Source of the DNA: Candidatus Latescibacterota bacterium
GTDB taxonomy: Bacteria; Latescibacterota; UBA2968; UBA8231
Direction of reading: 5' to 3'
DNA length: 64,000 bases
Assembly: GCA_965248265.1 (NCBI GenBank)
Contig: CBDFJF010000002.1
Location: 1,408,001-1,472,000 of the forward strand
Shown here: piece after piece, positions 1 through 64,000 of the stretch
Layout: every line of letters starts with the position of its first letter
Position numbering within the stretch: the stretch's first letter is position 1
Notes under the pieces: generated by a model
Databases searched by the model: none
What the model saw: the letters and a program-made list of their open reading frames with translations, nothing else
Told to the model about the DNA's origin: nothing
Position numbers and translations under genes: made by a program

Positions 1-2
1 AT

Positions 3-560
3 TGCTATGGTCTCCACCCGAGTGCGCAAATTACCGCCGAGCGCACGCCCGAGCTGTTCGAGGCCACCCGCAAAGCGGTGGAAAAACGAGGGGATGCCGG
101 CACCGGTTGGTCGCTGGCCTGGAAGGTGAACCTGTGGGCCAGGCTTGGCGACGGCGACAGGGCATACTCATTCATCGCGAGGCTTATCACCCCGGTTAAC
201 CCTGCGGTCCCCAGCGCCGGCGTGTACGCGAACCTCTTCGACGCTCATCCACCGTTTCAGATCGATGGCAATTTCGGGGTGTGTGCGGGGATCGCCGAGA
301 TGCTGCTCCAGAGTCACGCGGATTCCCTCGACCTGCTCCCGGCGCTGCCGTCGGCATGGCCCGATGGCGAGGTGACAGGGCTTCGGGCCCGCGGAGGATT
401 CGAAGTCGACATCACCTGGCGTGGCGGCGAGTTGCACCGGGCCAATGTCACTTCTCTGAACGGCAACCGGCTGGCGCTGCGCTACCGCGAGCGGACGGTG
501 GAAGTGGCCTCCAGCCAGGGTTCGCGCCATGAGTTCGATGCGGGACTGCAGGTAGTGTAG
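3..560 (+). CDS. GH95 alpha-L-fucosidase-like glycoside hydrolase, C-terminal part (5' end outside window)
   Basis: Open frame from window start: YGLHP...[61 protein letters not shown] are GH95 hallmarks. Confidence 0.9.
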
Positions 561-609
561 CAGCAACGGCGACTGAATCGAGCCTACTTCCGTGACAGGG
601 CACTAGCTC

Positions 610-1710
610 CTACGCTGAGGCGATGGTCAGCTGCTTCATCTTGTCATCATCCAATTCGATTCCCAGCCCCGGACCCTCTGGCGGGTACAGGTGGCTCTCC
701 TCGGCCCGGATGCGCTTCTTGGCGGGCGACGCCGTGTACAGCAGGGGACCAGCCGGATCGGAAGGAAGATCCAGGTTGGGGACCGAAACCCCCAGGTGAA
801 CGGCCCCCGCCGTGCCCACGGTGGAATCCTGGTCGGTCGAAAGCAAGGTCTTGAAACCAGCGGACTCCGCCAGCGCGAACATGCGGCGGACGTAGGTCGG
901 CCCAAACCAGATCCAGGCCAGGTTCAGGACCGTACAGGCGCCTCGTTCAATCGCCTCGTAGCCGTGCTCCAGATTCCATATATGCATGCTCGTCGGCACA
1001 TCCATGCGCTTGACGAACTCAGCGGACACCTTCATGTCGTTGGATGGTTGCTCGAAGTTGTAGGGCTCATGGTGACGCAGCACGTTGGCATAGCGCAACG
1101 GGGTTTCCCAATCCGGAAAATTGCCGATGAGATCGATAGACTTCAGACGTATGCTGTCACCAAACCGGGCTTTCATCTCAGTCAAAAACCGGTTGTCCTT
1201 TTCAGCGTCGCCGGAGATGTAGAAGCGGAAAAGGTGATGTCCCAGATCCACCAGCCGCTGCAGGTAACTGGCATTGCGCTCGAAGCCTTCACTCAAATGC
1301 TCCCCGATGATGGGATAACAGAAGTACACGCTTTCCCGCACCTTGCCGCCCATCAGGGCATAGGCTGGCACACCCTGCATTTTGCCGTTGAGGTCGTAGA
1401 GCGCCAGATCGATGGCAGCCGTCAAGTGCGCGTTGTTGACCGTGCTTTCGAAGTCCTGCGCTCGCATTAATTCATTGATTTCAGTAATACGGGTGGCATC
1501 GCGTCCGATCAGCAGCTCGCTGTAGCGCTTCGTTATCGCGCCCAGGTCATCCGCCTTGCTGTCCGGTGCTTCCCCCAGGCCTACCAGCCCATCATCCACA
1601 TAAAGCTTGATGATGACGTGGCCAGTTGGTGATTCGTCGCTTTTGACGGGGTGCTCCTGGTAATAGCGGGGGGTCAGAATCTGAAACGCTTCGACTTTCG
1701 TGATCTTCAT
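610..1710 (-). CDS. Mandelate racemase/muconate lactonizing enzyme (enolase superfamily) protein
   Basis: MKITKVE start, GLVGLGE, AAIDLALYDL.GK..GVPAY.LMGG, C-terminal PEGPGLGIELD. Confidence 0.9.
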   Translation of the reverse strand: MKITKVEAFQILTPRYYQEHPVKSDESPTGHVIIKLYVDDGLVGLGEAPDSKADDLGAITKRYSELLIGRDATRITEINELMRAQDFESTVNNAHLTAAIDLALYDLNGKMQGVPAYALMGGKVRESVYFCYPIIGEHLSEGFERNASYLQRLVDLGHHLFRFYISGDAEKDNRFLTEMKARFGDSIRLKSIDLIGNFPDWETPLRYANVLRHHEPYNFEQPSNDMKVSAEFVKRMDVPTSMHIWNLEHGYEAIERGACTVLNLAWIWFGPTYVRRMFALAESAGFKTLLSTDQDSTVGTAGAVHLGVSVPNLDLPSDPAGPLLYTASPAKKRIRAEESHLYPPEGPGLGIELDDDKMKQLTIASA

Positions 1711-1761
1711 GAATGATTCCTCGGTGGCTGATTATGTAATTTCATGACCAGACAAGAATTT

Positions 1762-2607
1762 CTACGACCAGACAAAAATCTCTTCATCGTCCGGGGACAT
1801 GCCAACGAAAGCTGCCAGCACGATACGCGGCTGCTCACCCGTCACCGGTGGTACTTCATGGATGTTTTCTGAAAAGAAAAAGTAGAGGTCTCCGGGTTCA
1901 AGCTGAATCTGAATCCGGGGGATGGCGCGCTCGGCGGCGTACTGCTTGAAGGTGCCTGCGGTGATGTATTCCTGCACGTCGGGTGTCCAGGGGCAGTTGT
2001 AGAGGAAAGGCTCTCCGCTTTCGCCCCCCTGCACTGAGTTCTGGAAACACATCACTCCGGCAAACTGATGCTGGAACCTGGATACCTGGAAATCGAACAG
2101 CTTCTGCCGCTTGGCGACGGAATCAAAGTGCGGGCCGTGTCCTTTGCCGGCATGGTAAGTGCGGAAGACGGCCGGTCCGTAGAGGCGTCCATCCGGCTCT
2201 CGGGCGGTCATCACTCGCTTGTCAGGTGCCAGGCGTGACAACATCTCGTAGAGTTTCTTTACCGGATCATCATGCCCCTCGAACAAGGTGCTGAAGAGTT
2301 CATGCGTGTCGGCGGCGTCAGCGAAGAATTTTTCGGGGTCAGCACTGCCTACGGAGAAATGGGGGCCGACGTACACCGGTCCGCCGCCATCCGGGGACGG
2401 ACCCGGGTCGTATGCCAGGCCACGGTCGAAGAGCCGGTTGACGAGGGCCACACAGTCATCGGGATTGAAGGCTTTTCGCAGGACAATCCCTGGTATTTCT
2501 CCCGCCGCCAGCGCATCGAGAGGTCGTTGATACTTCTTCAATATGTCTGTTACACTGCCCTCGGCGGGTGTCCACGCACCGGGTGCTGTCATTCCTGTTG
2601 GACTCAT
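1762..2607 (-). CDS. 2OG-Fe(II) oxygenase-fold protein
   Basis: HFD...H facial-triad pattern (PHFDS; IHEV), LEPGDLYFF, distal R. Confidence 0.7.
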   Translation of the reverse strand: MSPTGMTAPGAWTPAEGSVTDILKKYQRPLDALAAGEIPGIVLRKAFNPDDCVALVNRLFDRGLAYDPGPSPDGGGPVYVGPHFSVGSADPEKFFADAADTHELFSTLFEGHDDPVKKLYEMLSRLAPDKRVMTAREPDGRLYGPAVFRTYHAGKGHGPHFDSVAKRQKLFDFQVSRFQHQFAGVMCFQNSVQGGESGEPFLYNCPWTPDVQEYITAGTFKQYAAERAIPRIQIQLEPGDLYFFFSENIHEVPPVTGEQPRIVLAAFVGMSPDDEEIFVWS

Positions 2608-2713
2608 ACCACGCTCGTGGGTGTCATTCGACCAGGGACTCGCGAAACCCGATAATAACCCCCTGAAAGGTCTGGCCGCAAAAAAAGTATTCTCACTCGA
2701 GGAGCGAGCTCAC

Positions 2714-3649
2714 ATGCCCTGGTTGCAGACGGAAGAAAGCATTGGCTTTTTGGGAATCTACGCCCACCCCCACGATTGCACCCACGCTCTGGGGACGATG
2801 GGCAATCATGTAAAAAAGGGAGATACAGCCACCGTGGCGATCATGACCGACGGGGGCGCCACCCACAACGAGCGCCTCTGGGAGGAGCTGCACAAGGAGG
2901 AAGGCGAGCGCAACACCGGTGTGACCGAGCAGGACCGGAAGGAGTACGCCGATCAGAAGTACGAGGAGGCGAAGCTCGCCTGTTCCTACTTCGGGGTTAC
3001 CGACGTCCGCTTTCTCGGGTATGCCGACAAGCCGATCATCCGCACGGACGAGATGGTTCAGACGGTGGTGGAACTGATCTGCGACGTTCGCCCCGAAATT
3101 CTGATCACCGAGGTGCCCGCGCTGCACTGGATGGATCGCACCTTCGCCACACCGGACGATCACAGCACGTGCTCCGCCGTGGTCACCGAAGCCCTGTTGA
3201 TCGCCGCGCACCCCCGCCCCGGGGATCAAGGACGGGTTCCCCACAGCACTGGCCGCATTTTCTACATGGCCCCGGGACAGCCCGCAGACCAGGTGGACTA
3301 CTACGTGGACACCTCCGAATGGGAGGAGGAGCGCATCAAGGCGGAGATGTGTTACGCTTCGCAGGGACACACGCCATCCTATGCCCGCGAGCGTGTCATG
3401 CGCACCTGCGGCGGCTACGGTTGGGCGGCAGGGGTCAATCTGGCGGAGAAATTTCTGAAGGGGAACGCCAATGTCAGCTCGTTCCTGCCGATCACCGATC
3501 TCGACCTTCAACGGTCCAGAGGCTCCGGCATCGATCACGCCATCAGCGTCATGGGTGAGGAATACCGGGAGGAGGTGGATCGCACCCTTCGCGCCAAGGC
3601 GACAAGCGAGAGGTTAATCTCTGGCGACGGCAAGTTTCATCCTCCTTGA
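2714..3649 (+). CDS. PIG-L/LmbE family deacetylase-like protein (AHPHD variant)
   Basis: AHPHD, MTDGG, AC..FGV.DVRFL, I.DVRPE.LIT, DDH, YASQ; ATG at 2714 preceded by GAGGAG. Confidence 0.8.
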   Translation: MPWLQTEESIGFLGIYAHPHDCTHALGTMGNHVKKGDTATVAIMTDGGATHNERLWEELHKEEGERNTGVTEQDRKEYADQKYEEAKLACSYFGVTDVRFLGYADKPIIRTDEMVQTVVELICDVRPEILITEVPALHWMDRTFATPDDHSTCSAVVTEALLIAAHPRPGDQGRVPHSTGRIFYMAPGQPADQVDYYVDTSEWEEERIKAEMCYASQGHTPSYARERVMRTCGGYGWAAGVNLAEKFLKGNANVSSFLPITDLDLQRSRGSGIDHAISVMGEEYREEVDRTLRAKATSERLISGDGKFHPP

Positions 3650-3758
3650 AAGTCCCACTCGGTGTCACGCGGTCAAGGTTGAGCCTTGAACCGGAAGCGC
3701 GAACTCACGACCTTCGCTGTTCCTGTTTGAAACGGGGCTTTGAGCGGAAGGTCGTGGA

Positions 3759-5360
3759 ATGAAACCACGAAGGCGAAAATTCGGCACCGTTGCCGGTCCA
3801 CATCCGAAGACGGCAGCCGCCGGCATGGAGATGTTGAAGGCTGGAGGCAACGCCGTCGACGCAGCGGTCGCCGCCGCCTTCGCCGAGGGCGTGGTCGAAC
3901 CGCGACATAATGGCGTGGCCGGGTACGGTGGCTGCATGCTCGTCTACCTGGCAGCCAAGCGCAAGGTGGTCTCAATCGACTACAACAGCACGGCCCCGGA
4001 TGCTGCGTCGGCGCGAATGTTCCAAATCGAGAAAACCAACACGCCGGCTGGCTATCGGGTTCCGGGCGGTGCCAACGCCCATGGACCGCTGGCGGTCGGG
4101 GTGCCCGGGGTCGTGGCCGGCCTGTGTCTGGCCCTACGGCGATTCGGCAGCATGCCGCTGGCGGATGTGATGGCGCCGGCTATACGTGCCGCCCGTTACG
4201 GCTTTGTGCCCAACAAAATCACGCGTGGTGGCCTGGTCGAGGAGGCGAAGCGCTGGCGTCGTGATTTTCCGGAGACGGCACGGGTATTTCTCGACAGTAG
4301 AGGACGCGCTCCCCGAGCCGGCGAACGCACGGCCAACAGAGACCTGGCGCGGACGCTGGAGATGATCGCGTCGGAAGGCCCCGGTGTGTTCTACCGCGGC
4401 GCTCTTGGCAAGACGATTGCCGATCACATTCAACAGCTCGGAGGATGCCTGACCATCGGCGATTTGCGCTCCTATCGCGCGCGCGTCCAGTCGCCGTGCG
4501 AAGTTTTGTACCGTGATTGTCAGGTCTACACGCCGCCTGTGGGCGCCGGAGGTTTGACGACGCTTCAGATGCTTCGGCTGATTGAGGGTTACGATGTCGC
4601 CGCCATGTCCATGGTCGAGCGCCTGCATCTGTGTATCGAGGCCATGAAGGTCTGTTGGCCGGAGCGCCTGCGCCGATTTGGCGATGCGGACTTCGTCGAT
4701 TTCGATGACGCGAATGAACTATCGGACGAACTCATCACCCGTCTTGGACGTCGGCTTCAGCGTGGGCTGAAGTCTCCAAAACCCGGGAAGGTTGTTGCAC
4801 ACGAGCCCCTCAGTTGTACCAGTCACATCTCCACTGCCGATAGCGCCGGCAACATGGTTTCACTGACACAGACTCACGGAGGCTCGTTCGGGTCGATGGT
4901 GACGGTGCCGGGCACCGGGCTGCTCCTCGGGCACGGCGTCGGCCGCTTCGATCCGAGGCCGGGATGGGCAAACTCCATAGCGGGGGGAAAACGGCCGCTG
5001 CACAATATGTCGCCGCTCATTGCAACGCGAGATGGGAGGCCATTTGCCTCTTACGGCATACCCGGAGGTCGCACCATCGTCAACAACCAGCTCTCTTTTT
5101 CGATCGGGCTCATCGATCTCGGTAAGAGCGCACAACAAGTATTGAGTGCTCCTCGGATCCATTGCGAGGGGGGCGAGCCCGTGGGCATCGAACGGCGAGC
5201 AGGTAAACGGGTACTGGGTGGCCTGCGCCAACTCGGCCATACACTCGAGCTCGAAAGCGGCATCGGCGGTCCAGGTCACGCGATCGTCCTGGAAGAGGAT
5301 GCCGCCGTGCAATCGGGCGCTACCGACCCGCGATTTGAAGGGAGCGTGAAGGCTTCCTGA
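3759..5360 (+). CDS. ggt: Gamma-glutamyltransferase family protein
   Basis: GGNAVDAAVAAA, GVPGVVAG, autocleavage CTSHIS.AD..GN.VSLT, GGKRPLHNMSP, GATDPR. Confidence 0.9.
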   Translation: MKPRRRKFGTVAGPHPKTAAAGMEMLKAGGNAVDAAVAAAFAEGVVEPRHNGVAGYGGCMLVYLAAKRKVVSIDYNSTAPDAASARMFQIEKTNTPAGYRVPGGANAHGPLAVGVPGVVAGLCLALRRFGSMPLADVMAPAIRAARYGFVPNKITRGGLVEEAKRWRRDFPETARVFLDSRGRAPRAGERTANRDLARTLEMIASEGPGVFYRGALGKTIADHIQQLGGCLTIGDLRSYRARVQSPCEVLYRDCQVYTPPVGAGGLTTLQMLRLIEGYDVAAMSMVERLHLCIEAMKVCWPERLRRFGDADFVDFDDANELSDELITRLGRRLQRGLKSPKPGKVVAHEPLSCTSHISTADSAGNMVSLTQTHGGSFGSMVTVPGTGLLLGHGVGRFDPRPGWANSIAGGKRPLHNMSPLIATRDGRPFASYGIPGGRTIVNNQLSFSIGLIDLGKSAQQVLSAPRIHCEGGEPVGIERRAGKRVLGGLRQLGHTLELESGIGGPGHAIVLEEDAAVQSGATDPRFEGSVKAS

Positions 5361-5455
5361 TGCTGACCAAGGAGAAATCAACCACTTCGACACCTTCGGT
5401 TTCCTGGTGCATCGCCAGGCGTTCGACTCCGCGGAGATGACGGCGCTGTCTCATA
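5360..5455 (+). pseudogene. N-terminal remnant of a PhyH-type dioxygenase
   Basis: ATG overlaps the ggt stop; with one frameshift reads MLTKE.INHFDTFGFLVHRQAFDSAEMTAL, a typical PhyH N-terminus, then ends. Confidence 0.6.
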
Positions 5456-5474
5456 ACCATACTGCAGGAGGCGT

Positions 5475-6596
5475 ATGAGTTCGGTTGATATCGAAACACC
5501 GGCGGTACTCATCGACCGCGTCAAGCTGGAGGCGAATCTGCAGGGGATGCAGGAGCTGGCGCAGGAGCATAGCCTGGTCCTGCGTCCCCATGCCAAGACG
5601 CACAAGTCGGTAGAAATCGGACGGCACCAGGTCGAACTCGGGGCCTGTGGTCTGACGGTGGCTACCGTCGACGAGGCACTGGTTTTTGGCAATCATGGTG
5701 TTGCGTCGATTACCATTTCCCGGCCGGTCGTTTCACCGGAGAAGTTCGAGCGGCTGTTCGCAAGTCTTCCGCAGGGGGTCGACCTGAGAGTCGTCGTCGA
5801 TTCCGAACTCGGCGTGGAGGCGATATCGGGGCGAGCTGCTGCGTCTGGTAGAAAGCCTGGTGTTTTCATCAAGGTCGATGTCGGCCTGGGTCGCTGCGGC
5901 GTTGATCCCGAGGGGAGGGCTGCGCTTGAGTTGGCGCAGCTCATCGATGATGATGCCGATCTGGAGTTCAGGGGGATTCTCTCCCACGCCGGCCAGGCCT
6001 ATGCCGCCGGGTCGCCTGATGAGGCTGCCGATATCGCGGAGGCGGAGAGGCTGACGATGCTGGCAGTCCGGGATGGGCTCGTCGACGGAGGGATTTCGGT
6101 ACCGGAGGTCTCCGTCGGCTCGACGCCGACCGTGTTAGCCGCCAAGAGTTTCGAGGGCATCACGGAGATCCGCCCCGGCAACTACGCGTTTTTGGATCTA
6201 CTGCCGATCGGGGTGGGTGTGGTCACTGAAGAGCAGGTTGCACTGACCGTACTGGCAACCATTATCAGCAAGAATTCGCGTTATTTCGTCACCGATGCCG
6301 GCTCGAAGACGCTGACTTCCGACTCAGGAGTCCATGGCATGACCGGCACGCAGGGATTCGGTGCAGCCTATCCAGAGGATAGGTATCTGAGTCCTGATCA
6401 CCGGCTGCGGGTAGAGGGATTGTCCGAGGAGCATGGCAAACTCGCACGCACCGATTTCGATTTGCCAGTCGGATCACGGGTCAGAATCATCTCGAATCAT
6501 TCCTGTCCGGTTGCCAATCTGGCGCAGGAGCTCGTGGTCGTCGAAGGTGATTCGATTGCTATGTGGCCGATCGACGCGGCGAAGGGTTCGCGCTAG
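5475..6596 (+). CDS. PLP-dependent fold-III enzyme (D-serine dehydratase/D-threonine aldolase, DSD1-like)
   Basis: LRPHAKTHKS (PLP Lys), RCGV, SHAGQ.Y, GSTPT, EIRPGNY, LSEEHG, NHSCP..NL. Confidence 0.9.
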   Translation: MSSVDIETPAVLIDRVKLEANLQGMQELAQEHSLVLRPHAKTHKSVEIGRHQVELGACGLTVATVDEALVFGNHGVASITISRPVVSPEKFERLFASLPQGVDLRVVVDSELGVEAISGRAAASGRKPGVFIKVDVGLGRCGVDPEGRAALELAQLIDDDADLEFRGILSHAGQAYAAGSPDEAADIAEAERLTMLAVRDGLVDGGISVPEVSVGSTPTVLAAKSFEGITEIRPGNYAFLDLLPIGVGVVTEEQVALTVLATIISKNSRYFVTDAGSKTLTSDSGVHGMTGTQGFGAAYPEDRYLSPDHRLRVEGLSEEHGKLARTDFDLPVGSRVRIISNHSCPVANLAQELVVVEGDSIAMWPIDAAKGSR

Positions 6597-7751
6597 TGCT
6601 CTGTTAAAGAGTGGGCATTGAGTTTTGGACTTTGGCCAGCTTGGCGTTGTCGGTGTTCTTGTTTCGCCACCTCAGGTACTCCTGCATGCGCTGGCCGACT
6701 TCTCGATGATCGTTGGGATCGCTGTTTTTGATGACGAAGTAATGGGCTGCCGTGAGGTGACATTCGAGCCGATTCATCCATGACGCGTTGGTGGCGGTGA
6801 AGACCGGCGAGACCCGGTTTCGTCGGCACCACTGCAAGATCGGCGGTGTCTTGTGCGTCGACAGATTATCCATGACGACATAGATCCGCTTCGCCGTGCG
6901 ATAGCGGAGCCGAATGGCCTTGAGGAAATCGAGTACGACCGACGCGTGTTTCTTGGGTTTGTGATGCATCCACAGGATGTCCTCATGGACGTTATAGGCT
7001 CCAAAGAAATAGCTGACGCCGCCGTGGCGGCTATAGGTTGCCCGATGCCGGACCGGGCGCTTGTGTGGGGCCCAGGAAGCACCGGCATGCGGCTTGATCT
7101 GGACTGGTCCCAGTTCGTCGAAACAGACTACGACCGTGTCTTTCGGCGCCCGCTTGTAGAGTCGGTTGATGCGTTTTTTTTAGAGACAAACTCCGGGTCC
7201 TTTGATTCTTTCCAAGTGCGCGTCCGTTGATAGGTAACCTTATGTTGATCCAGGATTTTTCCGATGGTCACATGCGAAACCTCGGGAATCATCTGCCGTC
7301 CCACCAGGCAGTCGGTCAGCTTGCGCAACGACCACTGGTTGAACGGCTGGCCGAACGCGCGAGGAGGCATCGTGGCAATTTCCACCACCACGGATTCGTC
7401 TTCCGGCGTCAACTTCGAAGGACGCCCCGGACGTGCCCGAGTGCGCAAAACCGTCAATCCCCCTTCGTTGTACTGGCGGATCAACTGGCGAACGTACTCC
7501 TCATGCAGATGCAGTGTATCCGAGATCTCCTGGACGCGCATGCCCTGGGCGCTGAACGAGATCAACTGCCCACGGCGCATCTGCACGGCGTTGCGAGGCC
7601 GTTTCAGCCACCGTCCCAGTTCCTTAGACTCCGCCGCGTTCGGCGAACGAGCATGGAGACACATAGCATCACCCTCCTGAAGGATTCACCATATGTATCC
7701 ATGATACCACGACTTACGACAAAGTACAAGCTCGATTTCTTAACAGAGCAC
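6596..7751 (-). mobile_element. IS630-family insertion sequence
   Basis: Perfect 12-bp terminal IRs GTGCTCTGTTAA (6596-6607) and TTAACAGAGCAC (7740-7751), flanked by TA (CTAG at 6593-6596 and 7751-7754); HTH and DDE ORFs inside. Confidence 0.95.
6604..7664 (-). CDS. IS630 transposase; OrfA (HTH, 7664-7128) joined to DDE OrfB by a predicted -1 frameshift at an A8 tract
   Basis: OrfA GRPSKL/WSLRKL; T8 at 7174-7181 (minus-strand A8C); shifted frame reads VVVCFDELGP...VVMDNLSTHK...ASWMNRLE; stop lies inside the IR. Confidence 0.9.
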
Positions 7752-7754
7752 TAG

Positions 7755-8471
7755 GTGCCTAATTCAATCCAATACACCTTCATCCTCGACCACGGCCAGG
7801 AGAGAACCTTCGAGTTGAAACTGGAGCCGAAGTCGCTGGGACTATTACACGAGGACCGTGAATCGGTGCCGGAATGGGCGGCACTCTCGTGCTGCAAGTG
7901 CCCGAATTGCCCGCTGGACGAAGCCGTCCACCCTCACTGTCCGATCGCGATCAACATCAGCGAGCTTGTGGATTTCTTCAAGGACGAGATGTCGTACGAG
8001 AAGCTGGACGTGCGCGTCAGCACGGATGAACGCAGCTACGTGAAGCACACGACCATGACGGAGGCGGTGAGCTCACTACTGGGGATCTACATGGTCACCA
8101 GTGGTTGTCCGGTGATGGACAAGCTGCGGCCGATGGTGCGATTCCATCTGCCCCTCGCCACGGCCGAGGAGACCACCTTCCGAGCGTTGGCGATGTACCT
8201 GGTGGCGCAGTACTTCCTGGCGCAGCGAGGCGAGGAACCGGACTGGGAGCTGCGCGGCCTGCCCGGTGTCTACAAGGAAGTGCAGATCGTCAACCAGAGT
8301 TTCGCCAATCGTCTTCGCGCAGCCGGAGGCAAGGATGCGAGTCCGAACGCGCTGGTACGGCTAGACACCTTCGCGAGTACGATTCTGATGTCGCTGGATT
8401 TCGATGAGATGGAAAATCTCGAGGCCCTGTTCGAGTCCTATTTCCCGCAGCGGTCTGACGGCGGGTCATGA
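7755..8471 (+). CDS. Conserved Cys-containing hypothetical protein (DUF6901-like)
   Basis: PEWAAL..KCPNCPL....HCP, TSGCP..KLRPMVRFHLP.AT.EET; family name from recall. Confidence 0.65.
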   Translation: MPNSIQYTFILDHGQERTFELKLEPKSLGLLHEDRESVPEWAALSCCKCPNCPLDEAVHPHCPIAINISELVDFFKDEMSYEKLDVRVSTDERSYVKHTTMTEAVSSLLGIYMVTSGCPVMDKLRPMVRFHLPLATAEETTFRALAMYLVAQYFLAQRGEEPDWELRGLPGVYKEVQIVNQSFANRLRAAGGKDASPNALVRLDTFASTILMSLDFDEMENLEALFESYFPQRSDGGS

Positions 8472-9943
8472 GAGTCGGTATCCTCTCCCTGATTCACGAA
8501 TCCAACACCTTCGCGGTGACACCGACGACGATCGACATGTTTCGGCGGGACGAGCTGCTGATTGGTGATGACGTGTGCCGCGTCTATGAAGGCGGCCACA
8601 ATCAGGTCAGCGGTTTCCTGGAGCATCTGGAAGGGACCGGCATCGAGGCGGTGCCGATTTTTCACGCTTCGACGCCGCCGTCCGGGACGATCACGCGCGA
8701 CACTTGCGAAGAGCTGATTCGGTTGATGTTTACGGCTCTCGACCAAGCGGGCGAACTCGACGGCTACCTGGTGTCGCCGCACGGCGCCAACGCGGGAGAG
8801 GGTGACGACTATCGCGATCTGGACGGCTTTTGGTTGACTCGGTTGCGGGAGCGGGCGGGGGAGCGACCGATCATCTGTGTCATCGATCCGCACGCCAACC
8901 TGTCTTCGCGCATGGTCGAAGCATGTGATGCCACCATCGCCTATCGCTCCAATCCTCATTTGGATCAAAAGCAGCGTGGTGTGGAGGCGGCTATTCTCAT
9001 CGCGCGCACCCTGAAAGGCGATATTCGGCCGGTACAGCGGGCAGCTTTTCCGCCCTTCGGCATGAACATCGAGCGGCAGGGCACGACCGAGTGGCCATGC
9101 CTGCCGTTGTATCGGTTGGCAAACAGCCAGCTGGAGCAACCAGGTGTCTTGTCCAACAGCGTCGTGCTCGGCTTTCCTTACGGCGACGTCGAAGAGATGG
9201 GGTCAGCCGCGATCGTCGTGACGGACAACGAGCCCGAGTTGGCGCAACGGCTCGCCGACGAGATGGCCGCTTACATGGTAGAGCACCGCGACGAGTTCGT
9301 CGGCGAATACACCACGGTAGAGGAGGCCGTCGACCAGGCGGTGGCGCAAGCCGGTCCGGTATGTCTGCTGGACATGGGAGACAACGTCGGCGGGGGTTCA
9401 GCCGCCGACGGTACGCTGATCGCGCATGAAATTCACCGAAGGGGCAATACCAGCGCTCATGTCTGTCTGTACGATCCGGAGGTGCAGGACCAGGCGCGCC
9501 AGGCGGGAATCGGCGCGACGCTCGAGCTGTCGATGGGTGGCAAGACCGACGATCGACACGGCGAACCGTTGTGTGCGCTGGCAACAGTGAAGACTCTGCA
9601 CGACGGACAGTTCGAGGAGTCCGAAATTCGACACGGTGGCTACACCCATTTCGACATGGGTCCGACGGCCGTGGTGATGACGGAAAGCGGTCTCACCATC
9701 AGCTTGACGAGCCTGAGAACGGTGCCGGTAAGTTTGGGAATCGTCACGAGTGTGGGGCTCAATCCAACAGATTACCAGGTCTTGGTGGCCAAAGGAGTGC
9801 ATTCGCCGGTGGCAGCCTATCGGGAAGTGTGTACGGCTCTGATTCGGGTAAACACTCCGGGCGCCACGGCTGCCGATATGCGGAGGTTCGAGTACGAACA
9901 TCGCCGCCGGCCGCTGTACCCATTCGAGGAGATCGGTGACTGA
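8468..9943 (+). CDS. MlrC/M81 family metallopeptidase
   Basis: HESNTF, PHGA, DPHAN, YRSNPHLD, GFPYGDV, DMGDNVGGGS..DGT, RRPLYPF. Confidence 0.9.
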   Translation: MRVGILSLIHESNTFAVTPTTIDMFRRDELLIGDDVCRVYEGGHNQVSGFLEHLEGTGIEAVPIFHASTPPSGTITRDTCEELIRLMFTALDQAGELDGYLVSPHGANAGEGDDYRDLDGFWLTRLRERAGERPIICVIDPHANLSSRMVEACDATIAYRSNPHLDQKQRGVEAAILIARTLKGDIRPVQRAAFPPFGMNIERQGTTEWPCLPLYRLANSQLEQPGVLSNSVVLGFPYGDVEEMGSAAIVVTDNEPELAQRLADEMAAYMVEHRDEFVGEYTTVEEAVDQAVAQAGPVCLLDMGDNVGGGSAADGTLIAHEIHRRGNTSAHVCLYDPEVQDQARQAGIGATLELSMGGKTDDRHGEPLCALATVKTLHDGQFEESEIRHGGYTHFDMGPTAVVMTESGLTISLTSLRTVPVSLGIVTSVGLNPTDYQVLVAKGVHSPVAAYREVCTALIRVNTPGATAADMRRFEYEHRRRPLYPFEEIGD

Positions 9944-10102
9944 CCAGACCCGTAGCGCTCATCCGCCCGTGACCGAGCTTGCTTTCATGGCAGCCAGGAA
10001 GGCCACATAGAAGCGACCTGCGGACTTATCGCACTGCGCCGTGGCCGACACCTGAGTGGCGATCGTCGGTCACAATCTCTCAGCCCCCTGCAACCAAGCC
10101 GG

Positions 10103-10240
10103 CTACTCATAAGCCTCCATGATCTCGGATATCTTGTTATACAGCTTTTCAGGTCCAGTGGCCCTAGGTGCAGGTTAGTTTGCCAGCCAGTTCCTTGACC
10201 TCAGCAACGGTGTTTTTTGATACTCGGCGATCACCTGGCT
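10103..10240 (-). pseudogene. Possible degraded response-regulator receiver-domain C-terminus
   Basis: Frameshifted pieces read NTVAEVKEL...PLDL(E)KLYNKISEIMEAYE*, resembling the KP.D...L..KI end of CheY-like domains. Confidence 0.3.
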
Positions 10241-10671
10241 ATCTTACTGACCAGGCGACGGCATGCCCGATGCCGTTGCTTGCGTAGTGAGTTCAACCGG
10301 ATGAAATTTTCCCGGTGACGTGGCGGGGCACTGACGGGAACACCACCCCTAGACAACCTACGATGGTAAAATCTGAAGTGGAAGTGGGCGGGTACATGGA
10401 CGATCGCGATATTGACTTCCTCGGACCTGCAGGAATTCCTGCATCCTGCACGCAGCCCTGACTGCGGACGATGTCAGGGAGCCTCGCGTCGTCGTTTACT
10501 GCTAGTGGCCCTCGTGGGTACCTTCCGCCACCCGTACCAACCATCACCTGAATTGTTCGAACGGCTGACTCCGGAGCGCCGACAAATCGTATGGCCGCAG
10601 AATACACTCCAGCGCCTGCCCAACAAAACCCCCGATCTTCACGGAATGCAATCCGCGGGGACGGTTTGAGC

Positions 10672-12909
10672 ATGCGGTTGCTTGTCGCGGTTGTGCTGAC
10701 ACTGAGCACCCAGGTCTCCGCCGCAGACATAAGCGGGTTCACGAGGGACGCCAGCAATGGCGAGAGTCTGCCCTACACCAACGTTTATCTCAAGGGAGAG
10801 AAGCGAGGCGCCAGCAGCAACGAGAGCGGCTACTACGTCATCGTCGGTGTGCCACCAGGGAAGTACACGCTGGTGGCTTCGTTGGTCGGCTACCGGACAT
10901 ACACAGAGGAACTTGTGGTCGCTGACGACAGCATTGTCCGGGATATCTCGCTGATCGAGCAGGCGCTGTTATTCGAAGGCAAGGTGATCAAGACGGAGGC
11001 CGAGGAGACTGATTTCGACATCAGTCCTGGCCGAACTTCCCTGCAGCCGCGTGAGCTCAAGGCGGCGCCCGCCGCCATCGAAGCCGATCCTATCCGCACC
11101 ATCCAGACATTGCCGGGGGTGGCAGCGCTATCGGATTTCTCGGTGGGTCTGTACGTCCGTGGGGGGACGCCGGATCAGAATCTGGTTCTCCTGGATGGTA
11201 CCGACGTTTATAACGCCTCCCACCTGTTTGGCCTCTTCAGCACCTTTCCGGCGGATGCTGCCAAGAGCACGGAGCTGATGAGGGGAGCCTATCCCGCCCG
11301 CTATGGCGGCCGCCTGTCGTCGGTTCTCAACATCATCACCGACGAGGGCAACAAGGAGGAGTTCGAGGCTACTGGGGGCGCCAGCCTGATGGCGTCGAGG
11401 CTGACGTTGCAGGGACCGGTCGGCCGTGGTTCATGGCTGGTTTCCGGCCGGCGCACGCATCTTGATCCATTGATCGCCATCGCCCGCGACGCCCTGGATG
11501 CCAAGCGCTTCGGCTACAACTTCTACGACCTGCAGGGCAAGACGCACCAGGTGTTGTCCCACTCCGATCAGTGGACGCTGGCTGCCTACACGGGCCAGGA
11601 CAACCTGGTCTATCGCTTTGACGAGTTCGATTTCGACCTGGAATGGGGCAATCGTACCATCAGCTCAAAGTGGACGCATCTGTTCGACAGCAACCTGTTC
11701 GGGTCATTTCTAGTAACCGGTAGTCGCTTCAAGGGGGCCACTGTCTTTGACAGCGAAGACGTGACGCTGACGGAGATCAATCGCCTCACCGACATCTCAA
11801 TGAAGGCGGACATCAACTACGTCCCCGATGAGAACCACACGGTGGAGGCAGGGGCGCTGATCAAGCGCATGTCCATGGACTATCAGTTCGGTGAGTCCAA
11901 TCAGATCTGGTACGATCTCGATGTGGAGGGATATCACAATTCCGTGTACGTGCAGGACAACTGGTCGGTCGATCGACAGCTGGTGCTACAGCCCGGCCTG
12001 CGCTTCAACCAGTTCTCCAATGGTGGCTACACTGGATGGTCCCCGAGGTTGGCGACGCGCTACCAGGTTGGCACGGAGACCTATCTCAAGGCCGCCGTCG
12101 GCCGCTATCACCAGTATATCTTCAGATTGACCAGAGAGTTTCAGGGGATTGCATTGTTGTCGAACGTATGGGCGCTGGCTGATTCAACGGCCGAGCCCAG
12201 CGCTGCCATGCACTATGTTACTGGAGTCGAGACGCGGTGGAAAAAGTTGGACGTGGATGTAGAGGCCTACTACAAAGACTACGACAACCTCTACGAGATC
12301 AACTACGACGAACAGCAGTCGACGAAAATCGGGGATATTCTGCGCCGGGGGCCGGGGCGCGCCTACGGACTCGATCTGCTATTACGCAAGCGCTCCGGAC
12401 GGCACACGGGATGGCTGGCGTTTTCGACCGGTTTGAGCGAACGCACGATAGATGGGCTCAAACTGGATGAGTCGCTGCAGCCACAGCCATTCAACTCCAA
12501 GTTCGACCGGCGGGTGAGTCTCAACATCATTCACTCCATGCGCTTCCGCCAGCGTTGGAGCCTGAACTCCCGTGTCGCCTATGCCTGGGGACAACCCTAC
12601 ACCCAGGTGCTGGGGCGGGGTGAGATCACCCTGCCCTCGGGGATGCGCTGGTCCTTCCAGGAAAAGGGGGAGCTCAACGCGGTGCGTCTACCGTCCTATC
12701 AACGTATCGACCTGGCGCTACAACGTCGCTTCGAGTTCAAGAACTGGGACATGAATGTCAATCTGCAGATCATCAACGTGACCAATCACAAAAACATCTT
12801 CAACTACTTTTGGTCAGAGGGGAAACCGCACAGTCAGACGCCGGCCAAGCGGCGTAAAATCAGCATGCTGCCCATACTGCCGAGCTTCGGCATTGATTTC
12901 AGTTTCTGA
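10672..12909 (+). CDS. TonB-dependent outer-membrane receptor with N-terminal carboxypeptidase-regulatory-like domain
   Basis: Signal peptide, IQTLPGV, VRGG.PDQNLVLLDG, HLFG.FS, YGGRLSSV, RLPSYQRID, C-terminal F. Confidence 0.92.
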   Translation: MRLLVAVVLTLSTQVSAADISGFTRDASNGESLPYTNVYLKGEKRGASSNESGYYVIVGVPPGKYTLVASLVGYRTYTEELVVADDSIVRDISLIEQALLFEGKVIKTEAEETDFDISPGRTSLQPRELKAAPAAIEADPIRTIQTLPGVAALSDFSVGLYVRGGTPDQNLVLLDGTDVYNASHLFGLFSTFPADAAKSTELMRGAYPARYGGRLSSVLNIITDEGNKEEFEATGGASLMASRLTLQGPVGRGSWLVSGRRTHLDPLIAIARDALDAKRFGYNFYDLQGKTHQVLSHSDQWTLAAYTGQDNLVYRFDEFDFDLEWGNRTISSKWTHLFDSNLFGSFLVTGSRFKGATVFDSEDVTLTEINRLTDISMKADINYVPDENHTVEAGALIKRMSMDYQFGESNQIWYDLDVEGYHNSVYVQDNWSVDRQLVLQPGLRFNQFSNGGYTGWSPRLATRYQVGTETYLKAAVGRYHQYIFRLTREFQGIALLSNVWALADSTAEPSAAMHYVTGVETRWKKLDVDVEAYYKDYDNLYEINYDEQQSTKIGDILRRGPGRAYGLDLLLRKRSGRHTGWLAFSTGLSERTIDGLKLDESLQPQPFNSKFDRRVSLNIIHSMRFRQRWSLNSRVAYAWGQPYTQVLGRGEITLPSGMRWSFQEKGELNAVRLPSYQRIDLALQRRFEFKNWDMNVNLQIINVTNHKNIFNYFWSEGKPHSQTPAKRRKISMLPILPSFGIDFSF

Positions 12910-12913
12910 GGCC

Positions 12914-13993
12914 ATGAAAATGCGAGTGTCCGTCTACGTGCTTCTAGCAGGAGTCATCGCCCTTTCGGGTGGATGCAGCTCCCCAGTCGAGGTCGATAAT
13001 CCGGAGCAGATTCTGCTCATCCAGGCTTTTCTGACTCCCGGCGAAGATGTCGTCGTCGACGTGCAGACGACCCTTCCATCACGCACTTACTACGAGGGCT
13101 TCGAGAATCCGGTGAGCGGTGCCACCGTCGTCGTAAACACCGAAGCGACAGAGGTCGAGCTGGGAGAGGATCCTGATGCGGCCGGCCACTACACCGCCAC
13201 GGCACAGAGTCTACCCGTCGTGGAGGGTGAGACCTATCACCTGGAGGTGACCCACGAAGACCGCGTCGCCCGGGCGAGCACGACGGTGCCGGTGAAATCC
13301 CTGGTCACCGAGGTGGTTGGCGATACCATCACCTACTTCCAGCGTTACGGGGACCTCTTTGGCGAACTCAGTCATCCGGGAGAGTTTTACTGGACGAAGA
13401 GTCCGACAGCCGCCGGTTATGTCGTGATCGTAGAGGCCCTCGGGGTTTCTTCCTTACCGGTCACTGCCGATCCTCTGACTGGAGAGCTCGACCGACTTCT
13501 GGATTTGCGGGAGAGTCTGGAGGGTCAGGTGGATGCCGATTCTTTGGAAGTGCTGGAGCGGCAGATCACCGACCTGCGGGATTACTTCGACGAGAACATC
13601 ACTCTGGTCAACGACGCCGGTGACACCACGCGATTCCTGCGCGAACGCGAGCAACAGGATTGGATCGAGCAGGAGGAGGAGGACTGGACCGAGGGCAAGC
13701 TGTGGCGCGAGAAACGGTCGGACCTCCACAACGGCCGGGTCCTCGACTACTGGATGCCGGCCGACTCGACACGCAGTGACTTCTGGTGGCTGGGTGTGCG
13801 TTTCGACGGGGATTACCGAGTCACGCTGCAATCGGTCGACGAGAACTATTTCGACTACTACACGACCTTGTTCAATGGTAATACAGGCGCTGACGCTGAC
13901 TTCGGTCCCATCTTTCACGTTGACGGCGGCACCGGCGTCTTCGGTAGCTACACCAGCGACAGTTTTCGGGTGTTTTCGCGCCGCGGCGACTGA
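12914..13993 (+). CDS. DUF4249-like lipoprotein partner of the TonB receptor
   Basis: Lipobox LSGGC, PVSGATVVV, GETYHLEV, ASTTVP, C-terminal HV.GG.GVFGS; directly follows the receptor. Confidence 0.75.
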   Translation: MKMRVSVYVLLAGVIALSGGCSSPVEVDNPEQILLIQAFLTPGEDVVVDVQTTLPSRTYYEGFENPVSGATVVVNTEATEVELGEDPDAAGHYTATAQSLPVVEGETYHLEVTHEDRVARASTTVPVKSLVTEVVGDTITYFQRYGDLFGELSHPGEFYWTKSPTAAGYVVIVEALGVSSLPVTADPLTGELDRLLDLRESLEGQVDADSLEVLERQITDLRDYFDENITLVNDAGDTTRFLREREQQDWIEQEEEDWTEGKLWREKRSDLHNGRVLDYWMPADSTRSDFWWLGVRFDGDYRVTLQSVDENYFDYYTTLFNGNTGADADFGPIFHVDGGTGVFGSYTSDSFRVFSRRGD

Positions 13994-14070
13994 GTGTTCG
14001 ACCAGCGTTCCGGCCTCGGGGCTTACCAGAGTACTGGCGGACATCGCCCCGAACGCGGGGCGTCCTCTCG

Positions 14071-15000
14071 ATGACTCCTCAAACCCGCTACAGCCTCTAC
14101 GCTGTGGCTTCCGCCCTGTTCGCAGCCATGGCCATTGTCATGACCGAGGTCGCGATGCGATTCTACGCTCTGTCACCCCTGTTGGTCGCCCTGTATTCGA
14201 GCGTCATCGGCGGTCTGCTGCTGATCACGCCGATGGCAAGGCACGGGATGAGTTTTTTCCGCTGCTGGCCCAGGGGCGACTGGGTGCGATTCACCGTCGG
14301 CTCATTGCTGGTGTTCGTCGTGGGTATGGTGCTGGTCTTTCTGGCGATCGATCTGATAGGCTCGAGCAAGAGCGCCATGATCAGTCGCTTGGAGTCGCTC
14401 TTCGTCGTCGCTCTGGCGGTGGTGATCCTGGGAGAGCAATGGACGCGCCGCCGATGGGTTGCCAGCGCCATCACGCTGGCCGGTACTCTCCTGGTCAATT
14501 TCGATTCCGAAGCGCTGGAACTGACGTTGGGTACCGGCGAATGGCTGAACGTGGGTGCGGCCTTCGCATTCGCCAGCGGTATCATCATCATAAAGCCCAT
14601 ACTGGACCGGCACGACATCCTGCTGCTTGCAGGCAGTGCCATGTTGCTGGGGGCCCTGGTCCTGGTGCCGATATGCGCCTATTTGGACGCCTGGTCCGGG
14701 AGCTTCGACAGCACGAGTGTCGAGACCCATGGCCCCGGTTGGCTGTCTCTGGCGCTGTTGATATTGATGAGTCTGCTGCGGGCGTTGTCGTGGTCGACCT
14801 ATTACATCGCCATGCGACACATCGGCGCCGCGCGCTGCTCGATCTTCTTTCTGACGAGCGTTGTCTTTATAGTGGTTCTGCAGATCAGCCTCGATGCCAT
14901 CGCCCCCGGCCTGGGTCTGCAGGTTCCACAGAATTTGGTGCCGGCTCTGGGCGGAGGTGCACTCATCGTGCTGGGGATTGTTCTGTTGCAGCGATCCTGA
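14071..15000 (+). CDS. DMT/EamA family transporter
   Basis: About 10 hydrophobic helices, two EamA repeats (LAVVILGE; MRHIGAAR). Confidence 0.85.
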   Translation: MTPQTRYSLYAVASALFAAMAIVMTEVAMRFYALSPLLVALYSSVIGGLLLITPMARHGMSFFRCWPRGDWVRFTVGSLLVFVVGMVLVFLAIDLIGSSKSAMISRLESLFVVALAVVILGEQWTRRRWVASAITLAGTLLVNFDSEALELTLGTGEWLNVGAAFAFASGIIIIKPILDRHDILLLAGSAMLLGALVLVPICAYLDAWSGSFDSTSVETHGPGWLSLALLILMSLLRALSWSTYYIAMRHIGAARCSIFFLTSVVFIVVLQISLDAIAPGLGLQVPQNLVPALGGGALIVLGIVLLQRS

Positions 15001-15032
15001 GGGCTTGTGGAGTGTAGCGCTCGACATCAATT

Positions 15033-15047
15033 TGACTATATTAGTCA
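15033..15047. promoter_or_regulatory. Palindromic operator upstream of vapBC-1
   Basis: TGACTA-TAT-TAGTCA perfect inverted repeat overlapping TTGACT, ~50 bp before the antitoxin start. Confidence 0.65.
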
Positions 15048-15095
15048 TATTGAAATGACCTGATGTCCTGTTGGCGTCAACTGAGGGGGATTGAG

Positions 15096-15389
15096 ATGGA
15101 GCATGCAGGAATCGCCGAGTTGAAAGCACGACTCAGCGGTTATCTCAAAAAGGTCCGCGCTGGAGAGGAAGTGCTGATCACCGACCGCGGCCAACCGGTG
15201 GCCAAGTTGGCTCCAGTGGCGAGTCATAGCCCCGATGTGCCTGGTCACTTAAAGGAGATGGAACGCCAGGGACTGGTGAAGATCGGGACAGGCAGGATCC
15301 CTGACGAGTTGCCCAAGCGACCACGCATTTCCGGGAGCTATTCAGCCGTTCAGGCGGTGACCGATGAACGCGGCGAAGATTTCAGGTGA
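15096..15389 (+). CDS. vapB: Phd/YefM family antitoxin
   Basis: GIAELKARLSGYLKKVRAGEEVLITDRGQPVAKL. Confidence 0.9.
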   Translation: MEHAGIAELKARLSGYLKKVRAGEEVLITDRGQPVAKLAPVASHSPDVPGHLKEMERQGLVKIGTGRIPDELPKRPRISGSYSAVQAVTDERGEDFR

Positions 15390-15823
15390 GATTCTGGGAC
15401 AGCTCCGCCTTTGTGTGTGTTTGTGTGGAGCAATCGGGTGTCGTTGATCTACAGCCGCTGTTGGAAGCCGATAGTGAGATCGCCGTCTGGTGGGGAACGC
15501 AGGTTGAGTGCTGCTCGGCATTCGCCAGGCTGCGCCGCATGGGAGCACTTACCGTCGACGGAGAGCGTCAAGCTCGCGATCGAGTCGCCAGCTTTTTGGA
15601 TTCGTGGACGGATGTGCTGCCGAGCAATTCCCTGCGTCGTCGGGCGGTTCGACTCATCGCCACACACGATCTGCGAGCAGCTGACTCGCTGCAACTTGCG
15701 GCCGCTCTGACATGGGCAGGTCAGGATCCGGATGGAAGCGAGTTCGTCTGCCTGGATCAACGATTGACACAGGCGGCCCAAGCTGAGGGGTTTACTGTTT
15801 TGCCGGCAGATACCGAGTCATGA
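15386..15823 (+). CDS. vapC: PIN-domain toxin
   Basis: FWDSSA, VECCSA, LRAADSLQLAAA, FVCLD..L..AA..EG; 4-bp overlap with antitoxin. Confidence 0.9.
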   Translation: MRFWDSSAFVCVCVEQSGVVDLQPLLEADSEIAVWWGTQVECCSAFARLRRMGALTVDGERQARDRVASFLDSWTDVLPSNSLRRRAVRLIATHDLRAADSLQLAAALTWAGQDPDGSEFVCLDQRLTQAAQAEGFTVLPADTES

Positions 15824-17430
15824 GTATCCCGAAGCTGACCGGACAACTGGAGTACTTCCACTCAGGCATCGATGGCGCCGAGGCGCCGTGTGCCGTGTGC
15901 GCGACCGATACCACGGACGAGCCCAAGCCGCTGATCGTCGAAGTCAGTCCGGGTGCCATGAAGAACCTTGCCGGCTGCGTCACGCAGGTTGAGGACATGG
16001 CGCGCGTGGCCAGCGAGCATGGTCTCTCCTGTGTCGCACTGAGAGCTACTGGTCGTGGCAGCGGCAGTGTCTATCAGGACTACGGCGAGGTCGACGTCTT
16101 CGAAGCGATTGAGCATGTGAAGGAGCACTATGCCATCGACGAGGACCGCATATCCGTAACGGGTGCTTCTATGGGGGGAGCTGCGACCTGGTACCTGATC
16201 TCGCATTATCCCGATGTGTTCGCGGCCGCGGCGCCCTACTGCGGTTACTGTGACTATCGCCTGTGGGAGAAACCCGGAGGGTCCACCTTTCACATGCACG
16301 AGTGGGAGGAGGCGTCGTGGCGCGCCCGCTCAGCTGTTTTTCTGGTCGAGAATCTCGCCTACACGAAGGTGTGGATGGTGCATGGCGAGTGGGACCGTGG
16401 GGTTGGCGGGGGCGTACCGGTGGAGCACTCGCGACAAATGGTCCGACTGTTCGAGGAGGCCGGATATGACTTTCGCTACACGGAAGTACCGGTGACCGGT
16501 CACAGCTGTCAGAAACCGGAGATCGTCGACGAGGTCATACCCTGGCTGCTGCAGCAACGGAAAGAGCGAGATCAAAAACGGGTGATACACTCTGCTTTCA
16601 CGTTGCGGCACAACCGTTCGAGTTGGGTGACGATCGAGCAATTTCAATCATACGACTGCAAAAGCACTGTCGACGCATGGGTGGATGACGGCAAGCTTGT
16701 GGTGACGACGGAGAACGTCACCAGCTTTTCGGTGGCGCCAACAGTCGCTGCACTGCTTTCTTCGGGGTCTGGTGGCGTCACGGTTGATGGGCAGGCGATT
16801 GTGGGCGGGCACATCAACAGAGGGGCCGGGTTTTTCACCCGAGGCGCCGATGGCAGTTGGCGACACGGCCGCTCGAGTGGCAAACGCCACGCCGGGTGCG
16901 GTCCGATCGGCGATCTCTTCCATGACGGGACCTTGCTGGTGCCGGGAACATCGGGGACGAGCTTTGAGACGCACGTGACACGGGAGATCGCCGCTGGCGC
17001 CGCAAAATTTTACCGCAGCCGCAACGGCGGAGTGCATCGAGGAGGCATTCCCGGAGACAACGAAGTCGAGTTGCGCGTCTGTGATGACGCCGATCTGACT
17101 GACGAAGAGCGCCGGAGACACAATCTGCTTCTCTATGGAACGCACTCGTCGAACCGGGTGCTGGAGGAGTACGGGAAAGCGATCCCGATCGTGTTCGAGG
17201 AGCATTGTATCAACATCTGTGGCAAGGAGTTCAAGGGTGAATCAGTCGGCGCCATCGCTATCTTTCCGCATCCAGAGCACGATCAGCGCTACGTTGCCGT
17301 GCACGGGGGAACGACGGAGGACGCCATTTGCTGGGGCAGTCACCTCGACATGGCGCTGCTTCCCGACTACCTCGTCTACGCCAAGGGCGAGGTGATCGAA
17401 TGGGGTTTCTGGAACAGCGAATGGAGGTAA
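15820..17430 (+). CDS. Alpha/beta hydrolase (prolyl oligopeptidase/esterase-like) with C-terminal extension
   Basis: GEVDVFEAI, IDEDRI.VTGASMGG (nucleophile), HGEWD, GH. Confidence 0.8.
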   Translation: MSIPKLTGQLEYFHSGIDGAEAPCAVCATDTTDEPKPLIVEVSPGAMKNLAGCVTQVEDMARVASEHGLSCVALRATGRGSGSVYQDYGEVDVFEAIEHVKEHYAIDEDRISVTGASMGGAATWYLISHYPDVFAAAAPYCGYCDYRLWEKPGGSTFHMHEWEEASWRARSAVFLVENLAYTKVWMVHGEWDRGVGGGVPVEHSRQMVRLFEEAGYDFRYTEVPVTGHSCQKPEIVDEVIPWLLQQRKERDQKRVIHSAFTLRHNRSSWVTIEQFQSYDCKSTVDAWVDDGKLVVTTENVTSFSVAPTVAALLSSGSGGVTVDGQAIVGGHINRGAGFFTRGADGSWRHGRSSGKRHAGCGPIGDLFHDGTLLVPGTSGTSFETHVTREIAAGAAKFYRSRNGGVHRGGIPGDNEVELRVCDDADLTDEERRRHNLLLYGTHSSNRVLEEYGKAIPIVFEEHCINICGKEFKGESVGAIAIFPHPEHDQRYVAVHGGTTEDAICWGSHLDMALLPDYLVYAKGEVIEWGFWNSEWR

Positions 17431-17478
17431 GAAAACAGAGATCGTTCCCGCACGGCCTGCAGCGAAGCGACGTGCCGT

Positions 17479-19218
17479 TTACTCGATGGGTACAATCGGC
17501 AAAATGATGTGAGAAGGGTGTTCAGCGTCATGATAGATGGTCTGGTTGGCTACCCGTAATTCCGTATCCACGCCGAACGCATTGCCGGTATTCGGGTTGC
17601 GGTCAAACTGGGGGAAGTTGCTGCTCGAGACTTCCAACCGAATGCGATGCCCCTTCAGGAACCGGTTGCTCGTGGACCACAGATCGATGGCGTACTCGTA
17701 GACTTTGCCGGGTTCGAGCAACCTCGGCTGCTCCCATGAGTCGCGGTATCTAGCACGGATAATCCCCTGCGCGACATTTATCGCCCGCTTGTCTGGAAAT
17801 ACATCCACCAGCTTCGCAGTGAAATCCGTGTCCTTGGCGTCCGAAGAGGCGTACAGCACCATCGAGACCGGACCGGTGACTTCGACATCTGTTTCGAGAG
17901 CTGGCGAGTCGTAGACGAGGACATCAGGCCGCCATTCGACAGGCTGCTGGTCGCGTGGTCCCATCGGGATGGGAGTAATATCCTCGCCGCAGCAGGTGCT
18001 GCCGCCCAATGTCATAACCGGGTTGTCCGGATCGTATGAGTAGTGGTCCGGATTTTCTGATGCCGGCTCAGTCGTATCGAGCACGCCGTCGCCGAACAAT
18101 GAATTGGCATGGCCTCGACTGTGCAGGTAATACGGGACATACGCAGTGTCAGGGAGCGGCCATTGTGACGAGGTACGCCATTCGTTGGCTCCCATGATGA
18201 ACACTCTGACAGCAGGCTCATCCCCAATACCGTTGTCGATTCCCTTGAGCCAGTAGTCGAACCAACGAAGAGACTCGCTGCGCAGGCCCACCAGGGCGTG
18301 CTCTGTGAAGTCCATGTCGCCTGTCATGGTTTGAGTGCCGTGCGCTCCCAGATCGTGTATCCAGGGGCCGATGATCACTTTCTGGTTGCTCTTGCCTGGC
18401 TCTCGTCCATCTGTGCTCACACCCATGAAATTGTTGAGCGTGCCCTGCAGGAATACATCGAACCATCCTCCCATCCCGTAGATGGGGACTTCAATCTCCG
18501 CATAGCACTCCTCGACCGGCTGCATACTCTTCCAATACTCGTCGTAACTGGGGTGGTCGACCCAATCCTTCCATATTCTGTTGTCGCGCCCGGCTGCTTC
18601 ATCCATCGTTCGCAGCGGCAGGTGCCAATGCAGATCGGAAAGGTGATTGCCCTCAGGAAACCACAGATACTGTGTCTGCATTGTGCGAGTGTGCATCTGT
18701 ATGGCCGTCCATCGAAGGTTGAAGCCAAGCTGGAACGCACCGCCCGTATAAGCCCAGTTGTGGTAGGTGTTCGAGTAGCCGACCCGCGGAATCAACGCCT
18801 TCAGGTACTTGCTGCGCTTCGGTGCGGCTTGCAGTTGGACCAACGCCAGATACGAATTGCCCTGCATGCCGACGTTTCCATCGCACCAGGGTTGAACGCC
18901 CAGCCACTCGTGCGTATCGAATCCGTCGTCAGCCTCGTGCCTGAAGGGGTACCATTCTCCTTCAGAGTCATAGCGCCCGCGCACATCCTGAATAGCGACG
19001 GCATAACCACGAGACGCAAAGTAGAAGGCCTGCTCAACTTCTCCTTCATTGTTGTTGTCGTAGGGTGTTCTGACCAGTATCGCGGGAATCGGATGATCTA
19101 CATCGGGCAAAAAGATGTCGGTAGAAAGGGCTACGCCATCTCTCATGGACACTTTGACATCGCAGTCCATCCGCACTTTGTGTAGCGGCCGTGACGCTTC
19201 TGCTTTTCCTTGAGCCAT
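17479..19218 (-). CDS. CocE/NonD family serine hydrolase
   Basis: MRDGV.LSTD, RTPY, QDVRGRYDSEG, GNSY, GGWFD.F, GPWIH, SSSNFP.FDRNPN. Confidence 0.93.
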   Translation of the reverse strand: MAQGKAEASRPLHKVRMDCDVKVSMRDGVALSTDIFLPDVDHPIPAILVRTPYDNNNEGEVEQAFYFASRGYAVAIQDVRGRYDSEGEWYPFRHEADDGFDTHEWLGVQPWCDGNVGMQGNSYLALVQLQAAPKRSKYLKALIPRVGYSNTYHNWAYTGGAFQLGFNLRWTAIQMHTRTMQTQYLWFPEGNHLSDLHWHLPLRTMDEAAGRDNRIWKDWVDHPSYDEYWKSMQPVEECYAEIEVPIYGMGGWFDVFLQGTLNNFMGVSTDGREPGKSNQKVIIGPWIHDLGAHGTQTMTGDMDFTEHALVGLRSESLRWFDYWLKGIDNGIGDEPAVRVFIMGANEWRTSSQWPLPDTAYVPYYLHSRGHANSLFGDGVLDTTEPASENPDHYSYDPDNPVMTLGGSTCCGEDITPIPMGPRDQQPVEWRPDVLVYDSPALETDVEVTGPVSMVLYASSDAKDTDFTAKLVDVFPDKRAINVAQGIIRARYRDSWEQPRLLEPGKVYEYAIDLWSTSNRFLKGHRIRLEVSSSNFPQFDRNPNTGNAFGVDTELRVANQTIYHDAEHPSHIILPIVPIE

Positions 19219-19255
19219 TGTCGTCTCCACGAAAACAACGCCTGACCAGTAACGA

Positions 19256-19280
19256 TAACCTATTTTTCAGCCACTATGCA
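19256..19280 (+). repeat. Copy 1 of an imperfect ~25-bp direct repeat (promoter-like)
   Basis: TAACCTATTTT-TC-AGCCACTATGCA. Confidence 0.75.
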
Positions 19281-19339
19281 TCAGCCGACCATGCACCTTG
19301 CTGTCGCACAGCCTGTCTCCTAGTCCTCGAAGGTCGCCC

Positions 19340-19977
19340 ATGGAGCTGTACCTCATCCGCCACGGACAATCTGCCTCGAACGCCAACCCGGCCGAAAAGT
19401 CGTTCGAGCCGCCACTCACCAAGCTCGGCGAGCGGCAGGCCCGTCGTGCCGGCAGTGAGCTGGCGGACAGGGGCATCGTCAAACTCTACTGCAGCCCGAT
19501 GCTGCGCGCCCTGCAGACGGCCAGGCTCATCGCCGAGCCCCTCGGTCTCGTCCCCCACGTGTTCGTCGGGCTGCACGAGTGGTACAGCCCGCGGAATTAC
19601 CACGGCCTCACCCGGCAGCAGATGATGGACGTCTGCCCGGATGTGGTCTTGCCGGAGGATGTGACTGACGGGGTTGGTACTACTACCCGTGGGTCGACAT
19701 CCCGACGATGCTGGTGCAGATAGGCAAGAATGCGCGGCGCTTCCTCGCTCATCTGGAAAGGCATCACCCGGAGCCCCACGAGCGCGTCGCCGCCGTCAGT
19801 CATGGAGGCTTCCTTTCGACGCTCATCGGCACCTTCTACGGCCTCGAGCCCGACGACGACCCGGATCGCTTCGCCCACTGCAACGCCGCGATCAGCAAGA
19901 TTCGCCGGATCGATGGACGCACTCAGCTGCGCTACATGAGTCGCCTGTCTCATCTCGACGGCGACATGGTCACCTAG
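19340..19977 (+). pseudogene. Histidine phosphatase (PGM-like) with a 1-bp frameshift
   Basis: LYLIRHGQS, LT.LGERQA, SPM.RA.QTA in one frame and VSHGG in another; one extra base at the G4 run 19670-19673 restores DGGWYYYPW. Confidence 0.8.
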
Positions 19978-19996
19978 TGATGCGGTCGATGCAGGC

Positions 19997-20024
19997 TTGA
20001 CAATATGGTCTGGTCTGACCAGAC
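19997..20024 (+). promoter_or_regulatory. vapBC-2 promoter -35 and palindromic operator
   Basis: TTGACA at 19997-20002; GTCTGGTC-T-GACCAGAC perfect IR at 20008-20024. Confidence 0.7.
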
Positions 20025-20049
20025 TATGTACAACGGAAGGAGGGAATAC

Positions 20050-20286
20050 GTGCAGATTGTGAACATCTCTGAAGCGAAAGCACAACTGTCGTCGCTGGTG
20101 GCGAAGGTCATGACTGGCAAAGAAGTCCTGATCGGAAAAAGCGGCAAGCCAGTTGCCAGACTCGTGCGCTACGACCGCAGCGAAGAACCCCGCAAGCCAG
20201 GCGCGCTGAGGGGCAAGATAAAACTCGCCGAAGACTTCGACGAGCTTCCGGATGACCTCGCCATCGCATTCGGCGTTAAGGAATGA
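20050..20286 (+). CDS. vapB: Phd/YefM family antitoxin
   Basis: VNISEAKAQLSSLV..V..GKEVLIGKSGKPVARL, R.PG.L.GKI...DFD. Confidence 0.9.
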   Translation: MQIVNISEAKAQLSSLVAKVMTGKEVLIGKSGKPVARLVRYDRSEEPRKPGALRGKIKLAEDFDELPDDLAIAFGVKE

Positions 20287-20660
20287 GACTGCTGCTGGAT
20301 ACACACGTGCTTCTCTGGTGGCTGGGTGACGACCCAACGCTGTCGCCACAAGCCAGAGCAGCTCTGGCCGACGGCAAAAACCCGGCTTACGTCAGCTCTG
20401 CCGTTATCTGGGAGATCAGCATCAAACGAGCCATCGGCAAGCTCAAGGTGCCCAAGAGGTTTCGTGCAGTTCTAGATGATCAGCCCTTCGAGCCACTAGA
20501 CATTACCCCCGAACACGCCCACGCCGTCGGCGATCTGCCATTACATCACAGCGACCCGTTCGACCGCATGCTCGTCGCTCAAGCCAAGATCGAGGGTCTG
20601 ACGCTGGTCACACGCGATAAGCATCTGGCGGCGTATGAACTCGCCATCCTCGCAGCCTGA
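20283..20660 (+). CDS. vapC: PIN-domain toxin
   Basis: LLLDTHVLLWW, WEISIK, LPLHHSDPFDRMLVAQA, LVTRD. Confidence 0.93.
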   Translation: MRLLLDTHVLLWWLGDDPTLSPQARAALADGKNPAYVSSAVIWEISIKRAIGKLKVPKRFRAVLDDQPFEPLDITPEHAHAVGDLPLHHSDPFDRMLVAQAKIEGLTLVTRDKHLAAYELAILAA

Positions 20661-20755
20661 GAACCGTCGGTACGGATAAGAACGACAAGGGGGCATTACA
20701 TAGTTTTGAATCCCCTTGCGCACCAGTCCACGCACGGTCTGTACGAGGACGAACG

Positions 20756-20781
20756 TAACCTATTTTGTTAGCCACTATGCA
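20756..20781 (+). repeat. Copy 2 of the imperfect ~25-bp direct repeat
   Basis: TAACCTATTTT-GTT-AGCCACTATGCA, 1500 bp after copy 1. Confidence 0.75.
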
Positions 20782-20810
20782 CGGACCCCATAACTCGGAG
20801 CCCAACACTC

Positions 20811-21599
20811 ATGCGCATTCCCATCACCATGTGTCACGGCATCTCAGACACAGGCGATCATCCTCTCAGTGTGGACCACTTCAACACCTTGGTGCAGATC
20901 GCCAAAGACATGGAGTTCAATTCGATCAACTACGACGAGCTGGCCGCATGGCGCGATGGTACCGGCCAGTTGCCGGAGCGTCCCATCATGTTCGATTTCG
21001 ACCATCCGATGAAATCGATGCGCTACGAGATGCACTCAGCGCTGGATAAGTGTGGTTACAGTGGCAACCTGTTCATCAACACCGGTTTGATGGAGGGTGA
21101 CGGTTACGGCACGGAGACCATGACCTGGGACGAAGTGCGAGAGCTGGCGGACCTGGGATGGCACATGGGCGCCCATACCGTGACTCACCCCAATCTGTCC
21201 GAGCTGTCCAAGGAAGATCCGGACGGAGAGCAGTTGCGTCAGGAGCTGGTATCCTGCGATGCCACGCTCGAGGAGCAATTGGGTCAAGCTCCCAAGGATT
21301 TCGCTTTTACCGGCACCAGTTGGAGCAGCGTTGCCGAGAAGCGCGTCATGGAACGCTACCGCTTTGGCCGGCTGTGGCTCATCGGCGCGATATACCAGGT
21401 CGACGGCGAAAAGAAGCGGGTCGCCGAGTTGATTGGTGTTGATGGGGAGGATGAAGCGGACGGAGGGCCGCCGATGGCGGCGCGCTACATCGAGCGCGAA
21501 ACGCCTACCTACCGGTTGCCCTCAGTCGAAATTCAGTCGCCGCTGCTGCACACGGAGGAGGCCTTTCGGGCCTACCTGGAGGGAGCGATGAACAGCTGA
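20811..21599 (+). CDS. Polysaccharide deacetylase (NodB-like) family protein
   Basis: LPERPIMFDFD, MTWDEVREL, GAHTVTHPNL. Confidence 0.85.
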   Translation: MRIPITMCHGISDTGDHPLSVDHFNTLVQIAKDMEFNSINYDELAAWRDGTGQLPERPIMFDFDHPMKSMRYEMHSALDKCGYSGNLFINTGLMEGDGYGTETMTWDEVRELADLGWHMGAHTVTHPNLSELSKEDPDGEQLRQELVSCDATLEEQLGQAPKDFAFTGTSWSSVAEKRVMERYRFGRLWLIGAIYQVDGEKKRVAELIGVDGEDEADGGPPMAARYIERETPTYRLPSVEIQSPLLHTEEAFRAYLEGAMNS

Positions 21600-21996
21600 T
21601 GTCGTGACGGACTCAAAGACTTCACTCTGCGCGGTCTCTCGCTGCTCGGACGCGTCCGGTGCCGGCTTCTTAGCTCGACAGGCTGAACAATTTCACTCCG
21701 CGCTGCGGTCTTGACGACGTTGGAATAGTGCAGGGTCTCTGCTGACTGGCCATCGATGACCATGGTCGGTTCGCGGATGGCGAACTCGACCTCATCGAGC
21801 TGATTATACAGCACGTAAGCCAGCTGGATCCGGTCCACGATCATGTCCTCGGTCGAGGCGAAATCCGGAAACAGGATCGGACCGACATCCACCTGAAAGC
21901 GCCCCGCGGGAGGGTGGATGTTGACGTAGCTGACCGGGTATTCCAGCTGGCCGCCACGGTGATGATGTGGGAGTTGCGATAATCCAGGACATTCAT
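21600..21996 (-). pseudogene. Hypothetical gene with internal deletion or frameshift
   Basis: MNVLDYRNSHIITV joined out of frame near 21955 to GQLEYPVSYVNIHPP..RFQVDVGPILFPD...IQLAYVLYN. Confidence 0.45.
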
Positions 21997-22067
21997 GCAG
22001 GTGCTCTTTCGTTAGTCAGGTCAGATAGGTTTCAGGTCAACCTTATACGAGGCGGAGAGGTACCGCA

Positions 22068-22892
22068 ATGATCAAGCTCGGTTGTTTTTCGTTCATGTAC
22101 GACCGCGAGACGTCGACGAAGGTCGAAGACCCGCTGACGTTCATTGACTTCGCCCACTCTGTGAAGCTGGACGTCGTCGATTTCGATATCAACAAGGGCT
22201 TTCCGTCACAGGAACGGCACTACCTGATGCAGGTCAAGCTGGCGGCGTTGAGGCGCGGGCTGACGATCGGCATGATCGATGGCGGGGGTAGTTTCGTCGG
22301 CACCGAAGAGGAGCTCCGGCAACGGGTAGAGCTGGCAAAGTCACGAGTTGATACCGCTGTGTTTTTCGGCGCGCCGATGATTCTGCTGGGAACTGGCGGC
22401 GTGCCGGAAGAAATTCGGGCAGCGATGATCGCCTGCTACAAGGAGGTCTGCGACTACGCCGGCGAGAGAGGTGTCATGGTGGGGATGCGGGGACACGCGC
22501 CCGTTACCGAGCCGACGGGGGAGGATATAATCCGCACCCACAGGGAAGTCGATCGCGAGAATTTTACATTCAGTATGGACACTGGACGCTGGGTCGGGTC
22601 GCCAGGGGTTACTCCCAAGGGGGAGTGGGACGGCACTGATTTCTATGCCTTCATGGAACAGACCGTCCATCTGGCGTCGTACGTGCGGGCCAAGGTCTTC
22701 AAGATCGATCAGGGCTGGGAGGAGTGGTTCGACTACGAGCGGATAGCCGGCATTCTCAAGTCGGCCAACTACAACGGCATCGTGTCCATCTACTACCTGG
22801 GCAAGAATTTCAGCTCATGTGACGACTACGAGGGGATTACTCTGGCAGTCAAACACCTGCGCGGACTGCTGGGGGACGACCAGGCGGGCTGA
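22068..22892 (+). CDS. Sugar-phosphate isomerase/epimerase (xylose isomerase-like TIM barrel)
   Basis: AVFFGAPMI, DYAGERGV.VG, MDTG.W, DYERI..IL...YNG.VSI. Confidence 0.75.
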   Translation: MIKLGCFSFMYDRETSTKVEDPLTFIDFAHSVKLDVVDFDINKGFPSQERHYLMQVKLAALRRGLTIGMIDGGGSFVGTEEELRQRVELAKSRVDTAVFFGAPMILLGTGGVPEEIRAAMIACYKEVCDYAGERGVMVGMRGHAPVTEPTGEDIIRTHREVDRENFTFSMDTGRWVGSPGVTPKGEWDGTDFYAFMEQTVHLASYVRAKVFKIDQGWEEWFDYERIAGILKSANYNGIVSIYYLGKNFSSCDDYEGITLAVKHLRGLLGDDQAG

Positions 22893-22911
22893 CTAGGCTA
22901 CTGGGCCATTT

Positions 22912-24213
22912 TCAGGAGCTACTGCCAAGTAGCTTTTCAACTTCCTCCCTGGCGACCTGTTGGGCAGCCGCGATGTACTGCGCTGTTGTCGGGCCCTCAA
23001 CGCGCGATTCAAAGCCGTACGCTCCGAACCCATAAACGATCGTTTCGGCGACTCGCTTTTCGGGGTCGTTCAGGAAGTATGGATGTACCTCCCGCAGTTG
23101 CTCTGGTAAGGCTTCGCTACTGCCCGGGTACATGGTCGGGTTGGCGAGGACGGCCTGAGGCCGGTCGTCGTCAAAGACAACATGCTGGACCGGTGTCGGG
23201 GGGATGTCACCGAACTCGGCGACCGGGAACATGTCGTGGGACCAGGTGGTGACGCGGTAGGCCGGTCCGGGTGTGACTCCGGCAGACAGTTCGCGGCGAC
23301 GGACGACGAACTCGTGCCACTTCATCAACTCGTCGATGAAGTCGGCGGGTATAGAGCTCTCGTCGACGTACTTCGATCTATCTCCTTGAGCCCGCACGTC
23401 GTTGAAGGCGGCGAACCAGTTGGCCACACTGCGCAGGGCCTTGGAGATCTTCATGGCTCCGGGATTCTTGGCGCCGCTGGCGCCGTCGGTGATGATGAGA
23501 TGCGGCATCTGGGTGTCCATGCGGCGGACGAACTCGGATGGGAACGCGGCCGGAGTCGAGAGGCGGTGAGCGAGCAATGAGGAAACACGGTCGTAACGAA
23601 CCTCGATGCCGGACTCGATGAGGAAGGGTTCGATCGGTTCGACGAACCAGAGCCGGCCGTAGCGGTCATTACCGATGACGATGACGGGTCTCGAGGTCCC
23701 GGCCTTGAATTTCTTGACGAATTTGAACAACCCCACGGCTTCACAGGCGACTCGTCGCGCGGCCAGGGTCTGCTCCTTGCTCAGGCTGAACTCACATCCG
23801 GACGGAGGAGGCAGCCGGCTCAGCGCGGTGAATTCACCGTACATCTGGGCCGTCGCCATGGGGAAGCGATCTCCCGTCGATTCCATGGCGAAGCGCCGAA
23901 ACTCCAGGTCCCGCTGGATGGAGTCATCGGGGTCGAAGCGGCCGGCTCTTGTTTGTGCGGCGCGATGATCCAACTCACTGAGGAGAGGTTCCAGGTCTCC
24001 AGGTTGCGTCAGGTGCTGGATCAGGAGGGGCGTCAGGATCACGCCGTAGTGGTTGAGCAGGTTGGCCTGTTGCATCCATCGATTGAGCCGTTCCAGTCGA
24101 CGGATGACCTCGTTCTCTGGGTACCTGTTGAGGAGATCCTCGACCACATTGTCGTCGAAGCCAAGTTGATGGTTATTGATGGCAGGAAAAGCCCTGGGAA
24201 GGTCTATCGGCAT
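22912..24213 (-). CDS. Hypothetical protein
   Basis: Long ORF with genome-typical codon usage; no family recognised. Confidence 0.7.
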   Translation of the reverse strand: MPIDLPRAFPAINNHQLGFDDNVVEDLLNRYPENEVIRRLERLNRWMQQANLLNHYGVILTPLLIQHLTQPGDLEPLLSELDHRAAQTRAGRFDPDDSIQRDLEFRRFAMESTGDRFPMATAQMYGEFTALSRLPPPSGCEFSLSKEQTLAARRVACEAVGLFKFVKKFKAGTSRPVIVIGNDRYGRLWFVEPIEPFLIESGIEVRYDRVSSLLAHRLSTPAAFPSEFVRRMDTQMPHLIITDGASGAKNPGAMKISKALRSVANWFAAFNDVRAQGDRSKYVDESSIPADFIDELMKWHEFVVRRRELSAGVTPGPAYRVTTWSHDMFPVAEFGDIPPTPVQHVVFDDDRPQAVLANPTMYPGSSEALPEQLREVHPYFLNDPEKRVAETIVYGFGAYGFESRVEGPTTAQYIAAAQQVAREEVEKLLGSSS

Positions 24214-24249
24214 GGCCAAGGAAGATGATGACGAAAGGCGTCACTAACA

Positions 24250-25521
24250 ATGACTGAATATGTGAATAGCATCATCAAGCTCGACACCGTCAAACACAGC
24301 CCGTCGTACGGAAGTGTAGCTGTGCTCGAGGACGGCCGGCTTCTATGGGTATGGGGCACCGGGCGAGGCGACCCCATCGAGCCTGTTCAGGGGAATTACT
24401 CGGAGGACGAGGGTGCAAGCTGGAGTGCGCCTGCAGACCTCACGCTCGAAACAGGCGGACCGATGCTGGCGGTCATGGATGCCAACCTGCTGCGGCTGAA
24501 GTCGGGGGATCTCGGTCTGGCTATGCGCAGCAGGGCCGAGGTGGGAGCGTATGAAGGCGATTACCACGCATCGCTCACGTTTTCCCGGTCGGCGGACGAA
24601 GGGACCACGTGGTCAGAGCCGGTGCAGATCAATCCGGTCGGCGATGATGCCGTTTTCACGAACGAGCGTTCGACGGTGTTGAAAGATGGACGCATCATCG
24701 TGCCATTTTACACGGGGCTTGGTGCGAAGCCCATTGGCAACGAGAAGATCCTGCACCGCTACGGCGAGGCGTTTGGCACCGCCGAGCGTGGAGGGTTGTC
24801 CTACAGCAGTGCCTACTACTCGGATGACGATGGGGGCAGCTGGCACAGGAGTCGCAACGAGGTCTACGCCACCATAGAGAACGGCAACAAGGGCACGTTC
24901 TCTATGGGCGAGCCGGCGGTGATCGAGGTCGAAGACGGGCGGGTGTTGATGTTGGGCCGCACCAACCTGGGCCGGTTCTTCCAGAGCTACTCCGACGACC
25001 GTTGTGAAACCTGGAACCAGGCTCAACCTACCGAACTGGCTTGCTATCCGTCGCCGTGCAAGATTTCGCGCATTCCGTCTACCGGTGACCTGCTGGTCAT
25101 CTGGAACCAGATCTCGCCGTGGGAGACGATGAACGGGCTTTATCGCCACCGCCTGTCCTGTGCCGTCAGCAGTGATGAGGGTGTGACCTGGCGCAATCAC
25201 CGCAACCTGGAGTCGATGGACGACACGACCCACATCGAACCCGGGCCCATCGAAGTACAGCCTATCGGCAAGATGCGCCAACCGGTCGATCGCAAGCGTT
25301 ATCACCGCGCTCCGGCGCCACTACGATACAACCAGCCTACCTGTACCTACTTCGGCGACAAGGTTATCATCACCTACGGCATGTGCGTCTTCGGCGACAA
25401 GGCCATCATTGTCGACACGTATGGGATGAATTACGACGAGCTGATGGAGAGTTTCGGCTTGGCACCGTTCGAACGGGGCAACAGGGTCAGAATCGTGTCC
25501 ACGGACTGGTTCTACGAGTAA
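24250..25521 (+). CDS. Sialidase-like BNR/Asp-box beta-propeller protein
   Basis: Asp boxes S.DEG.SW, SADEGTTW, SDDDGGSW, SDD.CETW, SSDEGVTW. Confidence 0.88.
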   Translation: MTEYVNSIIKLDTVKHSPSYGSVAVLEDGRLLWVWGTGRGDPIEPVQGNYSEDEGASWSAPADLTLETGGPMLAVMDANLLRLKSGDLGLAMRSRAEVGAYEGDYHASLTFSRSADEGTTWSEPVQINPVGDDAVFTNERSTVLKDGRIIVPFYTGLGAKPIGNEKILHRYGEAFGTAERGGLSYSSAYYSDDDGGSWHRSRNEVYATIENGNKGTFSMGEPAVIEVEDGRVLMLGRTNLGRFFQSYSDDRCETWNQAQPTELACYPSPCKISRIPSTGDLLVIWNQISPWETMNGLYRHRLSCAVSSDEGVTWRNHRNLESMDDTTHIEPGPIEVQPIGKMRQPVDRKRYHRAPAPLRYNQPTCTYFGDKVIITYGMCVFGDKAIIVDTYGMNYDELMESFGLAPFERGNRVRIVSTDWFYE

Positions 25522-25544
25522 CGGTATCGCCTGCTGTCGTACAC

Positions 25545-26747
25545 ATGCCTTCACATAACTCCGCTCGTGATGATGGCAACCTGGAAGGCAACCTGTGGAA
25601 GCTCTATACCATGCAGGCCTGCCGTTGGTTCCTGCTGCTCATGCCCATCCTGGTGTTGTTCTATCAGGAAAACGGGCTGGACCTGCACGATGTCTTCATC
25701 GTCCAGGCGTTCTATTCGGTTTGCGTCATCCTGTTCGAGGTGCCATCGGGGTACTTCGCCGATCGCATTGGTCGACGACGCTCGCTGCTGATTGGTTCAA
25801 TCTCGGCATCGGCCGGGTTCTGGGTCTATGCATTCTCCGAGACGTTCGTCGATTTTCTCGCCGCTCAATTCTTGATCGCCATGGGCGGCAGCTTCATCTC
25901 TGGATCCGATTCGGCCCTGCTCTACGATACCCTGATCCACTTGGGGCGGCGCCGGGAGTACCAGAAGGTTGCCGGCCGTCTCGCCTCGATAGCAAACTTC
26001 TCTGAGGGGATCGCGGCACTCGTGGGCGGCGGGCTTGCCCTCATCAGCTTGCGCACTCCCCTATACTGGCAGGCCGCTGTACTGCTCGCGGCCGTGCCGC
26101 TGGCCTGGTCCCTGGTGGAGCCACCCCGAAAGACGGCGGATGCCAACGAAGGGAGCTTCAGGGCGGTCCTGAAGATCGTTCGCTATGCCCTGCACGGTCA
26201 TTCCGAGATCAAGTGGCTGATTCTGTACTCATCCCTCGTCGGCACGTCGACGCTGACCATCGTCTGGATGGTGCAGCCGTATCTGAAAGCCGTGGGCCTG
26301 CCGCTTGAATGGTTTGGGGCCGCCTGGGCGATCCTGCAGTTTGCCGTCGGTCTCTCTGCCGTCAACGCGTACAGAATCGAAGCGGTGCTTGGTCGCAGGG
26401 CATCCCTTATCTCCCTGATCCTGCTGTCGGCAGCCGGATACATCCTGCTGAGCCAGTTCCAGGCGCTGTGGGCGACCGTGTTCTTTTTCGTCTTCTACCT
26501 GGTACGGGGCATCAATGGTCCGGTGATGAACGACTACATCAACCGCTGCGTCGACTCGGACATTCGGGCCACGGTTTTGTCGGTGAAGAGTCTGGTCGGC
26601 AGGTTGATGTTTATCGTCGTCGGTCAGATGGCCGGGTGGGTGAGCGGGGCTTACTCGTTGAGCACGGCCTTTCTGGCCTGTGGTGTGACCTTTTTGCTCT
26701 TCGGTGTGCTGTTTCTGGTGTTTTTGCAGAGGAATAAGGTCCTATAG
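25545..26747 (+). CDS. MFS transporter
   Basis: FEVPSGYFADRIGRRRSL (motif A), SGSDSALLYD, IRATVLS. Confidence 0.92.
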   Translation: MPSHNSARDDGNLEGNLWKLYTMQACRWFLLLMPILVLFYQENGLDLHDVFIVQAFYSVCVILFEVPSGYFADRIGRRRSLLIGSISASAGFWVYAFSETFVDFLAAQFLIAMGGSFISGSDSALLYDTLIHLGRRREYQKVAGRLASIANFSEGIAALVGGGLALISLRTPLYWQAAVLLAAVPLAWSLVEPPRKTADANEGSFRAVLKIVRYALHGHSEIKWLILYSSLVGTSTLTIVWMVQPYLKAVGLPLEWFGAAWAILQFAVGLSAVNAYRIEAVLGRRASLISLILLSAAGYILLSQFQALWATVFFFVFYLVRGINGPVMNDYINRCVDSDIRATVLSVKSLVGRLMFIVVGQMAGWVSGAYSLSTAFLACGVTFLLFGVLFLVFLQRNKVL

Positions 26748-26764
26748 GCCGAGCTTTGCTCGGC
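26748..26764. terminator. GC-rich hairpin right after the MFS stop
   Basis: GCCGAGC-TTT-GCTCGGC; no U-tract. Confidence 0.35.
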
Positions 26765-26854
26765 ACAGCGGAGTTTGCCTTCCCCGAGGGTGGTACTGCA
26801 GTATTGGGGAACACGGGTGCACTGCATCTCGCAGGTTAACGGAGACTATCATAT

Positions 26855-28801
26855 ATGGCCGCCATAGTTGCTACTGAGGTTTCGGCACCGCCGGGGTGGG
26901 CACTGTTGGAGCGGGAGCTCATTGAGGTGATGAATGAGGCGGCCGATCTGGTTATGAAGCGGCATACCGAGCGCAGTGGGACCATGTTCTTTGCCGATGA
27001 TGTCGACGATCAGTATGAACAGTTTGCCAACTGGGGGCTGCTCTATGCGATCGGGGGCAGCGAGCGGTTGCTCGAGTACTCACTGCGGACGTGGAATGCG
27101 ACGACGCGCTGGGGTGATGACTCTATTGTCAGTCGACGGAAGCACGGCGAATACTGGCATGGTGATCTGCGTGACTTCGGGCAGCAGATACACAACGAGT
27201 ATTACAACCTCGCCACGCCAGGGGGGACCGACTGGCATCACATGGGCGAGGGCAACCTGCAGTTCTACGATTTCGGGGTGGCGGAGCCGACGATCTCAGA
27301 GAACGTCCGACGCGCCAAGCGCTTTGCGGCCATGTTCATGGGAGAAGACCCCGAGGCGGACAACTACGATACGACATACAAAATCTTCCGGTCGCCGGTT
27401 CAAAGCAGTGTCGGGCCGTACAAGCATGCCAGCGTCGACTTCGCCAAGGCCTGGCTTCAGGGTGGCGGCAGGCGCTGGGTGGTAGGCTGGTACCCGGACC
27501 AGCCGGTGCCGCGCGGTCTGCGCAGCAGCCTGTACCCGGTCGTCAAGAACCTGGAGGTCAATTGGTTTGAAGACTGGGGCAGGCGGAAGGAGATTCTCAA
27601 GCTATTCGATCATATCATCCTCGACGGTGATGTCGCCAACAGTCTGGCTGCCGCCGGGCTCATGACCAACGCCTACCTCTACACCGGCGATCCCAAGTAC
27701 AAGGAGTGGGTGATCGAGTACGTCGAGGGATGGATGGATCGCATCCAGCAAAACAACGGCATCATTCCCGACAATGTCGGTCCGACCGGCAAGATCGGCG
27801 AACACCGTGAGGGCCAATGGTGGGGTGGTCTGTACGGCTGGAATTACTACATGGGGTACAATGTCATCTTCCATGGAGTGACCATCGCTGCCGAGTGCGC
27901 GAAGCTGTTGACCGGAGACGACAGCTATGTCGATCTGTTGCGGTCGCAGATCAAGGTGGTCGTCGAGCAGGGATTCCGGCGGGAGGAAGACGGCCAACTG
28001 ATCGTACCCTCTCGTTACACGCCCAATGGCTGGGATCACGACACTTCCGGCCCTCCCAAGCCGATGCGGATGCTGGAGCTGGCGCATCTGTATCATATGT
28101 CGATGTCGAAGGATGACCGCGAACTCATCGACTATATCAGGGATGGCGACGTGATTCGCAGCTGGACCGAGGTGCCAAGCCAGGGCGAGAAGAACGATGG
28201 GGCCACTGAAACAGCCCGCTTCAACTACTACGACGGTAAATTGCCAGACTGGCCCGAAAAGGCGTTGCGTGCAGATTTTGCCCTCGCGTTGCGTGATCTC
28301 GAATCGTTGAGACACGAAAGCCGCGATCCTGAAACATTGATCAAGGAGAATGCCTCAATACCCAGTGGGGTCTATGCGAAAGTCCTGACGCAGATCACGA
28401 TGGGCGCTCCTCAAGCTGTTTACTGTGGCGGTTTGTTGCGGGCGACAGTGCGCTATTTCGATCAGGACCGGCAACGGGCCGGCCTGCCACAGGATGTGGC
28501 GGCTCTCGTCGATGACCTGCAGGCTGACCGCGTCGGTGTACAGCTGGTCAACACGAGTTCGACCAAATCACGCAGTCTAATCGTGCAGGCGGGGGCCTTT
28601 GGCGAGCATGAGTTTTCGAGTGTCCGTCACAGGGTAGGAGAGTCGCTGGCTGAAACTCCGGTCGATGGAAAACACCTCTCTGTGACGCTACCGCCGTCGA
28701 CTTCGGTTCGACTCGATATGGGATTGAGGCGGTTCGTCAATGACCCGAGCTATGCTTTCCCCTGGCATCGCGGTAGAATCCCAGTGCCGTTTCAGGTTTA
28801 G
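26855..28801 (+). CDS. Conserved hypothetical protein (648 aa), paralog of 61514-63538
   Basis: Long ORF sharing many identical blocks with the second copy. Confidence 0.85.
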   Translation: MAAIVATEVSAPPGWALLERELIEVMNEAADLVMKRHTERSGTMFFADDVDDQYEQFANWGLLYAIGGSERLLEYSLRTWNATTRWGDDSIVSRRKHGEYWHGDLRDFGQQIHNEYYNLATPGGTDWHHMGEGNLQFYDFGVAEPTISENVRRAKRFAAMFMGEDPEADNYDTTYKIFRSPVQSSVGPYKHASVDFAKAWLQGGGRRWVVGWYPDQPVPRGLRSSLYPVVKNLEVNWFEDWGRRKEILKLFDHIILDGDVANSLAAAGLMTNAYLYTGDPKYKEWVIEYVEGWMDRIQQNNGIIPDNVGPTGKIGEHREGQWWGGLYGWNYYMGYNVIFHGVTIAAECAKLLTGDDSYVDLLRSQIKVVVEQGFRREEDGQLIVPSRYTPNGWDHDTSGPPKPMRMLELAHLYHMSMSKDDRELIDYIRDGDVIRSWTEVPSQGEKNDGATETARFNYYDGKLPDWPEKALRADFALALRDLESLRHESRDPETLIKENASIPSGVYAKVLTQITMGAPQAVYCGGLLRATVRYFDQDRQRAGLPQDVAALVDDLQADRVGVQLVNTSSTKSRSLIVQAGAFGEHEFSSVRHRVGESLAETPVDGKHLSVTLPPSTSVRLDMGLRRFVNDPSYAFPWHRGRIPVPFQV

Positions 28802-28810
28802 TTGCGGCGA

Positions 28811-29042
28811 TCACACGCTTGTGTTTTCCAACACCGGCACGTGTTCCGGCCGAATCTCGCTCTCCTCGCACAATGTGCTCGTCCTCTCGATCACATTCGC
28901 CAATTCAGCTGCATTGCCCGGCCAGTCGTACGCCATCAGTGATTCCATTGCCTCGTCTGAGATCTTGAGTGGTGCCTGTCCATCTCGCTCAGCCCTTGTC
29001 TGAAGGAAATGGACCGCCATGGTGGGAATGTCTTCACGTGAG
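28811..29042 (-). pseudogene. 3' remnant of a sigma-54-dependent activator (AAA+ lid)
   Basis: REDIP.MA.HFL, ISDEAME.L.AYDWPGN..EL.NVIER; no Walker A or GAFTGA region upstream. Confidence 0.75.
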
Positions 29043-29044
29043 GA

Positions 29045-29194
29045 CCGCCTTGTGATTGCCCTGAGTACGCTGAAGGCTACTACCCGACCTTCTTCTTCGA
29101 TCCGGATGGACTGAAGTACGAGTTCGTTCACACTCCTGGCTACGAGCACAAGAGAAAAAACCGTCCGAGAGGGACAGATCAAAGAGCAGTATAG
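29045..29194 (+). pseudogene. 3' remnant of a VOC/glyoxalase family gene
   Basis: PPCDCPEYAEGYYPTFFFDPDGLKYEFVH...*; no start; stop overlaps the next GTG. Confidence 0.7.
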
Positions 29195-30138
29195 TGTCAG
29201 GCAAACTTGATCCCGAGGTAGAGCAATACCTGCGGCAAACCGCACAGCCGGAGGCACCTCCTCTGGAAACCGTGAGTCCGGAGGAGATGCGACAAGTCTG
29301 TGTCGATCTCGTAAATCAGTTCGGTGGAATCCCTGAGCTGGTCGCTGACATCAGGGATCTGCAGATTGACGGTCCTGCTGGAGCCATTCCGATCCGCGTG
29401 TTCACACCAGAGGGTAGTGGTCCTTTTCCCGTACTGATCTATTTCCATGGCGGCGGCTGGGTGATGGGTGACCCCTCTACGCATGAGAACATCACGCAAC
29501 CTCTTACCAACCGCACCGGCTGTGTGACGGTCTCCGTCGACTACCGTCTGGCACCGGAGCATATATTCCCGGCCGCAGTTGAGGACGCCTACGCAACCAC
29601 TCGATGGGTCGTCGAAAACTCGGATAGCATCAATGGTGATGGGAATCGTATTGCCGTCGGAGGAGACAGTGCCGGAGGTAATCTGGCCGCAGCGGTTTGC
29701 CTGAAGGCACGGAATGAGCGTGGTCCATCCCTGGCATATCAACTGCTTCTCTATCCAGCGCTTGATCTGTCTTCTTTCGGTACCGATTCATACCGTGAGT
29801 GTGGCGAGGGGTACGGCCTGCCGCTAGAAATGATGGAGTGGTGTCGCGGGCACTACTTGCCGGCAGAGCCGGATCGACTCAATCCCTATGCATCCCCTCT
29901 GGTGGCGGAAGATCTGACAAATCTACCACCGGCACTCATATTGACCGCCGAATTTGATCCCTTGAGAGACGAAGGGGCCGAGTACGCGAATCGGCTCAAG
30001 GATGCAGGCATCGCAGTGAAGTATTCCTGTTACGATGGCATGGTCCACGGTTTTCTGAGCGTAGGAGGCGCCATAACGCGCGCGAAGGACGCCATTGATG
30101 AAGCGGCTTCAGAGTTACGCGCGATCTTTAAAAGCTGA
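29194..30138 (+). CDS. HSL-family esterase/lipase (alpha/beta hydrolase)
   Basis: HGGGW, DYRLAPEH.FPAA.ED, GDSAGG, EFDPLRDEG, HGF. Confidence 0.95.
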   Translation: MSGKLDPEVEQYLRQTAQPEAPPLETVSPEEMRQVCVDLVNQFGGIPELVADIRDLQIDGPAGAIPIRVFTPEGSGPFPVLIYFHGGGWVMGDPSTHENITQPLTNRTGCVTVSVDYRLAPEHIFPAAVEDAYATTRWVVENSDSINGDGNRIAVGGDSAGGNLAAAVCLKARNERGPSLAYQLLLYPALDLSSFGTDSYRECGEGYGLPLEMMEWCRGHYLPAEPDRLNPYASPLVAEDLTNLPPALILTAEFDPLRDEGAEYANRLKDAGIAVKYSCYDGMVHGFLSVGGAITRAKDAIDEAASELRAIFKS

Positions 30139-30150
30139 ATCAGATCACGG

Positions 30151-30750
30151 ATGCTCCCGGTCCTGGCGCCACTCACTCTGATTCGGCAGCCCTCGCCCTT
30201 CAGCGACCCGGAGTGGTTGTTCGAGGTCAAGTATGACGGCTTCCGAAGTCTGGCCTACATCGAAGACGGTGCGTGCAAGCTGGTGTCACGCAAGGGGAGC
30301 ACCTACCAGCGGTTCAGGGACCTCTCGATGGCGCTGTCCGGGTTGGGGAGTGAGACGATACTGGACGGTGAGATTGTGTGTCTTGACGATGACGGCCAGC
30401 CACAGTTCGACGACTTGATGTTCGCCCGGGCGCCCGCACACTTCTACGCCTTCGATATCCTGTGGCTCGACGGCAAGGATCTGCGGGACCAGCCCTGTCT
30501 GGAGCGCAAACAGGTGCTCAAGGGCCTGGCAGAGTGCGACACTCCGCGATTGCACCATGCAGACCATGTCGATGGTGAAGGTGAACGGCTGTTCGAGCTG
30601 ATATGTCAGCGAGACATGGAAGGTATCGTGGCCAAGCCCATGGCCAGTCCGTACCGGGAACTGAAGGGCAAGACTCCCTGGATCAAGATCAAGAACCCCG
30701 ACTACTCTCAGGCCGAGGGCCGGGGCGAAATGTTCCAGACTGACCGCTAG
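30151..30750 (+). CDS. Minimal ATP-dependent DNA ligase (LigD-like adenylation domain only)
   Basis: Motifs I EVKYDGFR, III ILDGEIV, IIIa FYAFDIL, IV EGIVAK, V WIKIK; no OB domain. Confidence 0.85.
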   Translation: MLPVLAPLTLIRQPSPFSDPEWLFEVKYDGFRSLAYIEDGACKLVSRKGSTYQRFRDLSMALSGLGSETILDGEIVCLDDDGQPQFDDLMFARAPAHFYAFDILWLDGKDLRDQPCLERKQVLKGLAECDTPRLHHADHVDGEGERLFELICQRDMEGIVAKPMASPYRELKGKTPWIKIKNPDYSQAEGRGEMFQTDR

Positions 30751-30877
30751 CACAACCGTATCTTGCCTAGCTTTGTGGTAGATGGGCTACATTCGCAAAA
30801 ACCTGACCTAGCAGCAGCGTTGAGTATCGACCAATGACAGAGATGCCCGACCAGATCCACGGTGACCTTCGACTCGC

Positions 30878-31744
30878 ATGGACACCCAAAATCTGACATC
30901 TTCCAACCTGGTCTCCGCGCACGGCGGGCACAGCGGGCAGTTCTGCAGTCACGCCTCTGACTCCCTGGAAGCCATCGTCGACGAATACGCCGCTCAGCAC
31001 TTCAAGTGGGTTGGTATCACGGAGCATATGCCGCCGGTTTCGGAGCAGTTCCTTTATCCAGACGAAATCGAAACAGGCCTCACTGCGGAGTCCATATATA
31101 ATCGTTTCGCCGAATACTTTTTAGTCGCGCGGGTCCTGCAACGCAGTCATCGGGACTCGTTGCAGATTCTTGTGGGCTTTGAGACCGAATGCTACACAGG
31201 CTACGAACGCTTCGCCAAGGATCTGCGCGCAGAGTTCCATCCGGACTATATAGTCGGATCGGTTCACCACGTTCGGGACATTCCGATCGATGGAACGCAG
31301 GAGCAGTATGCCGAGGCCGCAGCTGCGTCGGGTGGACTCGATGAGCTTTATTGTGACTACTTCGATCAGCAGTTGCAGCTGCTCGAGGCACTGAAGCCAG
31401 AGGTGGTCGGCCATTTCGATCTGATTCGGATCTGGGACAGCGGCTATCACGCGCGTTTGGCAAGGGGTCCGATCAAGGATCGGATTCGACGCAATCTGGA
31501 AAAGATCGGGGAATTGGATTCCATCCTGGATTTCAACCTCCGTGCCTTCGAGAAGGGAGGGACCGAGCCTTACGTTTCCGGGCCCATTCTCGAGATGGCC
31601 CTGGAGCTTGGGATTCCATGCGTCCCGGGGGATGATTCTCATGGCGTCGCGGGAGTTGGATTGCACTTCGAGAAGGGTATTGAAATACTGAGGCAGCACG
31701 GTTGCAGTACCGATTGGCCCCTGCCGCGTAGCGGTGGGGCATAA
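30878..31744 (+). CDS. Histidinol-phosphatase, HisJ/PHP family
   Basis: HGGHSGQFCSHA, ITEHMP, GSVHH, GHFDL, GDDSH. Confidence 0.88.
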   Translation: MDTQNLTSSNLVSAHGGHSGQFCSHASDSLEAIVDEYAAQHFKWVGITEHMPPVSEQFLYPDEIETGLTAESIYNRFAEYFLVARVLQRSHRDSLQILVGFETECYTGYERFAKDLRAEFHPDYIVGSVHHVRDIPIDGTQEQYAEAAAASGGLDELYCDYFDQQLQLLEALKPEVVGHFDLIRIWDSGYHARLARGPIKDRIRRNLEKIGELDSILDFNLRAFEKGGTEPYVSGPILEMALELGIPCVPGDDSHGVAGVGLHFEKGIEILRQHGCSTDWPLPRSGGA

Positions 31745-31760
31745 CGACTGGAGATTCAAC

Positions 31761-32111
31761 TTGAAAGCCAAGAATCCGATGGTCATTCACTATGTCCATG
31801 ACATGGATCGCGCCAAGACCTTTTACACTGACGTCTTCGACGTGAAACCCTCGTTTGAGTCACCGGGATGGACGACCCTCGACTTCGGGGCCATACAGCT
31901 GGCGTTGCACATAACGGCGGGGGACGACGCACTCCTTCCCAATGCCGGCTTGAACCTTGAAGTCGATAACATCGAAGAGATCCAGGCAGACGTAGAGAAG
32001 CTCGGAGGCCAACTAATCGAGCTGAGGGAGCCCCGCGGTGGTGTGCCGGTTCGGGTGGCTTGCCTGCGGGATTGCGAAGGCAACGGATTCGAACTGCGTC
32101 AGCAACCCTGA
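31761..32111 (+). CDS. VOC/glyoxalase family protein
   Basis: V.DMDRAK.FY..VF, L.LEV.NI, RDCEGNGFEL. Confidence 0.88.
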   Translation: MKAKNPMVIHYVHDMDRAKTFYTDVFDVKPSFESPGWTTLDFGAIQLALHITAGDDALLPNAGLNLEVDNIEEIQADVEKLGGQLIELREPRGGVPVRVACLRDCEGNGFELRQQP

Positions 32112-32149
32112 TATCTAAATTGGGTATGCGAGTACATGGAAGGCCGTGA

Positions 32150-33250
32150 ATGAAGTTTGAAAAGATCAGTGAAGGGTTTGTGCGCCGGAACGAGGCGGAA
32201 GAGGATGGTCTGATCAGTGCCGGACCTCGCAGTGCACTGACTCGTGACGGACAGGTACTGTGCACCTACGCGTTGACGAAGGAGCTGGGGACGAATGACT
32301 TCGTCGCGGTGTTGAGCCGGTCCAACGATGGTGGCAAGACATGGGCGCATGAGGGGCCTGTCTGGCCGTACTGGCGGTCGCAATACTCAATCGCGGGTTC
32401 GATCTGCACGGCGCCGACGGGAGAGCATTTCTTCCACGCTATGCGAACACCGATCGACGAGCCGGGGGAGTCCTTCTGGCGCGACGAAAACTCCGGGATG
32501 AAGCAGAATGAGCTGGTTTTCACGCGCTCGCAGGACGATGGTCGTACCTGGGAGGAGCCCAGCGTCATTCCCATGCATGCTCCTTGTTCAGCCGAGGCAC
32601 CCGGAGCGATCTGCATCACCCGCAGTGGCACCATGCTTCTTCCCTACGCGCCCTACAACAGCTTTGCTATCTCTGACGTAACGCGCAATCATGTGGTCGT
32701 GGCGCGCAGCAGCGACGATGGCAGTTCGTGGACTCACACCAGCATGCTGCAATTCGACGAAGGCAGCAGGGGCGCTGAAGCGTGGGTGATCGAGTTGGGC
32801 GACGGCCGTCTGCTGGGAACGTCCTGGCTGGCGAGCGTAGACGGCAAACAGGATTTTCCCAACGCTTATGCACTGAGCACGGATGATGGGCAGACATGGT
32901 GTGCGACCGGCTCTACCGGAACCATGGGACAGTCGACGGCGCTGACTCCGTTGCCGGACGGGCGAGCGCTGTTTCTGTACAACGATCGCAAAGGAGAGCT
33001 GCCAGGGGTGCGAATGGCGGTGTGCCGGCCGAAGGAGGCTGATTTCGGTATCGAGCACGACGATCTGGTCTGGACCGCATCCAGGCCGACGCAGTCGGAT
33101 TCGTCGCGAGAGCACTCGGAGTGGACGGACTTCTCATTTGGCGAGCCATCAGCGACGGTACTGCCGGATGGGACCGTGTTCGTGGCTCTGTGGAGCTTGC
33201 AACCGGGAGCTGGTGGAATACCCTTCGTCACACTGAAGCTGGTCTCCTGA
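32150..33250 (+). CDS. Sialidase-like BNR/Asp-box protein
   Basis: SNDGGKTW, SQDDGRTW, SSDDGSSW, STDDGQTW, FGEPS...LPDG. Confidence 0.88.
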   Translation: MKFEKISEGFVRRNEAEEDGLISAGPRSALTRDGQVLCTYALTKELGTNDFVAVLSRSNDGGKTWAHEGPVWPYWRSQYSIAGSICTAPTGEHFFHAMRTPIDEPGESFWRDENSGMKQNELVFTRSQDDGRTWEEPSVIPMHAPCSAEAPGAICITRSGTMLLPYAPYNSFAISDVTRNHVVVARSSDDGSSWTHTSMLQFDEGSRGAEAWVIELGDGRLLGTSWLASVDGKQDFPNAYALSTDDGQTWCATGSTGTMGQSTALTPLPDGRALFLYNDRKGELPGVRMAVCRPKEADFGIEHDDLVWTASRPTQSDSSREHSEWTDFSFGEPSATVLPDGTVFVALWSLQPGAGGIPFVTLKLVS

Positions 33251-33381
33251 GCAGCGGTCAGTGCGCGCGCGTGCGCCTGCCCGCGCTCTCGATCACATCC
33301 GTACCGCGCTGGCTTTCCCCGGGGGGATAGCCTAGAATCTGAAGCCGCTACCTTCTATCCGATCACCAAACGAGGACGAAC

Positions 33382-34428
33382 ATGGCAGACACCCCTCTTC
33401 TCATCGTCAGCACTCAAACCGAAACGGACGGTATCTTCGTCTTCAAGATCGCCGACGGCAACGGCAGTCTGGAGTTGCTACGACAGACGCCCGACATCAA
33501 AGAGCCGTTCTTCATCGACATGCATCCCAACGGCGAGGTGCTCTACAGCATCGTGGATCCGGGAGGAAAGGGGTTGGTGGCGGCGTGGGCGTTCGACCGG
33601 GACAGTGGATCTCTGGAACTGATCAATCAGCAGTCGACCCAGGGGGACTATCCATGCTACGTGGAGGTCGATCCCTCTGGGCGCGCCGTCGTGGTGGCCA
33701 ACTACATGGGAGGAAGCGTCATCTCCTATCCTTTGACTGACAGCGGTGCCCTCGGGGACGCCGGTTCCTTCCATCAACACGTGGGCAGCAGTGTCGACGA
33801 GATCCGGCAGCAAGGGCCGCACGCGCACTGCTTCAAGGTTTCCGCCGACGGTCGCTTTGCGTTTGCCGCCGACCTCGGTACGGACAAGGTGATGATCTAT
33901 GCGCTCGATGCCGGTGCCGGGACGCTGACACCCGGTGAGCAGCCGTTTGCGCGGGTGGCCCCTGGGGGAGGCCCCCGTCACTTCACCATCAGCCCCAACA
34001 ACCGGCATGCCTACGTCATCAACGAACTTGGCAGCACGGTTACAGCTTTTGACTTCGATTCCGAGCGCGGGTTGCTGCTAGAACAGGACAGCGTGACGAC
34101 GCTGCCGGCGGATTTCGATGAGGTCAGCCACACGGCCGACCTGTGCCTGACACCGGATGGACGCTTTCTTTTCGGCAGTAACCGCGGCCACGACAGTGTC
34201 GCCATGTTCAAGGTCGATGGCTCTGGGGCATTGACGCCAAACGGGATCCAACCCTGCGGTGGCCCGGTGGCGCAGAATCTGGAAATGTCGCCACAAGGTG
34301 ACCTGTTGTTCGTGGCCAACTCAGACACCGGCAAGATCAGCGCTTTCCGCATCGACGGCAGCTCGGGCACGCTATCGCCGGGGAGCGAGACGGACGTGCC
34401 CATGCCGGTCTGTTCGATCGTAGCGTAG
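33382..34428 (+). CDS. pgl: 6-phosphogluconolactonase-like (lactonase, 7-bladed propeller)
   Basis: VANY.GGS, RQ.GPHAH, ADLGTD, GGGPRH, NEL, SNRGHDS. Confidence 0.88.
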   Translation: MADTPLLIVSTQTETDGIFVFKIADGNGSLELLRQTPDIKEPFFIDMHPNGEVLYSIVDPGGKGLVAAWAFDRDSGSLELINQQSTQGDYPCYVEVDPSGRAVVVANYMGGSVISYPLTDSGALGDAGSFHQHVGSSVDEIRQQGPHAHCFKVSADGRFAFAADLGTDKVMIYALDAGAGTLTPGEQPFARVAPGGGPRHFTISPNNRHAYVINELGSTVTAFDFDSERGLLLEQDSVTTLPADFDEVSHTADLCLTPDGRFLFGSNRGHDSVAMFKVDGSGALTPNGIQPCGGPVAQNLEMSPQGDLLFVANSDTGKISAFRIDGSSGTLSPGSETDVPMPVCSIVA

Positions 34429-34451
34429 GCGGCCAGCCTCGAGTAGGAGAA

Positions 34452-35693
34452 TCAGGCAGGCGCCGGCTTCAGAGCGCTGCCGAAGTCGGACCCTGTCGGG
34501 TTCTGGAAGACACGCAGATCGAAGGCCGGCATAACCGCCAGCAGGTGATCGAAGATGTCGGCCTGGATCGCCTCATAGTTCGCCCACACGGTATCGTTCG
34601 TGAACACGTAGACCTCGATCGGCAGGCCGTTCTCTCCCGGTGGCAGCTGGCGGATGAGGAAGGTCATGTCCTGATGGATCTTCGGATGCTGCCGCAGGTA
34701 GGCGGCCACGTAGGCCCGGAAGGTACCGACGTTGGTCAGTCTGCGTCCGTTGACGATCTGGGTCGTATCTATCTTCTGGGAGCGATTCTCTTCATCCACT
34801 TCTACCTGACGCTGTGTGACGTAGTCGCGGATGAGCTGAAAACGGCCGAAGCGCTGGAGCATTTCCTCGTCACAGAAGCGGATCGAGTTCATGTCAACGC
34901 GGATGGCTCGCTTGATGCGCCTTCCTCCACTCTCCTGCATCCCCTGCCAGTTTTTGAAGGAATTGTCCACCAGTTTGTGAGTGGGGATGGTCGTTATCGT
35001 CTTGTCCCAGTTCTGCACCTTGATAGTATGCAAAGCGATATCGATGACATCGCCATCGGCGTCGAAGGCCGGCGCCTCGATCCAATCCCCGACCTTGACC
35101 AGGCGATTGCTGGCGATGTTGACGCTGGCAACCAGGGAAAGGATGGTATCCCGGAAGACGAGGACGATCACGGCCATCAACGCGCCTATTCCGGACAGCA
35201 GCACCCACGGTGACTTACCCGTCAGTACCGCTATGGTCGCCAGGCCGCCGAGAACGTAAAGGATGATCTTGACGATCTGAGCATAGCTCTTGATCGGCAG
35301 CTCGCGGTAGGAGTCGAGCTCGGCGTAGATGTCCTGAAAAGCCGTAATCACGGCGCCGGCGAGCAGCACCAGCGTAGCCGTGAGCACGCTGTTGAGCAGC
35401 TGCCGGACGGTCTCCGGGGACCCCGGCAACGCGTCGGCCCCGTAGTAGAGGACGACGATCGGTACCATCAACGAGAGGCGTCTCAGAACGTGCCGTTCCA
35501 GCAGGATGTCATCCAGCTTGGTGCGGGAGCGACGAATCAGATTGCCGAGCCCGCGTATGAGAATGGCCCGGGCAAGGAAGTAGCTGGCCAATGACAGCAG
35601 CAGGACGGCAGCGCACCGGGCCCCTGCGTAAGCGAAGTCGCCCGCGTCAGCGTAGGGCAGGGATGCCTTGAATTGTTGAATCAGTTCAGCCAA
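34452..35693 (-). CDS. MscS-family mechanosensitive channel (YbdG/MscM-like)
   Basis: GDWIE, KVQNWDKTITTIPT, NWQGMQESGGRRIKR, NGRRLTN.GTFR, QADIFDH, FQNP. Confidence 0.93.
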   Translation of the reverse strand: MAELIQQFKASLPYADAGDFAYAGARCAAVLLLSLASYFLARAILIRGLGNLIRRSRTKLDDILLERHVLRRLSLMVPIVVLYYGADALPGSPETVRQLLNSVLTATLVLLAGAVITAFQDIYAELDSYRELPIKSYAQIVKIILYVLGGLATIAVLTGKSPWVLLSGIGALMAVIVLVFRDTILSLVASVNIASNRLVKVGDWIEAPAFDADGDVIDIALHTIKVQNWDKTITTIPTHKLVDNSFKNWQGMQESGGRRIKRAIRVDMNSIRFCDEEMLQRFGRFQLIRDYVTQRQVEVDEENRSQKIDTTQIVNGRRLTNVGTFRAYVAAYLRQHPKIHQDMTFLIRQLPPGENGLPIEVYVFTNDTVWANYEAIQADIFDHLLAVMPAFDLRVFQNPTGSDFGSALKPAPA

Positions 35694-35769
35694 TGAACAA
35701 ATAGCTCCTTGTCGCGCAGAAGAGTCAGATCCTTATCATATACGGACAGCGATGTATGTCAATCAACCT

Positions 35770-35807
35770 ATAGTCGCCGACGGAGCAAATAGTCGCCGAC
35801 GGAGCAA
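35770..35807 (+). repeat. Perfect 19-bp tandem duplication
   Basis: ATAGTCGCCGACGGAGCAA x2 in a divergent intergenic region. Confidence 0.95.
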
Positions 35808-35878
35808 AACAGGGCTTTCGTGGTCGAGGGAAACAGCACTACTTTTAGGGCAACCCACAACACACGGGAGGGGGTCCC

Positions 35879-36289
35879 ATGCAACGTATCGCACTAGCGT
35901 CCGTAGTCGTGTTCGTCTTCGTCTTTCTTTTCGAATTTCTGTTCCACGGGATTCTGCTGAAGGGGATGTACGAGGCAACGGCCGAGCTGTGGCGGCCGGA
36001 GGAGGAGCACGAGATGATCTACCTCTTCCTGAGCCAGCTGTGGTTCGCGATCATGGTCGTCGTCATCTTCTCGCGCAACTGCGAGGGCAAAGGCGTCGGC
36101 GAGGGTGTTCGCTACGGCATCCTGATCGGACTGCTCATGGCTGCTCCTCAGCTGGCCACATACTGCTACCTGCCGATGCCGTTGTCGCTGACGCTCAGTT
36201 GGGTCGTTGCCAGCGCATTGAAGGGACTCGGGGCCGGGATCGTTGCATCGCTGGTCTATCGCACGGACGCAGCCAGCGCTCAGGGATAG
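35879..36289 (+). CDS. Small 4-TM membrane protein (DUF1761-like)
   Basis: FHG.LL...Y, G..EG.RYG.LIG; four hydrophobic segments. Confidence 0.65.
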   Translation: MQRIALASVVVFVFVFLFEFLFHGILLKGMYEATAELWRPEEEHEMIYLFLSQLWFAIMVVVIFSRNCEGKGVGEGVRYGILIGLLMAAPQLATYCYLPMPLSLTLSWVVASALKGLGAGIVASLVYRTDAASAQG

Positions 36290-37083
36290 AGATCGGGGCG
36301 ATAGCGTTTGGCGTAAAGGCGGGTGGCCAGGCTCGGATCGATGTTGGCGACGAGCAGGCCTTCCCGCCTGTAGGGGATGTGGTCAATCAACTCACTGTCC
36401 GGATCGATCAGGCTGGTTGCTGAGTTCTGGTATTTCATGGCCTGATTGACGCTGGCGAAGTAGATGCTGTTTTCGCCTGCCCGGCATTGCATGGCCTTCT
36501 CGTAGAACGTGTTCCCCCATTTGCCGGGTCTGTGTCCAACCTTGTCACTGCCCGTGACCTGCGGGTTGAAGACGATGCGGGCCCCGTGGACGGCCGCCCA
36601 GCGCACCGTTTCCGGATATCGCCAGGCTTCGTGGCAGATGGACAGGCCGAATTTTACGCCCTTTACCGTGAACATCCGGCGCTGACCGTCGGCCACGTAG
36701 TTCTCGGATTCCCCACCGGGCGTGATCTGGTTCTTGGTCTGGTGACCGAGAATGCGACCAGCCGCGGAGATGACGGTGGCGCGGTTTTCGAGGCCGAGTG
36801 CGGAGCGCCATTCCATGCCGATGATGGCCATTACCCCGTTGTCGCGGCAGGCGGATCGCAGCTGGGCTAACGCCGTTTCCATCACGGGCTGATCCGGATC
36901 GGGCAGGTCGAAGTCCGCACCTCTCAGGCCCGGGAGGTAGGTTTCGGGTGTGCAGACTATGTCGATGCGGCGCCTTTTGCACTCGCGCAGGACTGATATG
37001 AGTTTGTCGACGCCAGCAGGCACGCTGGCCGGTTGCTCGAGAGCGGCGAGGCCGATGCGGAGCCTCCCGGGATTGGTGCTCAT
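36280..37083 (-). CDS. Carbon-nitrogen hydrolase (nitrilase superfamily)
   Basis: Triad PE / K / ICHE.WRYPE; RA.ENSIY. Confidence 0.88.
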   Translation of the reverse strand: MSTNPGRLRIGLAALEQPASVPAGVDKLISVLRECKRRRIDIVCTPETYLPGLRGADFDLPDPDQPVMETALAQLRSACRDNGVMAIIGMEWRSALGLENRATVISAAGRILGHQTKNQITPGGESENYVADGQRRMFTVKGVKFGLSICHEAWRYPETVRWAAVHGARIVFNPQVTGSDKVGHRPGKWGNTFYEKAMQCRAGENSIYFASVNQAMKYQNSATSLIDPDSELIDHIPYRREGLLVANIDPSLATRLYAKRYRPDLYP

Positions 37084-37724
37084 GGCGTGGGAAAGGTGCC
37101 AGTGATTGCTGCGGAGCCGGTCTGCGACGGGTCACTACCTCCATTTCCGTTGCCGCTGCCATCGCCGTTACCACCGCCCGGGGTAGCGTCATCCCCGCCC
37201 TGGGTTGCGTACCAGGCTGCCCCGCCGCCCGCACCCAGTACCAGCAACCACCACGGCACGCCGGTACTGCCTCCGTCGGCAGGCACCAATTCACGCGCGA
37301 GACGACGCATCTCCCTCTTTCTCAGACGCTCAATATCGTAGTCTACTTTGCGGGTAGTTTTGGCGAACGTAAAGTCGTTTTTTACTTCGTAGAGCAACCC
37401 CTGGATATGGACCTTGTCGCCGACCCGGCGGATGCTGCCGCTGACGACCCACGCGGTCCCCAGCGCGCGGCCGACGGCCTGCAGGCAGGAGTCGTCACAG
37501 GTTGCGGTGTCGAGGCCCTTGCCCTCGAGGAAGGCGTAGAGATCGGAGCGTTCGACCATATCGAAACGGTCCATTTCGTCGAATTCGTACCGCAGCCGCT
37601 GCGACAACAGCAAGGCTTCCGTGTGGTCGAAGGAAGACGCCACCAGGTCCAGTACCGCCATGCGGTCGCGGGCCTCGGCAGTTACCGTCAACAGCGACAG
37701 GCATACGAACAACAGCGGCTTCAT
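37080..37724 (-). CDS. Secreted CsgG/TolB-N-like domain protein with C-terminal TM and Gly-rich tail
   Basis: Signal peptide, AVLDL, F.MVER, C...C...VG.AL, VSGSI; WWLLVLGAGGGAA hydrophobic segment. Confidence 0.65.
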   Translation of the reverse strand: MKPLLFVCLSLLTVTAEARDRMAVLDLVASSFDHTEALLLSQRLRYEFDEMDRFDMVERSDLYAFLEGKGLDTATCDDSCLQAVGRALGTAWVVSGSIRRVGDKVHIQGLLYEVKNDFTFAKTTRKVDYDIERLRKREMRRLARELVPADGGSTGVPWWLLVLGAGGGAAWYATQGGDDATPGGGNGDGSGNGNGGSDPSQTGSAAITGTFPTP

Positions 37725-38722
37725 GGGGAGCGCACCAGCACGACCTCGTCGAGGTTGCGATCGCTGATGGCGGCACCGACGACGGATCCGATCTGCAGCA
37801 ACCCGGCCTTGCCGATGCCGCTGAGCTCGGTGAGTTCGTCTACGGCGGTGCCGGCGGCATCCTCGGCGGCCAGGGGGACACCCAACGTCAACGACGGTCC
37901 TCTGAGTCGCAGCTGGTCGTCGATGATAGAGCAGGTGAAGGCCAGTTCGAACTCCGAGCCCTCACCCAAATCCTCCTCGAGGATGCCGACGTCGATGCGA
38001 CCGATCAATGGCAGGGAGCCGAATAGCTCGATGTCCAGTTGATCGAAGTCGAGGTCCAGGGTACCGTCACCGGGCGTCCATACGCCGGACAGAACGAGGG
38101 TGCCACCGTCGAATTGATCGAGCTGCCCGAAGTCGACCCCCTGGAGCTCATCCAGCTGTCGGAGGGCACTCAGGAAGGCGCCGCTGATACGATTAGAGAA
38201 ACGGCCATCAGAGTTGAAGGTGTAAGTAAACTCGAAGTCATCGGTGGCACCGACCTCGAGCTGCCAGGTGCCGACGAGTTCGAGCGCTTTCGGAAAAAGC
38301 GGGGCGTCGCCGAAGTCACCGTCGACGTCAGCTGAGCCCGAGACCGGTAAGAGTTGAATCCGCACGTTAGTGGTGACGCCCGCTTCAATGGTGGCGCTCG
38401 CCGAACCGGTGTGACTCAATTCGCCAGTTGTATCATAAGCGTTCAGGGTAAAGAGTCTGTCCGTGCCGGGCGGAATACCGGTGATGGTGCCGCTGGCGGC
38501 ATTGCCGACAATGGGCAGGGTACCGCTCATCGTCGTCATGTCCGCGGCTGAGACCGTGTACTCGACGCGCGCGACGGTCTGCTGAAGGGCTTTCGGAATA
38601 GGCAGGCTCATGGACACCGAGCCTTCGCCTGACCTGTCTTGAGGTCCGGAGAGTCTGTCGCCCTGCGAACCGCAGGAGAAAACGGTGAGCAGCAGGCAGA
38701 GAGAAGTCAGGGGTCGTTTCAT
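37721..38722 (-). CDS. Lipoprotein with N-terminal beta-sandwich and acidic C-terminal domain
   Basis: Lipobox VFSC; GIPPG..R.FTL.AY; LVGTW. Confidence 0.7.
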   Translation of the reverse strand: MKRPLTSLCLLLTVFSCGSQGDRLSGPQDRSGEGSVSMSLPIPKALQQTVARVEYTVSAADMTTMSGTLPIVGNAASGTITGIPPGTDRLFTLNAYDTTGELSHTGSASATIEAGVTTNVRIQLLPVSGSADVDGDFGDAPLFPKALELVGTWQLEVGATDDFEFTYTFNSDGRFSNRISGAFLSALRQLDELQGVDFGQLDQFDGGTLVLSGVWTPGDGTLDLDFDQLDIELFGSLPLIGRIDVGILEEDLGEGSEFELAFTCSIIDDQLRLRGPSLTLGVPLAAEDAAGTAVDELTELSGIGKAGLLQIGSVVGAAISDRNLDEVVLVRSP

Positions 38723-38818
38723 GTCAGCGATATGCTCCGTGTCGATGAACGGCGCCGTACGTCGGCGCGTCGAATCAGACTGACAATACTAAGGCCGCGG
38801 ACGTCGCGCCACTCGCAT

Positions 38819-39919
38819 TCACCCGGGGTAGAGTTTTTCCACGTTGCCACCCATGAGTCCAGCGCGTTCGTCGTCGGTGAGAAAATCGGTCTGAGTCTCG
38901 TAGAGGATGCGCGACTGACGGTAGGTCGTCACCTTTTCACATCCGGGCATGTCCGACCCCCACATCAGCTTGTGGGCGCCGACGGACTCTGACAGGTCGC
39001 GGATGACCTTTGATGCCGCCGGATGATACGGCGCGAACTCGACGTCGTGCAGCATCTTGTGAATCATCAATTCGATGTGCCAGTTCGGCAGTGAGATCAG
39101 ATCGATGATCGGTGGGGGAATGTCGAAGCGATCCGGGCGGTCGATGTCGATTCTCAGGTTCTCGAGACCATGCGTCAGCACGGATGGAATATGCGGATGG
39201 GCGCGGCCCCACCGGGCGAATTCATCGATCTCGCTCAGGTACTGCTCCAACCGGGGCTGCTTGCGGTTGGCCGCCATCCAATGGACGGGAATGCCAAGGT
39301 CGGCGACCAATGTCCACAGCTGCTCCAGGATGTCGTCGTTGATGCCGAAGGCGAAGTCATTGTGACAGAAACCGCCGGTCGAGAAGTAGAGGCCGGCGAA
39401 GCCAAGGTCTTCGACCTCATGTTCCAGGCGCTCCAACTCACCAGGCTCGCCAGCACGCCACTCATCAACCTGCGCCAGGACGACCAACCGGTCCGGGTAT
39501 TCGCGGACGGCGTCGGCGAGGTAGTCATCGAGGCGACCGTAGAGTCTGTCGTGCTGAATGACCGCCCGATCGATGCCGGCGAAATCCATCTGCGCTATTA
39601 CCTGCTCGGGAGGCGAAGAGAGGTCGGGGTAGGATGGTGGGCCGTGCTGAAAGTAGTAGTCCTCACCTTCGTAAGTCAGCAACACTCTGCCGTACCAACC
39701 GATACGGAAATCGAGGTCCGGCAGTGACGAAATATCGCCGTCACCTTCACCGACCATGATTGGCTCCAGGAGGGGCTCGTTGTCCCGTACCCGGCGGTAG
39801 CCCCCGGGACCGGGGAAGCGGACATGGTACTGCAACTCTTTCATGCAGTTGTCGTCGAATACTTCACCATGGAGCATGGACGGGAAGATGTGCGAATGGG
39901 CATCGAAGATGATGGGCAT
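38819..39919 (-). CDS. Amidohydrolase family 2 protein
   Basis: IFDAHSH, MD.AGIDRAV, LTHG, LMWGSD.P, MGGN. Confidence 0.88.
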   Translation of the reverse strand: MPIIFDAHSHIFPSMLHGEVFDDNCMKELQYHVRFPGPGGYRRVRDNEPLLEPIMVGEGDGDISSLPDLDFRIGWYGRVLLTYEGEDYYFQHGPPSYPDLSSPPEQVIAQMDFAGIDRAVIQHDRLYGRLDDYLADAVREYPDRLVVLAQVDEWRAGEPGELERLEHEVEDLGFAGLYFSTGGFCHNDFAFGINDDILEQLWTLVADLGIPVHWMAANRKQPRLEQYLSEIDEFARWGRAHPHIPSVLTHGLENLRIDIDRPDRFDIPPPIIDLISLPNWHIELMIHKMLHDVEFAPYHPAASKVIRDLSESVGAHKLMWGSDMPGCEKVTTYRQSRILYETQTDFLTDDERAGLMGGNVEKLYPG

Positions 39920-40103
39920 GACATGGGACTCCAAGACGAGACTCTTAACGTTAATACGCGCAGTAAGTTACCAATGTTGCTCCCCAGTGCAATCGGAGCC
40001 CGGGGTAGCTCGTGCGGGCCCAGGAATTGATGGGACGGGGTCACTTTCGGAACTTATACCGGTGAAGGGAAGTTTGAAAATTCAGAGAGCGACTACTGGA
40101 GAA

Positions 40104-41129
40104 ATGATGACGGGGAACGGCAAAACGCGCATCGGGGTGATGGGGTTCGGGGAAATCGGCCGGCAGATCTATCATCTCGCCGCCGAGAGTGACGATATCG
40201 AGGTAGTGGCGATTTCGGATCTGGGGAAACCCGAGATTCTGCATTATCTATTGGACACCGCATCGATTCAGAGCCCCGGAGTAGAACTGGACGGAAATTA
40301 CCTCAGGAACCCGAAATTCAACACCCGGGTGATGCAGACTGACAGGCCAGCGGAGACCCCCTGGGACCTGATCGATGTGGATATGGTCGTCGACACCACA
40401 CACAAGTTCCAATCTCCCGAGGATATGCAGGGCCATCTAGACAACGGCGCGCATCGCGTATTGATCTCCACCGTGCCGGCCGACCATATCGATCGATTGC
40501 TTATTCCCGGTATCAATGAAGAGGGTGCTGACAGTGAGGATCGAATGATTTCCGCTGGGTCGGCGACGACGGTGGCGCTGGCGTTGGTGCTCAAGGTGTT
40601 GAGCGATGAGTTTCCGATCGAAGCGGCCAGTGCGACCTCCGTGCACGCCTATACCAGTGACCAGCCGGTGCAGGACTATGCGGGCAAGGATTTTCGCCGC
40701 AGCCGCTCAGGGGCGGAGAATATCATCCCCAATACCATCGATTCCATCCCCTGGGTAGAGCGCTCGCTGCCCTCGACAAAGGGGAAACTCAGTGGCCATG
40801 CACTTAACGTTCCAGTGCAGAAGGGTTCTCTTCTGGACCTGAGCATCGTTTTCGAGAAGGATGCAGTCGGCGCGGACGAGGTCAACGAGGCGATGCTGAG
40901 TGCACGAACAACCTACGCCGGCAAGATCGATGTGGTGGAGGATCCGATCGTCTCCTCTGACGTCATAGGCAACCGTCATTCGGTACTGTTTGATATGAAG
41001 GGGACGCTCAAGGGCGGGCAGAGAATGGTAAAGACGCTGAGCTGGTACGAAAGCCTCGGGCACGCCTGCCGACTGTTGGACGTAGTCAGAATATACTCGG
41101 GGTTGAACGTTGCGGGAGGTAAGCGATAA
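40104..41129 (+). CDS. GAPDH-like protein lacking the catalytic cysteine (probable pseudoenzyme)
   Basis: Full-length GAPDH fold: GFGEIGR, ISAGSATT (canonical SNASCTT), VHAYT.DQ, RRSR..AENIIP, IVSSD.IG, WY. Confidence 0.85.
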   Translation: MMTGNGKTRIGVMGFGEIGRQIYHLAAESDDIEVVAISDLGKPEILHYLLDTASIQSPGVELDGNYLRNPKFNTRVMQTDRPAETPWDLIDVDMVVDTTHKFQSPEDMQGHLDNGAHRVLISTVPADHIDRLLIPGINEEGADSEDRMISAGSATTVALALVLKVLSDEFPIEAASATSVHAYTSDQPVQDYAGKDFRRSRSGAENIIPNTIDSIPWVERSLPSTKGKLSGHALNVPVQKGSLLDLSIVFEKDAVGADEVNEAMLSARTTYAGKIDVVEDPIVSSDVIGNRHSVLFDMKGTLKGGQRMVKTLSWYESLGHACRLLDVVRIYSGLNVAGGKR

Positions 41130-42130
41130 TGCGTGTGGCCATCAATGGCTTCGGTCGCATCGGACGTTCCGTGTTCCGGATTCTGGACAACCGTGATGAT
41201 GTCGATGTCGTCGCCATCAACGATCTGGGGGATCACGAAGCGCTGCGTTACCTGCTCAACTACGACACCGTCATGGGGACATTCGGTAAAGACCTGCGCT
41301 TGGAGGATGGCTACCTGATTACTCCCGATTCTCGCGTGAAGCTGCTCAAGGAGAGGGAACCGGAGAGCCTGCCCTGGGCGGATTTCGGCGTCGACGTCGC
41401 GATCGAGTCGACGGGAGTCTTCCGCGCCCGCGAGCAAGTGGCCAGGCATCTGGCGGCCGGCGCCACGCGTGCCATTCTCACGGTGCCATCGAAGGATGAG
41501 ATCGACTACACGGTGGTTCTGGGGGTCAACGAGGACGGACTGAAACCGGAACACCAGATCATCTCGAATGCCAGCTGCACCACCAACTGTCTGGCACCCA
41601 TGGCCAAGGTGTTGAACGATTCCTTCGGCATCGTCGAGGGCCTGATCAATACCGTGCACGCCTACACCAACGACCAGCGGCTGGCGGATGTGCCGCACGA
41701 AGACTGGCGTCGCAGTCGCGCCGCCGCCGAGAATATCATTCCAACCTCCACGGGCGCAGCCAAGGCGGTAGGAGAGGTGTTGCCCGAACTCAAGGGCAAG
41801 CTCGACGGCATCGCGGCCAGGGTACCGGTGCCGGACGGGTCAGTGGTCGATCTGTTCGTGGAGCTGTCGCAGCCTGTGACGGTGGAGGATATCCACGCGG
41901 CGGTGCGCGGCGCGTCAGAAACTGACCGCATGCAGGGGATTCTGCAGTACGCCGACAAGCCGGTGGTCTCGAGGGACATCATCGGCAACCGCCATTCATC
42001 CATCTACGACGCCGCATTCACGGATGTTTCGGGGGGGCGGTTCGTCAAGGCGCTCAACTGGTACGACAACGAGTGGGGGTACTCCAATCGGGTATGTGAC
42101 CTGCTGGGGTTGATTCAGAACCGGTTTTAA
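41129..42130 (+). CDS. gap: Type I glyceraldehyde-3-phosphate dehydrogenase
   Basis: AINGFGRIGR, SNASCTTNCLAP, VHAYT, PTSTGAAKA, RVP, WYDNEWGYS; TAATG overlap with upstream gene. Confidence 0.97.
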   Translation: MRVAINGFGRIGRSVFRILDNRDDVDVVAINDLGDHEALRYLLNYDTVMGTFGKDLRLEDGYLITPDSRVKLLKEREPESLPWADFGVDVAIESTGVFRAREQVARHLAAGATRAILTVPSKDEIDYTVVLGVNEDGLKPEHQIISNASCTTNCLAPMAKVLNDSFGIVEGLINTVHAYTNDQRLADVPHEDWRRSRAAAENIIPTSTGAAKAVGEVLPELKGKLDGIAARVPVPDGSVVDLFVELSQPVTVEDIHAAVRGASETDRMQGILQYADKPVVSRDIIGNRHSSIYDAAFTDVSGGRFVKALNWYDNEWGYSNRVCDLLGLIQNRF

Positions 42131-42167
42131 CTCGCCAATGTCCTCGCCACCAGCTCTCCCACAGTAG

Positions 42168-42902
42168 ATGCCCAGCCAATCGCTGCGTGAAGTGATTCCG
42201 GCCGACGCCAAAGACACAGGGCCGACGTTACAGCGGGTAAGGGTTCTTTCAACCTGGCTCTCTTCCAGCTGGGAGCACACGGGGTCCGATCGCGATGGCC
42301 AGTATGCGCCCTGGGATGCGGAAACGTTGCTGTCATGGGGGCCCGCCCAGATCGGCCACGACGGCAAGCGCCCGGTGGCCATGTGTGTGCACTACGCGGC
42401 GGCCTTGGTCAGTGCCGCGCAGGTGATCGGAATACCGGCGAGGTGCGCCGTTCTCACAGGCGGGGTGAACCAGATGAATGGTCACTTTGTCGCGGAGATT
42501 TGGGTGGAGGAACTGGACAAGTGGGTGGTGGTCGATCCGAACACGGACGCGCTCTTCGTCCGCGACGGAGTGCCGATGTCGATGACGCAGATCCAGGAGG
42601 TTGGTGAGGAGATCGGCGGGTTGATCGAATGGGGTCCAGGCTCAACGTTCCAGCGCGGATTCCCTCACATGGTCGAATTCATCCGCGACAATCTGGAGAA
42701 GGGGGTTTGCTTCGGCCATCGCAGCGTCTGGTTCCGTTCCGATCTGCTGGCTCACCCGCAGTTCTCACCGCCGGAGCATGGATCCTTGAGTTACTGCGAG
42801 ACCGGCCTGGTGTGGGAGAAACGGGATCTCGACCGCGGCTTTGGCATGTTCCCCTGCTTCGGGGATGAGGAGTATTTCGACGCGCGACCGGTGAAGGCAT
42901 AG
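42168..42902 (+). CDS. Transglutaminase-like domain protein (possibly 5'-truncated)
   Basis: C-H-D triad: MCVHYA...GIPAR, GHFVAEIW, WVVVDP. Confidence 0.7.
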   Translation: MPSQSLREVIPADAKDTGPTLQRVRVLSTWLSSSWEHTGSDRDGQYAPWDAETLLSWGPAQIGHDGKRPVAMCVHYAAALVSAAQVIGIPARCAVLTGGVNQMNGHFVAEIWVEELDKWVVVDPNTDALFVRDGVPMSMTQIQEVGEEIGGLIEWGPGSTFQRGFPHMVEFIRDNLEKGVCFGHRSVWFRSDLLAHPQFSPPEHGSLSYCETGLVWEKRDLDRGFGMFPCFGDEEYFDARPVKA

Positions 42903-42906
42903 TGAC

Positions 42907-44325
42907 TTACCGCCACTTCATCGCGGCTATCTGCCCCTGGCGGGCGTAGTCCGTCGCCTCGGCCAGGATTCTGGCTGCTTCCTGCGGTGCATGAAAACCC
43001 ATCGAGTTCTCGGCTGCAATAAAGTCGAGTCGCCACTGGGCCTTGCGTTGCAGGCTCAGCGCTGGTGCCAGATCCTCTTGTGAAGCGCCCGACGTCCTGG
43101 CAGATGCGATCGCATCGAGCAGGTCCATGAGGGCGGCGCCGGATCGCTGCAGCAGATCGAAGTTTCGCTGCTGAATTCCGTCCACCCGCTGTTTGATCTC
43201 CTCCTCGGAAAAATGATGGCAGGTCTGGCAAGCCCGGTTGATGTTGAGCAGGGGGCTCCGGACCCAGTGGTCGGAGATTTTGGTGGCGCCATCTCGCATG
43301 TAGGGCATGTGACAGTCCGCGCAGGCCACACCGCTGCGGGCATGGATGCCCTGGCTCCATAATTCGAACTCGGGATGCTGAGCTTTGAGAATCCTGGCTC
43401 CGGTCTCTTTGTGTTCGTAATCGTAAAACTGATCGCCGTCGGGAAACGTGGTATCATCCCAGAACATTTCAGTCTCTTCGACCTTCAAGCCGTTGCCCCA
43501 TGGAAAGGTCAGTTTCATGTTGCTGGCACAGTAGTACTCGACGTGACACTGACCGCACACAAATGAGCGCATTTCAGTCCGCGACGCCTCGATGTTGGGG
43601 TCGTAGGCCTCGGACCGCTGTCCCTGACGCCAGCGTTCGACCGACTGCAGGTGTGGCACCGGGGCGTCTGACTCGGCCAGCATACGGATCCCCTGAATGA
43701 AGCCAGGCCGGGTGACGCGCAGTCGCATATTCTTCGGGTCATGACAGTCAACGCATGACACGGAATGGCCATTGCCCCCATCGTGGAGCATCTGATTCAG
43801 CTCCTGGTACGAATAGGCGTAGGTCTTCTCAAATCCCTTCATGGCGTCACCGTCGCCGAGTTCCCGGTAGAGGGGCATGATGGAAGCGTGGCAATGCAGA
43901 CACGAACCAGACTGAGGCTTCGACTGGCGTTCGGTGTTTTCCTGGTCATCGAGCATGTAGGCATGGCCGCGTCGATCGCGGTAATCGATGGAGAACGCGT
44001 AGCCGAGGAACATCCGCTTCAACCAGGGGTCACGCTCAATCTTCTGTTCGGGAAGGGCCTCACTGCCACCGTGTCCACCAAAGCGCGTGCGGGTGGCGAG
44101 GGCAGTGCGTTTGTATGAATCGTATTGTCGCGGCCAGTTCGCCGCCCAAGTTTCCGGATCGGTGGTATCCTCGGTTACTTCGACGAGGCGAACGTAGGCG
44201 TTCCTGGCTTCGGATTTGCGCTCGATGATGTTGACGAGCAGTCCCGCAACCAGGGCGCTGACGATGGCTACGGTGGTGAGAATCAATACGAAGTTCAGCC
44301 TGCCGCGCTTTTCAGTCTCGCTCAT
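42907..44325 (-). CDS. nrfA: Ammonia-forming cytochrome c nitrite reductase catalytic subunit (CXXCH-type heme 1)
   Basis: RRGHAY, five CXXCH ([32 protein letters not shown]), [18 protein letters not shown]. Confidence 0.95.
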
Positions 44326-44858
44326 TCCATCGCTCCATTCAGGTACACGCGTTGCGGACCACCCAGACCCACGGCCTCTCCGTGCCCGACGGACCGATGG
44401 CAGTGGATGCACTTCACGACATCGTCGTCCGTGGCGTTGAGCACCACTTCATGGACGAGGTCCTGGTGGCATTCGATACAGTTTTGTTGGAGGATCCGGC
44501 TATTCTTCTCGTTGATGAGAATCGGTTCGTGAAAATCCTGCAGAGTAAAGGCCTTCGAGTGGTTGTACCCGTTCTCGGCCTTGGCGATGTATTTACCAAT
44601 GAAATCGTGGGGCAGATGGCAGTCTATGCAGGCGGCAGCCGTATGATGGCTGGATTTCTGCCAGGAGTCGAACTGGGGTTTCATGATATGGCAGTTCATG
44701 CATGCGGCGGGGTCCTTGCTGAAATAGGACAGGCCTTCCGCGTAACGAGCAGTAAAGCCTCCCACGCCAATGAGAACACCAAGCGAACAGGCCAGTACGG
44801 CTGTGCCTGCGCCCAGGCCCAGGAGGCGCTTCTGATCCCACCGCTTGAGCGAATTCAC
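44322..44858 (-). CDS. nrfH: Tetraheme quinol dehydrogenase, small subunit of nitrite reductase
   Basis: TM anchor, DP.AC.NCHIM, W.KSSH, CIDCHLP, KAENG, CIECH, CIHCH..VGH. Confidence 0.93.
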
Positions 44859-45670
44859 TCAGTTTTCGCCTGTATCGAGGGCTTGAGGGCATCGTAGCCC
44901 TCGGTGACCGCATCGTCAAATGCCATATCGGGAAAGGTCTCGATGGAAATGGCCTCGTCGAAGTCTATGTCTTTCAAAGCCTGCACCACTCTGGGGTAGT
45001 CGACGACGCCCCGTCCCGGAATCCTGTGTTCGAAGTCGGGCCAGGCGCCTTCGTAATCTTTGAGATGAGCGTGGACGATTCGCTTTCCCCATTGTTGGGC
45101 GACGTTCACTGGATCCAACCCGAGCAGCATGAGGTAGCAGGGGTCAAAGTTGATGCCGAAGTGCGGGCTGGCGACGTCGTCATGCAGCTGCAGGAATGAT
45201 TCGGGGGTCTCGGTGAGCCAGCCCTTCCACACACCGTCCACGGCGAGTTTGATCTCGCGCGCGGCGGCGTAATCGAGGGATTTTTTCAGGTAGTCGACGA
45301 CTCGCTGCCAGACTTCATCGCTGTCGCCTGTACCTTTTACGGGGCCGCCCATGTGGAAGACGACCAATGGGGCGCCGACCTCGACGGCCAGATCTACCGA
45401 GCCGTCAAGATCCAGAGGTTCCTCGGTGAAGAGGGAGTCGGTGAGGATGGCATGGGTGATGATGGCTTCGATGCGGAGGCCCAGGCGAGTGGCGGTGTCG
45501 CGCGTCAGACGGCGCAATTCGGGAGTAACGGAGAGTGGATCAGCCGAGTTGCCGTGCGTGCCGGATATGTCGATACCGTCGTAGCCTGACAGGGCGATCG
45601 TCTTGAGCGCCGCCTCCACAGACATCTCCATCTTGTCCGTGTAGCTGTATGTATAGAACGCGAGTCTCAT
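44855..45670 (-). CDS. Sugar-phosphate isomerase/epimerase (AP endonuclease-2 TIM barrel)
   Basis: GYDGIDI, GINFDP, HAHLKD, PG.G.VDY, ISIE. Confidence 0.88.
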
Positions 45671-45834
45671 CGTGCGCGAAATGTGGAACGTCGGCCGTGC
45701 ACCGGCAAGCCGCACTTGCCCAGTATCGACAACAGCCGTTATTGGCGTGGCAGCGGACCACTTAATCTGCGCACGTGTGCACCTCGCACGCGCGCCCACG
45801 GAAAACTCCGTGTTTCCCCGGCCAAGGACTTGTC

Positions 45835-46743
45835 ATGGCTCGATTTGATCAGATGAAAGGGGTTTTCGGCCTGTTGCCGACGCCCTATTCCGAAGACCTG
45901 GAAATCCACATTGATGACCTGCGCGCCGTCGCCAACTTTTGCTGCGAAAGCGGTCAGCACGGTATCGTCTGGCCGGTCATGGTCGGCGAGTTCTATTTCC
46001 TCGGCGAGGAAGAGCGGGTGCGCGGACTGGACGCAGTGCTCGAGGAAGTGAACGGCCGCCTGCCGGTGGTCTTCGGCTGCTCGGGGGTGTCAGTGCCGCA
46101 GGTACTCGGTTTCGCTCGCGCGGCACAGACTGCTTCGGCCGACGCCATCATTGCCATGGCACCCGATCGCTGCGATCAAGCTACGGCCATCGAAATGTTC
46201 CGGCGGCTGGCCGAGGCCTATGACGGCCCGATCATGGTACAGAACGCGGACCGTTACGCGCCCCTGCGGGGTGAGCAAATCGCTGCTCTGGTCGACGAGA
46301 TTCCGCAGATCGAATACATCAAGGAGGAACGGCAACCCTGTCCCAAACACATTGCCGAAGTGGCGCAACTGGTAGGCGACAAGGTGAAATGCATCTTCGG
46401 CGGGGCGGCTGGCAGGTTCCTGCCCGACGAATTACGACGCGGCGCCAACGGCAACATGCCGGCCTGTGAGCTGGCTGATGTGCTGTCGAAGGTCGCCGAG
46501 TTGTGGTGGGCAGGGCAGGAAGACGAAGCCCGCGCCCTGCATCGACGGCTGCTGCCGTTGCTCAATCTGGAGTCGCATCCGCTAATGCGCTACATACTGA
46601 AACGGCGTGGTGTCTTTACTACGGTCGTAGAACGGGCTCCGGCCGGTGTGCAGGCGCTGGACGACGAAGACAAGAACGAGATCTCCATACTGTTGAAAGC
46701 GATCGAAGCGGATATCGAAGTGTTTCCGGTAGGAGCGGAATAG
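45835..46743 (+). CDS. Dihydrodipicolinate synthase/class I aldolase family protein
   Basis: G...LLPTPY, VGEF..L..EER, V.GR.PVVFG, Schiff-base YIKEE. Confidence 0.88.
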   Translation: MARFDQMKGVFGLLPTPYSEDLEIHIDDLRAVANFCCESGQHGIVWPVMVGEFYFLGEEERVRGLDAVLEEVNGRLPVVFGCSGVSVPQVLGFARAAQTASADAIIAMAPDRCDQATAIEMFRRLAEAYDGPIMVQNADRYAPLRGEQIAALVDEIPQIEYIKEERQPCPKHIAEVAQLVGDKVKCIFGGAAGRFLPDELRRGANGNMPACELADVLSKVAELWWAGQEDEARALHRRLLPLLNLESHPLMRYILKRRGVFTTVVERAPAGVQALDDEDKNEISILLKAIEADIEVFPVGAE

Positions 46744-46749
46744 CAGGCA

Positions 46750-48180
46750 TCAGTTGGATTCCACGGCACGCTGCCATTGTTCGAAGTAGCCATGCAGTGC
46801 CGGGTCATCGAATCTCTCGATGCGCCCAAGCTGCAGCGGTGACTCGACATCGTCCGCCTCCCAGGCCGGCAACATGCCGGCGCCGACGGCCGTGCCCTCT
46901 GTTTCGTGGTTGACGAAGCAGTGATCGCAGCCGGCCAGCGTCGCCAGTAAGCGGCAATACAATTCATTGTTGACGAAGCCGCCGTCGATCATGAGGTTGC
47001 CATCCATTTCGAGCATGCGTGTGCTCGTCGCCGTCATTAGGGCGCAATAGAGTGTCACCCGCGCCAGCATCTCTCCGCTGGTTTGCGGCTCGGGTCCCAG
47101 AGTAGACCCCTGTCGGCCCATGTAGGGTCCGCCGGGGGCGTAGGATGGCAGCAGCATGCTTTTTTGCACGATCACTTTACGCAGGTCGGCTTCGGTGAAC
47201 GACGCTCTGCTGTCGCCGGCCTCGCTGGTGAGGATTTCGAACTCCCGGCCACCCATGTAGCGGGCAACCGGCAGCGACTCGCCCATGAGATCGACGATCG
47301 CCATGGTGTCGCGTTCTTCATTCAATCTGTCTAGGGGTAAGCGCGGGCTGATCATGACAACCCAGGTGCCGGTGGAGACCAGGCTGAAGGGTGCGGAGCA
47401 CGCCCTCAGGTAGAGGCTGTAGGCGGAATTGCTGTCGTGGATTCCGTTGTACACGAGGCAATCGGCCGGTAGACCCGTGCTCGAGGCGATTTCCGGACGC
47501 AGCGATCCCAGTGCGGCATAGGCCGGTTGCAGCGGCGGAAAGAGCCGAACCCATCCCTGGCGCTCGACGAGGCTCGAGAAGCGCCGTTTGCGCGGGTCCC
47601 ACAGATGCGCATGGCAACCCACAGAGGTGATTTCGCTGGCCGTCACGCCACACAGTCGCCAAGCCCAGTATTGCGGATAGGTGAGTAACCAGTTGGCGCG
47701 GGTAAAGTCCTCGGGGAAATCCCGCTGCAACCAGAACAGGTGGCGACCAAGATTCAATCCGGCCGGCAGGTTCGGCGATTGGGTCTCGGCAAAGGTGGGT
47801 GCCACATCGCGAAAAGCTTCAGCCGTTTCATCGGGCACTTCGGTTTCGTAGTCGACGATAGGCAGTACCAGTTCATCGGCATTGACCAGGGCTGCCGTGC
47901 AGCCATGGGTAGTCGGCACGATGGCATCGATCACACGATTTGCAGCGAAATCCGCCGCGGCCTCCAACAGGAATTGCCAGATCTTTTCAGTGTCCACATG
48001 CGGATACGGCGGTCCATCGAGACTCTCGTTGCGGAGTCTCGCTGTATCCAGGATGGTTCCTGCCTTGTCCATCACCAGCAGCACGACGTTGGTCTTGCCC
48101 ACGTCGAGGACAAGAGTGCACGACTGCTGGGAGCAGGTCTGCTGGGAGCAGGACTGACCTCGAGTCGGGGGATCGGGCAC
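46750..48180 (-). CDS. FGGY-family carbohydrate kinase (fuculo/rhamnulokinase-like)
   Basis: VLDVGKTN, TTHG, YPQYWAWRL.G, GIHDSN, STGTW, RYMGGRE. Confidence 0.88.
   Translation of the reverse strand: MPDPPTRGQSCSQQTCSQQSCTLVLDVGKTNVVLLVMDKAGTILDTARLRNESLDGPPYPHVDTEKIWQFLLEAAADFAANRVIDAIVPTTHGCTAALVNADELVLPIVDYETEVPDETAEAFRDVAPTFAETQSPNLPAGLNLGRHLFWLQRDFPEDFTRANWLLTYPQYWAWRLCGVTASEITSVGCHAHLWDPRKRRFSSLVERQGWVRLFPPLQPAYAALGSLRPEIASSTGLPADCLVYNGIHDSNSAYSLYLRACSAPFSLVSTGTWVVMISPRLPLDRLNEERDTMAIVDLMGESLPVARYMGGREFEILTSEAGDSRASFTEADLRKVIVQKSMLLPSYAPGGPYMGRQGSTLGPEPQTSGEMLARVTLYCALMTATSTRMLEMDGNLMIDGGFVNNELYCRLLATLAGCDHCFVNHETEGTAVGAGMLPAWEADDVESPLQLGRIERFDDPALHGYFEQWQRAVESN
48124..48152. repeat. 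15-bp-period tandem repeat in the kinase 5' end
   Basis: CTGCTGGGAGCAGG twice, giving CSQQ(T/S)C repeats. Confidence 0.8.
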
Positions 48181-48195
48181 GGGATTGGCGCTTGG

Positions 48196-48828
48196 TCAGT
48201 TGGCGGGTGGCTGCTGGAAGGAGTCGAGTTTGGCGTAGCCGGGTACCTCGGCGCTTCCCAGCTGTGGCTCGAGCCGGCGGGTGTCGATGATGAATCGGGC
48301 TGCCTGATCCACTGCCTGGGTGCTGTTGAACGCCTCCCCCAGAGAATCTCCGATAGCAAAACTGCCGTGCCACTTTAAGATGGCGGTAGGGCTGACGGTG
48401 AGGGCGTCGGCCATCTCTTCAGCCAGCAGATCCCACTTCATGTAACCGGCAGCGCGGATGCAATGCACCTTCTCGCCAAGGTAGTAGATATTGTTCTCGT
48501 CGATCGGGCAGATGACGTCGGTGTAATAGGATAGCAGGGTGGCGTGGTAGGGGTGAGCGTGCACGATGGCGGCGGCCTCGGTCTTGCGGAAGATGGCCCG
48601 ATGCATGTCGAGAGTGGCCGAGGCGCCTTCGACCGGCTCGTCATCGTCAACGCCGGCGAGGAAGAGGTCTTCAGCGTGCAGGGCTCGTTTGGCTGAAAAG
48701 TGCCCGGTGATCGCCAAGCGATCTCCCTCGCGCACGCTGAAGTTTCCGCCCATCAAATGGACCATACCCGAGACCACCAGCTTCTCGCTGATGTCAGTCA
48801 TCTCGGCTGCGATTGTTTCCAGGTTCAT
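48196..48828 (-). CDS. Class II aldolase/adducin family protein
   Basis: GGNFSVR, MH..I, AIVHAHP, L..HG. Confidence 0.88.
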   Translation of the reverse strand: MNLETIAAEMTDISEKLVVSGMVHLMGGNFSVREGDRLAITGHFSAKRALHAEDLFLAGVDDDEPVEGASATLDMHRAIFRKTEAAAIVHAHPYHATLLSYYTDVICPIDENNIYYLGEKVHCIRAAGYMKWDLLAEEMADALTVSPTAILKWHGSFAIGDSLGEAFNSTQAVDQAARFIIDTRRLEPQLGSAEVPGYAKLDSFQQPPAN

Positions 48829-50240
48829 GGTGGAGCCGTCATCTTTCCCGGGTTCAGGATTCCATTCGGATCGATAGCGTACTTCATGCGACGGATCAGC
48901 TCCAGTCCACTGCCGAGGTAAGGGGCCACGTGGTTGCGGCGGATGTGACCGATGCCGTGATGATGAGAAATCGCGGCCCCGCATTGGAGCGCCGTCTGCA
49001 TGGCAACGTCCCAAATCCGGTTGAGCGTCTGCGCGGCCGCGGCATCGTCGGCAGCCTGACCGAGCAGAATCAAGTAGAGCGAGGTGCCCTGGGCATAGGC
49101 GTGAGAAAAGTGGCCCAAGACTTGATCGGCATGGGGTTCCAGCGCCGTCTTCATCATCTCGTAGGTGGTCTCGATCTCGCTCCAGAAGTGGGCGACCTCG
49201 ATGGTCTCGGCGAGGCCGCCGGGTGTGTCCAGGATGTTCTCGACGGCGGAGAAGTCGAAGCGGCGCTGCATCCAGGCTTCCACCGGCTTGCGACCCAGCG
49301 CTTGGCCGCCGTGCTGGTGGCAGATGTCGAGGAGGGCAGCCATTTCGGCTCCGGCGACGGATTCGAGTCCCTCGCAGCCGACGAACATGACGGGTGCCGC
49401 GAACTTATCGTCGTGCATGGCATGGCTGGACTCGTCCTCGTCGTAGAGGCGCACCAGAAAGGGTCGCAGGTGGTGTCCCATGAATACGCGCATGGCTTCC
49501 AGTCCGTCATGGAGCTCAGGAAACTTGAGGCACTCGAAGAGGCGAGTCTCGGGCAGCTCGAAGATTTTGAGATTGACCTCGGTGATGACGCCCATCATGC
49601 CCTCGGCGCCGATGAAGAGGTGGCGCAGGTCCGGTCCGACTGCGGCTCTTGGAGTATTAGGAGTCGTGATCGACTGGCCATCGGGCAGCACCGCCGTGCA
49701 GGAGATGCACAGATCCTCGATGCTACCCCAGCGGCTCGAAAACTGACCGCTGGCCCGGGTGGACAGCCAGCCTCCAACAGTGGAGCGATCCAGTGACTGG
49801 GGCGAGTGATTGAGGGTGAAGCCAAGCTGGTTGAGTTCCCCTTCGAGGTGGTGCCCCATCTTGCCGGCTTCGACGCGCACGAACTGATTGACGGTGTTGA
49901 CCTCGAGCGTCCGATTCATGGCCGAGAGGTCCAGGCTGATGCCGCCCTGCGCGAGGGGTGCTCCGGTGACGGCTGAGCCGGCCCCCCAGGGGGTCACCGC
50001 GACTGCGTGCTCGTTCGCCCAAACCAGTAGCATTGCGACCTCGTCATGATCTCGAGGAATCGCAATAAGGTCGGGACGCAATGGGGTCTGGCCCTGTCTT
50101 CGCCACTTGGCAGCCAACGGGGAGGCGTCATAACAGTGGCGTTCTATCTCTATCGCCTCCACGGACAGGCGGTCGCGGGGAATCACCGTCAGCAGGTCAT
50201 CCAGGTCGATCAAGCAGGTTGATTTGCGCGGGGTCGCCAT
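48825..50240 (-). CDS. FAD-linked oxidase (alkyl-DHAP synthase/GlcD-like)
   Basis: PWGAGSAVTG, HSPQS...STVGGW, GPDL..LFIGAEG.MGVIT, HFSH.Y, SHHHGIG, DPNGILNPGK. Confidence 0.9.
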   Translation of the reverse strand: MATPRKSTCLIDLDDLLTVIPRDRLSVEAIEIERHCYDASPLAAKWRRQGQTPLRPDLIAIPRDHDEVAMLLVWANEHAVAVTPWGAGSAVTGAPLAQGGISLDLSAMNRTLEVNTVNQFVRVEAGKMGHHLEGELNQLGFTLNHSPQSLDRSTVGGWLSTRASGQFSSRWGSIEDLCISCTAVLPDGQSITTPNTPRAAVGPDLRHLFIGAEGMMGVITEVNLKIFELPETRLFECLKFPELHDGLEAMRVFMGHHLRPFLVRLYDEDESSHAMHDDKFAAPVMFVGCEGLESVAGAEMAALLDICHQHGGQALGRKPVEAWMQRRFDFSAVENILDTPGGLAETIEVAHFWSEIETTYEMMKTALEPHADQVLGHFSHAYAQGTSLYLILLGQAADDAAAAQTLNRIWDVAMQTALQCGAAISHHHGIGHIRRNHVAPYLGSGLELIRRMKYAIDPNGILNPGKMTAPP

Positions 50241-50368
50241 AGCCTCAGTGCCCAGGTCGATAGGGAGACTGCCGTCGAAGGATACGCCCTTTTGAGGGGA
50301 CCTGGCAACGGCACATCGAAGCCGTTTCCCGGGTTCACTCGGAAGGCTCCTGTTCATAGATTCTTCTG

Positions 50369-50806
50369 ATGGCCGCCCCGTACCTGATCCCGCTTCTGCT
50401 GACGCTCGCTGCTTGCGGTGGTCCCAAAGAAGCCACCGTCGAGGCCTGGCTGGATTCGGCCTGGACACCCATTGCCGTTAACGACTATTCGATCGACGGC
50501 CGGCGTGATGGCAAGACGACGAAGGCCGTCGCCAGCTTCGTGCTGCAGGATGGAGCTCAACTGATAGTGGAGGTGGAGGTGTTCTACAACCCGCAACCCA
50601 TCCTCAGCGCCGGTCACTGGTCCTACACAGGCGAAACTTCCTTAGAGGGAACAGTAATCGAGAGGTCCATGAAGTTCTTCGGCGGTCAGGCGGAGGGTCC
50701 CAGCCTTGGTGGCAGATTTCGTCTGGACCATCAGGGGCAGCCACAGTTTCGCATCGTCCTACCTTTGCGTCCCATCAGCAGGCCAACGTGGCCCCAGCAG
50801 CGCTGA
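50369..50806 (+). CDS. Hypothetical lipoprotein
   Basis: Lipobox LAAC; beta-rich sequence. Confidence 0.65.
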   Translation: MAAPYLIPLLLTLAACGGPKEATVEAWLDSAWTPIAVNDYSIDGRRDGKTTKAVASFVLQDGAQLIVEVEVFYNPQPILSAGHWSYTGETSLEGTVIERSMKFFGGQAEGPSLGGRFRLDHQGQPQFRIVLPLRPISRPTWPQQR

Positions 50807-50836
50807 AATAGTGCGACTACTGGTCGGACGCGTCCG

Positions 50837-51685
50837 TCATAATTCGCGCCAAACGCCGTCGATGTCCCGGCCAACAGGCCGCACGGCGTCTTGTCGCTTC
50901 AAGGGCTCCAGCTCTCCGGTTTTCGCATTTCGCTGGGCCAGCAGATACTTCCCGGAGTCGTCAGGCGACGGCATGATCTTGCGGGCTACTATGCGTGTCG
51001 TGCCGGCAATGCGCATCTCGACGCGTCCAATCAGGGCGCCCCGCCGCCGCTCCTCCTTTGAAAGGGGCTCCCCCTCTTCCGCACTGGCACTATCATTGGA
51101 GGGCTCGAGATCATCCGAGCGGTACGAACTGCCCGTTGCTCTTGCCTCCTGCGTCAGGACGGCCAACTCAGGCTCAGATGGACCGAAGGGCTCGGAGAGA
51201 TCGTGGTGTGTCAGGGGTTCCCGCTTGCCGGAGGCGACCTCGACAGCGTGACGGACACAGGCATCGGCATCGATCGTGCTTGGTCTCAGCCCCACTTCGG
51301 AGAGCAGTTCGCGGACCCGGTTGTGCGACTTGAAGCGGGCGATGACCATCGAACCAGAGTGCTGAATCTGCGTCGGAGCCCATCTCAGTTTCGTGCACGC
51401 CGACTGAAAAGCCCGGCGGGCCGAATTCTGGAGACCAGCAGCGACATACCGTTCCGGACTCGACCTGTTGATGGTGACGACCGAGTTCGCCAACGCCCGT
51501 CGCACTGTCCTGTTGACCCGCTGCCCGGTGATGCCAGCATAGTCTGCCTCGAGGGCTCGCTGGAAATCCTGGTGTCTGACCAGGGTGTCTCCACGCTCCA
51601 GTCGAGAGTCGATGCACTTCCACAACTGGCTGTGGATAGTTTCTGATACGTGCCCTACCACTTGGGGCTGAAGTGCAGACGTCAT
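50837..51685 (-). CDS. Hypothetical protein
   Basis: 282-aa ORF from ATG 51685; no family recognised. Confidence 0.55.
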   Translation of the reverse strand: MTSALQPQVVGHVSETIHSQLWKCIDSRLERGDTLVRHQDFQRALEADYAGITGQRVNRTVRRALANSVVTINRSSPERYVAAGLQNSARRAFQSACTKLRWAPTQIQHSGSMVIARFKSHNRVRELLSEVGLRPSTIDADACVRHAVEVASGKREPLTHHDLSEPFGPSEPELAVLTQEARATGSSYRSDDLEPSNDSASAEEGEPLSKEERRRGALIGRVEMRIAGTTRIVARKIMPSPDDSGKYLLAQRNAKTGELEPLKRQDAVRPVGRDIDGVWREL

Positions 51686-51710
51686 TTGTACCACGCTTTG
51701 TAGCCAGTCT

Positions 51711-51750
51711 ATAAAATTGGATAAAACTGGCACAAAACTGATAAAAACAA
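51711..51750. promoter_or_regulatory. Four helically phased A-tracts (10-11 bp period)
   Basis: ATAAAATTGG ATAAAACTGG CACAAAACTG ATAAAAACAA. Confidence 0.5.
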
Positions 51751-52005
51751 GACTGAACGTCAAATCCCCTACACAGCGCGTCCCCAGGAACGGAGTCGAT
51801 GCCCTCAGCAGAGATGTTCATGCGGATCTGCATTTTCTCTCACCTTGGTAGGGTCTGCTAAATGACTGTGGCAACACATTCGTGACATTACCGGGGAAGA
51901 CCGCGATATTCATCGCCCGTGACCCGTCAAATGCTCCGGAGACCGTTCGTGATGGCAGCGGCTGCATGACGCTGCCACACGAGACCTAAGAGGGGAGTGA
52001 TAGGT

Positions 52006-52737
52006 ATGAACATAATCCTGATCGGTTGCGAGTTCGCGGGCAAGACGACGCTGGCAGCCGAGATCGTCAAGTGGTCCGAAGAGACCATGGGGTTCAGCAG
52101 CCCCTTCCACGACCACTTCACGATTCCCAATGCGGAGCTGTCCGCAGAGGCGGGTGCCAGCTACGAGGCCGTCCACCCCCAGGTCAAGGAGATGTTCCAG
52201 CGCTTCATGATCTCCTATCACCTGTCCGCCGGGTTCTACAGCCAGCACGACCACAATCTCATGGGGGCCCACATCGAAGAAGCGGTCTATGCGCCACTCT
52301 ACTACGGCTACGGTGGGCCCAACACGGGTTCGCCGATCCGCAGCCCGGAGGGTCAGAGAACTAAGATGGCCCGGCACATGGAGGAGGAGATTCTCGAGAA
52401 GGCGCCCAACACGATCCTGGTGCTGATGAAAGCGACGCCGGAGGTAATTCGAGCACGGATGTCGGCGAACACGTTCGCCGACGCAGCGACCGTCGAGCGC
52501 CAGAAGAAGTCGAAGCTGTTCGGAGAGCCCACCCGGGGTGTCGTGCAGGACAAAGATGTCGAGCACGTCCTGGCCCGATTCGAAGAGGAGTTCGAAACAA
52601 GCCTGATCAAAAACAAACGCGTCCTCGACACCACCAGCGCCACGCTCGAGGAGACGATGGCCGAGTTCGTCGAGGGGGTCACGCCGCTGCTGTCCGACGC
52701 CGACAGAGAGCGCATGGCGCAGCACAAAGGCACTTGA
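52006..52737 (+). CDS. P-loop nucleoside/nucleotide kinase-like protein
   Basis: IILIGCEFAGKTT Walker A; LVLMKA.PEVI.ARM lid; LDT. Confidence 0.7.
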   Translation: MNIILIGCEFAGKTTLAAEIVKWSEETMGFSSPFHDHFTIPNAELSAEAGASYEAVHPQVKEMFQRFMISYHLSAGFYSQHDHNLMGAHIEEAVYAPLYYGYGGPNTGSPIRSPEGQRTKMARHMEEEILEKAPNTILVLMKATPEVIRARMSANTFADAATVERQKKSKLFGEPTRGVVQDKDVEHVLARFEEEFETSLIKNKRVLDTTSATLEETMAEFVEGVTPLLSDADRERMAQHKGT

Positions 52738-52812
52738 AGTACGCCATGCGAGGTCACGCAGCACGGCCTTGAGATCAGCCGCGGCTTTCACGCGATCCCG
52801 AGCAGCGCTGTA

Positions 52813-52956
52813 ATGGCAGCAGACCAGCTGTTCGTCGTCAGCACCCTCACCGATTCCGACGGCATGCTACGTCTATCGGATCGCCGACGGGGATAGACAT
52901 CTGGAGCTGGTGCGGCAGTACGGGGAAATCAGCAATCCGTTCTTCATCGACCTTCA
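52813..52956 (+). pseudogene. N-terminal remnant of a lactonase paralog of 33382-34428
   Basis: MAADQLFVVSTLTDSDG(fs)YVYRIADGDRHLELVRQYGEISNPFFIDL aligns with MADTPLLIVSTQTETDGIFVFKIADGNGSLELLRQTPDIKEPFFIDM. Confidence 0.8.
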
Positions 52957-53296
52957 GCGAAATAGACGATCTCCCGCGCCCCGTCGGGCAGGATGCTTCC
53001 CATGTAAGGCCGTCGTCCTGCGAACGCACGGCAGAGCCGGCGCAGAAGGCCGCCCAAATGGTGGAACCGCTCAGCGACAGGCCGAAAAACAGGCGTTCTG
53101 AATAGCAGCTTGCGGCCCCCGTTCGAATCTGGGTCGAGCAGGATCGAAGATGGTTTCGTTGGGTATGTAGTGCCAGTTGGCCCCGCCGGTGAGGGAAAAA
53201 CTCAGTCCATCGCCGGTCTGCTGGGCCTGGCCGGATACTTCCGTATCGAAAAAGGGTGCTGACCCAGATCGTGTCGCCGACCGCCAGGGCCCAACG
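52954..53296 (-). pseudogene. Internal fragment of an Asp-box beta-propeller gene with several frameshifts
   Basis: ALAVGDTIWVSTL/FDT...GDGLSFSLTGGANW...NAC/FGLSLSGSTIWAAF.AGS.VRSQDDGLTWE/ILPDG. Confidence 0.65.
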
Positions 53297-53298
53297 CT

Positions 53299-53496
53299 GT
53301 GGAGATGGGAAGGCGGGTGCCTCTCGAGTTGGATATCGATGGACTCGCCGAGATCACGCCCTTTGTAGTCGAACTGCGTTACGATTCTGGTTTCTGGCCG
53401 GATCACCACACAGCAGCGGAGGCACTGGCGACGGCAAAGGAGATCTGTTCGCGAGTAGCGAACGCCTTGCCGGGAGAAGCATGTCCCTCATGCTAG
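53299..53496 (+). pseudogene. C-terminal remnant of a HEPN-domain protein
   Basis: LAEITPFVVELRY...WP...AAEALATAKEI resembles the HEPN C-terminal helices. Confidence 0.55.
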
Positions 53497-53509
53497 TTGG
53501 AGTCGCGAA

Positions 53510-54153
53510 ATGAGAATAGGCATCGTCGGCGTGCACTACGGCCACATCGGCGGCATGGTGAGCTCGGCGCGCCATGCGTCGAACGCCGAGATCGTCGGCA
53601 TCGTGGAAGAGGACGACGCGCTCTATGAGCAGTACACGCAGGAATCGACGATCCGTCGATACGGATCGCTGACCGAGATGCTGGCGGAGGCCAGGCCGGA
53701 CGTCGTTTTGGAGGGACTCGCGCACCACGAGAAAGTGGATGCGATCGAGGCGTGCGCTGCTGCCGGCGTCCACGTGTTTCTGGACAAACCGCTGTGCCGG
53801 ACCATGGAAGAATGGCACCGGATCCGCCGGACGGTCGAAACGTCGGAAATCAAGCTCACTATGTTCTTCACCTCCCGTTTTCACCGTCCGTTCATGGCGC
53901 TGAGAGAGGCTGTCCTGGCGGGCGAGCTCGGAGAGATCGTCAGCCTGATCTCGACGCACCCACACAAGCTCGGCGGGTGGGCGCCTGAGTGGTACTTCGA
54001 TCCGAACCAGTATGTGGGCACCTTCAGCGACGTCGCCTGCCACGGAGTCGACCAGGTGCGATGGCTCACCGGCGCCGAGTGCGTCGGCGTTCACGCTTAC
54101 GGTACTTGCAAGAAGCACACAGGTGCGAACCGATTCGAGATGGATCATGTGCA
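53510..54153 (+). pseudogene. Gfo/Idh/MocA oxidoreductase, 3'-truncated
   Basis: IGIVG, GVHVFLDKP, GELGEI, DVACHGVD; homology stops near 54150 where an unrelated fragment begins. Confidence 0.75.
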
Positions 54154-54252
54154 TCTTCTCTCGTATTTTTTCGCGAGAAAGTCAAAGCAACCGAGCTGGT
54201 CGGTGCCTCCCTGATCGTAGCCGCTCTGGTTGTGCTCCTGCTATGGGCATAA
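54151..54252 (+). pseudogene. C-terminal remnant of a DMT/EamA transporter
   Basis: ASSLVFFREKVKATELVGASLIVAALVVLLLWA*. Confidence 0.65.
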
Positions 54253-54641
54253 TCTCATGCGTAATCGCACTATCAGTGCGATGCTCGTAGAAGTACCGGT
54301 TTGGTCGTCCACCCTGTCGTCATCGTGAGCATCGTCAGCTGTGTTCATTGAATCATCCTGCTGTGTATGTTGCTTTGCCTTCAATTTCCAACAAAGCCCG
54401 GAATGACCGATGTTGGTCTGATTGAGGTCCACCAGGTGCCGCAAACGGGGTTAGCGAGAACGGAAAGCGGAGAGCTGAGACGTGCATAAGCCGGGCCTCC
54501 AAGCGCACCACGTTTGCATCCGGCGCTGCACCGAGCGTTTTCTGCTTGCGTGTATTCTGCAGCAGTTTATGGGGTGTTTTGTGGGCAAGTCCGATTTTGG
54601 AAAATCCCTAGCTTGTTGTGAGAGAAAAGAGTAACTCTTGA

Positions 54642-55220
54642 ATGAAGACAGTACCATACCTGCACGAGATCCTGGGCGAGGGTTTCCGTCTGGATCACGA
54701 TCTGGGGATTATCACGATGCGCAAGGGTGCCGAGGGCTTTGCCCTGCACGGGGGGTGTTCACAATCCGGTTTCGACCGTCACCAGTACTACATCTTCAAA
54801 GACGGAAAGATGCACAACGGTCTGACCGTGGCTGCCTACCAACTGGTCGACGTCAATGAAGGCGACGGTGGCTTCTGCCTGGTACCGGGTAGTCACAAGG
54901 GCAACTACGCCTGCCCCGACTCGCTGCGCCGCTTCGAGCGCTACCGTGAATTCGTCAAGCCGGTCCCCTGTAAGGCAGGCGACCGTATCATCTTCACTGA
55001 GGCCGCCGTCCACGGCACCCTGCCCTGGACCTCCGACCGCGATCGCCGCACCGCGCTCTTCCGATTCTCGCCCGGCAACCTGGCCTACATGCCTCACGCC
55101 TGGTCCGAAGAGATGCTGGCACTGCTGACGGACGAGCAGCGCAAGGTACTCGAACCTCCATACCACGTGCGTATGGGTAGACCGGTCCTGGGATCAGAAC
55201 CCGAGTATGGGAGCTGTTAG
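54642..55220 (+). CDS. PhyH-family dioxygenase (apparently lacking its N-terminus)
   Basis: FRLDH, LHGG, DGGFCLVPGSHK, KAGD.IIF.EA..HGT.PW, RR. Confidence 0.75.
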   Translation: MKTVPYLHEILGEGFRLDHDLGIITMRKGAEGFALHGGCSQSGFDRHQYYIFKDGKMHNGLTVAAYQLVDVNEGDGGFCLVPGSHKGNYACPDSLRRFERYREFVKPVPCKAGDRIIFTEAAVHGTLPWTSDRDRRTALFRFSPGNLAYMPHAWSEEMLALLTDEQRKVLEPPYHVRMGRPVLGSEPEYGSC

Positions 55221-55255
55221 ACCAACAGCCAAACAAGGTGGCGGTGCAGGTTCGG

Positions 55256-56137
55256 CTACAACCTGCCATTGCCCCAGCGGCGTGGACTGATGCCGGCCGC
55301 ATCACGTGCCATGTTATCCGGCCGGTTGGGCAGATCGAACTCGATGTCCCTGGTATTCAAACTGCGGAAGAATGGTTTGATCTTCTCGGGCAGCCTGGCG
55401 ATTTGCTCCGAATCGTAGTCTTCCACGTCGTCGATCGGGCCCGCCCACGCCGGGCGGTAAGCGATAGCGAGCATCCGTCGCTGGCGGTTGCTGTGGTTGG
55501 GGAAATTGCCGTGGAAGACCTTCTGGTTGATGATGGCGGCGGAACCCGCTTTGCAGGTGACCATGAGCTCGTCGGGATGGCTTAGAATCCGGCCGTAAGG
55601 ACTTCCGTCGCGGTGCATGGAAAGGTGTGAGCGCGGAATCACTTTGAAGGGCGAGCAGTCCGGGGTCAGGTCGTCGAGGTAATAGAGGACACGGGCGAGG
55701 ATGGGGGAGCTCGACTGCACCCCGAAGATCTTCGAGCCGTAGGGCTGCGAATCGGTGTGAATGGCGATCCCTGGATGACCCGGGTCGGAAGTCCCAAGGC
55801 CGATCGAGGTGCAGATCAACTCGTCGCCGAACAGGTCGCTCAGAAACTGGACGATCGGGGGATGGGCGACCAGGTCGGTGGCCACCGGGCAGTCCTTCCT
55901 CCAGATGTCCGAACACCCCTTCTTGTGCTCCGAATAATCCGTCGCCGTCAGCGGCAGACGAGAGAACTCGTCGTGGAGCGCGGAGATCACGTCGGTCGTC
56001 AGCAAGTCCGGAATGACCAGAAAGCCCTCCAACTCGATCGATCGAATCTGCTGCTGCCGGGTCAGGCTGGCCCAATCGGTGTCGTCCCGCCTGGCGTTGG
56101 CGATCTCTTCCTTCGAATTCGTGAATGAAGTATCCAT
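55256..56137 (-). CDS. PhyH-family dioxygenase
   Basis: EGFLVIPDLL, IHTD, YLDDLT, IPRSH, KAGS, FHG, RRML. Confidence 0.88.
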   Translation of the reverse strand: MDTSFTNSKEEIANARRDDTDWASLTRQQQIRSIELEGFLVIPDLLTTDVISALHDEFSRLPLTATDYSEHKKGCSDIWRKDCPVATDLVAHPPIVQFLSDLFGDELICTSIGLGTSDPGHPGIAIHTDSQPYGSKIFGVQSSSPILARVLYYLDDLTPDCSPFKVIPRSHLSMHRDGSPYGRILSHPDELMVTCKAGSAAIINQKVFHGNFPNHSNRQRRMLAIAYRPAWAGPIDDVEDYDSEQIARLPEKIKPFFRSLNTRDIEFDLPNRPDNMARDAAGISPRRWGNGRL

Positions 56138-56153
56138 GGTTCCCTTTCTCCTC

Positions 56154-57008
56154 TCAACGATCCATAAAGCCTTCCAACATGCGTGCCCGCTTCTCAGAGG
56201 TAGGTTCCTGTGACGCCCGCACATCGTGCTCGGTGACCGTCAGATGGGTCTGCACTTGCTGTTGGGCCCGCACAAATGGCTCGGCATACGCCACCTTGGC
56301 GTGCCAACCGAATTGGCCGCCGCCGATTTCGAGCCGCTTCTGGGCGAACTCCTCAGTGTGTCCCTGGGTTTCAAACATCTTTTCCGCCTTTATGCGGTTG
56401 TCCATTTGATCCGAAATGTCGACGGACACGTGAATGTCGTAGTAAGCGAATTCCACGCCCATGAAGTAGGTCGTGGCGACGTTGTGTGGGGCTCGTTTTC
56501 CTTGAACGTCTGGTTTGGCACAACGCTCCTGCGCTCGGTAGATGGCGATGCCGGCGTTGGTATGGTCATTGAGCCATGTGGCGGCTGCCCCCGGCCATCT
56601 GGAATAGGGCGCGTGGGTCAACAACACCTGCGGCCTTACATCATAGATGACTTCGGCGAGAACTTCCACCAGTTCGTCGGTGATCTTCAGCGGCAGATCT
56701 TCGAAGGGCAACGTGCGCACGTCACTGATGCCGAAAAGGGCACACGCCTTCGTCATCTCATGGGCCTTGTCAGCCGTGTACGACTCCGCGGTCTGTGCCA
56801 GGATGGCCGGGTCGCGTTGCTCCGGCGGTTTGCGCAATTCGTCCAGGAGCGGCTCGTTGTGCATGGTTGTGCCCCCGGTGACCGCGACCACGGAAACCGA
56901 GTCCCCGCGCTGAACATGATGGGCGCACGTCCCCGCCATGTGGGTGATGTCGTGCGGGTGAGCGACCACGACCAGCAGTCGCAGGGGTTCAGCGTAGTGC
57001 GTCATCAT
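56154..57008 (-). CDS. PIG-L/LmbE family deacetylase-like protein (AHPHD variant)
   Basis: VVAHPHD, AC.LFG..DVR.L, I.DVRP.VLLTH, NDH, F.TQGHT, YAEPF. Confidence 0.82.
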   Translation of the reverse strand: MMTHYAEPLRLLVVVAHPHDITHMAGTCAHHVQRGDSVSVVAVTGGTTMHNEPLLDELRKPPEQRDPAILAQTAESYTADKAHEMTKACALFGISDVRTLPFEDLPLKITDELVEVLAEVIYDVRPQVLLTHAPYSRWPGAAATWLNDHTNAGIAIYRAQERCAKPDVQGKRAPHNVATTYFMGVEFAYYDIHVSVDISDQMDNRIKAEKMFETQGHTEEFAQKRLEIGGGQFGWHAKVAYAEPFVRAQQQVQTHLTVTEHDVRASQEPTSEKRARMLEGFMDR

Positions 57009-57017
57009 CGTACTCCT

Positions 57018-58007
57018 CTATGAGCGGCCCGACTCGGCTGTCTCCGGACCGCGACCATCCGTTTCGTGTTCCATTTGCCAACCAGGCAAAGTGACGGACT
57101 GCTGCGGTTCCACCAGCTTGCCGTACAATTCGGGCCGGCGGGCTTTCAGGTATCGATAACCAGACGACTGCGCGATCTTCTCGGGTGTCAATGTACCCAC
57201 GACAACGTCGTCCTCCAATACGTCGCTCTCCACCAGAATTTCCCCAAACGGATCGATGATCATTGCCAAGCCCGGCTTGACCGTGTCATAATCCCAGCCG
57301 ATCGGGTTGCTGAACACGGCGTAGATGCCATTCTCGTACGCCCTCGTGGGAAGCCAGCGCATCAGCCACTCTCTCCCTTTGGGGCCACGGAACTCCTGGC
57401 GCAGGCGCACCGGATCCTGATGCCGGTTGTCCCAGAGCTGGCGATCGACGGTGCCTCGTCCCGGCATGAGGGATGGCAGACAGCCGGTCACGTGGGGCAT
57501 GAAGACGATTTCCGCCCCCATCATGGCGGTGATGCGGACGTTCTCAGGCAGGTTGTTGTCGTAGCAGATCAAGAAACCCACCTTGCACCCAAGCAGGTCG
57601 ATGATGTTGTATTCGCTGCCGGGGGACAGGTGAGGGTTCACGAAGGTGTGCAGTTTGCGAAACTTGGTAAGGTAGCCATCGGGACTGACGGTCACGTAAC
57701 AGTTGTAGATCCGTCCGTCGTCGCGCTCAAGCAGTCCGGCCATCACTACGGTGCTGAATTCGCTCGCGATCTTGATGAGCTCTCTCACCGATGGTCCATC
57801 CGGAACGGGTTCGGCCACCTGGAGAAGATCCGCCTTATCCAGTGGTTGGACCCACGAGTACCCGGGTACGCAGACCTCGTGGAAGCTGACGATCTCGGCT
57901 CCCTGGTCGACCGCCTTGCGCGTCAGTTCGCGAATGCGCGACAGATTGTAGGCCTTGTCATTATCGCGATTCTCAAACTGCGCAGATGCAACCCGTATCT
58001 CTCTCAT
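57018..58007 (-). CDS. Nitrilase-superfamily hydrolase
   Basis: FHE, FRKLH, LICYDNN.PEN.R, RAYENG. Confidence 0.92.
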   Translation of the reverse strand: MREIRVASAQFENRDNDKAYNLSRIRELTRKAVDQGAEIVSFHEVCVPGYSWVQPLDKADLLQVAEPVPDGPSVRELIKIASEFSTVVMAGLLERDDGRIYNCYVTVSPDGYLTKFRKLHTFVNPHLSPGSEYNIIDLLGCKVGFLICYDNNLPENVRITAMMGAEIVFMPHVTGCLPSLMPGRGTVDRQLWDNRHQDPVRLRQEFRGPKGREWLMRWLPTRAYENGIYAVFSNPIGWDYDTVKPGLAMIIDPFGEILVESDVLEDDVVVGTLTPEKIAQSSGYRYLKARRPELYGKLVEPQQSVTLPGWQMEHETDGRGPETAESGRS

Positions 58008-58292
58008 GATTGCTGCTCCATGGCTCCATCAGTTTACCGAAGCACTCCGAACCGTGCCAGAGGGCAACATACCGCATCCGTGGGCACCGACAAATCCCGC
58101 ACACCAGTCGAGTCGGGCATGGCCGTGGCTGCAACACTCGACGAAGTTCCCATTCCAGGCGTCGGGCTCGCTCGTGATGAAAACCGGATTGGGAGCAGGG
58201 ATGTAGATGAATCGGCGAGTTTGCCGCCGAATGCCTACCTTCCGTCCACTACCCAGCGGAACCCAGTCAAATAAACTCAGGAGATCAACGAC

Positions 58293-59348
58293 ATGAGCGC
58301 AGACACGATTCGCATCGGATTCATCGGAGCCGGCTCCATTTCGCGAAGTAAACACCTGCCTGGCCTGGCGGCCATTGACAACGTGGACCTGGTTGCCGTG
58401 TGCAACCGAAGTCGCGAGAGTTCGCAGGCGGTAGCCAGTGAGTTCAGCTTTTCGGCTACCGAAGACGACTGGCAAACCCTGATCGGCCGGGAGGACATCG
58501 ATGCCGTCTTCATCGGCACCTGGCCCTACATGCACAAGGAGATGTCGACGGCCGTGCTGGAGGGCGGGAAGCACTGCTTCTGCCAGGCCCGCATGTGCAT
58601 GAATCTGACCGAGGCCAAACCGATGCTGGCTGCCGCACAGGCTCATCCGGATCTCGTCAACATGATCAGTCCCGCTCCCCATCCACTCGAGCATTACCTG
58701 CGCGACGTCGTGCACTCGGGGCGCCTGGGACAGATCACCTCCGTGGAGCTGCGTGTCATCGGCAGCGGCAACCTGGATCGAACCAGCGTGACCTGGCGCG
58801 AGCGAGTCGAGTTCAGCGGCAATCAAATTATGTACATGGGTATCTACGCAGAGATGCTGAATGCGATCGTCGGCCCCTACGAAACCTTATCAGCCAGTCT
58901 TTCGACGCCTATTGCCGAAAAAACAGATGAGAACGGTGAGCAGGTGCAGATCGCCATTCCACAGGTTGTTGCCATCAGCGGACGACTGCAGAGCGGAGCC
59001 CTTGCGGTCGAGCACCACAGCGGTGTCAACGCGGACCAGACCAGCGGCGGATCGAGCCTGACGATTCGCGGTCTGGAAGGGACCGCGATCTACGATCTGG
59101 GAGATAGCCTTCAGATCGGAGCCGCGGGCGAGCCGATGAGTGTGGTCGATGTGCCTGCCGAGCGCCGGACCGAGTGGACGGTGGAGGAGGACTTCATCGG
59201 CGCCGTGCGGGCGGCACGGGCAGGAAGATCGCCCGAGGAACGGCCGGTGCGGCCGGATTTCGCAGAGGGGGTTCTGTACATGCGCAAGGTAGAGGCCGTG
59301 CACCAGTCGGCGCGGACCGGTCAGGCAGTGGAGCCTGCCAAGCTGTAG
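58293..59348 (+). CDS. Gfo/Idh/MocA oxidoreductase
   Basis: IRIGFIGAG, IDAVFIGTWPYMH, GKHCFCQARM, PDFAEG. Confidence 0.9.
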   Translation: MSADTIRIGFIGAGSISRSKHLPGLAAIDNVDLVAVCNRSRESSQAVASEFSFSATEDDWQTLIGREDIDAVFIGTWPYMHKEMSTAVLEGGKHCFCQARMCMNLTEAKPMLAAAQAHPDLVNMISPAPHPLEHYLRDVVHSGRLGQITSVELRVIGSGNLDRTSVTWRERVEFSGNQIMYMGIYAEMLNAIVGPYETLSASLSTPIAEKTDENGEQVQIAIPQVVAISGRLQSGALAVEHHSGVNADQTSGGSSLTIRGLEGTAIYDLGDSLQIGAAGEPMSVVDVPAERRTEWTVEEDFIGAVRAARAGRSPEERPVRPDFAEGVLYMRKVEAVHQSARTGQAVEPAKL

Positions 59349-59499
59349 CCTCGCGCTCAATCATGTCGAGGATTCTCCGCATGGTACCGACATTGCTGTT
59401 TAAAGCCGGCTCCCGTTGATGCTGATCTCTTCTGTCTGTGCTATATATTCGGTAGTGACGAAGTGGTAACCCTGTTAGCCGTAGACGCTGGAGACGATC

Positions 59500-60198
59500 A
59501 TGACCGAGATACGTTCAAGCACTGGAAGTCAACCTGTAGCTTACCTGGATGTCGAGAGTCGCGCGACGTTTGTCGTGCAGACCTACCTGCATCTTCTAGG
59601 CTCGATTTGTGCCTTCGCCGCAATCGAGATCTTTTTCTTCAAGAGCGGCATGGCCGAACCGATGGCTGTCGCCATGCTCGGCACGAACTGGCTCTTCGTT
59701 TTGGGTGCATTCATGATCGTCGGTTGGTTTGCCAGCAGCGCTTCCCACCGCGCGACTTCAATGCTGACCCAGTATGGTGCGCTGATTCTGTTCGTCGCCG
59801 CCGAAGCCGTCATTTTCGTGCCCATGCTGTTCATGGCCCAGTACTATGCACCAGGAGTTATCGAGAGCGCTGCGACTGTGACCCTGGTTGGCTTTGCCGG
59901 TCTGACCCTGGTCGCCTTCGTGTCCAGAAAGGACTTCAGCTTTCTGGGAAGTGTACTGCGCTGGGGTTTCATCGTTGCCCTCGTCCTCATCGCCGCGAGC
60001 GTCCTTTTCGGTTTCAACCTGGGAACGTTCTTCTCCGTCGCCATGATCGCCCTTGCCGGGGGAGCTATCCTCTACAAGACGTCGGGGATACTGCATCACT
60101 ACACTCAGGATCGCCACGTCGCCGCTAGCCTGGAGTTGTTCTCATCTGTCGCACTGCTTTTCTGGTATGTCTTGCGACTATTCATGTCCCGGCGCTGA
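59500..60198 (+). CDS. Bax inhibitor-1/YccA family membrane protein
   Basis: R.TF...TY.HL, RKDFSFLG, 7 TM, ASL.LF..VALLFWY.LR. Confidence 0.9.
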   Translation: MTEIRSSTGSQPVAYLDVESRATFVVQTYLHLLGSICAFAAIEIFFFKSGMAEPMAVAMLGTNWLFVLGAFMIVGWFASSASHRATSMLTQYGALILFVAAEAVIFVPMLFMAQYYAPGVIESAATVTLVGFAGLTLVAFVSRKDFSFLGSVLRWGFIVALVLIAASVLFGFNLGTFFSVAMIALAGGAILYKTSGILHHYTQDRHVAASLELFSSVALLFWYVLRLFMSRR

Positions 60199-60319
60199 CG
60201 ATTCGGGACAGAGACCATGAGCGAAAACCCACGATCGAGTGTGGCTCTGGTTCAACCAGGGTTTCCATGCAGTGTTAACCCACCTTGACGTTGCCGGCAG
60301 ATCTGCCTAGCATCAAAGC

Positions 60320-61411
60320 ATGACGGACACCTTGAAAGAAGCCGGACCGGACGCCACCCGCGGCGTCGACGACGGAACGCAGACCCGGGACGCGCGTGGT
60401 GAGTGGATGCCACGCGTTCTGACCAAGGCTCAACCCTTCGTGTGGCCGATTCAACCAAGAAAACTGCTCCAGTTTCTCCTTGGCTTTCCGGGTTTTCTCT
60501 GGCCTCTTGGGGCGGCGGCCCACTACGGGCTTGCGGCGTTGACGTGGCGCTATCTCCAGCCTGGGGCGGACCAACTGAGCAACTTCAGCCAGCTGAGTCC
60601 CGAATGGATCCTGCCGATGTACGCGCGCAACGTGGCTATGCTGCTGCTGGTCGCCGGCAGCCTGCACATCATTCTGTATCGGCGCCGCATCCAGGGCACC
60701 CGCTTCAAGTACAATGCGCGGTGGCAGAACAGGTCCAAGGCGTTCCTCTTCAACGACCAGGTCAAGGACAATGTGTTCTGGAGTGTCGCCAGCGGCGCCA
60801 CTATATGGACGCTGTACGAAGTCTTCATGCTGTGGGCGTATGGCAACGGCTGGGTACCTTTCGCCACTTGGCGAGATAACCCGGTGTGGTTCTTCGGGTT
60901 GGCCGCGGTCTTGCCGTTCTGGCAGGACCTGCATTTCTACGTCGTGCACCGAATTTCGCACTGGAAACCATTCTACAAAGCGGCACACTACCTGCATCAC
61001 AAGAACACGAATGTCGGACCCTGGTCGGGTCTGTCCATGCATCCGCTAGAGCACATCGTTTACTTCACCCGATGGATCATCCTGTTCCTCGTCCCATCTC
61101 ATCCCATCCACATGTTTTACCTGATGCAGCGTCCCGCACTCAATCCAGCCATCGGGCACACCGGCTTCGATCAGATTATCATGAACAAAGACTCGGAACG
61201 AGGGATGTCTATCGATTCGTTCTTCCACTACCTGCACCACCGCCACTTCGAATGCAACTACGGCACCCCCACGGTGCCGCTGGATCGCTGGTTCGGCTCG
61301 CTCCATGATGGGACTCCGGAGTCGTTCGAACGGATGCGTCGCAAGCGGCGCATGCCGCCGGAGGTTGATGCGAACTCGGATCGCAGCACCTCGGTGGAAG
61401 CTCAGGCATAG
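60320..61411 (+). CDS. Sterol desaturase/fatty-acid hydroxylase family protein
   Basis: His boxes HFY..HR..H, HYLHH, HYLHH..F.CNYG; PWSGLSMHP.E. Confidence 0.9.
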   Translation: MTDTLKEAGPDATRGVDDGTQTRDARGEWMPRVLTKAQPFVWPIQPRKLLQFLLGFPGFLWPLGAAAHYGLAALTWRYLQPGADQLSNFSQLSPEWILPMYARNVAMLLLVAGSLHIILYRRRIQGTRFKYNARWQNRSKAFLFNDQVKDNVFWSVASGATIWTLYEVFMLWAYGNGWVPFATWRDNPVWFFGLAAVLPFWQDLHFYVVHRISHWKPFYKAAHYLHHKNTNVGPWSGLSMHPLEHIVYFTRWIILFLVPSHPIHMFYLMQRPALNPAIGHTGFDQIIMNKDSERGMSIDSFFHYLHHRHFECNYGTPTVPLDRWFGSLHDGTPESFERMRRKRRMPPEVDANSDRSTSVEAQA

Positions 61412-61513
61412 CGATCGACCTCCAGCGCAGGCCAGCATTCCTTGCGGGGCCGGCCAGGCCAACGTAGTCTGCTTGCGCAACGGACCCAACATGCCGATTT
61501 GGAGGCAATCCAG

Positions 61514-63538
61514 ATGACTTCCGGACAACTTGCCAGGGTAACAGCCTCAGAGATCAAGCCGCCGCCCGCGTGGGCGACGATGCAGCGCCACCTGATGCGC
61601 ACGATGGAGGAGGCTGCCATGGTCGCAGTTGAGAAGTATGCGCGCCCGAGCGGACTCGTCTACCACGTTCACGACGTCGACGACGGGTATGAGAGTCGCT
61701 CGATGAGAGGCCGCTTCTACGCGATCGGGGCGAGTGAGAAGATGCTGGAGGTTTCCCTGAAGGAGTGGGACGCGATGACCCGGTTCTACGACGACGGCGT
61801 CAAGCAACCCGAGGGCATGCTGCCCAATCCGATGTACATGCCGCAGCTTCACAACGAGTGGTGGAACCTGGCGGTCCCGTACAATTCGGACGCCTTTCAC
61901 ATGGGAGAAGGCAGCCAGTACTTCTACGATTTCGGTCTGGCCGACCCGACGAACTCGGAGATGATCCGCCGTGCCCGCAGGTTCGCGGGGATGTACCTCG
62001 GGGAGGATCCGGAGGCGCCCAACTACGATAAGGAACACAAGATCATTCGCTCGCCGTTCCACGGCAGCGAGGGGCCGTGCCTACAGGCCAAGAGCAAGTA
62101 CCGTCTCAGTCATTCGACAGGTGACACAACCGGCGACCTGGAACTCGTCATCGCCTGGCTGGACCAGCCGGGACATGGCGGCTTCTTCCACCGCCACCGG
62201 CCCGACGGAGTCCCGTCCGGAAAGGCTCGCATCTCGCCACTCTATCCAATAGTAAAAGACCTGGATCCATATTGGTTCCAGGATGAGGAGTATCAAGAGT
62301 ACATCCTGAAGTTGTTCGATGATATGGTGTTGAACTCGGACGAGCCGGCGAATCTGGCGATGACGGGGCTGGTCACCAACGCCTACCTGTACACCGGCGA
62401 GGACAAGTATAAGAACTGGGTCCTCGAATACGTCGAGGCGTGGATGGATCGGATCAAACAGAACGATGGGATCATTCCGGACAACATCGGGCCGACCGGT
62501 ATCATCGGCGAGAGAAGGGGGGGCCAGTGGTGGGGTGGAATACACGGCTGGAACCGTCTCTACTTCACGCCAGGTTTTCGCATCCTCATCGGTCTGGCCA
62601 TCGGCGCCGAGTGCGCGCAGCTGTTGAGTGGCGACAACGGCTATCTGGACCTGCTGCGCTCGCAGATCAAGGTGATGCTGGACCGGGGCAAGAAGCGCGA
62701 GGACGGGCAATTGATTGTCCCGACCCGGCATGGCCCGGAGGGTTGGGACGAGTACGTGCCGGTGCAGATGCAGTCGTTGGTTCTGCTCTACCACGCCTCC
62801 ATGGCGGAAGACGACCTCGAGATGTTGCGGTACGTGCGTGACAACGAGGTGGAGCGCGATTTCAACGAGTTGAGGCCTCACGGCGATCGTGGCGGCGCCA
62901 ACCTGGAGGCGAGGTTCCAGTACTACGAGGGCCGCCTGCCGGACTGGCCGACGAAGACGCTGGCGGCGGACCAACTCTACGTCAACGCCATGCATGAGAA
63001 CATGCGAAGGGACAACCGGTCAGTGGAGGAGATCATCGAGGAAAACCGCTGGCCCGCCAACCCGGTCACCGTCAAGGGGCTGACGCACCTGACGCAGGGT
63101 GCGCCTCAACCTGTCTACAACGGCGGCATGCCAAGGTACACGGTGCGTTATTTCGACACCGACCGTGTCCGCCCGGGCCTGCCAGAGGACATTGCCGCGT
63201 TCGTGGACGAACTCAAGGCGGATGCCGTCGGTATTCAGTTGGTGAATACGGGTTCAGAAGCTCGAAACCTGATCGTTCAGGCGGGGGCGTTCGGCGAGCA
63301 CAGCTTCACGAGTGTGAAATACGTCGAACATGACAACGCCGCGTTGGACAAGAGCGCTGGCGCCTGGTTGCGCGATTCGACGAATCCGCAGGCGCGCGAA
63401 GTGCCGGCTGATGGCAAGCACTTCGCGGTACAACTACCGCCGTTCGCGTCGGTGCGGCTGGAGGCCGGCTTGAGGCGCTTCACCAACAAGCCGACCTACG
63501 CGTTTCCGTGGCACGGGAACAGTGTACCGGTGGAGTAG
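61514..63538 (+). CDS. Conserved hypothetical protein (674 aa), paralog of 26855-28801
   Basis: GGAGG RBS before ATG 61514; shares many identical blocks with the first copy. Confidence 0.85.
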   Translation: MTSGQLARVTASEIKPPPAWATMQRHLMRTMEEAAMVAVEKYARPSGLVYHVHDVDDGYESRSMRGRFYAIGASEKMLEVSLKEWDAMTRFYDDGVKQPEGMLPNPMYMPQLHNEWWNLAVPYNSDAFHMGEGSQYFYDFGLADPTNSEMIRRARRFAGMYLGEDPEAPNYDKEHKIIRSPFHGSEGPCLQAKSKYRLSHSTGDTTGDLELVIAWLDQPGHGGFFHRHRPDGVPSGKARISPLYPIVKDLDPYWFQDEEYQEYILKLFDDMVLNSDEPANLAMTGLVTNAYLYTGEDKYKNWVLEYVEAWMDRIKQNDGIIPDNIGPTGIIGERRGGQWWGGIHGWNRLYFTPGFRILIGLAIGAECAQLLSGDNGYLDLLRSQIKVMLDRGKKREDGQLIVPTRHGPEGWDEYVPVQMQSLVLLYHASMAEDDLEMLRYVRDNEVERDFNELRPHGDRGGANLEARFQYYEGRLPDWPTKTLAADQLYVNAMHENMRRDNRSVEEIIEENRWPANPVTVKGLTHLTQGAPQPVYNGGMPRYTVRYFDTDRVRPGLPEDIAAFVDELKADAVGIQLVNTGSEARNLIVQAGAFGEHSFTSVKYVEHDNAALDKSAGAWLRDSTNPQAREVPADGKHFAVQLPPFASVRLEAGLRRFTNKPTYAFPWHGNSVPVE

Positions 63539-63552
63539 GACTGTGAGGCGTT

Positions 63553-63939
63553 CTACCACATCGTGACGACCGGATAGCGCCGAATCTGCTCATCCGGTGT
63601 CACCAGTGCCAGACCATGGACAGCGGCCTGACAGATCAGCATGCGGTCGAACGGATCCCGGTGCAGGTCAGGTAGCTTGGCCAGGTGGAGGGCAGCATCT
63701 TCTCCCAGATCGAGCGAATCGATTCCGTGGCGCTCGCGCTCGGCGGGGATCAACTCGGTGGGAGCGCCATCCAACCTCAACCTGCCAAGTGCGAACTTCA
63801 CCGCGATCTCCCACGCCGACACGCTGCTGAGGAACACCCGCTGCGCCGGGTCCGTCACCAGATCCCGGGCGCGCCCGGACAGAGCCGGGTCATCGGTGAT
63901 CACCCACAGGAAAGTGCAGGTATCCAGGAGCATGTTCAT
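63553..63939 (-). CDS. vapC: PIN-domain toxin
   Basis: LLDTCTFLW, SAWEIAVK, LPDLHRDPFDRMLICQA, LVTPD. Confidence 0.93.
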   Translation of the reverse strand: MNMLLDTCTFLWVITDDPALSGRARDLVTDPAQRVFLSSVSAWEIAVKFALGRLRLDGAPTELIPAERERHGIDSLDLGEDAALHLAKLPDLHRDPFDRMLICQAAVHGLALVTPDEQIRRYPVVTMW

Positions 63940-64000
63940 TCGGATTTGCTTCCGAAGGCGTCCAGCAATTCCTCCGGGAGCGGATCATCAAACCCCGGCA
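63936..64000 (-). CDS. vapB: Antitoxin C-terminus (5' end outside window)
   Basis: PGFDDPLPEELLDAFGSKSE*, with ATGA overlap to vapC. Confidence 0.75.
   Translation of the reverse strand, partial: PGFDDPLPEELLDAFGSKSE

Follow-up and report, generated by a model that had tools for sequence, protein, structure and literature searches.

A GAPDH paralog without the catalytic cysteine, encoded next to a dedicated GAPDH in bacteria, as a candidate non-catalytic subunit

Introduction

GAPDH is among the best-studied enzymes and is regarded as a homotetramer in bacteria, the reference form being the type I enzyme (GapA; TIGR01534; structures 1gd1/3cmc, 1hdg and 7c5j). A divergent paralog, the E4P dehydrogenase of gammaproteobacteria (Epd/GapB), retains the catalytic Cys. 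In the chloroplast A2B2 GAPDH of plants, two paralogous subunits, GapA and GapB, are combined. Both have catalytic activity, and the main distinction of GapB is a C-terminal extension with a regulatory role. This is the only heteromeric GAPDH that our literature search found. Inactive GAPDH-like proteins are described from trypanosomatids: the flagellar paralog TbGAPDHL has Pro in place of the catalytic Cys and, by prediction, no activity, although the region of the cofactor site is possibly kept, and an active ancestor-like form persists in Bodo saltans (PMC4106842). It is a poorly conserved eukaryotic component of the paraflagellar rod, viewed as a relic and without a dedicated active GAPDH partner. 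In another enzyme family, the trypanosomatid AdoMetDC prozyme is reported to be a dead paralog that acts by heteromerising with the active enzyme (PMC6221367).

Here, we describe a pair of adjoining genes, gapX and gapY, in a stretch of 64,000 nucleotides of bacterial DNA (the window). We consider it probable that the product X serves, without catalytic activity of its own, as one subunit of a heteromeric GAPDH with Y as its partner, although co-assembly and an effect on Y are inferred. X has the fold of the homotetrameric GapA, and Y meets all criteria tested for that enzyme, but in X Cys149, Arg231, Thr208/Gly209 and Glu314 are missing and the family cut-off is not reached, and the enzyme appears to require two different genes. 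Unlike the chloroplast subunits, X is predicted to be catalytically dead, has no such C-terminal extension and is encoded with Y in an inferred bacterial operon. Epd occurs in partly the same bacterial groups, but X is not a member of that family by profile score. X shares with TbGAPDHL the replaced Cys and the existence of relatives that keep it; the mechanism that we propose is that of the prozyme, which belongs to another domain of life, and activation of Y by X is unshown. In a literature search that left out supplementary files and subscription journals, neither a Cys-less partner of a bacterial GAPDH nor a heteromeric GAPDH from bacteria came to light.

Results

The original prediction held that two GAPDH-fold genes, the second canonical, are joined by a TAATG, and both the coordinates and the motifs proved correct (Table 1). 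The coding part of gapX runs from 40104 to 41126 and is followed by a TAA stop at 41127-41129, with an in-frame ATG at 40107 as an equally possible start. The Pfam domains Gp_dh_N and Gp_dh_C are recognised in X as well as in Y, and a pairwise alignment gives 37% identity over 326 residues. Y meets the type I GAPDH criteria, with 418.1 bits against TIGR01534 (cut-off 367.2) and 15 of 15 key residues canonical, whereas X reaches only 242.3 bits; X also stays below the cut-offs of the E4P dehydrogenase profiles (173 bits for TIGR01532, cut-off 530.55; 176.6 for NF010058, cut-off 539). The AF2 monomer model of X (pLDDT 89.9) meets the GAPDH fold criterion, with Foldseek TM scores of 0.85-0.90 against solved GAPDHs and E4P dehydrogenases. 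In the ESM Atlas, the nearest clusters bear generic GAPDH names and come mostly from Pseudomonadota. Public records call X proteins 'type I GAPDH' or 'aldehyde dehydrogenase'. A promoter and terminator scan was uninformative (one promoter-like site against 1.1 expected, no terminator-like sites).

Table 1 Features of the gapX-gapY locus (positions in the window)
Feature	Positions	Strand	Basis
GGAG, putative RBS 5' of gapX	40098..40101	+	read from sequence only
gapX, GAPDH-fold paralog without catalytic Cys, 341 aa	40104..41129 incl. stop	+	ORF, Pfam, NCBIfam, structure model
GCG, Ala154 of X, aligns with catalytic Cys149	40563..40565	+	alignment; opposite Y's TGC (Cys150)
CAC, His181 of X, equivalent of catalytic His176, kept	40644..40646	+	His throughout the 129-member alignment
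S-loop region of X, residues 182-209, AYTSDQPVQDYAGKDFRRSRSGAENIIP	40647..40730	+	best-conserved stretch in X family
AAC, Asn235 of X, replaces substrate-phosphate Arg231; X-family hallmark	40806..40808	+	N in 129/129
GGGAGG, Shine-Dalgarno-like, for gapY, within gapX 3' end, 9 nt before ATG	41114..41119	+	read from sequence
TAATG, gapX stop and gapY start sharing one base	41127..41131	+	read from sequence
gapY, canonical type I GAPDH of dedicated partner clade, 333 aa	41129..42130 incl. stop	+	TIGR01534, key residues
TGC, Cys150 of Y, catalytic	41576..41578	+	alignment

The Ala codon of X had been predicted not to be a read error, and independent contigs agree. Single-sample contigs from two runs are identical to the window at 39950-41680 and 41651-42150, and a contig from another study, at 94.8% identity, covers 40384-41680 and the junction with no difference listed at 40563-40565. 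At the nucleophile motif X reads SAGSATT, and the Cys149 criterion for a type I GAPDH is not met; the criterion for the catalytic His176 is met by the VHAYT motif. The further predicted changes are all present, with GFGEIG in X for GFGRIG in Y, NIIPNTIDS for NIIPTSTGA at the Pi site, NVP for RVP and WYES for WYDNE. In residue terms the X of the window has lost Cys149 (Ala), R231 (Asn), T208/G209 (I/D) and E314 (deleted). These changes extend to the family: a Cys-less S..S.TT motif is found in 108 of the 120 closest homologues and the Cys motif in none, the other 12 being unmatched by the pattern, and in a 129-member X-family alignment the Cys column holds A (85%), P (8%) and G (4%). The position of Arg231 is Asn in 100% of that alignment, and none of 70 full X proteins has Arg there.

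In type I GAPDH, Arg231, Arg195, Thr179 and Thr208-Gly209 form the phosphate sites and GxGxxG, Asp32, Arg10, Arg77 and Asn313 the NAD site. Across the X family T208 is replaced by H, N or I and G209 by E or D, with R195 and T179 retained, and the phosphate-site criterion is not met. At the NAD site, GxGxxG and D32 are kept in 100%, R10 becomes Q, H or L (E in the window), R77 becomes D in 88% and position 313 is N, S or T (S in the window). Other positions are strongly constrained: His176, Ser148, Thr150/151, GxGxxG and Asp32 are conserved at 95-100% (n = 129), invariants specific to the X family are Asn at 231, Asn at 206, Trp217 and His320 (X numbering), and 23 columns are invariant across 106 X-family sequences. 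Judged by its residues, X is unable to run the GAPDH reaction, given that the nucleophilic Cys is absent, both phosphate sites are degraded and the clade of the window has other residues at the NAD contacts R10, R77 and N313. In the bacterial enzyme, the Cys to Ala change is reported to abolish activity (PMC4106842). Residual or different catalysis, or ligand binding, remains conceivable for X because the 95-100% positions are kept and a few members still have the Cys.

At every assessable locus (about 80), the X-type gene lies directly upstream of a Y-type gene, in most cases overlapping it by 4 nt or 1 nt; the check proposed with the prediction, whether Cys-less homologues always adjoin gap, thus came out in its favour. 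This holds for 9 of 9 genome contig loci, for all four X-bearing genomes in the window's phylum, for all seven X carriers among 151 genomes of one gammaproteobacterial family, and for 58 full and 8 contig-truncated metagenome pairs, without an assessable exception. In the 58 metagenome pairs a 4-nt or 1-nt overlap, or a gap of 0-4 nt, is the rule. X itself is sporadic (4 of 168 species genomes of the window's small phylum; 7 of 151 in the gammaproteobacterial family), and in the latter family the Y-type GAPDH is present in exactly the seven X-bearing genomes, at 74-82% identity to the Y of the window, with the next best GAPDH at 56% or less. The partner had been described simply as an active GAPDH; Y is indeed canonical, but this understates the case, as Y belongs to a dedicated GAPDH clade that was never observed without X. 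A signature, NRDCHTRRTTGRNEY, is common to 67 of 70 Y proteins.

A type I GAPDH above the TIGR01534 cut-off is found in 69 of 76 genomes of the window's family, and in its four X-bearing genomes no type I GAPDH other than Y passes the NCBIfam cut-off, so the module appears to substitute for an ordinary gapA. The absence of a second gapA is uncertain in the X-bearing genomes G003 and G009, which are 81% and 84% complete. No conserved neighbours were found beside the pair: apart from X, Y and an antisense shadow ORF, gene clusters recur in at most 3 of 10 loci and at most 9 of 90. With no third conserved gene, the pair cannot be tied to pgk, tpi or any other pathway. Of 68 long proteins found as possible X-Y fusions, only two (673 and 677 aa) have two GAPDH units, and both were rejected as frameshifted X-Y read-throughs with an out-of-frame stretch where the X C-terminus belongs. 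The proteins P0273 and P0128 resemble such chimeric calls. Many of the remaining long proteins also carry a PGK domain.

In the phylogenetic tree, 70 of 70 full X proteins form one clade (support 0.935) and 70 of 70 Y proteins another (0.974), and the X and Y trees mirror each other (Mantel r = 0.894, 0 of 999 permutations as high). Both the adjacency counts and the Mantel result are drawn from related sequences, which overstates independence. A recent tandem duplication is ruled out by the separate deep clades and the 37% identity. Across 99 leaves of the X clade the Cys column contains S (44), N (23), A (16), C (8), P (3), G (2), V (2) and T (1), with at least 17 changes, a variability that speaks against this site having acquired a fixed chemistry of a new kind. 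A few members retain the Cys and a canonical S-loop, and the basal members keep Cys and His without Arg231. As inferred from these alignments and trees, the X family is old, spans several phyla and has lost the Cys repeatedly. GC content of gapX-gapY (0.56-0.62) is similar to that of the flanks and offers no compositional hint of transfer; transfer between phyla is inferred from the trees only.

X subclades diverge to approximately 30% identity, and the frame remains intact in about 80 loci. The dN/dS check proposed with the prediction came out as purifying selection on X: the least saturated pair gives an omega of approximately 0.065 for X, compared with 0.033 for Y; the values are rough because dS exceeds 1 and is saturated in all 66 pairs. 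Over the same pairs, dN of X is 1.4-2.4 times that of Y.

The S-loop is better conserved in X (mean entropy 0.36 bits) than in canonical GAPDHs (1.49 bits), and it reads Y-A-G in X versus x-P-H in canonical enzymes. The predicted X interface has an entropy of 0.66 bits, compared with 1.22 bits for the remainder of the catalytic domain (Mann-Whitney p = 2e-4). Both contrasts are only indicative, given that the canonical set is more divergent and some of the residues counted as interface adjoin the active site. In the X monomer model the S-loop is disordered (pLDDT < 50 at residues 187-193 and 196-204). Modelling of the X-Y complex, also proposed with the prediction, gave a score of 0.75 (runs of 0.79, 0.75 and 0.75), against 0.00 for the best of three controls, with a partner pLDDT of 90 and at least 97% contact agreement between runs; in calibration, 58 of 80 solved complexes attained the mark for this score, as did 2 of 110 mismatched pairs. 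X contacts Y in the model at residues 170-176, 193-205, 223-245 and 278-309, which we take to be the canonical GAPDH dimer interface. The pass may reflect memory of solved GAPDH homotetramers, and the model is unable to discriminate X-Y from X-X or Y-Y. Most interface residues are identical between X and Y, and separate homotetramers are therefore not excluded.

Discussion

The computational tests support the reading of X as a non-catalytic subunit, although physical co-assembly and an effect on the activity of Y are unshown. We propose that gapX-gapY would be a self-contained, translationally coupled two-gene module for a heteromeric GAPDH with Y as the catalytic subunit. X, which keeps the fold, S-loop and subunit interface, would most likely join Y in a mixed tetramer, probably X2Y2, and modulate it, both the stoichiometry and the modulation being inferred. 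Of the criteria for a prozyme-like subunit, X satisfies those of sequence and inheritance: it is a paralog with lost catalytic residues under purifying selection, and it strictly co-occurs and is co-inherited with an active partner. A physical complex with that partner is backed by the model alone, and a dependence of the partner's activity or regulation on X is inferred. More speculatively, the altered S-loop of X may line the cofactor pocket of Y across the two-fold axis and shift NAD/NADP affinity, specificity or cooperativity; such re-tuning is no more than a possibility.

X could instead have taken on a new function as an NAD(P)-dependent enzyme or ligand-binding protein, using His176 without the Cys on a substrate of its own and merely co-expressed with Y for the same metabolic step or pathway. 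The near-complete conservation of His176, Ser148, Thr150/151, GxGxxG and Asp32, the family-specific Asn 231, Asn 206, Trp217 and His320, and the basal members, in which Cys, His and a canonical S-loop are kept without Arg231, would all suit such a protein, and a review reports that certain GapDH-superfamily clades are active despite Cys loss (PMC12041015). We nevertheless regard it as unlikely: eight different residues occur at the Cys position, both anion sites are degraded with R10, R77 and N313 replaced in the clade of the window, no third conserved gene indicates another pathway, Y is never without X, and the most conserved regions of X are interface elements and not a new pocket.

Somewhat more doubtful still is that X works outside the tetramer of Y, as a homotetramer that serves as an NAD(H) decoy or buffer, or as a moonlighting regulator with another partner, such as RNA or another enzyme. 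The interface residues shared with Y would permit an X4 form, the Rossmann fingerprint and Asp32 are kept, and the inactive trypanosomatid proteins may likewise retain a cofactor site (PMC4106842); but strict adjacency, coupled translation and co-divergence with a single dedicated GAPDH clade speak for Y as the partner, and charge is reversed at NAD contacts, with E at R10 in the protein of the window and D at R77 in 88% of the family. The faster evolution of X and its sporadic distribution might also suggest a decaying duplicate, an incipient pseudogene, and an assembly artefact could be imagined. Neither is seriously tenable, both being already contradicted by the intact frame over deep divergence at about 80 loci, the omega far below 1, the 23 invariant columns and the concurring independent contigs.

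A broader account, in which X is a subunit of the Y enzyme, is about evenly balanced in our view: GapXY would be an old, multi-phylum, two-subunit glycolytic GAPDH in which X lost Arg231 first and then the Cys repeatedly, becoming the dedicated non-catalytic regulatory subunit of a specialised catalytic Y, in a module that passes as a whole from phylum to phylum and is able to take the place of the ordinary gapA. On this account it would have escaped notice because the two genes carry the same label, 'type I GAPDH'. GapXY is directly testable, given that cultured carriers exist (Pseudomaricurvus alkylphenolicus KCTC 32386 and a record named Marinobacter alexandrii).

The recurrence of the X-Y pair in many bacteria suggests an undescribed two-subunit form of GAPDH. 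If true, a widespread and obligately paired dead paralog would represent a new quaternary and regulatory solution in central carbon metabolism. It would also be a rare bacterial pseudoenzyme subunit whose evolution can be traced stepwise, with members that keep the Cys alongside Ser, Asn, Ala, Pro and Gly lineages, and it would correct a systematic annotation error, given that the present naming of X inflates GAPDH copy counts in metabolic reconstructions.

Results

The interval 40104–42130 is occupied by two same-strand ORFs, gapX (X, a GAPDH-fold paralog without the catalytic Cys) and then gapY (Y, a canonical type I GAPDH), which meet in a TAATG with one base common to the X stop and the Y start; a GGGAGG motif, read from the sequence, lies within X, 9 nt 5′ of the Y ATG. 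The two proteins are 37% identical over 326 residues and both match Pfam Gp_dh_N and Gp_dh_C. Y exceeds the NCBIfam type I GAPDH cut-off (418 bits vs 367), whereas X falls under it (242 bits vs 367) and is far under the cut-offs of Epd, ArsJ-associated GAPDH and other models. The original prediction described a Cys-less paralog coupled to a canonical GAPDH, and this whole observation was confirmed: X has SAGSATT where Y has SNASCTT, with a GCG codon aligned to TGC, and the changes claimed in X from GFGRIG to GFGEIG, RVP to NVP, WYDNE to WYES and, at the Pi site, NIIPTSTGA to NIIPNTIDS are all present, as is the close likeness of the S-loop region. Contigs from two runs of a single sample match the window exactly over X and the junction; a contig from another study, 94.8% identical, spans the junction, and the Ala codon is not among its listed differences. 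Neither flanking gene (Amidohydro_2 or transglutaminase-core) is kept beside the pair at other loci, where apart from X and Y no conserved neighbouring gene was found. Just 3′ of the pair lies a cytochrome c552 nitrite reductase gene with a NapC/NirT-type tetrahaem partner.

Features of the window and of related loci (window positions unless a locus is named)
Feature	Position	Strand	Description
X	40104–41126, stop TAA 41127–41129	+	ORF, 341 aa
Y	41129–42130	+	ORF, 333 aa
Ala codon of X	40563–40565	+	GCG
Cys codon of Y	41576–41578	+	TGC
Amidohydro_2 protein	38819–39934	-	flanks pair, divergently transcribed
Transglutaminase-core protein	42168–42902	+	flanks pair
Nitrite reductase and partner	42907–44858	-	NrfA-like, 501 aa; NrfH-like, 178 aa
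Long-form GAPDH	L002 616–2058 (G000:C2)		480 aa, SAASCTT and WYDNE; ~405 kb upstream of window
Sister-clade X	L075 3743–5005		420 aa
Sister-clade X	L076 3749–5011		420 aa

Among the best 120 X homologues (57–82% identical) the Cys motif was found in none; 108 carry a Cys-less motif, which in most cases is SAGSATT, and the search pattern left 12 unmatched. In an alignment of 129 X members the Cys column is A in 85%, P in 8% and G in 4%, while His176, GxGxxG and Asp32 are kept throughout. Arg231 and Thr206 are Asn in every member, H/N stand at Thr208 and E/D at Gly209, 98% have a deletion at Glu314 and 99% carry His for Tyr317. Of the remaining key positions, Arg10 is Q/H/L across the alignment and Glu in the window's protein, Asp replaces Arg77 in 88%, and the Asn313 site holds N/S/T. 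We take the roles of these residues to be those of Geobacillus/E. coli GAPDH. They are partly backed by a review (PMC12041015) and by another paper, according to which Cys-to-Ala abolishes GAPDH activity (PMC4106842). A dN/dS check by the pairwise Nei–Gojobori method, in which saturated dS limits the estimates, gave, for the closest pair, omega values of 0.065 (X) and 0.033 (Y), and X changes 1.4–2.4 times faster than Y in 66/66 pairs.

The X–Y pairing is obligate. In public species genomes a canonical GAPDH lies directly 3′ of the X relative, stop and start overlapping, at 9/9 loci (Cellvibrionales/Pseudomonadales MAGs, one MAG each of Spongiibacteraceae, Cellvibrionaceae and Pseudomonadota, and Pseudomaricurvus alkylphenolicus). 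In the window's phylum X occurs in 4 of 168 species genomes, all of one family, and in each it adjoins Y with an overlap of 1 nt (window) or 4 nt. Among 151 genomes sampled from the gammaproteobacterial family that includes Pseudomaricurvus, 7 carry X, every time immediately 5′ of a GAPDH gene; a Y search of the same 151 genomes gave matches of 74–82% identity in exactly these seven carriers and none above 56% outside them, so Y is a dedicated partner clade, distinct from the housekeeping gap. In the five carrier genomes examined there are 5–7 Gp_dh_C genes each. The window's genome has only X, Y and the 480-aa long-form GAPDH. Type I GAPDH above the cut-off is present in 69 of 76 genomes of the window's family, and because Y is the only one in all four X-bearing genomes (G003 81% and G009 84% complete), the pair seems to stand in for ordinary gapA. 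One Pseudomonadales MAG, JBBKXJ01, carries two different pairs (L004 and L006), whose X proteins share 72% and 65% identity with that of the window.

Public gene calls P0273, P0393, P0394 and P0128 could pass for natural X–Y fusions; we rejected them, as frameshifted or collapsed stretches join X and Y. Other long GAPDH-unit proteins are P0125 (2089 aa; four matched stretches, four Cys motifs), P0253 (1455 aa; two matched stretches) and P0139 (509 aa; two units, Cys in both). P0397–P0460 include many GAPDH–PGK fusions (Pfam PF00162 with PF02800), with one Thermoplasmatota archaeon and one Reticulomyxa among the names.

In a tree of library representatives the window's clade is nested in a larger Cys-less clade. 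A sister-clade alignment, used to scan metagenome contigs, yielded 80 loci: 58 with a complete paralog followed by a complete canonical GAPDH, 8 with X and a Y truncated by the contig end, 5 where the contig stops at X, 2 with Y-clade genes at contig starts and 7 with ordinary GAPDHs without X, outside the Y clade. The spacing between the two genes is mostly −4, −1 or 0 to +4 nt. None of the 70 X proteins has Arg231, for which one clade has Thr and the rest Asn; all have Glu314 replaced or deleted, and all but one have Asn6 replaced; the canonical 15-residue signature is complete in 67 of 70 Y, the other three being partial or different at one site. X is monophyletic (99 leaves, support 0.935, no member with Arg231), as is Y (76 leaves, support 0.974), and the Y tree mirrors the X tree at the level of each subclade. 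The correlation of pairwise distances is r = 0.894, reached by 0 of 999 permutations; as the sequences are related and hence not independent, it shows co-inheritance without proving physical co-evolution. Window X and Y both nest with gammaproteobacterial copies, and copies of the window's own family are placed elsewhere in both trees, which suggests, on tree placement alone, that the pair was transferred as a unit, although its base composition is not anomalous.

At the Cys column the X clade has S44, N23, A16, C8, P3, G2, V2 and T1, for which parsimony requires at least 17 changes. Under midpoint rooting, which is unreliable here, most X that keep Cys fall in one subclade. The best 120 matches to a diverse-X profile are X proteins that keep Cys; every one has WYDNGWG or a close variant of it, and in 115 the Arg231 position is Asn. 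Their names include Candidatus Eisenbacteria and Polarisedimenticolaceae, and the annotation of every named one is type I GAPDH or aldehyde dehydrogenase. One X subclade (L109, L112, L113, L119, L124, L125, L128 and L131) combines Cys to Asn with catalytic His176 to Lys and is still paired with canonical Y. The 420-aa sister-clade X proteins (L075, L076 and P0130) have an N-terminal extension of ~80 residues without GAPDH similarity, either real or a start-codon artefact.

An AF2 model of X (106-sequence alignment, pLDDT 89.9) is confident apart from S-loop residues 187–193 and 196–204, and superposes on solved GAPDHs and E4P dehydrogenases with a TM of 0.85–0.90; structural alignments found no solved structure nearer to X than ordinary GAPDHs (30–38% identity). 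The X–Y complex model scored 0.75 (runs 0.79, 0.75 and 0.75; best of three controls 0.00), with a partner pLDDT of 90 and contact agreement of at least 97%; in calibration the mark was reached by 58/80 solved complexes and 2/110 mismatched pairs. Contacts on Y fall at residues 170–176, 193–205, 223–245 and 278–309, which we take to be the canonical GAPDH dimer interface. Given that GAPDH homotetramers are already solved, the pass may show likeness only. Modelled-interface residues of X are more conserved (0.66 bits) than the rest of its catalytic domain (1.22 bits, p = 2e-4), and conservation in X peaks in the S-loop (0.36 bits, against 1.49 for canonical GAPDHs); the interface set takes in active-site-adjacent residues, so the contrast is only indicative.

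Discussion

Given the residue losses, the kept fold, S-loop and interface, and the complex model, we lean towards a heteromeric GAPDH in which X is a non-catalytic subunit. The originally proposed role as such a subunit of a mixed tetramer is supported as far as computation reaches, with co-assembly and any effect on Y inferred. X looks like the product of a stepwise loss of catalysis and ligand binding: Arg231 and Glu314 would have gone first, in all X proteins, then Cys, many times and to different residues, and then, in the window's clade, the NAD-contact residues Arg10, Arg77 and Asn313, with fold, S-loop and subunit interface remaining under strong constraint. Alternatively, X could be a neofunctionalised, Cys-independent enzyme, for which the invariant His176, Ser148, Thr150, Asp32 and GxGxxG and the members that keep Cys would speak; however, the residue at the Cys site is variable, the phosphate sites are degraded and there is no third conserved gene, and we consider this unlikely. 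A stand-alone decoy or regulator appears less probable still, and a decaying duplicate can be almost wholly discounted for X, which is a conserved family and not a relic.

What a non-catalytic X subunit does to Y is inference only. Mutagenesis on coenzyme specificity reportedly indicates that Pro188, from the neighbouring subunit's S-loop, helps to exclude NADP. The X S-loop has Tyr-Ala-Gly at the canonical x-Pro-His position, and one idea is that X might thereby alter the cofactor handling or cooperativity of Y.

In full-text literature, excluding subscription journals and supplements, we found no report of a dedicated, catalytically dead paralogous subunit in a bacterial GAPDH, and the only relevant precedents were the heteromeric A2B2 GAPDH of plant chloroplasts and an inactive paralog, the trypanosomatid flagellar GAPDH-like protein, in which Cys is Pro and which was interpreted as a relic (PMC4106842). 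The nearest mechanistic analogue is the prozyme paradigm (PMC6221367). As a pseudoenzyme-partnered heteromer, X–Y would be of a type already known, with the bacterial GAPDH case undescribed in the literature found. The window's pair belongs to a large two-gene GAPDH system whose members co-diverge, broader than originally predicted.
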